From: Mobula hypostoma | Lineage: Eukaryota | Assembly (NCBI RefSeq): GCF_963921235.1 | Contig: NC_086108.1 | Coordinates: 87,670,001 to 87,734,000, forward strand | Length of the DNA stretch: 64,000 nucleotides | Reading direction: 5' to 3' | In this document: piece by piece, positions 1-64,000 of the stretch | Layout of the letters: each line of letters opens with the position of its first letter | How positions within the stretch are numbered: the first letter of the stretch is position 1 | Notes under the pieces: generated by a model | Seen by the model: the letters and a program-made list of their open reading frames with translations, nothing else | Database searches by the model: none | Told to the model about the DNA's origin: nothing | Translations under genes and position numbers: made by a program

Positions 1-834
1 TGGAATGAAGTCAAGTCTCTGGATAGATCTTGACAAGACAGGAATAGCAAGGATTTCTTCCTGCTTACTTCATTGTGATTGTGTAAAAGACTTGTAGTTG
101 ATTTTATTTTAAATGGGGAAGATGAATTTCTGCATAGGAAAATTAAAATAAATGCAGGCAGTGTTTTAGTATGAATTTTGTTTTCATCAAGGAAGACTTC
201 AATTGGAAGGGGTGACACTGTGGGCCAGTTATTGGAGTTAATGCTTCAAACTCCAGATCAGTCTGAACATCTTTTGCTGTCTCTATCACATTCTTACTAT
301 GTCTAGTCTGCTTCCTCCTGGTGTTCCAGTTCACTCAGATATCTCAAAGATGTGCAGAATAGCAAGTAGGTTAACTGGTCACTTCAATGTAGGTTGGTGA
401 TGAAATCTGGAAAGGACTTGATGAGAATGTGAGGAGAACAAAATGGAACTAGTGAAACTTAGTATTTGATGGACAGCATGAGCCTAATGGGTCAAAACAT
501 CCATTTCTGTGCTGTATGACTTAATCACACTGTAACTGCCTGTTTGTTATTAATACAGGAGAATTTTCCTCATGGGCGATTTCAAGAGCTATTCTGAGGA
601 AAAGTGTGCGTATAACAGCTAATTATTAACCAGATTTTTTTTAACTTATGGGTTTTAAAATTTCTGCTAACCCTAAGCTGTCTGAAAATGTGTAAGCCGT
701 GTCTCAGTAACTCAATTTACTCTTTGGCCAGTGTGTATGTAGAACACTGGTCATATTTGAACTAGGTTTCTTTCGGTCAATTGTCTTCAAATTTAACAAA
801 CTACTTGGCATCTTAGCCTAGCAATATTGCACAC

Positions 835-1020
835 CTCTTTGAATTTCTCCAGCGACTGCTCCGGACCAAAAACAAATTGTAAAGGAACAACTTCACTGTG
901 ACATCGTGGCCTGCCCTTTGACCTGGACACATGATCCGACACTTTCTGTAGGATAGCTAAGGTAATGTTTGTTGAATGGCGCAGTGCTGAAACTATTTCA
1001 TCTTCCAGGAGCCAATGAAT
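835..1020 (-). CDS. SZT2: SZT2 exon (last in window): IHWLLEDEIVSALRH...VPLQFVFGPEQSLEKFKE
   Basis: tag|ATT..GAG|gtgtgc; WLLEDE and PL.FVFGPE.SL..FKE motifs; 186 nt, phase 0 to 0. Confidence 0.95.
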
Positions 1021-1506
1021 CTAAAGAAAAGATGGGATTTCAGAATAAGTAAGAAAACAATAAACAAATTTTATGAAATCCATGTACTTTATCTCTCAAG
1101 ACTATATAAATATTAAGCCAGAAAGCAATCTGTCACACTTTAATGAAAAAATGAAGTTGATACGTAACTGAAGTCATAAAATTCACAAATATATACTTCA
1201 AAATAGCTGGCTGGATACAGCAAAACTGATTTCATTTCTTAATAATTATAAAAATAAAACTTTCAGGGTAAACCTGGCTCCCTATGAAAAATTGTATTGG
1301 GAAATATGAAATAGCAGGAATAAACAAACAAATATTTCATTTCCATCTTCACAGCAGAAGAGAAAAAATATGTACTAGAAATTGTGGGGAACCATTAAGA
1401 TCTGTTCTGAGGAAGGCACAACCTACACAAAAAGAATGGGTTGCACCTGATCTTCGGAGTAACCAATATCCCTTCAAGGCACGTTTACTTGAGCTGTTGG
1501 GGAGTG

Positions 1507-2710
1507 TTAAACTAATCTGGCAGGTGGATGGGAACTAGTGAAAAGGCTTAGGATGGGGCAGTTGGTATACAAGTGTGTGTGGTGACACTGTGAGGAAGAA
1601 TAGGCAGATGATAGGGCAAAATTGCAGAAAGTGGGATAAGTGTAACATGGGGACAAATTAAAAAGGGGGAAGAATGTGACACTGAAAGTGTTATATTTGA
1701 ATGCATGTAGTATATGGAATAAGGTAGATGATCTTGTAGCAGAGTTAGAGATTGGCAGATACGACATTGCGGGCATCACTGAGCCATGGCTGGAAGAAGA
1801 TTGTATTTGGGAACTTAACATTAAAAGATATACCTTGTATTGAAAGGATGTAGGTAGGCAGTGGGGGTGGGATGGCTCTGTTGGTAAAAAATGAATCAAA
1901 CCCATAGAAATGAATCAAACCCTTAGAGTATAGGAAGATATAACATCCTTGTTAATAGAGTTAAGTAACTGCACGGTTAAAAAGAGCCTGATGAGAGCTA
2001 TATAAAGGCCTCTGAACAGCAGCCAGGAGGTGGGATAACACATGACAATGGGAGACAGAAAAGGCATGTCAAAAAGGCAAAGTTATGATTGTCATGTGGG
2101 ATTTCAATATGCAGGTAGTTTGGGAAAATAATGTTGGTGCTGGGATCCCAAGAGAGGGAATTTGTAGAATACCTACAAGATGGCTTTTTAGAGCAGCTTG
2201 TGGTTGAACCAGGTAGGGAAAAGGCAATCCTCGATTGGGTGAACCAGATCTGTTTGGGGAGTTTAAAGTAAAGAAATCCCTAGGAGGCAGATTTCAGAAT
2301 ATGCTAGAATTCACCCTGCAGTTTAAAAGGGCAAAGATAAAATCAGATGTATCAGTATTGCAGTGGAACAAAGGGAACTACAGAGACACGAGAGAGGAGC
2401 TCGCCAAAGTTGATTAGAAGGGGACACTAGCAAGGGTGACAAGGAATAGCAATGGCTGGAGTTTCAGGGAGCAATTCAGAAGATGCAGAAAAGACACATC
2501 CCAAAGGTTAAGTAGCATTCTAAAGGGAGGATGAGAAAACCATGGCTGACACAGGAAGTTAAAGACACCAAAAAAGCAAAAGAGAGGGCATAAAATATAG
2601 CAACAATTAGTGGGAGTTTGAGAATTGGGAAGGTTTTAAAAACCAACAGAAGTAAAAAAAAAAAAATGAGATAAAAGATAAAATATGATGGTAAGCTAGC
2701 CAATAATATT
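1507..2710 (+). mobile_element. CR1 LINE fragment (ORF1 end, APE endonuclease and linker), decayed
   Basis: YLNACSI..K..DL, D...ITE.WL and WNKGNY motifs; homologous to 52200-53480. Confidence 0.85.
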
Positions 2711-3165
2711 TTGCCAAAATTTTCTAACTTTTAGTAAAATGAGAATCATGGAACTCTTTTCAAGGCATAGCAAGAAAGCTTGTTGAAAAGCTGTTTTCAC
2801 TAGCCTCAAGATAAAGGTTCAGCCATTTAGGGCTGAGATATTTTCCATCTACAAAGACCATGGGTTCTTATTCAATAACTGTTTTCAAAACACTATTACC
2901 TATGATTATTCAGTAGATTAAATTAACAGATATAGGAAAAAGCGGGAAATGAAGTCAACCTGAAGCTAAGAAATTATTTTGCTTAATGGGCAGACCTGGG
3001 TTGTTCAGTAATGTAACCTTCACCTTAACCATCTGACCTGCTCTAATGTAAATGGTTCTAATGTTAAATTCTTCAGCTAAGCCTTAAGCTACCCCACTTT
3101 GAAGTTCCTTCAGCTCAATGCAATTTACAATTTCGCTTAAGTGAGGTAAGGTGGTTTAGTGAGGT

Positions 3166-3266
3166 CTGTCCTGCAGAAGGGTTTCGGCCGAAAATATCGA
3201 CTGTACTTTTTTTCCCATAGAAGCTACCAGACCTGCTGAGTTCCCTTAGCATTTTGTGTGTGTTGT
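3166..3266 (+). mobile_element. Penelope-like terminal repeat fragment with degenerate hammerhead motif
   Basis: gtc-CTGCAGA-agggtttcggcc-gaaaatatc-gactgt...cctgctgagttcc..agcattttgtgtgtgttg, homologous to 30021-30117. Confidence 0.7.
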
Positions 3267-3409
3267 AAGCGAGGTTAGGGAATTTCCCCCCTATTGAAAG
3301 TATTAATCATTACAAATGCATAATGGCAGGATTAATAAGCGAAGATATTATTTTAAAGCATAAACAGAGGTTATGACTCAGTGGGACAAACTGTCTCTTT
3401 CACATTCAC

Positions 3410-3680
3410 GAGCCCCATACAGAATGCTGAAGGAACTCAGCAGATTGGGCAGCATCTAGGGAAGGTTATGAATGCTTTGGGCTGCGACCCTTCATCAGGG
3501 TTGGAAAGGACAGGGGGCAGAATTGGCCTCTTCCTTTCCAGTCCTGTTGAAGGGTCTCAGCCCAAAACATTGGTTGTTCATTTCCCTCAATAGATGCTGC
3601 CTGACCCACTAAGTTCCTCCAGTATCTTGTGAGTATTGCTCAAGATTTCCAGCAACTGCATAATCTGTGTCTCCTTTACA
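3410..3680. mobile_element. Inverted pair of Penelope-like terminal repeats (fold-back element)
   Basis: Left arm about 3410-3510 (minus) and right arm 3533-3680 (plus) are reverse complements; each has CTG(A/T)TGA-agggtc..gccc. Confidence 0.72.
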
Positions 3681-3967
3681 TCCTTGTTGTTCTTTAGTTC
3701 ATCTGTATTTTTTTCTTTTTATATTGGTTTGCGTAGACAAGATGAAAAACACTAAAACTCCTTCAATCAATACCATACAGTTAAAGCAATTGGATGGAGA
3801 ATGTTTCATGCAAGTTTTGCTACCTTATTTGAAAATCATTGCTTTGAAATCAAACAGTGAGTGTCTATGCAGTGGCAGTAGAAGAAATTAAAGTAGCCAT
3901 TCTATCTTCTAAAAAATGCTAAAAAAATGTTGTTTCCAATTCATTGATCTCTATTCTTTGACATTAC

Positions 3968-4046
3968 CTCATCCATTGTAGCAAGGACAGCTTGTTTGTG
4001 CAATGGTGGCAGCTTGGAAAGTGGATCACATAAAGCCTCTGAAATC
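3968..4046 (-). CDS. SZT2: SZT2 exon: (R)ISEALCDPLSKLPPLHKQAVLATMDE
   Basis: cag|G..GAG|gtaatg; 79 nt, phase 2 to 0; LS.L...H..A...TM.E pattern. Confidence 0.88.
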
Positions 4047-4369
4047 CTGAAATATAGCAACATACAGCACAAAGAGACAGAGACAATTCTCCTAAGCTCA
4101 GAAATAAGATAAATATAAAGTAGTGTCTATTCTCTGTGGGCAGAAATCATTTAAAATAAATCCTTTAAATGCAGGTGAAGATCCCTTGTTCAAGCACTCA
4201 AAAGTCCATAGTCTCAAAAAGCAAAAACTGCAGATGATGAAAATTTGAAATAAAAAACAAAGGTTGGGAATCCAACAAGTTAAGTTTAAAGCTTCATAGT
4301 TTTGGTTTAGAGGCAATGAAGGCTGAATAAATGGTTTTATGAAATAAGGTGGCAATTTCCCTGCAAATA

Positions 4370-4601
4370 TGATGAACCAAATACTGAGGCTTTGGGGCCT
4401 ACTCTGGGCTGCTCCAACGACTTGGATCTATGGACTCTGTTTGGTTCAGAATGCTGTTGTTGCTCGCTTCTATTGCTTGCATGATTCGTTTTGATTTTTT
4501 TTCCCTCTGTCTCTGTGGGCACTTCGGTTGGTCTTATTTTTTTTTAATTGGGTTCTTTCAGATTCCTTGCTTTGATAATAAATGCACTTTGAATCTTTGA
4601 A
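4370..4601 (+). mobile_element. Non-coding retroposon fragment with Rex-Babar-like 3' tail
   Basis: Ends tttgataataaatgcactttgaatctttga, like 36580, 44643 and the Rex tails at 12362 and 34659. Confidence 0.5.
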
Positions 4602-5122
4602 ATATTGGAGATTCTAACGACATTCTAGTACTAAATGTCAAGATTGGCTGCTGAAAGAACTGATAATTTTAGAATGTGTATTTATATGAAGCTTCTTATT
4701 GACCTGGAAGCACAAACCAAAAACAGAAATGGCTGAAAATACTCAATTGGTCAGGCACCATCTATGGGGGAAGGAAAAAGAGTTAATGTTTCAGGTCCTT
4801 TCATCATTTCCTCCGCAACTGCCACCTGACCTGTTAAGTATTTATAGTACTTCATATTTTTATTTCAGACTTTCTGCATTTGCAGTAATTTGAATTGAAA
4901 TTCTTTCAGCCTGATCAGGATACAACACAAGCAAAGGATTTTCATAAATAAGTTTCATATTGCAGTTTAGTTTAGTTTCTGAGTACACTGATTTAAGACA
5001 TATAATTATTTTTGAAATTGTTTTTGATCATTCAAAATTAAAATAAATGTAAACTCTGATTATTTAATAGCAGCAAATACATTAGATTAACTTATTTTAA
5101 TTAATTTCTCAGAAGATTGCAC

Positions 5123-5239
5123 CTCTCATCTGTGGTAGAGGCAAGTCGATCTATGTTTTGCATTAACTCTTCATCAGATCGATAAGATGATGGTTGTCCT
5201 GGAGATCGGTTCATGGAACTGCTGCTTTCCGATGTGTAC
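5123..5239 (-). CDS. SZT2: SZT2 exon: (R)YTSESSSSMNRSPGQPSSYRSDEELMQNIDRLASTTDE
   Basis: tag|G..GAG AG|gtgcaa; TSESS and RSPGQPSS.RSD motifs; 117 nt, phase 2 to 2. Confidence 0.92.
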
Positions 5240-5749
5240 CTAGGGAAAGTGAATATATTTACTAAGAATTACATACACAAATTAATCTGCAACAGCACAG
5301 CTGTCCTTGGGAAAGTACAAGGAAGTCAATGTAGCCTGAAATTGAACATCGCAGACAGACATCTGTTCATGTCTCAAATAACTCGATATTCAACCACGTC
5401 TTGTTTGGCTAAAAAATGGATTTCCACTTATTTCAACACACCCAAGAACACAATCTGCACAGACGGCACATTTGTTGTGTTAGCTTCTGGTTAGAGTGGC
5501 CTTGAAATAGATATAACTTATGAAATTCGGTTTTTTTTCCTGCTTAGACAGATATTAGCTAAAATATACAAATTAAAGGTAATAGCAAATTTGAAAAAAT
5601 AAATGTTACACAGAAGTACTTTTTAAAATGATAAGTTAGACAGTAAAAGTCTTTTTCAGAAATTTACTGAACCTTATCTATGAATTCCTATCTGAAGAAA
5701 TCTTGAACAAGATACACATTATAAAGGGACCAGCAACAGACTAGAAGTA

Positions 5750-7354
5750 CAAACCCCATTTCCAGAAAAGTTGGGATATTTTCCAAAATGCAATAAAAAC
5801 AAAAATCTGTGATAAGTTAATTCACGTGAACTTTTAGTTAACTGACAAAAGTACAAAGAAAAGATTTTTCAATAGTTTTACTGACCAACTTAACTGTATT
5901 ATGTAAATATACACAAATTTAGAATTTGATGGCTGCAACACACTCAACAAAAGTTGGGACAGAGTTAAAATAAGATTGAAAAGTGCACAGAATATTCAAG
6001 TAACACCGGTTTTGAAGACTCCACATTAAGCAGGCTAATTGGTAGCAGGTGAGGTATCATGACTGGGTATAAAAGTAGCGTCCATCAAAGGCTCAGTCTT
6101 TGCAAGCAAGGATGGGTCGTGGCTCACCCCTTTGTGCCAGAATTCGTGAGAGAATTGTTAGTCAGTTCAGAAGGTACGTTTCTCAATGCAAGATTGCAGA
6201 GAATTTAGGTCTTTCAATATCTACAGTACATAATATTGTGAAAAGATTCAGAGAATTCAGAGACATCTCAGTGCGTAAAGGGCAAGGTCGGAAACCACTG
6301 TTGAATGCCCGTAATCTTCGAGCCCCCAGGCGGCACTGCCTAAGAAACCGTCATGCTACTGTGACAATTATAGCCACTTAGGTTCGGGAGTACTTCGGAA
6401 AACCACTGTCACTCAACACAGTCCGTCGCTGCATCCAGAAATGCAACTTGAAACTGTACTACGCAAGGAGAAAGCCATACATCAACTCTATGCAGAAACG
6501 CCGGCGAGTTCTCTGGGCCCGAGCTCATCTCAGATGGACCGAAAGACTGTGGAACCATGTACTGTGGTCAGATGAGTCCATATTTCAACTAGTTTTCAGA
6601 AAAAACGGGCGTCGAGTTCTCCGTGCCAAAGATGAAAACGACCATCCAGATTGTTATCAGCAAAAGGTGCAAAAGCCAGCATCTGTGATGGTATGGGGGT
6701 GCATCAGTGCCCACGGCATGGGTGAGTTGCATGTATGTGAAGGTACCATTGACTCTGAGGCGTATATTAGGATTTGAGAGAGACATATGTTGCCATCAAG
6801 GCAACGTCTCTTCCCGGGACGTCCATGCTTATTTCAGCAGGACAATGCCAGACTACATTCTGCACGGGCTACAACAGCATGGCTTTGTAGACACAAAGTG
6901 CGTGTGCTTGACCGGCCTGCTGCCAGTCCAGATCTATCTCCTATTGAAAATGTATGGCGCATCATGAAGAGGAGAATCAGGCAACGGAGACCACGGACTG
7001 TTGAGCAGCTGAAGTCTTATATCAAGTAAGAATGGACAAAATTTCCAATTGCAAATCTACTACAATTAGTATCCTCAGTTCCAAAACGATTAAAAAGTGT
7101 TATTAAAAGGAAAGGTGATGTAACACAATGGTAAACATGCCTCTGTCCTAACTTTCGTTGAGTGTGTTGCAGCCATCAAATTCTAAATTTGTGTATGTTT
7201 ACAAAATACAATTAAGTTGGTCAGTAAAACTATTGAAAATCTTTTCTTTCTACTTTCGTCAGTTAAATAAAGGTTCACGTGAATTAACATATCACAGATT
7301 TTTGTTTTTATTGCATTTTGGAAAATATCCCAACCTTTCTGGAAATGGGGTTTG
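5750..7354 (+). mobile_element. Full-length Tc1-like DNA transposon (IR/DR type, 1605 bp)
   Basis: TA TSD at 5748-49 and 7355-56; about 214-bp TIRs (5750-5964, 7141-7354) starting CAAACCCCATTTCCAGAAA, each with repeated aaagttggga. Confidence 0.96.
6112..7134 (+). pseudogene. Tc1 transposase (340 codons, DD34E) with three in-frame stops
   Basis: ORFs 6100, 6448 and 6787 share one frame; WSDES, VMVWGC, FQQDNA, SPDLSPIEN; 34 residues between second D and E; stops at 6379, 6775, 7027. Confidence 0.95.
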
Positions 7355-7579
7355 TAGATCGGTTGGCTCTTCAGGGAGGCCAGAAGTCTTTGACCAAGTG
7401 CTGCAAACTGGTAAGTTCAAAGGCACAATGTGCTGAGGAGCATTAAAGTTGGGTATAGTCACCGTAAAGACCTTCTGGGGAATATTCACTGTTTAGGGCA
7501 CTCTTGCCATTGCATACTAATTTGTTGAAATCTGTGCTAAAACACCCTGAATATTTGCTCAGGGCTTTTTTTTTTAAAT

Positions 7580-7817
7580 TACTTATCTAGAGATACAGTA
7601 CAGCAACGGGCCCTTCCAGCCCAATGAGCCTGCACTGCCCAAACACAGTCATGAGACCAAGTCATCTACTGGCCCGCCATGTCTTTGGAACATGGGACAA
7701 AAGTGGGGCGCCCGGAGGACTCTTGTGGAGAACATATAAACTCCTGGCAGCAGCTGGAATTGAACCCAGGTTGCTGGTACTGTAAGAGCGTTACACTAAC
7801 CGCTACCATGCCACCCC
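7580..7817 (-). mobile_element. tRNA-derived V-SINE-like element
   Basis: Minus strand has B-box-like gggttcaattcc, V-domain-like ggagtttatatgttctcc and a CR1-like tail. Confidence 0.65.
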
Positions 7818-8011
7818 ACAAACGATAGTTGGTAACATATTAGTGCTAAGTAAACATTTCATGTTAAAGACCCTTCATCAGAGCATTCTCCAACCTGAAA
7901 TGTCACCTCTGTTTCTTTTGCCACAGATGCAACCTAACCTGCTGAGTATTTGGTTTTCCCACATTTTCTGTTTTTGTTTCTGGCAACTGCATTTTTAAAT
8001 TTTCATTCAAT

Positions 8012-8335
8012 TGTTCAAGTTTGGCCTCATTCAACCACGCACATATATATTGCTAAACAAGACCAAGGTGCACAACACTTACACACATAACACAAAGTAA
8101 TATCGCCACAAGTAACATATAATAAGGTGCATATACGATACAAGTTAAAAAGTAAACAGCATAACGCTACTGGTGCTTCAGACATGCTGAGACCTGGGTT
8201 CAGACAGGGAGTTCAGTAGTCTTATGGTTGGCGGGGGGGGAGAGAGAGAAGAGCAAAATAGCTGTTTCCCACCTTTACAGTGTTTGTCCTAATGCTACGG
8301 TACCTGCCTGATGATAGGGGGCAAAGAGATTGTTG
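8012..8335 (-). mobile_element. Rex-Babar LINE 3' fragment
   Basis: Reverse of ORF end (ctatcatcaggcaggtaccgtagcattaggac) and 3' UTR ending in gaa repeats. Confidence 0.55.
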
Positions 8336-8533
8336 TTTGTTTAGTGATAGCCAAATCCATGGAGATGGAAGATCTCTAGAAACCATTGTTTACAATTACA
8401 AACAAACACTTTAATTGGAATATTAAGCAGGTATTACAACTGCCCTCACAAATACTCAGAGAACTCACCAACTCGTTTCACTGTGCACTCTTCAATTAAA
8501 CGTCGTAAAAATGCTACTTGCCTCTCAACTTAC

Positions 8534-8669
8534 CTGTGGTGGTTCATGTCAACGGGCATAATTTCAATCTCTAAAGGAAGAGTCAAGACAAAAATATCCA
8601 GGGTGACGACAAGATCATCTAGATCAATCGATTTGACTGGAAAGTTCTCCAGGCAGCTGATAATTTCAC
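8534..8669 (-). CDS. SZT2: SZT2 exon: (G)EIISCLENFPVKSIDLDDLVVTLDIFVLTLPLEIEIMPVDMNHH
   Basis: tag|GT..CAC AG|gtaagt; VTLD.F.LTLPLE.E motif; 136 nt, phase 1 to 2. Confidence 0.94.
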
Positions 8670-8847
8670 CTAAATGAAGAAAATTAAACAAGTGAAAATA
8701 TTTCCTGTTCAATGTAAACCAAAAAGGGACTGTGAGGAAATAAAGGAATTGCATGAACTGTTCTTTCAGGTTAAACAGGAGTTGAACATTATCAGCAGAA
8801 TAAAGCAGCCAATTCCCTCACAGAGAATAGCTTTTTTTAAAAAAAAG

Positions 8848-9165
8848 ATTCATAGGACAATGCAGCACTGATGGATGTTCTTCGGCCCAATGGGTCCATG
8901 CCAAACATGGTGCCCATACAGCTAGTCTGAATTTCCTGCACTTGGCCCATAGCTCTGTAAACCTGCCCTCCATGTGCCTCTGAAATTATATTGTTGCATC
9001 AGCCTCAACCACTTCCTTTGGTAGCTCGTCCCATTAACTCACCAACTTCTGCATGAAAAAGTTGACCCTTAGGTCCTCTAAATCTTTTCCTTCTCACTGT
9101 AAATCTAGTTTTGGACTCTTCTCCCAATCCCCCAACCCCTGCAGAACTGATTTTTACCATCCACT
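8848..9165 (-). mobile_element. CR1 3' fragment
   Basis: CR1 3' end features (cataggac..gcagcac..ttcggccca; tcaaccacttcctttggtagctc). Confidence 0.6.
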
Positions 9166-9569
9166 TTATTTACCAAGATAACAGTAATGAGATCCATCTG
9201 TCATCAACCAGCTTCCATCAGATCCTTAAGTTGCAAGATGGGGCAAAAGAAGAAACCTTGCGTTAAACCAAATGGATAATAGTTATACCAGCTGTTCATA
9301 TGACACTGAAGCAATCAATGATGTGAATTGAGGGCCAGTCATCAACCAAGATAGCCTGATTGTACAGCACATGAAGCCACAATTACTATGCCACAGAATC
9401 TCGACTTCCAGTCAGAGCTTTGATCATTGGCATCAGGTTATCCTGAAGAAATGCCAGATAGGGAGAAAAGTGGAAGGATGAAATAAAGAGAAAGGCGACT
9501 AGAATACTGGTAACATAGAATACCTTGACTGAAGGCTGTCAGGAAATGGAATGCTTGGTGTTCTAAAAC

Positions 9570-10470
9570 TGAAGCACAAATTTAAAAATAAACAAGTCAT
9601 ACAGGGAGGGAGATGATGATATTCTAGAGCATATTATGATTAAAGAGGAGATATTAAATGTCTTAGCCATAAAGATGGATAAGCACAAGAGATTCTGCAG
9701 AAGCTGGAAATCAAGAGGAACACACAAAATGCTGGAGGAACTCAGCAGGTCAGGCAGCATTTATGAAGGGGAATAAACAGTCGACATATCAGGGCAAGAC
9801 CCTGACTGGAAGGGAAGGGAATGAAGCCAGAATATGTAGGAAGGGAGGAGGGGAAGGAGTACAAGTCGGCAGGTGATAGGTGCAGCCTATCACCTGCTGC
9901 TTAGATAGGTGAGGCAGAAGGTGGAGTTCCATTGTGCATAAAAATGGATAAATCTCCTTGGTTTGAAGAGATGTATCCCACGCTACTACAGGAGGAGATA
10001 GCTGGGACGCTGACAGACTTTTAAATCATCATTGGCACAGGTACCAATGACTGGAGGACAGCAAATATAGTTTCTTTAGTCAAGAAGAACAGCATTGATA
10101 AGCCAGGTAGTTACAAGGCAGTGAATCTTACATTACTGGTAAAGAAGCAAGTTCTGAAGGTTTTGAGGGACATGATCAGAGTCACATCATCAGTGTGGCT
10201 TTGTTGTGACGTCCTATCTGACTACTCAAAATTTTTCAAAGGTGCTACTATATAGATGAAAGCAATGTGATTGATGGAATTTAGCTTGGTATTTGATGAG
10301 GTCCTGCATGCAAGTCTAGAACCACTGAGATCAAAAGCAAATTAGATTCCAAACTGGTTTAGTAGTAGCAGACACAGTGACAGTAGAGGGTTACTTTTGT
10401 GATTGGAAACCTGTGATCAATGGCATATCACAGGGATCAGTACTGGTATATTTAAGGTTTGTAGCATACA
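9570..10470 (+). mobile_element. Old CR1 RT fragment interrupted by a Penelope-like repeat (9683-9925, minus)
   Basis: GISQGSVL RT motif; tggataa duplicated around the insert. Confidence 0.65.
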
Positions 10471-10479
10471 TTAAGAACT

Positions 10480-12362
10480 TTTCAATTATGAAGAAAGCAG
10501 GGCAGTTCCTATACTTTTTTAGGAGTTTGAGGAGATTCACCATGACATCTAAAACTTTGACAAACTTCTATTGATGTGTAGTGGAGAGTATATTGACTGG
10601 CTACATCACAGCCTGGTAAGGCAACACCAATGACCCTGAACTGAAAATCCTACTAAATATAGTGCATATGGCCCAGTCTATCACATAGAAACACAGAAAC
10701 ACTACAGCACAATACAGGCCCTCCGGCCCTGCCGGCAGCCCATTCCACGCACTCACCACTCTCGGAGTAAAAAACTTAACCCTGACATCTCCTCTGTACC
10801 TACTCCCCAGCACCTTAAACCTGTGTCTTCTTGTGGCAACCATTTCAGCCCTGGGAAAAAGTCTCTGACTATCCACACGATCAATGCCTCTCATCATCTT
10901 ACACACCTCTATCAAGTCACCTCTCATCCTCCGTCGCTCCAAGGAGAAAAGGCCGAGTTCACTTAACCTGTCTTCATAAGGCATGCTCCCCAATCCTGGC
11001 AACATCCTTGTAAATCTCCCCTGCAGCCTTTCAATGGCTTCCACATCCTTCCTGTAGTGGGGTGACCAGAACTGAGCACAGTATTCCCAAGTGTGGTCTG
11101 ACCAGGGTCCTATATAGCTGCAACATTACCTCTTGGCTCCTAAATTCAATTCCATGATTAATGAAGGCTAATACACTGTATGCCTTCTTAACCACAGAGT
11201 CAACCTGTGCAGCTGCTTTGAGCGTCCTGTGGACTCGGACCCCAAGATCCCTCTGATCCTCCACACTGCCAAGAGTCTTACCATTAATACTGCCATCACA
11301 TCACATCTGCCATCACATTTGACATACTAAAATAAACCACTTCACACTTATCTGGGTTGAACTCCATCTGCCACTTCTCAGCCCAGTTTTGCATCCTATT
11401 GATGTCCCACTGCAACCTCTGACAACCCTCCACACTATCCACAACACCTCCAACCTTTGTGTCATCAGCAAACTTACTAACCCATCCCTCCACTTCCTCA
11501 TCCAGGTCGTTTATAAAAATCATGAAGAGTAAGGATCCCAGAACAGATCCCTGAGGCTCACCACTGGTCACCGACCTCCATGCAGAATATGACCTGTCTA
11601 CAACCACTCTTTGCCTTCTGTGGGCAAGCCAGTTCTTGATTCACAAAGCAATGTGCCCTTGGATCCCATGCCTCCTTACTTTCTCAATAAGCCTTGCATG
11701 GGGTACCTTATCAAATACCTTGCTGAAATCCATATACACTACATCTACTGCTCTTCCTTCATCAATGTGTTTAGTCACATCCTCAAAAAATTCAATCAGG
11801 CTTGTAAGGCACAACCTGCCCTTGACAAAGCTATGCTACATGTAAATCACGCGTAAATCCCTCCCCACCATTGAGCACATCTACATGAAACGCTGTTGCA
11901 GGAAAGCAGCATTCATCGTCAGGGCGCCCCATCACCCAGGACAAGGTCTCTTCTCACTGTTGTCATCAGGAAGTTTGTACAGGAGCTTCAGAACTCAAAC
12001 CACCAGGATCAGGAACAGTTATTACCCTCAAATATCAGGGTCTTGAAACAAAGTGGAAAACTTAACTCAACTTCACGCCCCAACATTGAAGTGTTCCTAC
12101 AACCCATGGGCTCACTTTCAAGGACTCTTCATCTCATGTTCTCAATATTTATTGTTTATTTATTTATTATTTCTTTTTATAGTTGAACAGTTTGTTGTCT
12201 TTTGCGCACTGGCCAAACCCCCCAGATGGTGCGGCCTTCCATTGATTCTGTTATCGCTATTGTTCTATAGATATATGGAGTATTTCCGCAACAAAATAAA
12301 CTGATGGGTTGTATATCGTGATGTATATGTACTTCGATAATAAATTTACTTTGAACTTTGAA
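10480..12362 (+). mobile_element. Rex-Babar LINE 3' part, split by a CR1 insertion
   Basis: KKA.Q.LYF.RSLRRF.M..KTLTNFY motif; tail gtacttcgataataaatttactttgaactttga; resumes at about 11845. Confidence 0.82.
10686..11840 (-). mobile_element. CR1 LINE 3' part (RT) nested in Rex-Babar, with an internal 3' deletion
   Basis: PQGSVLG, KFADDTK and ERRRMRGDLIEV motifs in ORFs 11296, 11031, 10601. Confidence 0.92.
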
Positions 12363-12369
12363 TGCAGGA

Positions 12370-12730
12370 GATAAAGAGTCACACAGCACAGAAAAGGCCT
12401 TAAAGCACAACTTATCTATGCCAAGTAAGATTCCCATCTAAGCAAGTCCCAACTACCTGCTTTCGGCATATACACCTCAATCTTTTTTATCCATGTACCT
12501 GTCCAAGAACCTTCCAAATGTCATTGAATGTACCTGCCTCAAATGCTTCCTCTGGCAGCTCATTCCACTTACTCATCATCCACTGGGTGAAAAGGTTGCT
12601 CAAGTTCCTATTAATTCCACCTATCTTACCTTAAATCTATGCCCTGTAGTTCTCTATTTCTGAACTCTGGAAAAATAACTGCATAGGTTGACCCTGTTTA
12701 TGCCCCCTCATGATTGTATATGTCATTAGT
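12370..12730 (-). mobile_element. CR1 3' fragment
   Basis: cttcctctggcagctcattcc..atccactgggtgaaaa CR1 3' motifs. Confidence 0.6.
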
Positions 12731-13850
12731 ACATTTGCAAAAGATCACAAAATCTTGCAATGTCATTGACAGTGAACAGTTTCAGATATAGATCAGCTGG
12801 TAAATTGGCTAGAGCGAAAATGTACGGAATTTACTCTTGATAAGTGTATAGTGATGCACTTCAAGAGGTCAAGTAAGAATAGGATCTACATAATTAAAGA
12901 TAGGGATACAGTTGTATAAGAAATGAACTGTACAAATCCAAAGATACCTGAAGGTACTAACACTGACAGATGAGATGCTAAAGTCAACATATGGATTGCT
13001 GGGCTTCATTAGCTGTGGCATAAAGTATAAGAGCAGATATGCTATGGTATAGCTTATGAAATAACAGGTCAGACCATATTTGGAGATTTATACACTTTTG
13101 GTTGCCACAGTTTGGAAAGGGTGTGATTTCTTTAAAGGAGGTTCAGAGAAGTCATAGAAAGATGCAGCATGGAAACAGGCTTCTCAGCCCATCAAATCCA
13201 TACTGATAATCAAAAACCCATTTACACTAATTCTATACTCCCTACATTCTATCAGTTCATGCCCAATTCTATCATTCACTATTAACTTGCATGGTGGGGG
13301 AATCTACAGAGGCCTACTATTTATAAACCTACTGACCTACACATCTTTGGGATGTGGAGGGAAACTGGAACATGCAGAGGAAACCCATGTGGCCATTTAG
13401 AGAACACACAAACACCATCCAGACCGTGCCAATGGTTGAACTCAGGTTACTGGCTCCACGAGGCAGTGCCTCCACCAGCTGCACCACTCTAACAGATTCA
13501 CTGGGATGTTGCCTGGGATGGACTATCTCAGTTAGGAGACTGGTTAAGCTAGCTTTGCTTTCTTTAGAGTAGATATGGTGCAAATTTATAGATGGGGTAG
13601 ATAGTAGCAAACCTCTCTCCCTAGTAGAGACATCTATAACCAGAATGCATGTTTAAGGAGTTAAAAGTTTAGTAGGGATATAACAAAGGTGGTAATTGGG
13701 ATTTACAATGCATTGCCTGAGAAATGATGGAAGCACAGACTAACATTTACCTAGAGGAACACTTGACTTACCAGGGCATAGAAAGACCAAGAACTGGTAC
13801 ATAAACTTACTATAGGTATGGGCAGCCTTCTATGCAGTATGACTTCTGAC
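12730..13850 (+). mobile_element. Old CR1 3' fragment interrupted by a V-SINE (about 13150-13490, minus)
   Basis: Degenerate RT C-terminal DNA motifs; SINE with gagttcaacc B-box and gtttgtgtgttctc V-domain. Confidence 0.6.
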
Positions 13851-13894
13851 ACTATTATATAAACTTTCCTTCCAACCTTCAGTTCTTTACTTAC

Positions 13895-14191
13895 CAAGGC
13901 AAGTGGGCAGTGATTCCACTGGTATGGACTCCACTGAAAATGGCCCATGGCATTTTTTTCCCCTGAGGGAACAAGTAAGATGAACAAATAATGGTGGCAT
14001 CTCCTGATCAGGAAAGTCTTGCTCATTTAAAGAATCGCCCCCAAGAACACTGAATGAATCATCATCCCTATTTACTGTATTGGTATCTGAGAGCGAATCA
14101 GCATCCTGTAATTCTCTGTCAGATCTTTCCCTATATTCGACCTCCAAATCTGGATCACTCTCTGTCACTACACAGCATCCTGATGTACTCC
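13895..14191 (-). CDS. SZT2: SZT2 exon: (G)[21 protein letters not shown]...[10 protein letters not shown]...[10 protein letters not shown]...SLPTCL
   Basis: cag|GG..CTT G|gtaagt; several strongly SZT2-like motifs; 297 nt, phase 1 to 1. Confidence 0.96.
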
Positions 14192-14961
14192 CTGCGAAGA
14201 CATAATATTTAACATTTTAAAGCTAGATAGCAGTTCTTACTTGAAATAAGTATTGGCAATTGCTTGCTTTTAAGTATCAAGTTCAGGAATAGTGTATTAA
14301 GATTATATTTTTAGAGAAAGTCTGGCTTAAGGAATTAAAATTTATCACTATCATCTCAAGTTGGATATGAATTATAACTAATTATTTTAATGGATAACAT
14401 TTTTTGATGATCTTGAAAAACTTTATCTCAATTATGAGTAACTTTCAGCCAGTCCCTCTCACAAAACATCCAAATAAGTCTCACTCTGCCAACCTACAAG
14501 GATAGCTGCCACAGAAACACAAAATATCATGGCACAATAGGAAATGTTCACAACTTCAACTGAAGTTAAATTGTAGATATAGTTTGAATCACAGAATTGC
14601 AAGACCACAAATTCACTTATCTTCTTGAAAGGACACTCTTTATATATAAACAGCATGCCGTACCCATCTCACAAACAAGGACTGAATTTGCAAATCCATG
14701 CAATATGTGTGGTTATCGATTTTGAGAATATGAAAATTTATTGATCAAATATAGACACCAAATTACCAGAGACTCCCAGATCACTTTGCATCCAACCCAC
14801 ACTTTATCCAACCTGGAAATGATAGATACCAACAATGTGTGCAGTATTTGGAATAAACTTAATTCCCAAGTTCAATAATTTACTTAGTGAGAAACAAACA
14901 ACTAAATTGATGGTTAACAGGCAAGAAATCATAACACATTAAAAAATTCAAAACATCTCAC

Positions 14962-15043
14962 CTTCCTCCCCTGCCATCTCCAGCTCCGAAAGATCATTAT
15001 CCTCACTCTGTTTTCGTTGTCTTTCATCCTGATAATTCTCTTC
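14962..15043 (-). CDS. SZT2: SZT2 exon: EENYQDERQRKQSEDNDLSELEMAGEE
   Basis: tag|GAA..GAA G|gtgaga; 82 nt, phase 0 to 1; SE.E..GEEG motif. Confidence 0.88.
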
Positions 15044-16192
15044 CTATAAATTTCAGGATATGGTGTATTTTAGAAAAACTCCTTTACAGGAGTCACAGTT
15101 ACAGTTCTTGTCAAATCAGTCATAGATATCCACTTCTATACACAGAAGATATATGGCTATTGAATAAAAGCCACTATCCTGACTACCTTGATTTACAACC
15201 ATAGGATCATTACTTCAACTTGCTCAGTTGGCATTCCAATCCTGAAGACACTTTCACCTTAGAGCCAAGTTCACCAACCCTGCTAAGCCATTGAACTAGG
15301 TTCTAAACAGAAATTTCTCCACAGAGACCTATTGCAGAATGTTGAAGATGTCAGAGAATGATATTTTTATAGTATTAACTGCTGCACCACAGTGCTTTTG
15401 TTTGGAGCCATCAAAGTTATTCTTCTGAAGGTCCTCTGTTCATAAAGGGTATTTTACTGTGGGTTAAAGCAATTGCAGAGCAGACATCAAAATCTTAGCT
15501 TCCTGAAAATGTCATAAATGAGGAAGTATGCAAATAAGTGCTGTTTGTCTTTTTTAAATTCCAAAACAACTTAATATCACAATGTATAAAGTACTTCTGA
15601 AAATAAACAACACATATATACAGCTATTTAGATCTCTCAAGAGAATTAATCTAAATGTAAAATATCTCAAGGTTGTTCAGAAACTTTAGAGAAGGTTAAT
15701 TTCCCTTTCTCCTTTACTATTTAAAATCCTAAGCTCTAAAGAACACAAATGGTTGTTAAAAATGCTGGACTTGTGAGGTAGTGTTGCTTTCCAATGGATG
15801 AGTCATAATGTTAATTTATACATAACCATGTGGGATAAGTACAGTATAATTACCATGCCCATGAAACAAACCCCAGGATAAGTTAAAGCAAAACAGTGCA
15901 ATAGCTTCTATTTTAAGAGGTTAATCCTATCAGTAAGAATAAAATTCTTCCACTGAAGTCTCAGTTAACTTATGATCATGGAGCACAGCCAATGTGAACC
16001 TACTTGTTCTCAACAATGCAGCCTTTTTCGAGTCTCATTGTGATGACTGCAGTAGGAACCATACAATATGAGTTACTAACTGCGATGTTAATCTGCTGTT
16101 AGTATCATAATATGGAGCTTAGCACGAATTTTTTCAAAATCTCCAAACCAATGCCCTATTATTGTGCATGCTTGAGGTCACCACAGACTTGC

Positions 16193-16285
16193 CTCTTTCT
16201 TCGTTGTGGGAGAACAGTAAAAGAAGTAATAAGGGTTTGAAGGCACTGTCTTGAAATGCTGCCGTCCAATCTCAAGGAATTTGTC
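16193..16285 (-). CDS. SZT2: SZT2 exon: [31 protein letters not shown] (followed by GC donor)
   Basis: cag|GAC..GAG|gcaagt; KFLEI...HF.TVPSNP.YFFYC motif; 93 nt, phase 0 to 0. Confidence 0.93.
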
Positions 16286-17349
16286 CTGTAAAGACAAAAA
16301 TTTAAAATAAGGTATTGCCACATGCTGGAGATTTAAATGAAAAATATGAATTTATCTTGGCAGTTTTTAGTTTTAAAATCTACATTTTAAAACTAGTTTC
16401 ACATTGTGAAAAACCATCAAATGAGCCATGTCAGAAATAAATTAAAGTAAAAACTAATAAGTTACATGTTTGTCGTATCACTGTAACTGAACACTGACCA
16501 TTAGTTACTACAGATTTGCTGAATGAGATCACATGATAAAAGATTGTAGTAATTACCAAAAAAAAAGGGTGTACACATGAGATTTGTGAAAGTTTCAGAA
16601 CATAATGGAGCACCAGTAAGGAAAGAGAAAGCAGCATAAGTGAGCAGTCTACTAAAAAAAACATTAAAAGAGAATGGTGTGTAAAAGTAAAGATTAACTG
16701 AAGTTAGTTTCACAACAAGAGGATTTGAAAGGACAAGCTGCAGAAAAATTAGGAAGGCCAAGTATTCTATAAATGTGGGAGTCGAAGATAGTGTTGTTTA
16801 GAAGACCTGCGTAACATTGTACAGGAATCACTGAAAATTAACATGTATGTATAGCAAATATATAGAAAGGCAAATGGTAGATTGGCCTTTAGCACAAAAA
16901 GATTTCAGTGACAACGACTTATTGCAACTAGGTATGACCTGCTGTGATCACAAATGAAATACAAATCTAGTCTCCCCAACTAAGAAAGGACACACTTGTG
17001 ATTGATTCCTAGAAGGATGAGTTTGGTGAATGTGGCAAGATTAACTGTGCTAGGCCTGTATTTATTTAAAAGAGCAAGAGCTGATTTCACTGATATGTGC
17101 AGAATACTTCAAAGGTTTGATACAGGGATGACATTTCCTGTTGGTAGGTTATCAAGAGCCAGAATCAGCCTCAAGAATATAGGACAAGAACTGCTTCACA
17201 AGCAGGCAATGAACCTTTAAAATTCACTATGTAAGATAACTGTGAAGGCTCAGTCACAGAATAAATTCAATCAAGAGATTGCTATACAGGCTTATCCTAG
17301 GTTACAAACACCTAAAGGGTCAACCATATACATTAGTGAATAAATGATA

Positions 17350-19885
17350 ACAAGATATAGGAACAGAATTATGCCATTTGGCCCATTGAATCTACTCTGC
17401 CATTTCATCATGGCTATTCCAATTTTCCTCTCAGCCCCAGTCTCCTGCCTTCTCCCCATATCCCTTCATGCCCTGACCATTCAACCTCTGCCTTAAATAT
17501 ACATACAGACTTGGCCTCTGTAGCTGCCCATGGCAATGAATTCCACAGATTCACTACTCTCAGCCTAAAAAAATTCCTCATATCCATTCTAAAAGGACGC
17601 CCCTCTATTCTGAGCATGTGTCCTCTGCGCTTAGATTCCCCCACCATAGGAAATATCTTCTCCACATCCACTCTATCAAGGCCTTACACCATTCGATAGG
17701 TTTCAATGAGGTCACTCCTTATCCTTCTGAATTCCAGTGAATACAGGCCCAGAGCCATCAAACACTCTTCATATGACAAGCTGTTCAAATCTGGAACCAT
17801 TTTCATGAACCTCCTTTGAACCCTTTCCTGTTTCAGCACATCCTTTTTAAGGAGCTCAAAACAGCTCACAATACTCTTTGAAGCTCACCAGTGCTTTATT
17901 AAGTCTTAACATTATATCTTTGCTTTTATATTATAGTTCTCTTGAAATGAATGCCAACATTGCATTTGCCTTCCTCAACACAGACACAACCTGCAAGTTA
18001 ACCTTTAGAGAATCCTACACAAGAACTCCCAAGTTCCTTTGCGATTCAGTTTTTTGTATTTTTTCTCCATTTAGAAAATAGTCAACCCTTTCATTTCTTT
18101 TCCCAAATCCGTGACCATACACTTCCTGACACTGTATTCCATCTGCCACTTCTTTTCCCATCCTCCTAATCTGTCTAAGTCCTTCTGTAGCCTCTCTAGT
18201 TCCTCAAAACTACCTACCCCTCCACTTATCTTCATATCATCTGCAAACTTTGCAACAAAGCCATCAATTCCATCATTCAAATCACTGACGTGTAACATAT
18301 ATAAAAAAAAAATCGGTCCTAACACAGACCTGTGTGGAATACCACTGGTCACCGGCAGCCAACTAGAAAGGCTCCCTTTAATTCCACTTGTTGCCTCCTG
18401 CGAGTTAGCCACTCCTTTGCCCGTGCTAGAATCTTCCCTGTAATACCATGGGCTCGTAGCTTGTTAAGCAGCTTCATGGGTAGCACCTTGTCAAAGGCCT
18501 TTTGAAAATGCAAGTACACAACATCAACCAATTCTCCTCGTCTATCCTGCTTGTTATTTCTTCAAAGAATTCCAACAGATTTGTCAGGGAAGATTTTCCC
18601 TTGAGGAAACCATGCTAACTACAGCCTATATTATCATGTGCCTCCAAGTACCCTAAAACCACATCCTTAACAATCGATTCCAACATCTTTCCAACCACTG
18701 AGGTCAGACTAACTGGCCTATAATTTCCTTTTCTCTGCCTCTCTCCCTTCTTGAAGAGTGCAGTGACATTTGCAATTTTCCAATCATCTGGAACCATTTC
18801 AGAATCTAGTGATTCTTTAAAGATTACTACTAATGTGTCCACAATCTCGTCAGTCACCTCTTTCAGAACCATGGGGTGTACATCTTCTAGTCTAGGCAGC
18901 TTATCTACCTTCATTCAGGCCTTTCAGTTTCCCAAGAACCTTCTCCCTAGTAATGGTAACTTCATGCACTTCATGACCCCTGGCACCTGGAACTTGTACC
19001 ATAATGCTATTGTCTTTCACAGTGAAGACTGATACAAAATAGCTATTCAGTTCATCTGCCATTTCTTTGTCCCCCATTACTTCCTCACCAGCATCGTTTA
19101 CCAGCAGTCTGATATTCACTCTCACCTCTCTTTTACACTTTATGTATCTGGAGAAACTTTTGGTATCCTCTTTAATATTATTGGCTAGATTACTTCCGTA
19201 TTGCATCTTTACCTTCTTAATGACTTTTTAGTTGCCTTCTATTGGTATTTGAAAGCTTCCCAATCCTCGAGCTTCCCACTAATTTTTGCTACATTGGCTT
19301 TGGCTTTTACGCTGGCTTTGACTTCTCATAGACAAAGAAACATAGAAAACTGACAGCACAAAGTTGTGCTGAACATGTCCCTATCTTAGAAATTACTAGG
19401 GTTGCCCATAGACCTTTATTTTTCTAAGTTCCATGTACCTATCCAAAAGTCTCTTAAAAGACCCTATCGTATCCGCCTCCACCACCGTTGCCGGCAGCCC
19501 ATTCCACGCACTCACCACTCTCCGAGTAAAAAACATACCCCTGACATCTCCTCTGCACCTACTCCGCAGTACCTTAAACCTGTGTCCTCTTGTGGCAACC
19601 ATTTCAGCCCTGGAGAAAAGCCTCTGACTATCCACATCATCTTATACACCTCTATCAGGTCACCTCTCATCCTCTGTCACTCCAAGGAGAAAAGGCCGAG
19701 TTCACTCAACCTGTTTTCATAAGGCATTTTCTTGTTTTAGTCATGGTTGTGTCATCTTGACTTCAAAATACTTCTTCTTTGGGATCTATACATCCTGTGC
19801 CTTCTGAATTGCTTCCTGAAATTCCAGCCATTGCTGCTCTACCGTCATCCCTGTCAGTGTTTTTTTCCCAATCAATTCTGACTAA
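17350..19885 (-). mobile_element. CR1 LINE, 5'-truncated ORF2 (about 2.5 kb), with nested CR1 3' piece at 19328-19727
   Basis: NYRPVSLTSVVGK, FQKAFDKV and KFADD motifs; nested piece same family as 10686-11040 and 63715-64000. Confidence 0.92.
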
Positions 19886-19907
19886 CTTAATATTATTAAG
19901 TATTTTA

Positions 19908-20940
19908 CAGTGCAGTGGATTCCAGTTAATTGGGCCATTGGTTAATTGGGACAGTCATCTGGCACATATCTTAAAGAACAAATACTAATTGAGAAGATTG
20001 CCAGGATTCCCTTCATTTATTTGCGACACTACGCCACTTAATTGGGACAGGACACTGTTGCTGAACAGTTTCTAACTAGTGACAGTGGTATGCACTTGTG
20101 TGTAGCTATTAGACACTACACTGTGCTTAGAGCAAAAAGCTTTTAAATAGCACCAGTCACATGTGTTTGTGTTCCAAAAGCAGTGATTTTTGTCACTGAT
20201 AGTTGGCAAGAAATAAGCAGCAAGTCAATCCAGAACTGTTTTACTCACTACAGTTTCAAACATTCAGGCCTGGAGATGCCAGAAATGATTGAGAGTGAAA
20301 ATGAAACAATTTCCCTAACCCAACAAGTTAGGAATGACAAAGAATTTGAAGGTATTTACAATCATCTTGAATGTTGCAATGAAAATGGTTTGGTGGATGC
20401 AATCATTAAAAACATTATATAAAGACAGTCCATTATCTGCACTAGGAGTCTGCACTGACTTTGTTCATTTACAGTCAAACAAAACAACACTGCAGGGTAC
20501 TTTTTGATGAATTCCTTTGTCAATAACTATTATCGACTGTGGAGGCTGTGGTAGAACAAAGGACCCTACAGAAAGTCCTGGCAATTCTGAACAATGTTTC
20601 TTACCCTCTGGATGCCACCTTGGCTAAACAGAGGGACACTTTTAGTAATAGACTAAGACAACTGCACTGCTCCAAACAGTGCTGCATGAGGTCATTCTTA
20701 CCCTCGGCCATTAGGCTCGATAATGAATCAACCTATAGACGGAGAAGTGACGATCCCTTCCTCTTAGATTATTTGAGGCAACTTATTTTTTTGTTCTTTT
20801 TTACTTTTCTTGTATTTATATATCTGTACACTTGTAATGCTACTGTGACACTGTAATTTCCTTTGGGATCAATAAAGTGTCTATCTATTAGGAACTAATA
20901 CACAGTTTTATAATACTGTAATAGTATTGATAGCTTTCTA
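19908..20940 (+). mobile_element. Tigger/pogo-like DNA transposon derivative, interrupted by a Rex 3' piece
   Basis: Starts ta|cagt..gattccagttaattggg; remnant AVIFVTDSWQEISSKSIQNCF resembles the Tigger C-terminal W..V....I.NCF; right end not seen. Confidence 0.55.
20537..20888 (+). mobile_element. Rex-Babar LINE 3' end
   Basis: RSFLPSAIRL motif; tail ttcctttgggatcaataaagtgtctatctat; same family as 46780-47412 and 25785-25870. Confidence 0.85.
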
Positions 20941-20941
20941 A

Positions 20942-21490
20942 CTTCTCACAGCCTCAGTGTTCTTTGACCAGTCCAGCTTATTGTCAATTCATATCCCCAG
21001 GTATTTGTAATCCTCCACCATGTCTACACTGACCCCCTGGATGGAAGCAGGGGTCACCGGTACCTTAGCTCTCCTCAGGTCTACCACCAGCTCCTTAGTC
21101 TTTTTCACATTAAGCTGCAGATAATTCTGCTCACACCATGTGACAAAGTTTCCTACTGTAGCCCTGTACTCAACCTCATCTCCCTTGCTGATGCATCCAA
21201 CTATGGTAGAGTCATCCAAAAACTTCTGAAGATGACAAGACTCTGTGCAGTAGTTGAAGTCTGAGGTGTAAATGGTGAAGAGAAAGAGAGACAAGACAGT
21301 CCCCTGTGGAGCCCCAGTGCTGCTGATCACTCTGTCGGACACAAAGTGTTGCAAGCAGACGTACTGTGGTCTGCCAGCCAGGTAATCAAGAATCCATGAT
21401 ACCAGGGAAGCATCCACCTGCATTGCTGTCAGCTTCTCCCCCAGCACAGCAGGGCAGATGGTGTTGAACGCACTGGAGAAGTCAAAAAAC
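20942..21490 (-). mobile_element. Rex-Babar RT fragment
   Basis: STGAPQGTVLS..LFTIYTSD, LQKF.DDS, LQLNVKKTKELVVDLRR. Confidence 0.9.
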
Positions 21491-21693
21491 TCATCCTTTC
21501 ATTTATGATATCAAGTCTTAGCCGTGACATACAGTATGCATTTCTTTAATCATACTACTGTCCTTCTTTCTTTTACCATCAAAATTCTCTCATGGTCTCC
21601 CTGTCCTTAAGACTGGTTGCCCTGACCCCCACATTTCTTTATAACCATGCTCTCTAAAGCCATTGAAGTTGCTGTTATCTCTCAATGCATTAC

Positions 21694-21868
21694 CTGGATG
21701 ATTTTGTGCAAGTTGGGGTAGACCTCACACGGCTGGCTGGATTGAAGAAGGGAGAGGGAGAATTCTGAGTGGACCTTCTTCATTTTCACTTCCTCTCGTG
21801 GAGAAGGAGATGCAGCACTGGACTGTACACTCCTCAAATCCTGTTCACCAAGATCTTCTGTTTCTATG
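21694..21868 (-). CDS. SZT2: SZT2 exon: (S)IETEDLGEQDLRSVQ...PNLHKIIQ
   Basis: cag|C..CAG|gtaatg; SIETEDL motif; 175 nt, phase 2 to 0. Confidence 0.92.
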
Positions 21869-22819
21869 CTGATAGAAGAACAGAAAACAATCAAGTGACC
21901 CAAGGAAATGTAATTTAACAACATTATGATCACTTCTGCTTTGATGCTCCTCGACAGAGTTTAGATACAATTGTAGTCAGCACTAAGTATATAGGTAATT
22001 TCCAATATTAGCAGAAAGGTTCTGGTGGTATATATTGGCTTTAAGATCTTCCCCCTCACCTCATACCACTTCCAATGGCAACTTCACTAACCTTGCTTGG
22101 GAACTTCCAAAACTATATTGTTTGATACCACTATGAACGGAGATGCAGCCAACTAGAACTCCAATTGTTCTGAAAGGAAGTCATTAAATTCCATTCTTCC
22201 TGTTCCTCTGTGCATGTAACATTTTCCTTTTACATACAGTTACCTTTTCTTTGGTTAAAGATTTTGGATTTTCCTTCCGCAAGTTATTGTTCTTTTTTAA
22301 GTGATGTTAAACTGATGCCGACTGGACAGAGCAGTGCAACAGATATACAGTAAATACAAGATGCTCTATAATGTTTCTTGCTCTAAGAAAATCACAAATT
22401 CTCTTTTATAAGTCTTGGTTGTAACTAAAGCTTTGGGGACCTCTTGATTAATTAAGATCAAAATAAAACTCTGATCACACTATCACTTTCTTAATATCGG
22501 ATGAAAAATTTCAATTGTTGCCTTATCAATAAGTTATTGAAATGCTCAATCAATACCTACCATGAAACACCAGAACTCAAATAAGAAAAAAAAGAGTAAG
22601 ATGGCTTGGATATTATGAATGAAGATAAATTATTTTGTAGCATTACTGGTTAAAATGTAAATGGTATGATGATAAAAGAGCATGATATTACAAATCTGTC
22701 ATTGTAACTTGTGACATGGAATACACAAGCGTAATCCTATCCATAAAGTAATAACACCTTGATGGCATTATGGATTGAACTTAAAATACAAGGCCAGGTG
22801 ATAGCACAAAACATTTTAC

Positions 22820-23081
22820 CTTGAAGTGGAAACTAGAACACCCCTCTGCACCCTCTCATCCTCAACATTATTTCCTCCAATCACAAACTTTGTAGGAATA
22901 GATTCACGATCTCTCCAAAGCTGCATGTCGTGACTTTCACGGAATGCTCGGATGTGTCCGCAGAGTGTCTGCAGAAAAGTGGTGATATCGATTTCCTGCA
23001 ACAGCTCCTCACAATAATCTGTAGCCGTAAGTAGATCCTGAGAGCTGATGTAATAGGATTGCTGTAAGCTCCTAAATACAG
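22820..23081 (-). CDS. SZT2: SZT2 exon: (A)[42 protein letters not shown]...STS
   Basis: aag|CT..TCA AG|gtaaaa; FRSLQQ, SQDLLTA and [11 protein letters not shown] motifs; 262 nt, phase 1 to 2. Confidence 0.95.
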
Positions 23082-24412
23082 CTTTAAGACAAAAAAGAAA
23101 ATACACCTTAATGCATTATGATCAAAGCAAAGAATTTCATGCAGGCCAAAGGGAAATACAATGTACATTAAAGAATAAACCTCAATTTTGTGAATGGATC
23201 TCTTTCTCTTCCTTTAAACAATTAATCCTGTAACAGTTAAATCACAATTTAAATTCCATCAACTCTATTAACATTACTCAACAATTCCACGTGAATCCAT
23301 AGTACATAAAGCATGGTTTGCATTGGACAAATAGACCGAATATAGAGCTGGGGAAGGGGTAAACTGTAGACATACTTGAAACCAATGATGAGAACGTTTT
23401 TTCCAACAAAGCATAGAATTAAATACACCATAATGGATGGAAAAATTCAAACCTGAGATAATTTAAAAAATAGGTTTAAATGAGAAAATAACTTAATCCC
23501 ACGTGTTTATTGAAGTAAATTCTATATGTCCTCACCATTGCCAATATTTACTTCTAAATATCTAATTATATTGACGTGCAAAATGTTACATTACCATTAG
23601 AAATTTTTCTCAGCTAATTGTTTTAATCAAAACTGCCGATGTATTCACTGGCTGTGCTTTCTTATAAAATTGTTATTCAATGAAGTTATGCTGTTTGGAT
23701 AATAGATGTGTAGGTCTGCTTTAAATCTCTCAGTGATGAAGTAGCTTGTTGACCATGATTAAAGTAGTAAATAGAGGGAAAGCCAAGAGCAAATTAAGTG
23801 TATTTATAATTTCAATGAGAGGAAGCATAATAGAAAAATAAACTGTTTTTTGCAATTTTTCTATCTGACAAATGATTTCATTAAGTGCATTCAGCAATGT
23901 TTAAAACCGTAGTTAACTAAAATAAGTGAGGATTTAAATTGTCCAAACCACTTATAACTGCTGCTTTGATGCATTTTCTTTCTCGAAAATGAAATTTATT
24001 GAGAATAATTTTTTTTTGAAGTTGGGCACAAAACAGGAATATTATCCATCAAGTTTAGATAACGTTTGCAATGTCTCAATCAATTTACAGTGTTTAATTT
24101 TTCAGAAGCAGCCAGCAATGACTTTTATATGAATAGAAACATGAACAATAACACTTTTAATGAGGAGTAATGGGGGGTGGTGGGAAGAGGGAGAGATTTT
24201 GCCATATTTCCAAAGTAACCAGGCACCTGGTCATAAACCTAGACAACTTTCAAGAATCCACTGGATATGTTGATCAGTGATGGCTGCCTGCCAATATTCA
24301 TTAGAGGAGCAACATTAAAGAAATAGGCTACCCAGCACATCAAATGTTGATATGAATAATGGGATTATTAGGGAATAATATCTCTTCCACAAACCCTAGT
24401 GATTGATTTTAC

Positions 24413-24540
24413 CTTTTACGTAACATTGATGATAGTGCTCTTGCAATAAATTGCAATAGTTGGACAGCTCTTTGTTCCTGTGGAATTGGAATACTGGATC
24501 CGTTAACGATGAGCCTGTTGACTTCTCCTGTGACAACGAC
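24413..24540 (-). CDS. SZT2: SZT2 exon: (R)SLSQEKSTGSSLTDPVFQFHRNKELSNYCNLLQEHYHQCYVK
   Basis: aag|G..AAA G|gtaaaa; C.LLQEH...CYV motif; 128 nt, phase 2 to 1. Confidence 0.9.
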
Positions 24541-26104
24541 CTTAAATCAATGTTGAAACAATTGATAGCAATTAAAAACTGTATATAACTGTCCAATAAC
24601 ATGTGGATTTAATGCTGGTCATATGATCAAAGCAATATAATAAACCATGTCTAATGAAAGGTCATTGACTTAAATGTTATGTCTGTTTTTCCCTTGACAG
24701 ATGCTGTCTGACCTATATGGTTCTAACAGCTGAAAAGATAGGTTTGCTCTCTCATTAGGACAGCCACTGTATTGTCCTCATTTTTTATTTGTAGGATTAA
24801 TTATTCTGTAATACTCTTTTGGGATTTTAATTAAGCAGGTCTTGTAGTGCTATGTACAGAAATAAACATATTTAGCCAAGTCAGGACTAAAACAATGCTG
24901 TCATATCCCGTGAAAGATCATGCAGATTAAGATCATCAACAAGAAAAAAAAGGAGCTACTATTGAAACATTTCTGGAACAAGAACTGATTTAAAAGAATT
25001 TGAGAACATTAAGACATCAGGATAGGACAAGTTATTGGGTTTAATACTTTAGAGTCGCATGGTACACATTAACTTCTTATTGCAGGTTATAAAACATTTT
25101 GTTGGGTTCATAAAATGTGTCAAAACTCAAAGCAAGGAATGTTTTATTCCCATTCTGTAATAAAAGAAATTCAGTGATTGCCTGACAGTTGTAAAACATT
25201 CTGTTGCATGTAGGGGGTCATGCAACCTTGCTGGGCACATTAGTGCTGTGGGAGGAAGGGATAAAGAGGCGGGGGGGGGGGGAGGACTGACTCCACTGGG
25301 AGATGGCACTGTTGACAAGGCTTTGCCTTCTTTTCACTCAGCAATTTCTTGCATCCCAAGAAACTCATGGAGAAAAGATCTCTTCTAAACTTAATCATCT
25401 GTCATAAGGCCCTCATTTGCATCCAATTATCATCAAAAATGAGATTTTCAAAGCCTGGAGGCTGGCATTGACTCTGGCACATCAAATATCCTGGGGCTAA
25501 ATGTGCTTCAATGAAACAAGAATCCTAGCTTTCACTTGGACTTCTTTAGCCCGCCACTAAGTTTCACTCTGCTACTAAAATATCCTTTTGTGCCTATTAA
25601 ATTTCCTCAAACATGACCACATAACTAATTAAGATCATCAGTTCATATAATCTTAATACCAGAGGTTGCAATGGTTCTATTTACTGTATTAGAAATAATT
25701 AACCCAGATCAGAACACAATTGAGCCTACAGGTATCTATAAATAATCAAACATCTTCCCATCCTTTATGTTCTCTAATATTTGTACATTTGTATATCTAT
25801 GAACTTTGTAATGCTACTGTGACACTGTAATTTCCTTTGGGATCAATAATGTATCTACCATCTATCTATATAGTCTGCATATAAACTACTTATTTCTTTT
25901 GGTTGCAACAACAATATGGGTACAATAAAAACAGTGCCAAAACCAATCAAGTCACAAAGATGCTTCAATGTAAGTCACTTTCAATCCATCATAGCAGCTG
26001 GAGGGAATTGGATGAAAATGTGTTTCCTTCTGCTGATATTGCTCAGCAGCTGGGTGCTGATTTTTGCTTCAGATGTCTCCTATCACAGAACTTCTTGGTA
26101 GATG

Positions 26105-26780
26105 TTAAGATCATAAGATATTGGGGCAGAATTAGGCCATTTGGCCCATCGAGTCTGCTCCACCTTTTCATCGTGGCTGATCCATTTTCCCTCTCAGCCA
26201 CATTCTCCTGCCTTCTCTCCGTATCCTTTCATGCCCTGACTAATTAAGAATCTATCAACCTCTGCTTTAAATATACCCAATGACTTGGCCTCCACAGCTG
26301 CCTGTGGCAACAAATTCCACAGAATCCCCACTCTCTGGCTAAAGAAATTCCTCCTCACCTCCATTCTAAAAGGATGTCCCTCTCTTCTGAGGCTGTGTTC
26401 TCTGATCTTAGACTCTCCCACTATAGAAAACATCCTCTCCATATCCACTCTTTTGAGGCCTTTCACTATTCAATAGGTTTCAATTAGGTCACCCCTCATT
26501 CTTCTGAATTCCAGTGAATACAGGCCCAGAGCCATCAAGCACACTTCATATGACAGGCCATTCAATCCTGGAATCACTTTTGTGAAACTCTTTTGAACCC
26601 TTTCCAACGTCAGCACATGCTTTCTTGGATAAGGAGCCCAAAACTGCTCAAAATACTCCAAGTGAGGCCTCACCAGTGCTTTATAAAGCTTGTTGTTTTC
26701 ATATTCTAGTCTTCTTGAAATGAATGTGACTCCAACATCTTCCCAACTACTGATACTAGACTAATTGGCCTATAATTGTG
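26105..26780 (-). mobile_element. CR1 3' fragment
   Basis: RPHLEY..QFWAPY, LEFRRMRGDLIETY, RNFFSQRV. Confidence 0.9.
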
Positions 26781-26884
26781 TCCTTTATTTGCTAAAGCAG
26801 TTGTGCTTTTGTTTATTTACTGTTAAGAACTGAAACTCAGAAATGACAATTAGCCATGGTTTCACTAAGTTAGTATCGGCTGCT

Positions 26885-27182
26885 TTCAGAAGGCACAGTC
26901 TCAGAACAGAAGGATGTCCATTTAGAACAGAGATGAGGAGGAATTTCTTTAGCCAGAGGGTGGTGAACCTGTGGAATTCATTGCCACAGATAACTGCGGA
27001 GGCCAAGTCATTGGGTACATGTCAAGCGGAGGTTGATAGGTTCTTGATAGTAAGGGCATCAAAGGTTACAGGGAAAAGGCTGAAGATTGGGGTTGAGTGG
27101 GATAATAAATCAACCGTGATGGATTGGCAAAGCAATCAATGGGCTGAGTAGTATAATATCTGCTCTCATGTCTTATGGTCTT
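26885..27182 (+). mobile_element. CR1 3' fragment, inverted relative to 26105-26780
   Basis: EMRRNFFSQRVVNLWNSLP; tail tcttatggtctta. Confidence 0.88.
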
Positions 27183-27330
27183 ACAACCTGCACCAGAGAA
27201 CATACTCAAAATCAGAAGGGGAGATGACTGGATTAGTGGAAACGTCAAGCTGTTGCTCCCATGATACACTCAGATTGGCAGGTACTTACCTGATCCATTC
27301 TGAGCAGAAAGAAAAAATAAATATCCCCAC

Positions 27331-27556
27331 CTGATATAAATGTCCCGATTTGGCCGCTCTATGCAAGAATTCACAAGTTGCTCTTTCAATGAATCCAGTG
27401 AGCAGTTGTACACATAGATCGGGCATCGAAGGCGGTCTGGATCACTGGCGTCAACCCGCGAGGACTGTCTACTAAATGTGATGTGGAAGTCTTTCTTTGG
27501 AGGCAAACTGAACTCCACTCGTTCCTTCATTGTTTCTGAAGATGCAGAGTCAGTAT
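27331..27556 (-). CDS. SZT2: SZT2 exon: (D)TDSASSETMKER...RLRCPIYVYNCSLDSLKEQLV...RDIYI(R)
   Basis: cag|AT..ATC AG|gtgggg; RCP.Y.Y.CSL..L.EQ motif; 226 nt, phase 1 to 2. Confidence 0.9.
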
Positions 27557-28096
27557 CTGAGGAAGGCGTTAGAGGTGTGAAATACATTAAGCAACACAAA
27601 AGAGACTAAAAAATACTGACTAGCTGGCAGAGCATATTAGAATAAGTGCAAGAAAAGAAGTATATTTGTATTTATGTAGCAATGTTGAAAGTACATTTTA
27701 AAGTACTTTGAAGGGAGATATTGTTATAATCTAGAAAATAGGGTAGCTGTTTTTTGTACAAATTCCTAACCATGTGATAAAAACTAGATAATCTGCTTCT
27801 TCCCCCCAAACTAAAATGGAGGAATATGAATTGGCAGGGTGAATGGCAACACTCCTGATTCATTGAGATCTTTTGTGGTCCAGCTGGGTATTATGTCACC
27901 CAAAAGACTGGTGGCACGTCCAAGATGCACCGTTCACTCAGCACTGCTGCATAAAGTGGCTCGAAAATCTCAGAGCTCAAGTCTCAAAAATATTCAATCT
28001 AAACTTAAAATAACAGCTTTCAGACCGAGAGGAGGAGTCATAACCCCACTTCTAAGTAAACAAAGCAGCAATCATTGCACAGAGAGCAACCCTTAC

Positions 28097-28453
28097 CTGT
28101 ATCAGGTTGTACTTTCTCCTTCTCTGAATCAAATAATGACATGTCATTCCCTGTTGCCAGAATCGGAGAAGGGAGTGTTGTAGGCTGAGTGGACTTGTTT
28201 TCTTGTCCTGGGGATAGAGAGTCTATCTTGATAGTGTTATTCTTTGAAATACTCATTGCCATTTGGTCAGCTTCACTATCAAGTCCACCAAAACAACCCA
28301 CTTCAGGCATTTTTATTGCCAAGGAGGCACTAAATCCTTTCAAGTGCTCACTCAAAGAGGACTCCCTCATTTCAACTTGTAGCAGTTCTTCATTTCCTAC
28401 ACCAGCACTCTTTGTACTCTCATCAGTCTCAGGGGTCATCAGTTGCTGCATAT
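28097..28453 (-). CDS. SZT2: SZT2 exon (long, S/T/E-rich): (D)MQQLMTPETDEST...EKVQPDT
   Basis: aag|AT..ACA G|gtaagg; open in ORF 28038..28487; 357 nt, phase 1 to 1; FS|D junction as in SZT2. Confidence 0.83.
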
Positions 28454-29393
28454 CTTCGTAGAAATAGAGAGCACAGAAAGAAAACACATTTTTAAAAAAA
28501 TGTCACAAAAATATTAACTCCCTTATTCCATCACTAGTTAATGATTAATATAATAATTATTATTTTCAACTTCAGTGTTAATAGAGGTATATATGCCAGG
28601 AAAAGTCCAACAATTGTGCTTATGACCAATCTGATCGAATTTCATTTTCAAGTCATTTGATCTTTACAATTTTCATTTTGAGCAAATTAAGCATCAGAAA
28701 TATTTTCTTTATATCCAGCCTTCTTAAATTATTGTTTTGATTCACTTTGTCACCATAGTTTCCAGACGAGTATGTCCACCCTGCTTACTAAAATTTAGGG
28801 AAAAGTCCTGAGAATGTCTGGGCATAATGCCTGACATGAAGAAACCAGCCTGCTATGTTCATCTCTGACAACTGTGCTACAAGATGCCAACAAAGAATGG
28901 TACCAAGCCACTTCAGATAGAGATCGGTGCCTCTAGGTAAAGATCCACACACATAACATTATGTTAGGCTCCAGGCAAATGCAAACAAAAAGCTTCCATC
29001 AACTGCAGTTACTTCAGGTTTTTAAAGACAGGACTTTTAAATAAAAGTTGTACCTCAAACTTTTACACAAGTTATTTTGTGCAGCTCCTAGGGTGGCCTC
29101 TCATGGGACATCTTACCTCATTGCCACAGAGCAGTAAACTCTGCTCCCACAATCTGTGACAATATTTCGCCTTATTAAATTTGCTGTTCATTTAGGAAAC
29201 AGGATATTTATAATGAACACTTTCAACAGATAGCATTCACATTCTTTAAGATAAAAATATAGTAGTTGGAAACAAAACGCAAACAAATAATCACACTAAC
29301 ATGAGAAAATCTGCAGATGCTGGAAATTCAAGCAACACACACAAAATGCTGGTGGAACACAGCAGGCCCAGGCAGCATCTATAGGAAGAAGAA

Positions 29394-29431
29394 CAGTTGA
29401 CGTTTCGGGTCAAGACCCCTCAGCAGGACTA
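29394..29431 (-). ncRNA. Minimal type I hammerhead ribozyme motif (one core substitution)
   Basis: uaguc-CUGCUGA-G-GGGUCUUGACCC-GAAAC-GUC-aacug. Confidence 0.65.
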
Positions 29432-30021
29432 ACGGAAAAAAGAGATAGTAAGAGATTTGAAAGTGGGGCTCAGCAGGACTAATGGAAAAAAGAGATAGTA
29501 AGAAATTTGAAAGTGGGGGGGGGAGGGGGAGGACCAGAAATGATAGGAGAAGACAGGAGGAGGAGGGATGAAGCCAAGACCTGGGAAGTTGATTGGCGAA
29601 AGGGATACAAAGCTGGAGAAAGGGGAGTATCATGGGACTGAAGGACTTGGAAGAAAGAAAGGGGGAGGGAAGCACCAGAGGAAGATGGAGAACAGGCAAG
29701 GAGTTATTGTGGTGGGGGTGGGGGAAGGAGGGGGGAGAAATAAATAGATAGGGATGGGATAAGAAGGGGAGGAGGGGCATTAACAGAAGTTAAAGAAATC
29801 AATGCTAATGCCATCAGGTTGGAGGCTACCCAGACGGAATATAAGGTGTTGTTCCTCCAACCTGAGTGTGGCTTCATCTCAATAATAGAGGAGGCCATGG
29901 ATTGACATATCGGAATGGGAATAGGACGTGGAATTAAAATGTGTGGCCACCGGGAGATCCGGCTTCCTCTGGTGGACAGAGTGTACGTGTTAACAAATCT
30001 CTTACTATTTCTTTTTTCCGT

Positions 30022-30060
30022 TAATCCTGACGAAGGGTCTTGACCCAAAACATCGACTGT
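30022..30060 (+). ncRNA. Minimal type I hammerhead ribozyme motif (CpG-decayed)
   Basis: uaauc-CUGACGA-A-GGGUCUUGACCC-AAAAC-AUC-gacug. Confidence 0.6.
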
Positions 30061-30288
30061 TCTTCTTCCTATAGATGCTGTCTGGCTTGCTGTGTTCCAC
30101 CAGCATTTTGTGTGTATCAACTTACAATGAACCTTCTAAAACACTACAAAGGAACTATAGCTTTGAAAGCCATTATGTATAACTGAACGAATGGAACGCA
30201 TGAAATGAATTCTAACAAGAAACAGCAAGCTAACTTGCCTCTTCAAGCAACATGTGCCAAAAAATAAAGATACATTGATAAAACTTAC

Positions 30289-30424
30289 CAGAAAAGGTGG
30301 CTGGCAAAAAGATGAGCAGGATTTGTTGTGCATTCACAAATCTGGTATAACATCTCCACTGAGGAATGGTCTCATTTTCAACTGAAACTACATTGTCCTC
30401 AGTCATATCAGCATTCCCAACACT
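30289..30424 (-). CDS. SZT2: SZT2 exon: SVGNADMTEDNVVSVENETIPQWRCYTRFVNAQQILLIFLPATFS
   Basis: tag|AGT..TCT G|gtaagt; PQWRCY and FLPATFS motifs; 136 nt, phase 0 to 1. Confidence 0.93.
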
Positions 30425-30709
30425 CTAATCAAGAGAAGCATATTTTTAATGCAAAGCATTAAGTAAGAATTTCAAATATTTCATTCTGGAGTAAGCTTTC
30501 TGAAAATGCATTTTATTACAAGAACTGCCACATATTTTGTTCATTATCAGGAAGTATACCCACTAGCAAGACTCAAAAATTTTTTGGAACTTTTTGGTGG
30601 GCTACATTAATCGCAAGAGGTCATTCACTGGTGAAGCTGTGCGGAGCTTAAAAAGATGTAGGAGCCTTTTAGAACTTTTTGGTGGGTGACAATTACCGCA
30701 ATCTTTTTA

Positions 30710-32490
30710 AGAATACGGCAGGGAGCAATAAAAAGAAACGAGGTGTTTAAGCAGAGCAGCCATTGTAGGAGTGCGCCAGTGTTAGAGTGGTCAGGCTTCT
30801 GCTCAACAAGCTTGGGCCAGGACAGGCATAGGCTTAATCTTAAGATTAAGAAGTTACAGGTATAACAAGTGCAGGCAGAATGATAGTTCAGCTCCTCCTG
30901 TGAGATGTGGGATTTCAGGTCACCTAACTCAGGGGTCCCCAACATTTTTTGCACTGCGGACCGGTTTAATATTGACATATTCTTGCGGACCGGCCGACCC
31001 AGGGGGTGGAAGGGTGCAGGGTTGCCAACAGCGAAGAGTAGCAGTCAAGTACGTTGTTTACCCAAAGACTACAATGATCATGAAGCCTTGCGTGGGCACC
31101 ATTGCGCATGCGTTACCTGCGCATACGTGTACCTGCTGCTTTTTTTCTGAAAATTGTTTTTGGTGATTCTGTTCGGGGGGGGGTGTTAATCACGACCAGA
31201 CTATAGGTGATAATTGGCTAATACACTCAATTTTGTTTCTAAAAGGGTTTATCTAACAAATTTAATATTAAACACGGCGCATATTTTCCTCGCATGAATA
31301 TAGTGATAAGTCAATTATCAGGGGAGGACAGGGAGCTTGAAGTAAGTATTGAACGAACTTCCAGTAGAAGTGGCAGAAGCAGATTCGATATTACCATTTA
31401 AAGAAAAATTGGATAGGTATATGGACAGGAAAGGAATGGAGGGTTGTGGGCTGAGTGCAGGTTGGTGGGACTAGGTGAGAGTAGCGTTCGGCACGGACTA
31501 GAAGGGCAGAGATGGCCTGTTTCCGTGCTGTAATTGTTATATGGTTATATGTCAATAGCATCATAACATTTTAAGTAACGTTTGTATATTAAACACACAG
31601 CACATATTTTCCCCGTATGAACATATAAAATCATTGCAACACACCAATATCGCTGAATCAGTGGGAGCCCTGGGCTTGTTTCCCTGCAACGAGACAGCCC
31701 CATCAAGGGGTGATGGGAGACAGTGATACTTGAAGGGGGTTCCTTATGTCCAGTCTATTCCGCAACTTAGTTTTATTTGCATTCATTGCAGAAAACTCCG
31801 CTTCGCAGAGATACGATGTTGGAAATGGAAGCAACGTTTTCAGTGCTTTCGTGGCTATCTCAGGATATTCAGCCTTGACTTTGATCCAGAATGCCGGCAG
31901 AGATGTTATGTCAAACATACTTCTCAGCCCACCGTAATTTGCAAACTTAAAGAGTTGATCTCCTTCCCGCGCTGACACGGATGACGCGCGGGTAATGACC
32001 TGGCATGCGTAATGGCTCAACAGTGGCCGTGACAGGGGATGAGAAAAGGTGCAGCTGACTCATATCAGCAAATCATATTGCTTCCTCGCAGCCCGGTGGT
32101 TGGGGACCGCTGACCTAACTGACTCCCTGATGACTACATCTGCTCCTGACTGATAAGGTCAAGGAACTGGAGCTGGATGTACTCAGGACCATCAAGGCGG
32201 TTGAAAGCCTCATATGTAAGACTTTTACAGATGTGGTCACCCAGAGTGCAGGCTCCAGATTGCAGGTAGGTGAGCACCATGAGAAATAAGGGGAGTACGT
32301 AGTCAGTGCAGTGTTCCCCTATGGCCATTCCACTCAGCAAACAAATATACCCCTTTGGATACTCCTGGGGGATGACCTATCAGGGCACAGCAGAAGCAGC
32401 TAGGCCAGTGGCAGAGCGATAGTGCTAGGGGCTTCGACAGTTAGGGGGACAGCAGCAGATTCTGCGGCCGCACGACAATCCAGGATGGTT
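30710..32490 (+). mobile_element. CR1 5' UTR/ORF1 fragment, split by the hAT element
   Basis: SSCEMWDFRSPN|..LPDDYIC zinc-finger-like ORF1 start rejoins across the hAT; GDS-like region homologous to 51750-51830. Confidence 0.7.
30930..32112 (-). mobile_element. Non-autonomous hAT (Buster/Charlie-type) transposon, 1183 bp
   Basis: Perfect 8-bp TSD ACCTAACT (30922-29, 32113-20); TIR CAG(G/C)GGTCCCCAAC; hAT dimerization domain remnant FWIKVKAEYPEIATKALKTLLPFPTSYLCEAEFS (31703-31960). Confidence 0.95.
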
Positions 32491-35148
32491 AACAAGGTAA
32501 AAGCACATGGTATCACAGGAAAGATGGATACAAGATTGGCTCCCTGCCGTTGACTACTGGTGTTCTGCAGGGCTCGCTATTGGAACCGCTTCTTTTCCTG
32601 TTATATATCATGATGAAATTGATGGCTTAATGGCCAAGTTTGCAAACAATACAAGGACAGGTAGAAGAACAGGTAGTGTTGAGGAAGCAGGGAGTCTGCA
32701 GAAGGAGTTGGGCAGATTGGTAGAATGTGCAAATAAGTGGCAGATGGAATGTTGTGTAGGAAGTGTATGTTTATGCACTTTGGTAGAAGGAATAAAGGTG
32801 TATACTATTTTCTAAATGGGGAGAAAATTCAAAAACCAGAGGTGCAAAAGGACTTGGGTTAAAAAAGCTTCACTCCCAGAATAAGCTCAATGCCATTTAT
32901 GCTCACTTCACCAACTCCCACTGCCTCCGCTCCCCCTGTGATTTCAGTCTCTGAGGCCAACGTGAGAGCACCCTTTAGAAGGGCAAACCCAGAGAAAGCA
33001 TCCAGCCCAGACAGGGTACATGGCCGAGTACATTTATGCTGATGATCAATTGGCTGGAGTGTTCACTGCTATCTTTAACCTCTCGCTTTGGCAGTCTGAG
33101 ATACCCACTTGCTTCAAACAGGCTTCAATTACACCGGTGCCTAAGAAGAACGTGGTAATCTGCCTCAGTGACTATCATCCAGTAGAACTTGCAGTCGCTG
33201 TGATGGAGTGCTTTGAGAGGTTGCTGATGAAACATATTAATTCCTGCCTGAGAAGTGACTTGGATCCATCCCAATTTGTCTACTGGCACAACAAATGGCA
33301 GATACCATTTCATTGGTCTTCATTCAATCCTGGAACATCTGGACAGCGAGGATACGTACATCAGGATGCTCCTAAATGATTACGACTCAGCATTCAATAC
33401 TATTATTCCCTCAAAACTAATCAATAAGCTTCAAGTCCTAGGCCTCAATACCACCTTGTGCAACACAATCCTTGATTTCCTCACTTGCAGACCCACAATT
33501 TTCCTCAGCACAGCTGCACCACAAGGTTGTGTGCTTAGCCCCTATTCTACTCACTTTATACTTGACTCTGAGATTAAGCACAACTCCAATGCTGTATTTA
33601 AGTTTGCTGATGATACCATTGTTGTTGGTCAATTCAAAGATGGTGACGTATCAGCATATAGGAGGGAGATTGAAAAGCTGGCTCTCCCTCAATGTCAGCA
33701 AGACCAAGGAGATCATTACTGGAGGTCGATGCGCCAGTCCTCATTAGGGGAATTAGAAGTGGAGAGGGTCAGCAACTTTAAATTCCTTGGTGTTATAATT
33801 TCAGAAGATCTGTCCTGGGTCTGGTACTCAAGTGCCATTACAAAGAAAGCAAGGCAGCGCCTCCACTTTATTAGAAGCTTGGGAAGATTCAGCATGTCAT
33901 CTAAAACTTTGACAAGCTTTCATAGCTGCACAGTGGAGAATACACATTGATTGCATCATGGCCTGGTATGGAAATGCTAATGCCCATATATGGAAAAGCT
34001 AAAAAACAAAGTGGATGTGGCCCAATCCATCACAGGTAAAGCCCTTCCCCCCCACTGAGCACACTTACATGGAGAACTGCTACTGGAAAGTAGCATGAAT
34101 CATCACCATCCAGGCCATGCTTTCTTCTTGCTGCTACCATCAGGAAGGTGGTACAGGAGCCTCAGGACCCACACCACCAGGTTCAGAAACAGTTATTACC
34201 CCTCAACCAACATGCTCTTGAACCAGAAGGGATAACTTCACTCAACTTCACTTGCCCCATCATTGAAATGTTCCCTAAACCTATGGACACACTTTCAAGG
34301 ACTTTTATCTCATGTCCTTGATATTTATTGCTTATTTATTAATTATTATCTTCTTTTCTCTTTCTTTTTGTATTTTGCAGGTTTGTTTTTTCCCCCCACA
34401 CTGGCTGTTACCTACCTTGTTCGGTGTGGGTTTTACATTGATTCTATAGTGTTTCTCGTATTTACTATGATCACCTCATTCTTGGGGCACTCCTCTGTTT
34501 TTGTGGATGGTTATGAAGAAAAAGCATTTCAGAATGTATACTGTATACATTTCTCTGACATTAAATTGTACCTTTGAACCTTTGAAAAAGGAATCTTAGG
34601 GTTGTATATGGTGACATATACACCATGTACTTCAGTAATAAATTTACTTTAAACTTTGACTAGAATATAAGAGCAAGGATGCAATGTCGAAACTTTATAC
34701 GGCATTGGTCAGGCAGGACTTAAGAGTATTGTGAGAAATTTTGGGCCTCATATCCAAGAAAAGATTTGCTGGCACTGAGAGGGTCCAGAAGAGGTTTAAC
34801 TGTACAAGAATAGTTCCTGGAACGAAAAGGTGAATGTATGAGGAGCCTATAATGGCTTTGTGCCTGTACCCGCTGGAGTTTACAGAATAGAGAGACGTCC
34901 ATTTAGAACAGAGGTGATGAGGAATTCCTTTAGCCAGAGATAGCAAATGTGTGGAAATGATTGCCACAGGCAGCTGTGGAGTATATTTAAAATAGAGGTT
35001 GATAAGTTCTTGATTAGTCAGGGCATCAAACATTAAGGGGAGAAAGCAGAATGGGTTTGAGAGGGATAATAAATCAGCCATGGTGGAATGGCAGAGCAGT
35101 CTCGATTGGCTGAGTATTCTAGTTTTGCTCCTGAGTCTTCTGGTCTAA
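32490..35148 (+). mobile_element. CR1 RT/3' fragment split by a Rex-Babar insertion
   Basis: CR1 RT DNA at 32490-32860 resumes at about 34660 (tagaatataagagcaaggatg) and runs to tail tcttctggtcta. Confidence 0.72.
32870..34659 (+). mobile_element. Rex-Babar LINE, 5'-truncated (RT and 3' UTR)
   Basis: [46 protein letters not shown]; tail aataaatttactttaaactttga. Confidence 0.92.
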
Positions 35149-36199
35149 GACCAGCAATTATTGTCGATTCTTAATTTCTCGAGAAGGTAATCTCCAATTA
35201 CATCTCTCCAGCAGGACATCTCATATTCTACATACTTCCCTTCACAGTAAATATTTTGTTAACTTTTATATTCATCGAACAGGTATTCATATAATACCTA
35301 TATCATCAGGTATTCCCACTGACTGATCCTTGACATCACTATAATTCTACTTAATAATGCAAGGATGAAACACAATCTCAAACAAGCGCTCCTTTCAAAC
35401 TGTAAAATTACTATTTCAATATAATGTGTCAGTATACTTGAAGTATAGGGAATGAATTGCCCTAAGATGTTGCATCACAAAGGAACAGGCTTGAATTAGT
35501 ACTATTAAAACGATTGCACTACTCCTGCAGGCAGAAATATGTAATCATAAAATAGAATCTAACTTTAGTAATGCTATATAAATAAAATATTTTATTACTA
35601 TTGGCAACAAATTGAAGTTACAAGTTAAATCCAGGGATATGATCACATGGGAGAATCCATTCTTCACTTGTACTGAGCATTATCACGAGTGACTAAATTC
35701 ACTGCACACAACCCTTTATTACATTAAATATTAGCTCAAGAGTCCAAATTAATCACAAATGAATAGGACAAAATGTAAAGCTATTTTCAAACTTAATTCA
35801 GTTATAAAGAAATTTATCAAATACGTAAGATTATCATTGGAAACAACTTGAAACTAAACAATAGTTTGTTAGTAGCTGAAACAGTCATATCACTTATGAC
35901 ATAATCATATATCACATCATATGACATAGTTATACTGATACCTATCACACACAAACCTTAAATTAAGTGCCAAGAGTGTGACACTTATCCAGTTTGCTGC
36001 TGGTGGAAGTAATGTTTAATAACCTACCCTTAGCCCAAGCAAATCACCATCTTCAAACATCAATTTCTTTCATTGTTTTTATCTGCTACATAGTTAGAAG
36101 AAAGTTTGTTAAATTTGAAACACTTTAATGCTACTCTCTTTGGAATTGGCAGGAACTCTAAATTCTCAACACTAACAAAACCTTGAAGTGCTGTAATTT

Positions 36200-36582
36200 C
36201 ACTATGGCTTATGGGTTGTGGGTTTTACTCTGTAGTCCACGTTATGAAATGTTTCTGGTTTCTGGTCAGTCCTTTTTTGTCGCTATTTGGTGTGATTTTG
36301 ATCAGGGTGGACAAGTTCTGCGACCTGAAACTAATGAACAACACAGCGCTAGACTGAACTGAACTGAGTTGAAATGAATATACCTGGACTGGTGCAACGA
36401 TTTGTGATTTGGTGTTTTACATTCTACATTTTCGCTCGGTTTTTGTGTGTTGGGAGTCTGATGTTTTTCTTTGAATGGGTTCCATGGTTTTCTTTCTTTG
36501 TTTTATAGCTGTCTGCGGGAAGATGAATCGCAGAGTTGTATACTACATACATACTTTGATAATAAATGTACTTTGACTCTTT
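36200..36582 (+). mobile_element. Non-coding retroposon with Rex-like tail (related to 43660-44643)
   Basis: Shared (ctgaa)n block, gtctgcgggaagatgaat and aataaatgtactttga tail. Confidence 0.6.
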
Positions 36583-36701
36583 GTTAAGCAGGACTCTTAG
36601 TTCAGCGGGATTCCCAAGGGACATTAAAAAGGTTTTGGATGAGTTCAGCAGTCCAGAGCATGCCTCACCACAATATACCACTACAGACTTCCTAAACTCA
36701 C

Positions 36702-36808
36702 CTGTAACGTGCTGGTTGAACCCATGACCTCTTTGTTATTCCCCAGGGCATGCAATGACATCATTGTGTCTTGTCTCTCCAATTTTTTGAACACTTTCAG
36801 TGGTTCTT
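36702..36808 (-). CDS. SZT2: SZT2 exon: (E)EPLKVFKKLERQDTMMSLHALGNNKEVMGSTSTLQ
   Basis: polypyrimidine..tag|AA..CAG|gtgagt; 107 nt, phase 1 to 0, which is the phase bridge needed between the flanking exons; poorly conserved protein region. Confidence 0.82.
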
Positions 36809-36969
36809 CTAGTGAAGAAACAGGATATAACAAGTAAGCATGCTGCAAGCATCTTATTCTGATTGAACTAGATTTATAAAGATATTGCAATGCCCTGAAA
36901 ACATCGAACTCAAATGGCAAACTTCATTTGTTTTTAGTTGGGATTGATGGAAATTTTAATAGAAACAGA

Positions 36970-37250
36970 AACCTCTTCCTTAAGCTAGCTCCTCATGTGC
37001 TAAAATGTGATGAGCCACAGAGCAAAGAAGTACAACCTCTCTTTGAAACACCTGGGGTGGTGGTAGAGACAGAAAGATTGGGGCATTTAAGAGATACTTA
37101 GATAAGCATATGAATCTGAGGACATGGGCATTCTGTAAAAAGAGAGGATTAGTCCAGTTGCCCATTTGTTTTCTCATTCAATTGTCTTAGCACAACATTG
37201 TAGGTCGAAGGGACTGTTCCTGTGCTGTAACTGTTCTATGTTCTACATAG
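36970..37250 (+). mobile_element. CR1 3' fragment
   Basis: catttaagagatacttagataagc...ggtcgaagggactgttcctgtgctgt..ttctatgttcta tail. Confidence 0.7.
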
Positions 37251-37347
37251 ATCCTGAACTAATATGGAAAAAAAAACATTAAAATTTTGTGGCTTATTAA
37301 GACCAAAAGTTGATACAAGCAAGTGAAAAATATCTACATTATTTTAC

Positions 37348-37548
37348 CTTTTACAGGTGGTAGAGTGAAGGGAATGGAATGCCCATTTCGATCCCGTTGC
37401 AAAATTTGCTGCATAAAAGTTGCATGATCAGAGTCAGCCAAAGGCAATTCCCGATCACTGAGAGTCTCTTGTAAACAATTATGGAAAAGACTCAAGAGAA
37501 TCTCATTGGGCAAAGAAGTGGTTTCCTTTGCACTTCCATCATCCTCCC
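37348..37548 (-). CDS. SZT2: SZT2 exon: (G)EDDGSAKETTSLPNEILLSLFHNCLQETLSDRELPL...PPVK
   Basis: cag|GG..AAA G|gtaaaa; inside ORF 37334..37819; LSDRE.PL motif; 201 nt, phase 1 to 1. Confidence 0.92.
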
Positions 37549-37983
37549 CTGAAAGAAAAGGCACAACAGAGGATAATCCTCCAAATATATAATAGAACTC
37601 AAGCTTTAAACAGTTTTTGGGAATAGTATATGGCAGCATCATACAGACACATAGCGTCATATTTGTAAATAGTCTATGGGGAGGAGACAATGGGCAGTGA
37701 AGTCTCCTGGACCTGACTGGTGTGGAGCAGAATTTCACTAGGACTTTTTGTAATGCCATTGCTAACATTGACTTCTCAAAACAAACCCAAGCTACAAAGC
37801 AGGAAAAAAGCTTTGACACATAGCAAAACTATGTTTTGTAGGTTTTGTCATTATGAGCAGAGTCCAGCAATGCACCTATAATGCTGCTACCTCACAGGTC
37901 CAGAGACCTGGCTTCAATCCTAACCTTTGGTTCTGTCTGCATAGAATTTGCATGTTCTTTCTGCAACTATCTGGGTTTCACTT

Positions 37984-39541
37984 GCATGATTTCTGACTTT
38001 TTGAATAAGCCTACCGCGTGGAACCTTGTCAAATGCCTTACTAAAATCCATGTAGATCACATCCACTGCACTACCCTCATCTATAGGCCTGATCACCTCC
38101 TCAAAGAACTCTATCAGGCTTGTTAGACACGATCTGCCCTTCACAAAGCCATGCTGACTGTCCCTCTACCACCTGATCAGACCATAATGCACACAGATCC
38201 TATCTCTAAGAATCTTTTCCAACAGCTTTCCCACCACAGATGCAAGGCTCACTGGTCTATAATTACCCGGACTATCCCTTTTTTGAACAAGGGGACAACA
38301 TTCGCATCCCTCCAATCCTCCAGTACCATTCCCGTGGACAACAAGGACATAAAGATCCTAGACAGAGGCTCAGCAATTTCTTCCCTTGCCTCGTGGAGCA
38401 GCCTGGGGAATATTCCGTCATGCCCCGGGGACTTATCCGCCCTAATGTATTTTAACAAGGCATGGGATCCAGGGAAGTTTGGCCAGGTGGATTCAGAATT
38501 GGCTTGCCTGCAGAAGGCAGAGGGTCGTGGTGAAGGGAATACATTCGGATTGGAGGGTTGTGACTAGTGGTGTCCCACAAGGATCGGTTCTAGGACCTCT
38601 ACTTTTCGTGATTTTTATTAACGATCTGGATGTGGGGGTAGAAAGGTGGGTTGGCAAGTTTACAGATGACACAAAGGTTGTTGGTGTTGTAGATAGTGTA
38701 GAGGATTGTTGAAGATTGCAGAGAGATATTGATAGGATGCAGAAGTGGGCTGAGAAGTGGCAGATGGAGTTCAACCCGGAGAAGTGTGAGGTGGTACACT
38801 TCGGAAGAACAAACTCCAAGGCAGAGTACAAAGTAAATGGCAGGATACTTGGTAGTGTGGAGGAGCAGAGGGATCTGGGGGTACATGTCCACAGATCACT
38901 GAAAGTTGCCTCACAGGTGGATAGGGTAGTTAAGAAAGCTTATGGGGTGTTAGTTTTTATAAGTGGAGGGATAGAGCTTAAGAGTCGCAAGGTAATGATG
39001 CAGCTCTAAAAACTCTGGTTAGGCCACACTTGGAGTACTGTGTCCAGCTCTGGTCACCTCACTATAGGAAGGATGTGGAAGCATTGGAAAGGGTACAGAG
39101 GAGATTTACCAGGATGCTGCCTGGTTTAGAGAGTATGCATTATGATCAGAGATTAAGGGAGCTATGGCTTTACTTTTTGGAGAGAAGGAGGATGACAGGA
39201 GACATGATAGAGGTATACAAGATATTAAGAGGAATAGATAGAGTGGACAGCCAGCGCCTCTTCCCCAGGGTACCACGGCTCAATACAAGAGGACATGGCT
39301 TTAAGGTAAGGGGTGGGAAGTTCAAGGGGGATATTAGAGGAAGGTTTTTTTACTCAGAGAGTGGTTGGTGCGTGGAATGCACTGCCTGAGTCAGTGGTGG
39401 AGGAGTGAAATTTAAGAGACTACTAGACAGGTATATGGAGGAATTTAAGGTGGGGGTTATATGGGAGGCAGGGTTTGAGGGTTGGCACAACACTGTGGGC
39501 TGAAGGGACTGTACTGTGCAGTACTGTTCTATGTTCTATGA
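37984..39541 (+). mobile_element. CR1 LINE with inverted 5' segment (37984-38450 minus; 38455-39541 plus), inserted next to a V-SINE fragment (37860-37983)
   Basis: Minus: DKSPGHDGIFPRLL, DFSKAFDKVP.GRLIQKV; plus: [28 protein letters not shown]; tail gttctatgttctatg. Confidence 0.92.
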
Positions 39542-40259
39542 TTTGATTTCCTCTGAAAGTCCAAAGATATATCTCTACGAAAGGAGGTATAGGGCGCTCC
39601 TTTCCTCCACTAGCCTTGTAAAGACACTGCCCAGAAGGAGGCAATGGCAAGCCACTTGTGTAGAAAATACTGCCAAGAACATCAATGGTCATGGAAAGAT
39701 CATGATTGCTCATGTCATATGACACAGCACATAATGAACAAACGACTGTACATTATCCCAGATGCAGCTGAATGATAGAAGCTGGAATTAATGGCATGTG
39801 AGGGAGAAATGGGTTAGGAGGAGGGTGTGACTAAAGGGCTTACTCAGACTTGATGGATTATATGGTCTCCTTCTATGCTGCAAGGACAAAAAAATTAGAT
39901 TTTCTGATGGCTCCTGAGGCTCCAAAAAAGTTACAAATATTAAAAATAAATTTGAAATATAAACCATACAAGCTTTTCAAATAAAGTCAGAGAAACTTTT
40001 AAATCATTAAAATACTATTATAAACAAATAATTTTAACAACAAAATAACATTATATTGTTCTTGGCTTACTTCCTCTCTGCTGCAGTACCTCCAGTCATA
40101 TGAACAGGCTTGCAGATTCTGTACCAGGTCAAACAAGCAGATTTCCTGGCTTAGGCACAGGGAATTCCAGCAAGGAAATGTTCTGCTATTAAACTGTATG
40201 CAGAGTGCAATTGCAGAGTGCAGTAATAACATTTGCTAGGCTACCAATCAGGTAAACTA

Positions 40260-40552
40260 CATTTCTGATTATCTTATTTCCTTTCATCAGGTCACCACCA
40301 GCCTCTAGTTTCTTCCCAGCTCCTTACTTCACTCACTCCCCTCCTGGTTTCACCTATCACCTTGCAGTTCTTCCTCCCCTCCTCCAACCCTCTTACTCTG
40401 ACTCATGTTTTTCCTCCAGTCCTGATGAAGGGTCACAGCTTGAGACATTGGCTGTACTCTTTCCCATAGATGCCGCCTGGCCTGCTGAGCTCCTCCAGCA
40501 TTTTGTGTGTGTTGCTCGGATTTCCAGCACCTACAGATTTTCTCTTGTTCGT
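40260..40552 (+). mobile_element. Penelope-like terminal repeat with degenerate hammerhead (40416-40456)
   Basis: ccagtc-CTGATGA-agggtcacagctt-gagac-att-ggctg, followed by tagatgccgcctggcctgctgagctcctccagcattttgtgtgt. Confidence 0.75.
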
Positions 40553-40719
40553 CCTTACATCACCTGTAACTGTAGAGTAACAGGCAAGTGATGAAGCAAG
40601 GGTGTGTGCCTCAAGCACAAGTGGAACCACCTCACATGATATCCCTATGGGCGTATCTTCATTGAATGCAGGCATTATGGTTTTCCCTATTCCAGAAAAG
40701 CATTACTTTGATATCTTAC

Positions 40720-40833
40720 CTTTAGTCAAGGTATGAAAAAGTAACTCTGTCTGTTGGCATTTTGGCAAAAGTTTCATCAGATCAAACTGAAATGGTATTG
40801 TTTGGATGAAGTCATTCTCTCCGTCATTCTCAC
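40720..40833 (-). CDS. SZT2: SZT2 exon: (G)ENDGENDFIQTIPFQFDLMKLLPKCQQTELLFHTLTK
   Basis: cag|GT..AAA G|gtaaga; IPF.FDLM.LLP.CQQ motif; 114 nt, phase 1 to 1. Confidence 0.93.
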
Positions 40834-41279
40834 CTGTTTTAGAAAACAAGAAAAGGGTAGTCATTCTAGCTGGATTGTGGAACGAAGAGAGGGTTCAAGT
40901 GGGGAAAAAAGGTATAGTGCATGTAGCACTCTCAGAACATTAAAGACATCACATTTGATTAAAAGAAGGCATATCACATGGTTATTATTAGAATAAAGAT
41001 AAAGAAACATACTTAAGGAAGTTCAAGCACAAACCCTGAAGCAGAATAATGGGAATAATTATAAAGCAATGCAGTCAAAGGTTGTAGTGGATAAGAGAAA
41101 AATAGACAGTTGGAAAGAACATAATGCAATTACACAACAATTCATTTGTTAGGATATTTTGAAGTTCAGACTCTCTTGGTCTGCAGAGTTAAACAGGCCA
41201 TGCAGAAAATACAAATAATGGCTTCATTAATAATGTACTGATTATTGATGCACTAAACCATATCTATCTGCTCTGGTGG

Positions 41280-41551
41280 TCAAAGGGGTAACTTCAGTCA
41301 ACTTCACTTGACATTCACTGAAATATTCCCACAATTTATGAACTCACTTTCAGGAACTCTTCATCTCATGTTCTTGATATTTATTATTATTTCTTTCTTT
41401 TTGTTGTTTGGTGTCTTTTGCGCACACCAGCTGAACACCCTAGTTGGGGGAGCTTTCATTGATTCTATTATGTTTAATACTCTATTATGGATATATTAAG
41501 TATGCCTGCAAGAACATTAATCTCCAAATTGTATATGGTGACATATATGTA
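41280..41551 (+). mobile_element. Rex-Babar 3' UTR whose tail is split by the Tigger-like element (resumes 42851-42882)
   Basis: gtatatggtgacatatatgta|..|cttagacaataaattttgaactttgaac. Confidence 0.75.
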
Positions 41552-42850
41552 CAGGTGTCCCCCGCTTTTCGAATGTTCGCTTTACGAAACCTCACTGTTA
41601 CGAAAGACCTACATTAGTACCCTGTTTTCGCTTTCAGAAGGTGTTTTCACTGTTACGAAAAAAAAGCAGCATGCGGGAAAAATCAGTGCGTGATAAGAAG
41701 CATGACCAAGAACTGATAGATTAAGAGCTGATGCAATTGGAAGAGGAAAGGATAACAATCAAACCGAATGCAGTAGCGAATGGACCGAAAGGGACTGCAT
41801 GAGATTTTCACTGCAATGATAAAGTACGACTTTAATTTTGAAAGGGTACGTAGGTTTAGGGGATATTTGCAGGATGGTTTGAGTCCTTATAAAGAACTAT
41901 ATGATAGAAAAATGCGCGAGGCTCAGCAGTCAAGCAAGCCTTCCGCATCAGCCACAGCAGACGACGAATCTTGACCTTTGACATCGAGGCAGGCAATCAT
42001 AGGAGAAGATGAGCTGCCTGCTCTAATGGAAACAGATGACGAAATGACACCCCAGTGTCCCACCACCCCAACACTCAGGCCACGGACAGGTACTGTACCG
42101 ATTCACAGAGAATGCAGTAGTAGCCAGGAGGCACACAGCACATCTTTAAGAAAAAAGCCGAAATAAACATGCTAATTAATTAGGTGCCGCCTGACACATA
42201 ATCAATTAGCATGTTTATTTCGGCTTTTTTCTTAAAGATGTGCTGGATGCCTCCCGGCTACCGCTGCACCCCTGCATGCCTCGCGGTTCAGTATCTGTCA
42301 GCGGCCTGGAGGGTGGGGGGCACTGCACCACCCAGCCTGCGACGACTCAGTCTAACACACCATCATCAGTGTGCTCGGCACTGTCCCAATTCCAGTAAGC
42401 GATACTACACTGTACATACATTATTTCTACTTTATATAGGCTGTGTATTTTTACGTGTTGTTTGGTATGATTTGGCAGCTTCATAGCTTAAAGGTTACTG
42501 GAGAGCGCTTGCGCCGTATTTTTGCCAACAGCGCTTGCGTGAGATTTTCTGCTGACGGCGCTTGCATGAGGTTTTCACTACGGAGAACAGTTCAGTAATG
42601 ATTGTGGAAAAGTATTTCTACTTTATACAGGCTGTGTATTTATCATATCATTCCTGCTTTTGCTATATGTTACTGTTATTTTAGGTTTTATGCGTTATTT
42701 GGCATGATTTGGTAGGTTATTTTTGGGTCTGCGAACGTTCACAAATTTTTCCCATATAAATAAATGGTAATTGCTTCTTTGCTTTACGACATTTCGGCTT
42801 ACGAACTGTTTCATAGGAACGCTCTACCTTCGGATGGTGGGGGAAACCTG
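41552..42850 (+). mobile_element. Non-autonomous Tigger/pogo-like DNA transposon, 1299 bp
   Basis: TA TSD at 41550-51 and 42851-52; imperfect TIR CAGGT(G/T)TCCCCC..TCGAA; C-terminal remnant resembling pogo (FERVRRF...LSPYKELYDRK). Confidence 0.8.
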
Positions 42851-42882
42851 TACTTAGACAATAAATTTTGAACTTTGAACTT

Positions 42883-44718
42883 CGGTGCCACAACAATAAC
42901 CTCTGACTCAATGTCAGCAAGACAAAGGAGTTGATTATTGACTATAAGAGGAGGAAACCAGAGGTCCATGAGCCAGTAATCATCGGGGATCAGAGGTGAA
43001 GAGGGTCAGCAATTTAAAACTCCTTGGAGTTAACATTTTTGGGGATCTGTTCTGGGTCCAGCACACAAGTACCAATACAAAGAAAGCATGGCAGCACCTC
43101 TACTTTCCTAGGAGTTTGTGAAGACTCGGCATATCATCTAAAACTTTGACAAACTTCTATAGATATGAGGTGGAGAGTATACTGATTGGTTGCATCAGGG
43201 CCTGGTATGGAAACACCAATACCCGTGAATGAAAAAGCCTACAAAAACTAGTGGATACAGCCCAGTTCATCACATGTAAAGTCTTTCTCACCACTAAGCA
43301 CATCTACAAGGAGTGTTGTTGCATCCCCCTTCACCCAGGGCATGCTCTCTTCTCCCTGCTGCTATCAGGAAAGAGGTACAGGACCTAAGGGCCTATACCA
43401 CCAAGTTCAGGAAAAGTTACTACTCCTCAAACTTCATGCTCTTCAACCAGAAGAGATAACTTCATTCAACCAACACTGAACTGTTCCTACAACCTATGAA
43501 CTCATTTTCAATGGCCCTTCATCTCATTTTCTACATATTTATTGCTTATTATTATTGTCTTTTTTTTCCTTTTTTTGTATTTTGTCTTTTGCATATTGTT
43601 TATCCATCTTGTGTATGGTTCCTCAATGATTCTATTGGGTTTTTTTTGTATTTACTGTGAACAAAGATGGCACCAGCGAACAATGCAACCAAAGGCAACA
43701 TCTATCAGTTTACAAAACTACTTCTCATACTTCTTTTTACAAATATGATTCTGCTACTAAGCTTTTACGTGTGATTCAAACTTGTGATTTACACTTTGAC
43801 GGTGCTTTTGGGCTGATTGAGCGATCTGGCGCTTTCCTGTCTCAGAGGGACATCAGTGAGGTTTCGAGCAGAGTATGAGGCCTAGAGCCCAAGGAGCCTG
43901 GAGAGGGAGCGCAAGTCCATGATCGACTCCATTTCTTGCCAAATTTGCCAATTGAAACGTCAACACACACAAATGCTGGAAGAACTCAGTCGGCCACGCA
44001 GCATTTTGTGTGCGTTGCTTGGGTTTCCAGCATCTGCGGATTTTCTCTTTTTTGTGATTAAAATATCAAGCAAGATTGGAATCAACGAGGATGAGAGTGG
44101 AAGGCGAGCAGGTGTTCAGCACCATCTGCTTGTGTTTGACCAGTCTCTCCCACTCGCTCGCTGCTGCCAGAAGAAGGTGTCTGCGCTTGACTGGTCTCTC
44201 TCTTGATCTCTCTCTATGCTGCTGGAGAACGAGGCTGGAGTCTTGGGTTTTTGGCAAGGTTTAATTGATGCGCGTTGTGGATTGGACTTGGCAGTTCAAG
44301 TTAGGAATGCATTTCTGCTTACTTCTTTATTTATTGCTATTTTGTGCACTTTTGATTGGGGTAGACTGGCTCTCCAGCCTGCACTCAACAAACAACACAG
44401 TACTAAAGTGAACTGAACTAAACTGAACATTCCTAGACTGTTTCAGTGACTGTGGTTTGATGTTTCATATTCTGTGGTTTCACTTGTTTTTTGCTACTCG
44501 CAAGATTTTTTTGTTTGCCCTTTGTGTGTTTGATATTTTCTTTGAACAGGTTCCGTGGTGTTTCTTTGTTTCGTGGCTGGCTGTGGGAAGATGAAGCTCA
44601 GGCTTGTATACTGCATACGTAATAAATGTACTTTGTACTTTGAATGCTCACAAGAAAATGAATCTCAGGGTTTTATATGGTGACATATGTACTTCAATAA
44701 TAAATTTACTTTGAACTT
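42883..44718 (+). mobile_element. Rex-Babar 3' part (42883-43659, resumes 44644-44718)
   Basis: [26 protein letters not shown]; tail resumes atgctcacaagaaaatgaatctcaggg. Confidence 0.85.
43660..44643 (+). mobile_element. About 1-kb non-coding retroposon with AAGATGGC 5' end and Rex-like 3' tail
   Basis: Nested in the Rex 3' UTR between tgtga|a and ttga|atgc; no RT-like ORF. Confidence 0.6.
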
Positions 44719-45819
44719 TTTCTGTAACTGTAAACACTATACTCTGCCTTGTTACTGTTTTCCCTTTGTACTACCTTGATATACCTGTGTTTGGATGGCA
44801 TGCAAAACGAAGTTTTAAACTGTATCTCTGCAAAGGACAATAAACTGACTAACAAATACAGCATTTCTAGGAGCCACACTATATAAAGGGAATGCAAGAC
44901 AACATAACCCTCTTAAAAACATGAACAATGGGCACCTACTTTCATGGCACCTACCATTATCAGATGGCTTAAAGCTACTTCGAAATTTGTATGTTTCTGT
45001 ACAGAAGCTAAGATATTTATGACCCTCTTTAGAATTAAAAGTCAATTAGCAGGCTTCAGTCCTGTGTTCATACTTCCTCAGACCTGCCTATTGACTGGCT
45101 CTTCTTCCGCTGAAACAAATGCTCCTGACTGCACATATACTAAAGCAGCTTAAAACACATTACTGCTAATGAAAGCTCTATGCCATCCCTCCAGTACATT
45201 AAAGAACAATATTTTGACTGCCGGTAAATTGAGTTCTAATAAAGGTAAGGGACTGAAAATACTTCCGGTATAATGAAGCAGGAAGTCTTTTTCAGAGTGA
45301 GAGAGAAAACAGCAATCAATAACTTAAGCATTGAAGTTATTGACTATGGTGAAAAATTCAAACCAACAGACTGGCTTAAGATGAAGGAAGTTAGAAACAA
45401 GAAGTCAAGAAGAATATTTTTCATAAAACTACAATTATAATTGAGAAAATGTGGCATCTAATGTAAATAGATCTTGAAAACAATTCTATTTAACTTAAAT
45501 ATTCTTATTAAATAAGGGATATCTAGGTGATACTATGAATTATCAAACTTTTTTTGTGTGCAGTGAAATCTATGTTCATACCAATGTTATGCCTCTCCAT
45601 GTTTTAACTACAAAGTTATTGTAAGAAACTTGCCAAAGCAATTTCATAACTGATCCCAAACAAGTTAACACACAATGCTTCAAGTAACACTAAGCAATGT
45701 GAAGAAAATAATCAGGTGACATGGTTTATTAAGCATAGAGATGGGGCAACAATACTAAAATGCAAATCCTTACACCAGACTTATTTCCCTCTCCACAACT
45801 CCTGCCCGAAATAAGTAAG

Positions 45820-48388
45820 TACTTCTAACAGATCTGTCAAGCAAGATATCCCTTGAGACAACCGTGCTGACTACGGCCAATTTTATCATGTGCCTCGAAG
45901 TACCCTGAGATCTCATTCTTAATAATTGACTACAATATCTTCAGAATCACTGAGATCAGACTAAATGGCCTACAATTTCCTTTCTTCTGCCTCTCCCTTC
46001 CTGAAGAATAGAGTGGCATTTGCAATTTTCCAGTCTCCTGGAACCATTCCAGGATCCAGTGTTTCTTGAAAGATCGTTACTAATTCCTCCACAATCTCTT
46101 CAGCCACCTCTTTCAGAACCTTAGGGGGTACACTATCTGGTCCAGGTGACTTATCACCTTCAGATCTTTCAGTTTCCCAAGAACCTTCTCTCTGGTTATG
46201 GTAACTTCACACACTTCATGACCCCTGACACCTGAAAATTCCAGCGTTCTGCTAATGTCATCCACAGTGAAGACTGACGCAAAATACTTATTCAGTTCAT
46301 CCGGCATTTCCTTGTTCCCCATTACTACCCCTTCAGCATTGTTTTCCAGCAGTCCAATATCCACTCTTGCCTCTCTTTCACACTTCATGTATTAGAAAAA
46401 AAAACTTTGGTATCCTCTTTAATATTAATGGCTAGCTTAATTTCATATTCCATCTTTATCTTCTTAATGACTTTTTTTAGTTGCCTTCAATCAGTTTTTA
46501 AGAACTTCCCAATCCTCTAACTTCCTATTAATTGTTACTCTTATATGCCCTCTCGTAGACTTTTATGCTGGCTTTGACTTCTCTTGTTAGACACAGTTGT
46601 GTCATCTTTCCTTTGGAATACCTCCTCCTTTTCAGGATGTAAATATCCTGTGTCTTCCGAATTGCTTCCAGAAATTCTAGTCATTGCTGCTCTGCCATCG
46701 TCCCTGCTAGTGCTCTTTTCCAATCAATTCTAGCCAACTCCTTTCTCATGCCTCTGTAATTCTTTTTACTCCACTGTGATGGACTTTAGGAAGCCTGCAT
46801 TGCTCCCTATCACCATTGAGGGTGAGGACGTGGATGTGCTGAGGACCTACAAGTACCTAGGGGTGCACCTGGACCACAGACTTAAATAGAGCACCAACAC
46901 ATATATTGTATACAAGAAGGGCCAGAGTCACCTCTATTTCCTGAGGAGGCTGAGGTCCTTTGGAATATGCAGGGCTCTCCTTCATATGTTTACCAGTCTA
47001 TTGTCACCAGTATAATCTGATTAGAAATGTAGGCTCTGTTATAGGAGATAACCGGACATATTGGAGGCCGTGGTAGAATAAAGGACCCCACAGAAAATCC
47101 TAGCAATTCTGGACAATGTTTCTCACTCTCTGCATGCCACTTTGGCTGAACAGAGGAGCACTTTCAGTAATAGACTAAGACAACTGCACTGTTCCAAACC
47201 GCGCTACATGAGGTCATTCTTACCCTCGGCATAAGGCTCTATAATGAGTCAACCTATAAGTTGGGGAAGTGATGACCTCCTCCTGTCAGATTGCTTCAGG
47301 TAATTTATTTTTTATTCATTCTTCTTACTTTTCTTCTAATATTTTAAATCTGTGGACTTGTAATGCCACTGTAACACTGTAATTTCCTTTGGGATCAATG
47401 AAGTATCTATCTACCTCTCTATCTGTAATAATGATACATCTGACTTTAGCTTCTGCTTCTCAAATTTCAGGGTGAATTCGATCATACTATGATCTCTTTT
47501 CCCTAAGGGTTCTTTTATATTAAGAAATTCTGATTCATTGCACAACACCCATATAACAATTACAGCATGGAAACAGGCCATCTCGGTCCTTCTAGTCTGT
47601 GCCGAACTCTTACTCTCACCTAGTCCCACCAAGCTGCACTCAGCCTATAACCCTCCATTCCTTTCCTGTCCATATAGCTGTCCAATTTAACTTTAAACGA
47701 CAACATCGAACCTGTCTCAACCACTTCTGCTGGAAGCTCATTCCACACAGCTACCACTCTCTGAGTAAAGAAGTTCCCCCTCATGTTACCCCTAAACTTT
47801 TGCCCTTTAACTCTCAACTCATGTCCTCTTGTTTGAATCTCCCCCACTCTCAATGGAATAAGGCTATCCACGTCAACTCCATCTATCCCCCTCATAATTT
47901 TAAATACCTCTATCAAGTCCCCCCTCAACCTTTGACATTCCAAAGAATAAAGACCCAACTTGTTCAGCCTTTCTCTGTAACTTAGGAGATGAAACCCAGG
48001 TAACATTCTAGTAAATCTTCTCTGTACTCTCTTAATTTTGTTGACATCTTTCCTATAATTCAGTCGCCAGAACTATACACAATACTCCAAATTTGGCCTT
48101 ACCAATGCCTTGTACAATTTCAACATTACATCCCAACTCCTATACTCAATGCTTTGATTTATAAAGGCCAGCATACCAAAAGCTTTCTTCACCACCCTAT
48201 CCACATGAGATTCCAATCTGGAATAGTTGATTCCCTAATGAGCTCAACTACAAACTGCTCTAAAAAGCCATCTGGTAGCCACTCGAGAAATCCCCATAAT
48301 GTAATCCAGCACAAACCTTTTTCATATTGAAGCCTCCCCCATGACTATTGTAATATTGCCCTTTTGGCATGCATTTTTTAATCTCCTA
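45820..48388 (-). mobile_element. CR1 ORF2 fragment hosting nested Rex (46780-47412, plus) and CR1 (47552-48212, minus) insertions
   Basis: Host pieces 45820-46780, 47420-47550, 48213-48388 are collinear with 52800-54080; nested LE..RLRGDLIEVFK CR1 and Rex tail gatcaatgaagtatctatct. Confidence 0.85.
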
Positions 48389-48399
48389 GTGGATCTCAC

Positions 48400-49110
48400 T
48401 CCAGTATGCCCTCTTGTCACCATCTGAGATTCTGCCAACAATGTTGTATCATCAGCAAATTTATAGATGACATTTCAGTTATGCCTACCAACATAGTCCT
48501 GCATGTAGAGAGAGCAGAGCAGAGCACAGATCTAAGCACACACCCACACCCCCGAAGTGCACCAGTGTTGACTGTCAGCGACTTATTATTTCCAATCCAC
48601 ACAGATTGTGGTCTTCCGGTCAGGAAGTCGAGGATCCAGCTGCAGAGGGAGCTACAGAAGCCCAGGTTCTAAGCTTTTCGATCAGAACTGTAAAACCGGT
48701 GGTGTTGAACGCTGAGCTATAGTCAATAAACAACATTCTGGCAAAGGTATTTATTTGTATTGTCCAAGTGACCCAAGGCTGAATGCAGAGCCGTTGAGAT
48801 CGCAACTGCCTTACGCCTATTTTGGTGATAGGCAAATCACAGAGGGTCCAGGTCCTTACTGAGACAGGTGTTGGTTCTAGCCAAGACCAATCTCTCAAAG
48901 CATTTCATCACTGTAGATGTGAGTGCTACTGGACGATAAGTCGTTAAGGCAGATTACACTGCTTTTCTTGGGCACTGGTATAATTGTTGCCCTTTTGAAG
49001 CAGGTGGGAACTTCCAACCATAGCAATGAGCGATTGAAAAAGTCTTTGAACACCCCTGCCAGCTGGTTGGCACAGATTTTCAGAGCCTTACCAGGAACTC
49101 CATCCTCTTC
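48400..49110 (-). mobile_element. Rex-Babar RT fragment
   Basis: [36 protein letters not shown]. Confidence 0.85.
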
Positions 49111-49599
49111 CTTCACTCTGACATGTTCCAGTACATTAGCCTGTTCTATGCTGACCACACGCTCGTCAAAGTCCCTCTTCAGTGTGAATCCTGAAGCAGA
49201 GTGTTCATTATGAACCTCCCCTACATGCTCTGACCAGACACATATTTCCTTTTATCCCTGTTCAGACCTACCCTCACTGTAGTCATCCTCCTGATCTTCA
49301 TGCAAGTATAGAATTCCTTGGGGGTTTCTTTAATCCTACTTGCCAAGGTCTTCTCATGTCCCCTTCTAGCTCTCCTAAGTCCATTCTTATGCTCCTTCCT
49401 GGCTACCTTATAACTCTCAAGAGCCCTGTCTGATCCTTGGTTTCTGAACTCAACTATGCTTCCTTCTTCTTAACAAGATGTTCCATATCCCATCGATCAT
49501 GGTTCCTTCACCCCACAAATCACTGCCTGCTCAATCACACCAACCTATCCAGAACCCCATGCTAGTGCTCCCTGAACAACCTCCACATTCCCATTGTAT

Positions 49600-50390
49600 A
49601 AGGGGGCCTAAATACCCCCTTGTGCAATTGGACCCTGGATTTCCTCACTTCTAGACCCTAGTCAGTTCAGACTGACAAAAAAAAGCATCTCCTTCACAAT
49701 CTCCATCAGCACAGGAGCACTGCAGGAATGTGTACTTAGCCCCTGCTCTACTTGATTTACACCTATGACTGTGGCTAATTACAGCTCCCACTCCATATTC
49801 AAGCTTGCCGACAATACCACTGTTATGGGCTGAATTAAAGGGAGCAATGTATCAGCATACAGGAGAAAGATTGAAAACTTGGCTGAGACAACAACCTCTC
49901 AATCCATGTCAATAAGACCAAGGAACTAATTGTAGACTTCAGGAGAGGGAAACCAAAGGTTCATGAGCCAGTAATCATCAGAGGATAAGAGGTGGAGAGG
50001 GTCAGTAACTTTTAAATTCCTGGGTGTCACTATCTCAGAGGACCTGTCCTGGACCCATCATATAAATGTTATTGCAAAGAAAGCATGGCAGTGCCTCTAC
50101 TTCCTCAGGAGTCTGCAGAGATTCAGCATGTCATCAAAAACCTTGGCTAACCTCCACAGATATGTGGTGGGAAGTGAGCTGACTGGCTGCATTACGGCCT
50201 GGTATGGGAACACCAATGCCTTTGAGTGGAAAATCCTATAAAATGTAGTGGATTTGGCCAGTGTATCACCGGTAAAATCCTCCCTACCATTGAGCACATC
50301 AACATGAACCCATGAGCATCCATTATCAAAGATCCTCACCACCCAAGCCATGCTCTTTTATCGCTGCTGTCATCTGTCATCTTCCACTGA
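49600..50390 (+). mobile_element. Rex-Babar RT C-terminal fragment within an old minus-strand CR1 (49110-50635)
   Basis: STGA.QECVLS, FKLADNTT and KTKELIVDFRR motifs. Confidence 0.8.
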
Positions 50391-50635
50391 CAGATCAGTT
50401 ACCTGACCAGGTTCACTGCATAATACTAGAACCAGTGTGGCCTCTCCTCCAGTCAGCCTATCAACATACTGTGTCAGAAATCCTTCCTGGACACACCTAA
50501 CAAACCTTGCCCCATCTAAACACTAAAGAGATGCAAATCAGTATTCAACAAGTTGAAAATACCTATGGCACCCTGCTATTTTTGCATCTTTTCAAATCTG
50601 CCTCCCAATCTATTCCTCAGTGTCTCTGCTGCTAG

Positions 50636-50647
50636 AGTGTGTGTGTG

Positions 50648-50679
<32 letters not shown>

Positions 50680-50730
50680 TGCGTGTGTGTGAGAGTGATA
50701 GTGAGTGTGAGAGTGAGAGAGTGTGAGAGT
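50636..50730. repeat. Compound microsatellite (GT)n(GCGT)n(GT)n(GAGT/GA)n
   Basis: Directly visible. Confidence 0.95.
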
Positions 50731-51529
50731 GTTCCATAAAAATTGTGTCCTGTCAAGTGAAAACCCTAAATCAAAATCTACCTTTCTTTCTGTACATTCC
50801 TAATTAGCCCGTGTCCTGTGGAGGAAATCTCAGTTATAAAGAATGATTTCAGAATATTTAAAAAGGCCATTTCATACCACCTACAAATTATCACTGCTGC
50901 AGAGACAACTGTAAATCAATAACTTGGAGGCATTTTAAATTGACAAATGTTTTCACTTAACGGGTAAAGGCTAAAAATTAACAGTACTACAACATAAAAA
51001 GGAAATCAATAGTAGTGTAATGTCTAATGCCTGGTAACTCATTGCTTATCGCATAGTGCATTCTTTCAAGAATGCAGTTAAAGTGAATCTCAAGGTTATA
51101 TATGGTATACATACTTTGATAATAAATGTACTTTGAACTTCGAAGTGGCTACTGACTACATTAGGAAATTATTTTGCCTCATACAACACTATAACTGGAG
51201 AGCTGAATGACAACTTCTTGTCAAGTGTTCCTTTCTCTAGCATAAACATTCAGTTTGCAATCCCAAAGGATTTCCCAAAAGGAAAGAGAAAATTGGGATA
51301 ATCAGAAGGTTCCAAGGATATTCGAGTTAACAATTTTTATTCACCTAAACAATAACATTTAAAATTCATATCAATATAGATGCAAGATGGCACTCATCTA
51401 TCACCTTCAGTGCAGTAAGTCAGGATCAGAATTAGGTTTAATACCACCAGCATATGTTGTAAAATTTGTTAACTTTGCAGTAGCAGCACAAAGGAACACT
51501 TGATAAATAACTGTTAACTTAGTGTTAAC

Positions 51530-54500
51530 TTGATAACCAGGCTACAGGGGTCAGAAAACTGGAGAGAGAGGGAAGGAAAATGCCCGAATAATGAAGAGCA
51601 CACCTGTGGCTGTCCCACTCAGCAACAAATATCTTGTTCTGGGTGCTGTTGAGGGGGATGACCTGACGGGGGACGCCCACAGTGACCGGGTCTCTGGCAC
51701 TGAGCCTGATGCTGTTGTGCAGGAGAGAAGGAGGGAGAAGAGGAATGCGGTAGTCATAGGGGATTCCATAGTCAGGGGAACGGACAGGAGATTCTGTGAG
51801 CCTGATAGAAATACTCGCATGGTGTGTTGCCTCCCAGGTGCCAGAGTACGGGATCTCTCAGATCAGGTCGTGAATATTCTGAAGGGGGAGGGTGAGCAGC
51901 CACGTTGGTACCAATGACATAGATAGGACAAAGGAGGAGGTCCTGAAGAGAGATTTCAAGGAGTTAGGAAGGAAACTGAGAAGCAGGACCTCTAGGTTAG
52001 TAATCTCGGGATTGCTACCTGTGCCACGTGCTAGTGAGGACAAGAATAGTAGGATCAGGCAGATGAATGCGTGGCTGAGAGACTGGTGCAGGGGGCAGGG
52101 CTTCTGATTCTTAGATAATTGGGATCTCTTCTGGGGGAAGTATGACCTGTTCAAAAAGGACGGGTTACGCCTGAACCCGAAGGGGACCAATATCCTGGCG
52201 GGAAAGTTTAATAGAGCTGTTAGGGAGGGTTTAAGCTAATTTGGCAGGGGGACGGGAACCAGAATGACAGAACGGAGGAAGGGGAAAACAGAAATAAATC
52301 TAAGATAGTGAGCAGTAAAGATGTCAGGAAAGACAGGCAGGTGATGGGGCAAATTTGTAGCCATTGAGATGAGTTGCAGTGCAATAAAGTTGCAGTGAAA
52401 TCAAAGCGAAAAGTACCAAATACTGGTCTTAAGGTGTTATACTTAAATGCATGCAACATAAGGAAAAAGGTGGATGATCTTGTTGTACAGCTACAGATTG
52501 GCAGGTATGATATTGTGGCCAACACTGAGACGTGGCTAAAGGATGCATGTCTCTGGGAGCTGAACGTCCAAGGATACACGGTGTATCGGAAGGATAGGAA
52601 GGTAGGCAGAGGGGGAGGCGTGGTTTTATTGGTAAGAGATGATATTAAATCATTAGAAAGAGGTGATATAGGATCGGAAGGTGCAGAATCTTTATGGATT
52701 GAGCTAAGAAATAGCAGGGGTAAAAGGACCCTGATGGCAGTTATTTATAGGCCTCCAAACAGCTGCAGGGATGTGGACTACAAATTACAACAGGAAATAG
52801 AAAAAGCTTGTCAGAAGGGCAGTGTTATGATAATTGCGGGGGATTTTAACATGCGAGTGGATTGGGAAAATCAGGCCGGCACTGGATCTCGAGAGAGAAT
52901 TTGTAGAATGTCTGCGAGATGGCTTTTTAGAACAGCTTGTTGTTGAGCCCACTAGGGGATCGGCTGTACTGGATTGGGTATTGTTTAATGAACCGGAAGT
53001 GATTAGAGAGATTGAGGTGAAGGAACCCTTAGGAGTCAGTGATCATAACATGATTGAGTTCACCGGGAAATTTGAAAAAGAGAAGCTGAAATCTGATGTG
53101 TCGGTATTTCAGTGGAGTAAAGGAAATTACAGTGGCATGAGAGAGGAACTGGCCAAAGTTGACTGGAAAGGGACACTGGCGGAAAGACAGCAGAGCAGCA
53201 GTGGCTGGAGTTTATGCGAGAAGTGAGGAAGGTGCAAGACAGGTATATTCCAAAAAAGAAGAAATTTTCAAATGAAAAAGGGATGCAACCATGACAAGAA
53301 AAGAGACCCTTGACAAAAGAAGTCAAAGCCAAAGTTAAAGCAATGGACAGGGCATACAAGGAAGCAAAAGTTAGTGGGAAGACAGAGGATTGGGAAGTTT
53401 TTAAAACCTTACAAAAGGAAACTAAGAAGGTCAGTAAGAGGGAAAAGATTAACTATGCAAGGAAGCTAGCAATTAATATCAAAGAGGATACTAAAAGCTT
53501 TTTCAAGTATATAAAGAGTAAAAGACAGGTGAGAGTAGATATAGGACCAATAGAAAATGATGCTGGAGAAATTGTAATGGGAGATAAGGAGATGGCGGAG
53601 GAACTGAACGAGTATTTTGCATCAGTCTTCACTGAGGAAGACATCAGCAGTATACCGGACACTCAAGGGTGACGGGGAAGAGAAGTGTGCGCAGTCACAA
53701 TTACGACAGAGCAAGTACTCAGGAAGCTGAATAGTCTAAAGGTAGATAAATCTCCCGGACCAGATGGAATGCACCCACGTGTTCTGAAGGAAGTAGCTGT
53801 GGAGATTGCGGAGGCATTAGCGATGATCTTTCAAAAGTTGATAGATTCTGGTATGGTTCTGGAGGACTGGAAAATTGCAAATGTCACTCCACTATTTAAG
53901 AAGGGGGCAAGGAAGCAAAAAGGAAATTATAGACCTGTTAGCTTGACATCGGTTGTTGGGAAGTTGTTGGAGTCAATTGTCAAGGATAAGGTTACAGAGT
54001 ACCTGGAGGCATATGACAAGACAGACAGAACTCAGCATGGATTCCTTAAAGGAAAATCCTGCCTGACAAACCTATTACAATTTTTTGAGGAAATTATCAG
54101 TAGGCTAGACAAGGGAGATGCAGTGGATGTTGTATATTTGGATTGTCAGAAGGCCTTTGACAAGATGCCACACATGAGGCTACTTAACAAGATAAGAGCC
54201 CATGGAATTACGGGAAAGTTACATACATGGATAGAGTGTTGGCTGATTGGCAGGAAACAGAGAGTGGGAATAAAGGGATCCTATTCTGGTTGGCTGCCGG
54301 TTACCAGTGGTGTTCCACAGGGGTCCGTGTTGGGGCCGCTTCTTTTTACATTGTACATCAACGATTTGGATTATGGAATAGATGGCTTTGTGGCTAAGTT
54401 TGCTGACGATACGAAGATAGGTGGAGGGGCCAGTAGTGCTGAGGAAACAGAGAGTCTGCAGAGAGACTTGGATAGATTGGAAGAATGGGCAAAAAAGTGG

Positions 54501-55325
54501 CAAATGAAATACAATGATGGAAAGTGTATGGTTATGCACTTTGGCAGAAGAAATAAACGGGCAGACTATTAATTAAATGGGGAAAGAATTCAAAGTTCTG
54601 AGATGCACCAGGACTTGGGAGTCCTTGTACAGGATACCCTTAAGGTTAACCTCCAGGTTGAGTCAGTAGTGAAGAAGGCGAATGCAATGTTGGCATTCAT
54701 TTCTAGAGGAATAGAGTATAGGAGCAGGGATGTGATGTTGAGGCTCTATAAGGCACTGGTGAGACCTCACTTGGAGTACTCTGGGCAGTTTTGGTCTCTT
54801 TATTTAAGAAAGGATGTGCTGACGTTGGAGAGGGTACAGAGAAGAGTCACTAGAATGATTCGGGGAATGAGAGGGTTAACATATGAGGAACGTTTGTCCG
54901 CTCTTGGACTGTATTCCTTGGAGTTTAGAAGAATGAGGGGAGACTTCATAGAAACATTTCGAATGTTGAAAGGCATGGACAGAGTGGATGTGGCAAAGTT
55001 GTTTCCCATGATGGGGGAGTCCAGTACGAGAGGGCATGACTTAAGGATTGACGGGCGCCCATTCAGAACAGAAATGCGAAGAAATTTTTTTAGTCAGAGG
55101 GTGGTGAATCTGTGGAATTTGTTGCCACGGGCAGCAGTGGAGGCCAAGTCATTGGGTGTATTTAAGGCAGAGACTGATAGGTATCTGAGTAGCCAGGACA
55201 TCAAAGGTTATGGTGAGAAGGTGGGGGAGTGGGACTAAATGGGAGAATGGGTCACCTCATGATAAAATGGTGGAGCAGACTTGATGGGCCGAATGGCCGA
55301 CTTCTGCTCCTTTGTTTTATGGTCT
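51530..55325 (+). mobile_element. Near full-length CR1 LINE (partial SGNH-esterase ORF1, APE+RT ORF2, 3' UTR), inactivated
   Basis: ORF1 VIGDSIVRG and [43 protein letters not shown]; frameshifts near 52890 and 53175, stops at 53670 and 54570. Confidence 0.96.
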
Positions 55326-55680
55326 AAATATGGATGGAGAAAACTGAATTACATATTTTTTGCATTATCTACCTACTTAATAGTCATATTTAATATGTAT
55401 GTCTATTAAATAGGTCGGTAATGCAGAAAATAAGAAATAAAAAAAGTAGTGAGATAGCTAGTGTTCATAGGTTCAATGTCCATTTAAAAATCGGATGGCA
55501 GAGGATAAGAAGCTCTTCCTGAATCGCTGAGTGTGTGCCTTCAGGCTTCTGTACCTCCTTCCTGACGGTAAAAATAAGAGGGCACGTCCTGGGTGATGGG
55601 GGCCCTTAATGATGAATGCCACCTTTCCTATGCACCGCATTTGAAGACGTCTTGGATACTACAGACACTAGTACCCAAGA
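55326..55680 (-). mobile_element. Rex-Babar 3' fragment (its terminal part lies at 51420-51520, left of the CR1)
   Basis: Reverse of aggaggtacagaagcctgaaggcacacactcagcgattcaggaagagc; terminal tcagaattaggtttaatacc at 51427. Confidence 0.7.
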
Positions 55681-56342
55681 TACTCCACAAAATAATGGAA
55701 TAATTGTCAATTAACAAGTGCATAAAGAGATACAGGAGGTGGCTGGATTTAAGGATTTCATTGAAGGAAATCACTGGAAATAGAAAGCCAAATTTAGGGA
55801 GAGAATTCCATAACTTAAGGCCTAAGAAACGAGTCACGGCGAAGAAAGTAACACAACTAAGACAGCAGAAACTAATCCTTCAGAAATGGAGCAGAAAAGG
55901 TCTTAAAGGCATGAAAAGCTAAAAGAAATCTGTAAGACAAAGAGTCACAGTTATGCGAGGATTCAAAAACTAGTATGAGTATTTTTATATGAAGTATGCC
56001 AGTAATGACACTAGTTATAGTTAAGATCCATTTATTTCGATGAAGTTCTTAATTGTAACCAGATTCATAGATAAAATGAGCACAGATTCTGGACTATACT
56101 GCAGAAGGACATCAGCCAGGAATTACAGTACCTCAATGATATTAGTAATGAAATACAAAGGCAGCACGGTGGCAGAGTGGATCAGTGCTCCAGGGTATTA
56201 ATGTTTCTTATCATGAAGCAATATAGTTAATAGATCATAGAACAATCCTCTGTTGTTTGGTAAAGCCATTCTTCAATAGTTTACCATACTCACTGTCTCA
56301 AAGTCTAAGAGCTCTCTAGCCCCGACATCCTTTGATCCTTAC

Positions 56343-56457
56343 CTTCCAAGTTCCTTGTTCCCCACATTGGCAAGGTGTATTCTTTATTCTGACAAAGTTG
56401 ACTTAGGTGTTCAAAAGTCAACAAGGAAGAGACACATGCATGGTCTTGTGGGTAAAT
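56343..56457 (-). CDS. SZT2: SZT2 exon: IYPQDHACVSSLLTFEHLSQLCQNKEYTLPMWGTRNLE
   Basis: tag|ATT..GAA G|gtaagg; 115 nt, phase 0 to 1. Confidence 0.92.
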
Positions 56458-56689
56458 CTAGGAAGATAAAAATATATTCATTAAAACCCTTGCAAAATAT
56501 CAATAACATGAAAGATGAATATTTCAGAGTGAAGCATATACTACAGTAGATTCCATGCTCAATGTATTAACATTGAAGCACAAAGGACTGAAGATGCTGG
56601 GAGCTGGAGCAAGAAACACCAGAGTGTCGGGCAGCATCTATGGAGGGAAATGAAAAATAGAGAGCCCAAGCGGAAAAAAAAACATTATG

Positions 56690-58975
56690 GGAATATAGGC
56701 CTCTAAATAGTAGCCAAGGTGTGGGAATGAAATTGCAAAGGGAGCTGGAAAAGGCATTAATAAGGGTAATGACACAATTTTAATGGTGGACTTCAATATG
56801 CAAGGGGATTGGGAAAATCAAGTTGGTGTTGGATCGTAAGAGAGGGAAATTGTTGAATGCCTATGAGAAGGCCTTTTAAAGCAACTTGTGTTTGAACCTA
56901 CTCGAAGAAAGGCTATCTTAGACTGGGTGTTGTGTAATAACTCACAAGGCACAGGATATGTCCCACAGTTGTTCTCAAATAGCAGAGGTAGGCAACTGTG
57001 GCTGGCAAAGGAAAGTTACTGTGTAAAAGCCAAGGAAAGGGTGCATAATGTAGCAAAAATGAGTGGGAGGTTGGATGATTGGGAAGCTTTTAAAATCCAA
57101 CAAGAGGAAACTAAAATTACTACAAAAAGGGAAAAGATGAAATATGAGGGCAAACCAGCTAACAATATAAAGCAGGATACTAAAGGTTTTTTCAGTTATA
57201 TAAAGAGTAGAAGGGAAGTGAGAGTTGATATTGGACCACTAGAAAATGATGCTGGTGAGGGAGTAGTGGGGGACAAAGAAATGGCAGATGAACTTAATAA
57301 GTACTTTGCAGCAGTCTTCACTGTGGAAGACACTAGCAGTGCGCCAGAGGTCCGTGAATGTCAAGGAGCAGGGGTGAGTACCATTGTTATTACAAAGGAA
57401 AAAGTGCTAGGCAAGCTCAAAGGTCTTCAGATGGATAACTCATCAGGACTATACGGACTACATCCCAGAGTCCTGAGAGAAGTTGCTTAAGAGATAACGG
57501 ATGCATTGGTCATGATCTTTTAAGAATCACTTGATTCTGGCATGGACCCTGAGGACTGGAAGATTTCAAATGTCACTCCACCCTTTAAGAAGGGAGGAAG
57601 GCAAAAGAAGGGAAATTATAGACTAGTTAGCTTAAGCTCAGTGGTTGGGAAAGCGCTGGAGTCCATTATTAAGGATGACATTTTGGGGCACTTGGGAGAC
57701 TAATGATAAAATAAGTCATAATCAGCATGGTTTCTGTACAGGGAAATCTTGCCTAACAAATCCGTTAAAGAGTTCTTTGAGGAAGTAAAAAGCAGGGTGG
57801 ACAAAGGAGCAGCACTGGATATCATTAATGTATTTTCAGAAGGCGTTTGATAAAGTGCCACACACGAGGCTGTTTAACAAAATAAAATCCTATGGAGTTA
57901 CAGGAAAGATATTGGCATGGATAGTGGAATGGCTTACAGGCAGAAGGTAGTGACCAGGAATAAAAGGAACCTTTTCTGGTTGACTGCCGGTGACTAGTGG
58001 TGTTTTTCAGTGGTCAGTATTGGGACCACTACTTTTCACATTGTTTGCCAGTGATTTGGATAATGAAATTGATGGCTTTGTGGCAAAGTCTGCAGATGAT
58101 ATGAAGATAGGTGGAGAGGTAGGTAGTGCTGAGGAAGCAACACGATTGCAGTAGGACTTAAACAAACTGAAAGAACAGGCAACAATGTGGCAGATGGAAT
58201 AGTGTGTTAGGAAATGTATGGTTTTGGTAAATGGAACAATAGTGTGGACTATTATCTAAATGGGGAGAAAGTTCAAACATCAGAGGTGCAGAGGGACTTA
58301 AGAGTTCTCGGGCAAGACTCCCAGAAGGGTACTTTACAAGTTGCATCTGTGGTAAAGAAGACAAATGCAATGTTGGCATTTATTTCAAGGTGAATAGTAT
58401 ATAAAAGCAAGGAGATAATGTTGAGTCTTTATAAGACACTAGTAGGCCGCACTTGGGAGTACTGTCAACAGTTTTGGACCCCATATCTCAGAAAGGATGT
58501 GTTGTCGTTGAAGAGAGTCCAGAGGTTCATGAGCATAATTCCAGGATGAAGAGGTAAACATCTGAGCAACATCTGGCATCTTTGGGCCTGTACTCACTGG
58601 AATTTAGAAGAAGGTGGCAGGGATCTCATTAAAACTTACTGAATGTTGAAAGGACGCTTCCAATGGTGAGGGTATCCAAAACCAGAGGGCACAGCCTCAA
58701 AATTGAGGGCGGCCCTTTAGAACAAAGGTAAGGAGTTTTTTTTTAGGCAGAGAATAGCAAATCTGTGGAATTCTCTGCCACAGATTGCAATGGAGGCCAA
58801 GTCAGTGGGGTATATTTAAGGTGGAAGTTGATCACTTCCTGAGCAGTCAGGGCATCAAAGGATATGGTGAGAGGGCAGGTGTATGGGGTTGAGTGGGATT
58901 CAGGATTAGCCATGACGGAATGGCAGAGTAGACTCGATGGGCTGAAAGGCCTAATTCTGCTCCTATGTCTTATGA
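56690..58975 (+). mobile_element. CR1 LINE ORF2 to 3' end, decayed, with an internal deletion
   Basis: ILDWVLCN, DIGPLENDAGE, LHPRVLREVA; tail tcctatgtcttatg. Confidence 0.9.
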
Positions 58976-59695
58976 TCAAATGTTGACTACTCATTTCCTT
59001 GCACTGATGCTCCCTGACCTGCTTAGCTCCTAAAGCAGTATGTTGAGTGTCTTGATCCTGCTTTTAACACATAATCCTGTCAGTAACACCAAAGTCGGAC
59101 ATAACTGGAAGTGGGAGACCTGTGTCATGAAAAATATTTGCATGCACTATACGCATTTGCAACATCCACTGCTCATAGTATTTTGTTCTTAATTTCACAT
59201 AAGATTTGGGCAAGAAAGTAGTCTATTCCTTCTTTAGTTTCTAATGTTCTTATTAGTCTATGATCAATGACACTTGGTTAGTACATTGCTTCTCTGTGGA
59301 CAAATTCCTACTATGACTGCAGAAATCTGTACAAAAGAAGCAAGGATAACATTTATTCCTGACAAATCTTAAGGTAGTGGCAATAAGCTGCTTTATTCAA
59401 CTACTGTAACCTTTCTGGTGAAGGTGCTCCTAGTGTTTTTGGATACGCAGCTTTTGACCAGACAAAAATGAAGGAATCACATTATACTTCCATGCCAGCA
59501 TGGCGCTCAGCTTGAAAGGAAATCTTCAATGGTGGTCATCCCCTGTGTAAGGTGTCCTTTTCCTTTTTGGTGGTAGACTGCCCATATTTTGAAATAGCCA
59601 CAGATATGCTGTAGTTGCAACATAGCAGCCAAAGCGAACACTTAGTGGATGGGCTTCCAGTCAAGCAGACCGAAGTTACTTCCCAAGTGACTTAC

Positions 59696-59864
59696 CGCCT
59701 TTGGAATATCTAAATAAGACAATCCATTTAAGTATTTCCGGCTATCAGCAGAAGTGACCACGTGGCCACTCTGAGGCTCCACCCAGCATTCAGTCACCAA
59801 ATTTAACTCCGTATCAGGTTCAATTGCTTCAACCTCTGTGTCATTATCATCATCTGTGGAAAAA
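59696..59864 (-). CDS. SZT2: SZT2 exon: FSTDDDNDTEVEAIEPDTELNLVTECWVEPQSGHV...LDIPKA
   Basis: tag|T..GCG|gtaagt; FSTDDDND and ELNLVTE.WVEPQ motifs; 169 nt, phase 2 to 0. Confidence 0.95.
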
Positions 59865-60009
59865 CTAAGAGAATTGGAGGCAGATCAGAAGTTGATTTTG
59901 TTTCTCCTGTCAGCAAAGAATTTAGCAAACTATTTTGGATAAAAAGCAAGTAGCATTTGATTTCTGGAAAAAATAAAGAAATTATAAATATGATTAACTC
60001 CTGTTGTGC

Positions 60010-61060
60010 TGTATACCAACTGCCCCATCCTCAACCCTATCATGCTGGTTCCCATGCCCCTGCCAAATTAGTTTAAACCTTCCTCTAGCAAACCTGTCCA
60101 CGAGGATATTGGTCCCCCTCGGGTTCAGATATAACACGTCCTTTTAGTATGGGTCATTCCTACCCCACAAGAGATCCCAATGATCCAGAAACCTGAAACA
60201 CTGCCTATTGCATCAATTCCTCAGCCACATATTCATCTGCCAAATCATCCTATTCTTACCTTCACTGGCACATGGCACAGACAGCAATCCAAAGATTACT
60301 ACCCTGGAGATCTGCTTTTCAGCTTTCAACATAACTCCCATATTCTCTCTCAGGACCTCCTCCGTTTTCCTACCTGTGGCGTCAGTACCAATGCGTACCA
60401 TGCTTTCTGGACGTTCACCCTCCCCCTTTAGAATGCTGTGGACCCGATCCAAGACATCGCCGACTCTGGCAGCTGGGAGACAACATAACATCCGGGTGTC
60501 CCTTTTATGTCCACTGCATCTGCTGTAATTATGAAACCTCTAATTATGAAACCCCCTAACACTACTGCACTCCTCTTCTCCTCCCTTGCCTTCTGAGACA
60601 CAGAGCCAGACTCAGTGCCAGAGACCAGATCACTGCAGCATCTTCCTGCCCACCCCACCCCAAACAAAAGCAGTATCGAAAGCGGTATACTTATTATTGT
60701 GGGAACAGTGTAAGGGTTACCCTGCGCTGGTTGCCTATTTCCTTTCCCCCTCCTGATAGTCACCCAGGTACCTGCCTCCTGCAACTTAAGGGTGACTACC
60801 TCTGTGTAGCTCCTATCTATCACCTCATTGTCCCGTGTGAGCCGAAGATCACCCAACTGCATCTCCAGTTCCTTAACACACTCTCTAAGGAGCTGGAGCT
60901 CTGTAGATATCAGGGAGACTGGAGGTCTCCCAAAGTTCCCACATCTCACACAAGTAACATACCATTAACTCTGGACCCATTCTCAGCACACCAGCTATGC
61001 ACTAATACAGAAAAAAACTTACTAGAAACTTACTTTTTTCACCCTCTGCAAGGTGCAAGT
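60010..61060 (-). mobile_element. CR1 ORF1 (esterase) fragment
   Basis: LQLLRECVKELEMQLGDLR coiled coil, CCLPAARVGDV, RIGTD; homologous to 51530-52260. Confidence 0.85.
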
Positions 61061-62282
61061 TTGGAGCTCAATGAAATAATTTTCTACTTGCCTTATTAAA
61101 TGCAGCGCTAACAACTCAATAGGTTGAACACTAACAAGCACATTGAAATGCTACCACCTTCAATTTCTCTTCCATGTCATACACCCTTGTGACTTAAAAA
61201 TATCAGTTTCTTTATTCTGGAATTCCTTCCCTAACAACCTAGTGAAGTACTTTTAGAACATAACAGCACACGGCTTGCGTCGACTTTTTAACCTATTCTA
61301 CTGTGTGCCTGCCTACGAATTTCTTAAATACCCCCAATGTATCTGCCTCTACCACCACCCAGGACAAGGCATCCCACACACCCACGAATCTCTGTGGTCT
61401 TAACTCTGACATCCTCAACCCCCATACTTTCCTTCAGTTATCTTAAAGTTATGCTCCCTTGTATTAGCCACAAGGACTGAAACAATTCAAGTTGACAGCT
61501 CACTTTTACGAAACAATTAGGAATGGACATTAAGTACTAGCCTGCCAAAAATACCTGCACTCATAAAGGAATCTGTCACATCAAATCATCATGACATGGT
61601 CCCATGTACCTTGAGTAGCATCTTCAGAAAACTAAAATTAAGATCAGGAGCAAAAATTGCTAATGGAGTTTCCACTCAGATTAAAACCCTATTATAAATA
61701 AATGCCTCCCTACCAGTGGTGTCGCCAGTGTAGGGTGTAGTGTGCCTGCTCCCAGGTATTATATTAGGACACACCAAACGGTCCCTCGGGTCTTTTGGGG
61801 CCATTCTGCTGTCTAGACACCGATGTAACGGTTTTATGAAATTAAATGAAACTGGAATGCCTGTGTCTAGAATGCTTATTTTTATGAGGTTTAAACCAGT
61901 ACAGTACATAAACTGAAGGGATTGTTTCGATTAGCCAAGCTAGTGATTGTTTTACTGTTGGGCTGTGTAACTGGTGAACTCCAAGAACTGCAGAACGGGA
62001 GGGCAAAGTGTGTAAACTACTGGGGAAACTAGACCAGGGACAGAACAAGGAGGAGTGACTAACCGGGCAAAAGAGGCGAAGTTAGCGGGAGAATTAGCAT
62101 TGTCACATAAATATTTAATAAAATCATTCGGTTTGTGCATCAAGACTATAAAGTTAATACTCTAATCTGTTTGAGAACTAATAGTTACCTTATGCAATTT
62201 GCTTCGCTCATATCATAAGAGGGATTTCTGCACCAAATTTCATAAAACTCACCATCTGGAAATTTACTTATTGGAATGTTAC

Positions 62283-62377
62283 CTGTCTTTGGTTGAATTA
62301 GAATGAGGAGGGAAAATGATGTACTGGATTAGGCATGTGTGGAGCTCATCGTTATCATCTTCGCATCTTGAACTGCC
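62283..62377 (-). CDS. SZT2: SZT2 exon: GSSRCEDDNDELHTCLIQYIIFPPHSNSTKD(S)
   Basis: cag|GGC..AG|gtaac; HTC..QYI.FPPHS.STKD motif; 95 nt, phase 0 to 2. Confidence 0.93.
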
Positions 62378-62707
62378 CTGTATCCAAACAAGTTGCATAA
62401 TTCAATATTTCCAAAAGTAACCTCAAAATGCCTTAAGCAACTTTATGCAACGATGCTGTACATTTAATTAACAATATAATGTCCTAACATTATATTTCAG
62501 GATTAATTTTCAAGTAAGCATAGGCTTTCTGTAAATCTGCAACCAGTTCACCATATTAAAAAATTAACAGTAAAGATATCTACAAATATGTAGATATCTC
62601 CTCACGAGGAGACCAGTTCCTTTATAATACAAGAATTATTCTCTCTGATCAGAAAGCACAGTCACCTGGGCTTAGGTACTTCACTCTATGGCATTCTTAA
62701 TCCTTAC

Positions 62708-62786
62708 CTTCATAGGTAATTCAATCACCATGGTGACAATACCATCTCCAGTAGCAGCAAAATGGAACCCTTCAGACAAACGAATT
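62708..62786 (-). CDS. SZT2: SZT2 internal exon (1st in window): [26 protein letters not shown]
   Basis: tag|A..AAG|gtaagg; resembles vertebrate SZT2 [15 protein letters not shown] (recalled); 79 nt, phase 2 to 0. Confidence 0.93.
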
Positions 62787-63714
62787 CTACATTATGAAAT
62801 AGGGAAGAAAGGACAGTTACTGATTAGAGATTGACCTGTGTTTACTGAGCAGGTCAGACAGTTCTCCATGGAGTGAGAAACAAGAGGTAAGGTCAGTGAC
62901 TCGAAAGGCTAACCATTTCTTTCTCCATAAAATACTGTCTAACCTGCTGATTACATCCAGCATTTTTTTGTTTTTATTTCATGTTTCTAGCACCCAGCAT
63001 TTTGTTTTTATTTTTTCCTTCACATTGTTGTGATGAGAAGTATAAAAATCCGATCTATCAACTTTTGCCTCCATAATTAATATTTTTTTCCTCACCAGGT
63101 TTTTTAAAATTTATTTTTTGCACAACAAATCAGTTAGGCATTTCAACTGGTCAGCATTGCTTCTGGAAGCATCTGATGAAACATATAAAGCAATAGTTGG
63201 GAAAGCTCCTTATCTGCCTGCTTCTGTAAACATTGACTCAGTCTCACAGATCTCTGGTGCTGCAAATTTTATCAGATATTATAAATAAACTTTCCTTTCA
63301 TTGCAGAAAATATCTTTCAGGAATATAGGCAAGACAAACATTAGCCCAATTTTCCCAGAGAAATGCCAGTAATTCTACATAGAGCTGCTGGCATTCCTCC
63401 ACTTATCAGGAAGTTCAAGAGTTTTACAGGTTCCAAGTTTCCCAACAGGACCTTCCTGCTGTTAAACTGAGTCTGCACTGTTGAACACCATCTGAAAATT
63501 TCCAGTAATTGCAATGGAAAATCTCTCTCGCTGTACCGCAACAATAGGAGTTTAATGATGCTTTTCATTTCAATACAGGATTAGCTGTGAGGAAGAACTT
63601 AACTTTTCAATAACTTACATTTCTTTAATCAATTGAGTTATTTTAAAATTATTTATTTAATTGCCGTAATGTTTGAATTATTTTACATAATTATTTTAAT
63701 ATGGCTTGGAGTTA

Positions 63715-64000
63715 AACTTAGAAACCTCGAAAACCTACACCACAATAAAGGGCCTTCAGCCCACAAAGCTGTGCTGAACATGTCCTCACCTTAGAACTAC
63801 CTAGGCTTACCCATAGCCCTCTTATTTTTCTAAGCTCCATGTACCTATCCAGGACTCTCTTAAAAGACCCTATCGTTTCCGCCTCTACCACCGCCGTCGG
63901 CAGCCCATTCCACGCACTCACCACTCTCTGCATAAAAAACTTACCTTGACATCTCCTCTGTACCTACTTCCAAGCACCTTAAAACTATGCCCTCTCATGC
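63715..64000 (-). mobile_element. CR1 3' end (continues past window)
   Basis: RVVSAWNGLP..VVEA.TIGSFKR; same family as 19328-19727. Confidence 0.9.

Follow-up and report, generated by a model that had tools for sequence, protein, structure and literature searches.

Inverted minimal hammerhead motifs, both damaged, in a 5'-truncated Penelope-like insertion within SZT2 of Mobula hypostoma

The window is the whole stretch of Mobula hypostoma DNA that was analysed, 64,000 nucleotides of contig NC_086108.1 (positions 87,670,001 to 87,734,000). Its host gene at the feature under study is SZT2 on the minus strand, as the flanking exons match human SZT2, with E values of 2e-06 and 1.7e-10 to the KICSTOR SZT2 chains. 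The exon upstream of the host intron occupies 30289-30426 (minus strand, end at about 30424-30426), and its donor site lies about 170 bases from an insertion at 29298-30115, whose ends are placed to within about 3 bases. This insertion is a 5'-truncated Penelope-like element (PLE) with two arms arranged head-to-head, 3' ends outward. The main arm (29298-29991, minus strand, sense in the SZT2 pre-mRNA) contains in order the end of an ORF, a pyrimidine-rich stretch, a hammerhead motif, the downstream terminal repeat and a tail of about 35 bases (29298-29332, minus strand). Relatives from the same genome align to this arm over query positions 3-696 at about 74-82%. The inverted terminal-repeat arm (29994-30115, plus strand) covers about 60 bases ahead of its predicted cut site and about 61 beyond it. 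The tail is found in the main arm only, which has a long end at about +101 from its predicted cut site, and is absent from the inverted arm, which has a short end at about +61. The segments 29337-29459 and 29994-30115 are inverted repeats with 91% identity. They share one base that is absent from all 29 close relatives, suggesting that both arms came from one template lineage. A candidate target-site duplication (left 29290-29301 on the plus strand, right 30116-30126) is weak, matching in 10 of 12 columns with one gap, and its score is not significant since 10% of random 24-mers from the window equal it.

The main arm also contains a tandem duplication of two 50-base units, 96% alike (29419-29518, minus strand), which repeats the 5' strand of stem I and the half-core CUGCUGAG. 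A genome search with a pattern capable of finding its junction returned no second site. With 4% divergence, the duplication could date from the insertion itself or shortly afterwards; if it does, the cores of the two arms were already different by that time. In three of four sequencing runs, contigs of about 12.3-12.4 kb cover just 30289-30426 and no other letters of the window. Contigs of all four runs cover the repeat very deeply, from other copies; they were used as assembled and are silent on RNA ends and on expression or editing of the window copy.

Several other long frames lie in the window. A long acidic frame at 28041-28502 (minus), on the SZT2 strand between two matched exons, is probably a lineage-extended exon. 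Of three further frames, one resembles a CR1-type LINE (51537-55235, plus), one a Tc1/mariner transposase (6382-6774, plus) and one the end of a hAT-type transposase (31706-32059, minus).

The main arm retains the C-terminal 69 codons of a GIY-YIG endonuclease (29783-29989, minus), interrupted by one TGA at 29881-29879, with the GIY and YIG motifs themselves cut off. Read with X at the stop, this peptide is identical at 52 of 69 positions to the C-terminus of a 397-amino acid frame in a relative from the same genome, in agreement with the first-pass annotation, which had proposed a Penelope-like element of cartilaginous fish with a GIY-YIG C-terminus between its two motifs. The top matches of the 397-amino acid frame are Mobula and Hypanus proteins at 63-86%, with sharks lower, and many of its matches carry PF00078, PF26215 and PF01541. 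Profile comparison of the window's own peptide gave less, as neither its halves nor three partial frames from relatives had a relevant Pfam match. An own-genome protein search yielded 227,277 candidates at first look; 150 were scored, and 20 loci were chosen for their long frames. Three of the 20 contain full-length 1043-amino acid frames with reverse transcriptase (RT) and GIY-YIG regions; the Pfam matches on these frames, to RVT_1 in 2/3 (E 4e-05 to 6e-05) and to GIY-YIG in 3/3 (E 0.001-0.008), are below the curated cut-offs. In several ray gene models, those for divergent protein kinase domain 1C, chitinase domain-containing protein 1 and mucin-2 isoforms, long stretches of the element ORF are present, either through exonization or as an annotation artefact.

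Four full-length copies (L043, L044, L048 and L050) have a unit length of 3513-3516 bases, and all four have direct repeats (pseudo-LTRs) of 197-1600 bases that are 99-100% identical. A hammerhead motif with an intact core is located in each repeat. The family thus has the single ORF, RT followed by a C-terminal GIY-YIG domain, of endonuclease-containing (EN+) PLEs, of which the window keeps the last 69 codons. The L043 protein carries DKG, GxxMG and YxDD motifs, a CX4CxxC linker, and cysteines between its GIY- and YIG-like motifs (VIY-C-xx-C-xx-C-..-YIG). Neptune elements are distinguished by a CX2-5CxxC linker between RT and endonuclease together with two cysteines between GIY and YIG, and Nematis has the same linker (PMC8557442). 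By this criterion the linker and the inter-motif cysteines point to Neptune or Nematis rather than Penelope/Poseidon, and the element in the window is Neptune-type as judged by protein motifs.

Both hammerhead motifs read letter for letter as first reported. The sense copy lies at 29394-29431 on the minus strand (C3 at 29426, H17 at 29399), which is the SZT2 strand as had been claimed, and the inverted copy at 30022-30060 on the plus strand (C3 at 30027, H17 at 30054). The minimal type I core, CUGAnGA, GAAA and UH with stems I and II, is present in the family and in neither window copy. The window's class has the extra base after A9, the G10.1-C11.1 pair and the palindromic 15.2-16.2 segment. 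The minus copy has A6C (29423), an A to G change of the extra nucleotide (29419), a neutral C7U, and a G to A change of the first base past the cut site (29398), which leaves a C-A mismatch in the core-proximal pair of stem I. A is found at position 6 in 27 of 29 close relatives of this copy. The plus copy has G12A (30047), G16.2A (30052), which breaks the ACGU palindrome, and a G to A change in the 5' strand of stem I (30024), which leaves an A-C mismatch. G12A, G16.2A, C7U and the +1 change are CpG transitions. A search with hammerhead models had been proposed; Rfam, scanned over 28000-31500 at E values up to 10, gave a hammerhead match to neither copy and two chance snoRNA matches. Both window motifs are predicted to be inactive.

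Two other accounts of the lesions were rejected. One-strand A-to-G editing would have left a scar that is absent here, since just 1 of 11 differences between the arms is A to G on the sense strand. CUGCUGAG is not a mark of a subfamily in the window's lineage, as the pattern has five genome matches, including two in the window. The A6C change of the minus copy is likely private; it may also have come by conversion from an older A6C subfamily.

The first-pass annotation had read the lesions as complementary, with a consensus that restores every catalytic nucleotide. Every core position does survive in one copy or the other, and source copies have the full core; the annotation had missed the stem I mismatch in each copy. 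The functional reading, in which the two copies together rebuild one active ribozyme that cuts or regulates the SZT2 pre-mRNA, could draw on that intact set of positions, on the place of the sense copy inside the pre-mRNA about 860 bases from the upstream SZT2 exon, and on cofolding, in which the stem II strands of two molecules are predicted to be able to pair. However, the copies are on opposite strands, and one RNA would hold one motif and its antisense, with 117 arm-to-arm pairs in the predicted pre-mRNA fold and a stem II probability of about 0. We infer from PMC4209133 that the published dimer takes CUGAnGA and GAAA, and with them A6 and G12, from one and the same copy. A half-and-half chimera of the two copies would have two mismatches in the four core-proximal pairs of stem I. 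The lesions are also the commonest changes of the family, G12A occurring in 8/34 and G16.2A in 7/34 older random copies, and the SZT2 exon is joined into the contigs of about 12 kb without the insertion. Functional complementation is scarcely credible. Since separately decaying copies are usually struck at different places, lesions that look complementary are the default expectation, and the damage in the two mirror-image copies likely reflects independent decay. Following insertion, the two arms would have accumulated changes separately, chiefly at CpG sites. Pairing between the arms in the SZT2 pre-mRNA would enclose the sense motif in a predicted hairpin of 117 bp. The window copy is likely neutral and inert.

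The motif is very abundant in the genome. An exact 28-letter core pattern with C11.1 and GUC has 11,748 matches and the corresponding pattern with U11.1 has 50,388, giving 62,136 core-intact exact motifs, and the backwards controls of both patterns have 0. The motif is therefore more than a chance match, and a minimal type I hammerhead in the terminal repeat, with an inverted arm, is supported as first proposed. To estimate frequency in an unselected sample, 60 stretches of 10 kb (600 kb) from 8 large contigs were examined, and these contain 71 terminal-repeat matches, which extrapolates to about 400,000 end fragments genome-wide. Forty-five of the 71 span the motif, and the 11 core bases and H17 are intact in 31/45. 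A core no more conserved than its flanks would have counted against the proposed ribozyme, and this was not the case. Among 41 older matches, non-CpG core columns are 93% uniform compared with 84% for the 3' flank, while CpG columns are 63-81% uniform; among 30 young matches the contrast is small, 99% versus 97%. Because the comparison pools several subfamilies, the contrast reflects conservation among source lineages and not selection on inserted copies.

Distant relatives were examined in 80 metagenome loci encoding proteins with 33-50% amino acid identity. A minimal-hammerhead descriptor matched the coding strand in 20/80 loci (12 distinct motifs), compared with 4 matches on the other strand and 0-1 in shuffles; the descriptor requires the core, and the informative parts are strand, place and stem changes. 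In an alignment of 12 natural motifs, 92% of cells pair and 6/8 pairs change on both sides, compared with 8-44% paired in slid controls; as the rows are kin-related and were hand-picked from the ray and metagenome sets, this is support rather than a probability. G5, G8, G12, A13, A14, A15.1-U16.1 and H17 are kept between the ray and distant invertebrate-type relatives while the stems covary. By analogy with published motifs, the ancestral RNA likely self-cleaved, but minimal PLE hammerheads cleave weakly, and one of them depends on the element's protein and can be inactivated without loss of insertion in vitro. Folding predictions place intact monomers, such as that at L043:7437-7474, in a misfolded rod that pairs the core GACG with the CGUC of the cut site. 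In such folding models the rod could keep monomers off, and A6C could weaken it.

Core variants differ among lineages. In an older lineage with 7,969 pattern matches, the 100 matches listed divide at position 6 into 30 with C, 64 with A, 4 with G and 2 with T (counted by eye). In the window's lineage, with 64,090 pattern matches, position 6 is A in 99, G in 1 and C in none of 100 matches listed, and the difference in C between the two lineages is significant (Fisher p 1e-10, 100 listed each). When 18 C6 and 18 A6 copies of the older lineage were compared, C6 was linked to distinct letters of the 3' flank, with several columns at p < 0.001, although the C6 rows were partly selected for. By this linkage A6C marks an amplified subfamily. 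Loci of the older A6C subfamily are L143-L172. In the class that is both youngest and largest (L043-L062), position 11.1 is U, which closes stem II as G-U, or as A-U in a shifted register; this class includes full-length copies with near-identical direct repeats. The family has likely been active recently.

On another reading, source elements retain the motif for its structure or for protein binding, or as a point where reverse transcription stops or folds back; it would then hardly cleave, and cleavage would be unneeded for spread. Consistent with such a role, the A6C subfamily, about 30% among the matches listed of 7,969, was amplified together with linked flank variants, and in another hammerhead A6C makes cleavage more than 10,000-fold slower in Mg2+ than in Mn2+ (PMC7151607). 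The largest young class has the U11.1 change, copies continue for about 100 bases beyond the cut site, and ribozyme-dead mutants of the anole element insert normally in vitro (PMC11167929). Among young arms, 9/59 start 21-40 bases before the cut site compared with 1-4 in other 20-base bins, but the cases in this cluster of 5' starts are few and their loci biased. Against it, the core bases and H17 are kept to distant relatives while the stems covary, as catalysis would conserve them, and the most expanded lineage has A6 in 99 among 100 matches listed. On this evidence a role in which the motif hardly cleaves is unlikely, though far from negligible.

Copy ends were located relative to the predicted cut site. 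They cluster at about +68 (20 of 71 random matches) and about +102 (26 of 71), with 25 others. Among loci of the same genome there are 55 head-to-head pairs compared with 29 tail-to-tail pairs and 25 same-strand neighbours; the head-to-head loci were mostly picked by motif or protein search. Twenty-six head-to-head pairs could be classified, and 25 of these are long/short, one is long/long and none is short/short (binomial p 4e-07 against one half), the other 29 of 55, including the window's own pair, having at least one unclassable end. Near-duplications of 12-20 bases are present at the outer ends of 24/55 pairs, as an uncontrolled count. In very short inverted pairs (L073:2400-2609, L101:5730-5958 and L157), the junction is a fold-back just upstream of stem I of the ribozyme.

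The frequency of head-to-head pairs and the near-duplications at their outer ends could also suggest that the palindromic unit of 820 bases is mobile in its own right and moves in one piece, as a non-autonomous retrozyme or fold-back element. This is very unlikely. Arm lengths and junctions vary by locus, the 50-base duplication junction of the window's unit occurs once, and retrozymes are tandem direct repeats rather than inverted pairs (PMC7229834; bioRxiv 2026.07.22.740005). A non-LTR retrozyme, made of short non-coding tandem direct repeats each with a hammerhead, was rejected as the motifs are inverted and lie on either side of coding remnants. The 50-base duplication was rejected as a retrozyme-like repeat since it holds half a core only.

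The feature is very probably a decayed, 5'-truncated Penelope-like insertion whose terminal repeat carries a known minimal hammerhead, with both motifs damaged. The mechanism proposed for its origin is drawn from PMC8557442, PMC11167929 and the end counts. In tandem source transcripts, the ACGU palindrome would hold two motifs together, and these would cleave weakly after GUC, probably aided by protein. The template for insertion would be uncut at its 3' motif, as copies extend about 100 bases beyond the motif. The element protein would nick both target strands 12-16 bases apart, and reverse transcription would be primed from both nicks, with starts about 68 and about 102 bases past the ribozyme cut site. 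Head-to-head joining of the two truncated cDNAs would then leave an inverted arm and a one-sided tail.

A more speculative proposal joins the core variants to the copy ends. The lineage may have spread to thousands of copies while its core was A6C, and a later phase, with G-U as the closing pair of stem II, would have brought more than 50,000; cleavage would then be dispensable or the cores rescued by protein or Mn2+. Each inverted insertion would also use both RT starts once, in which case a single protein dimer on a single RNA would prime the two target strands in an asymmetric way. We offer this combined proposal tentatively, with less than even confidence.

Most features of the ray family have counterparts in known systems. 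The minimal hammerheads of PLEs (Cervera and De la Pena 2014, PMC4209133), which in fishes are on record from Poseidon, Neptune and Xena elements, are likewise type I, with one extra base between A9 and stem II, a G10.1-C11.1 pair, a palindromic 15.2-16.2 segment without loop 3, and a stem I of 4-5 pairs. As in the ray, they occur once per direct repeat about 3.5 kb apart, as opposite-strand pairs 100-700 bases apart, and as thousands of dispersed single motifs (PMC4209133). Cartilaginous fish, to which the ray belongs, are absent from the text and supplements of that paper that were searched. The A6C and U11.1 subfamilies were not found in those parts, which describe a U3-A8 core variant instead. 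The ray's 62,136 exact motifs compare with 4,000 in coelacanth and 9,000 in Xenopus (PMC4209133), and canonical retrozymes reach 120,000 copies in the axolotl (PMC7229834); thus the ray count is high but no record.

Neptune insertions described by Craig et al. 2021 (PMC8557442) resemble those of the ray in 5' truncation, partial tandems and an inverted 5'-truncated copy adjoining the 5' end, in a 30-40-base tail that is often at one end only, and in a C-terminal GIY-YIG domain with CCHH and a CX2-5CxxC linker. The one-sided tail is described qualitatively by Craig et al. and is counted in the ray (25/26). The main text of that paper makes no mention of sharks.

The anole Poseidon element PAc (Frangieh et al. 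2024, PMC11167929) is also similar. In PAc, as proposed for the ray, the tail is set by two internal RT starts, cutting and extension involve both strands of the target, and uncut RNA is the template; the hammerhead of PAc, like that of the ray, is near the pLTR-ORF junction. The PAc ribozyme of Anolis carolinensis requires protein for cutting, and insertion in vitro proceeds without an active ribozyme (PMC11167929). However, PAc belongs to Penelope/Poseidon and lacks the linker Zn finger, whereas the ray element has the linker. The PAc ORF starts inside the ribozyme, while the first likely start codon of the ray element is about 140 bases past the cut site. For PAc the start site in vitro is the same on both strands (PMC11167929), whereas the ray genomic pairs are nearly always long/short. 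Phage Bcep176 has a natural A6C hammerhead (Naghdi et al. 2020, PMC7151607), with the same CUGC-N-GA change as the window's minus copy and the older subfamily. The Bcep176 ribozyme was tested in vitro and prefers Mn2+, whereas the ray motifs, which are without stem III, are known from sequence. One chondrichthyan genome was included in a study of tandem retrozymes (bioRxiv 2026.07.22.740005).

The motif, the inverted arm and the one-sided tail are all already published (PMC4209133, PMC8557442, PMC11167929). The window copy is an ordinary broken end-piece of a very abundant element and is of little importance in itself. The family is of modest use, with young full-length members, a number of core variants that arose naturally, and insertion junctions in the tens of thousands. 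It makes testable both the role of the hammerhead in the Penelope cycle and the origin of the inverted arm and one-sided tail. A literature search found no specific report of PLE hammerheads in rays or other chondrichthyans. A 2017 study by Lunse et al., which reportedly deals with dimeric PLE hammerheads, or its supplements may list shark, ray or A6C variants.

The ray genome holds at least 62,000 core-intact motifs, many of them presumably in introns. The window itself contains at least five older terminal-repeat fragments of the same family (3168-3265, 3540-3660, 9688-9803, 40376-40552 and 43994-44055). Damaged hammerhead motifs were observed in older fragments at 3471-3498 and 3544-3571.
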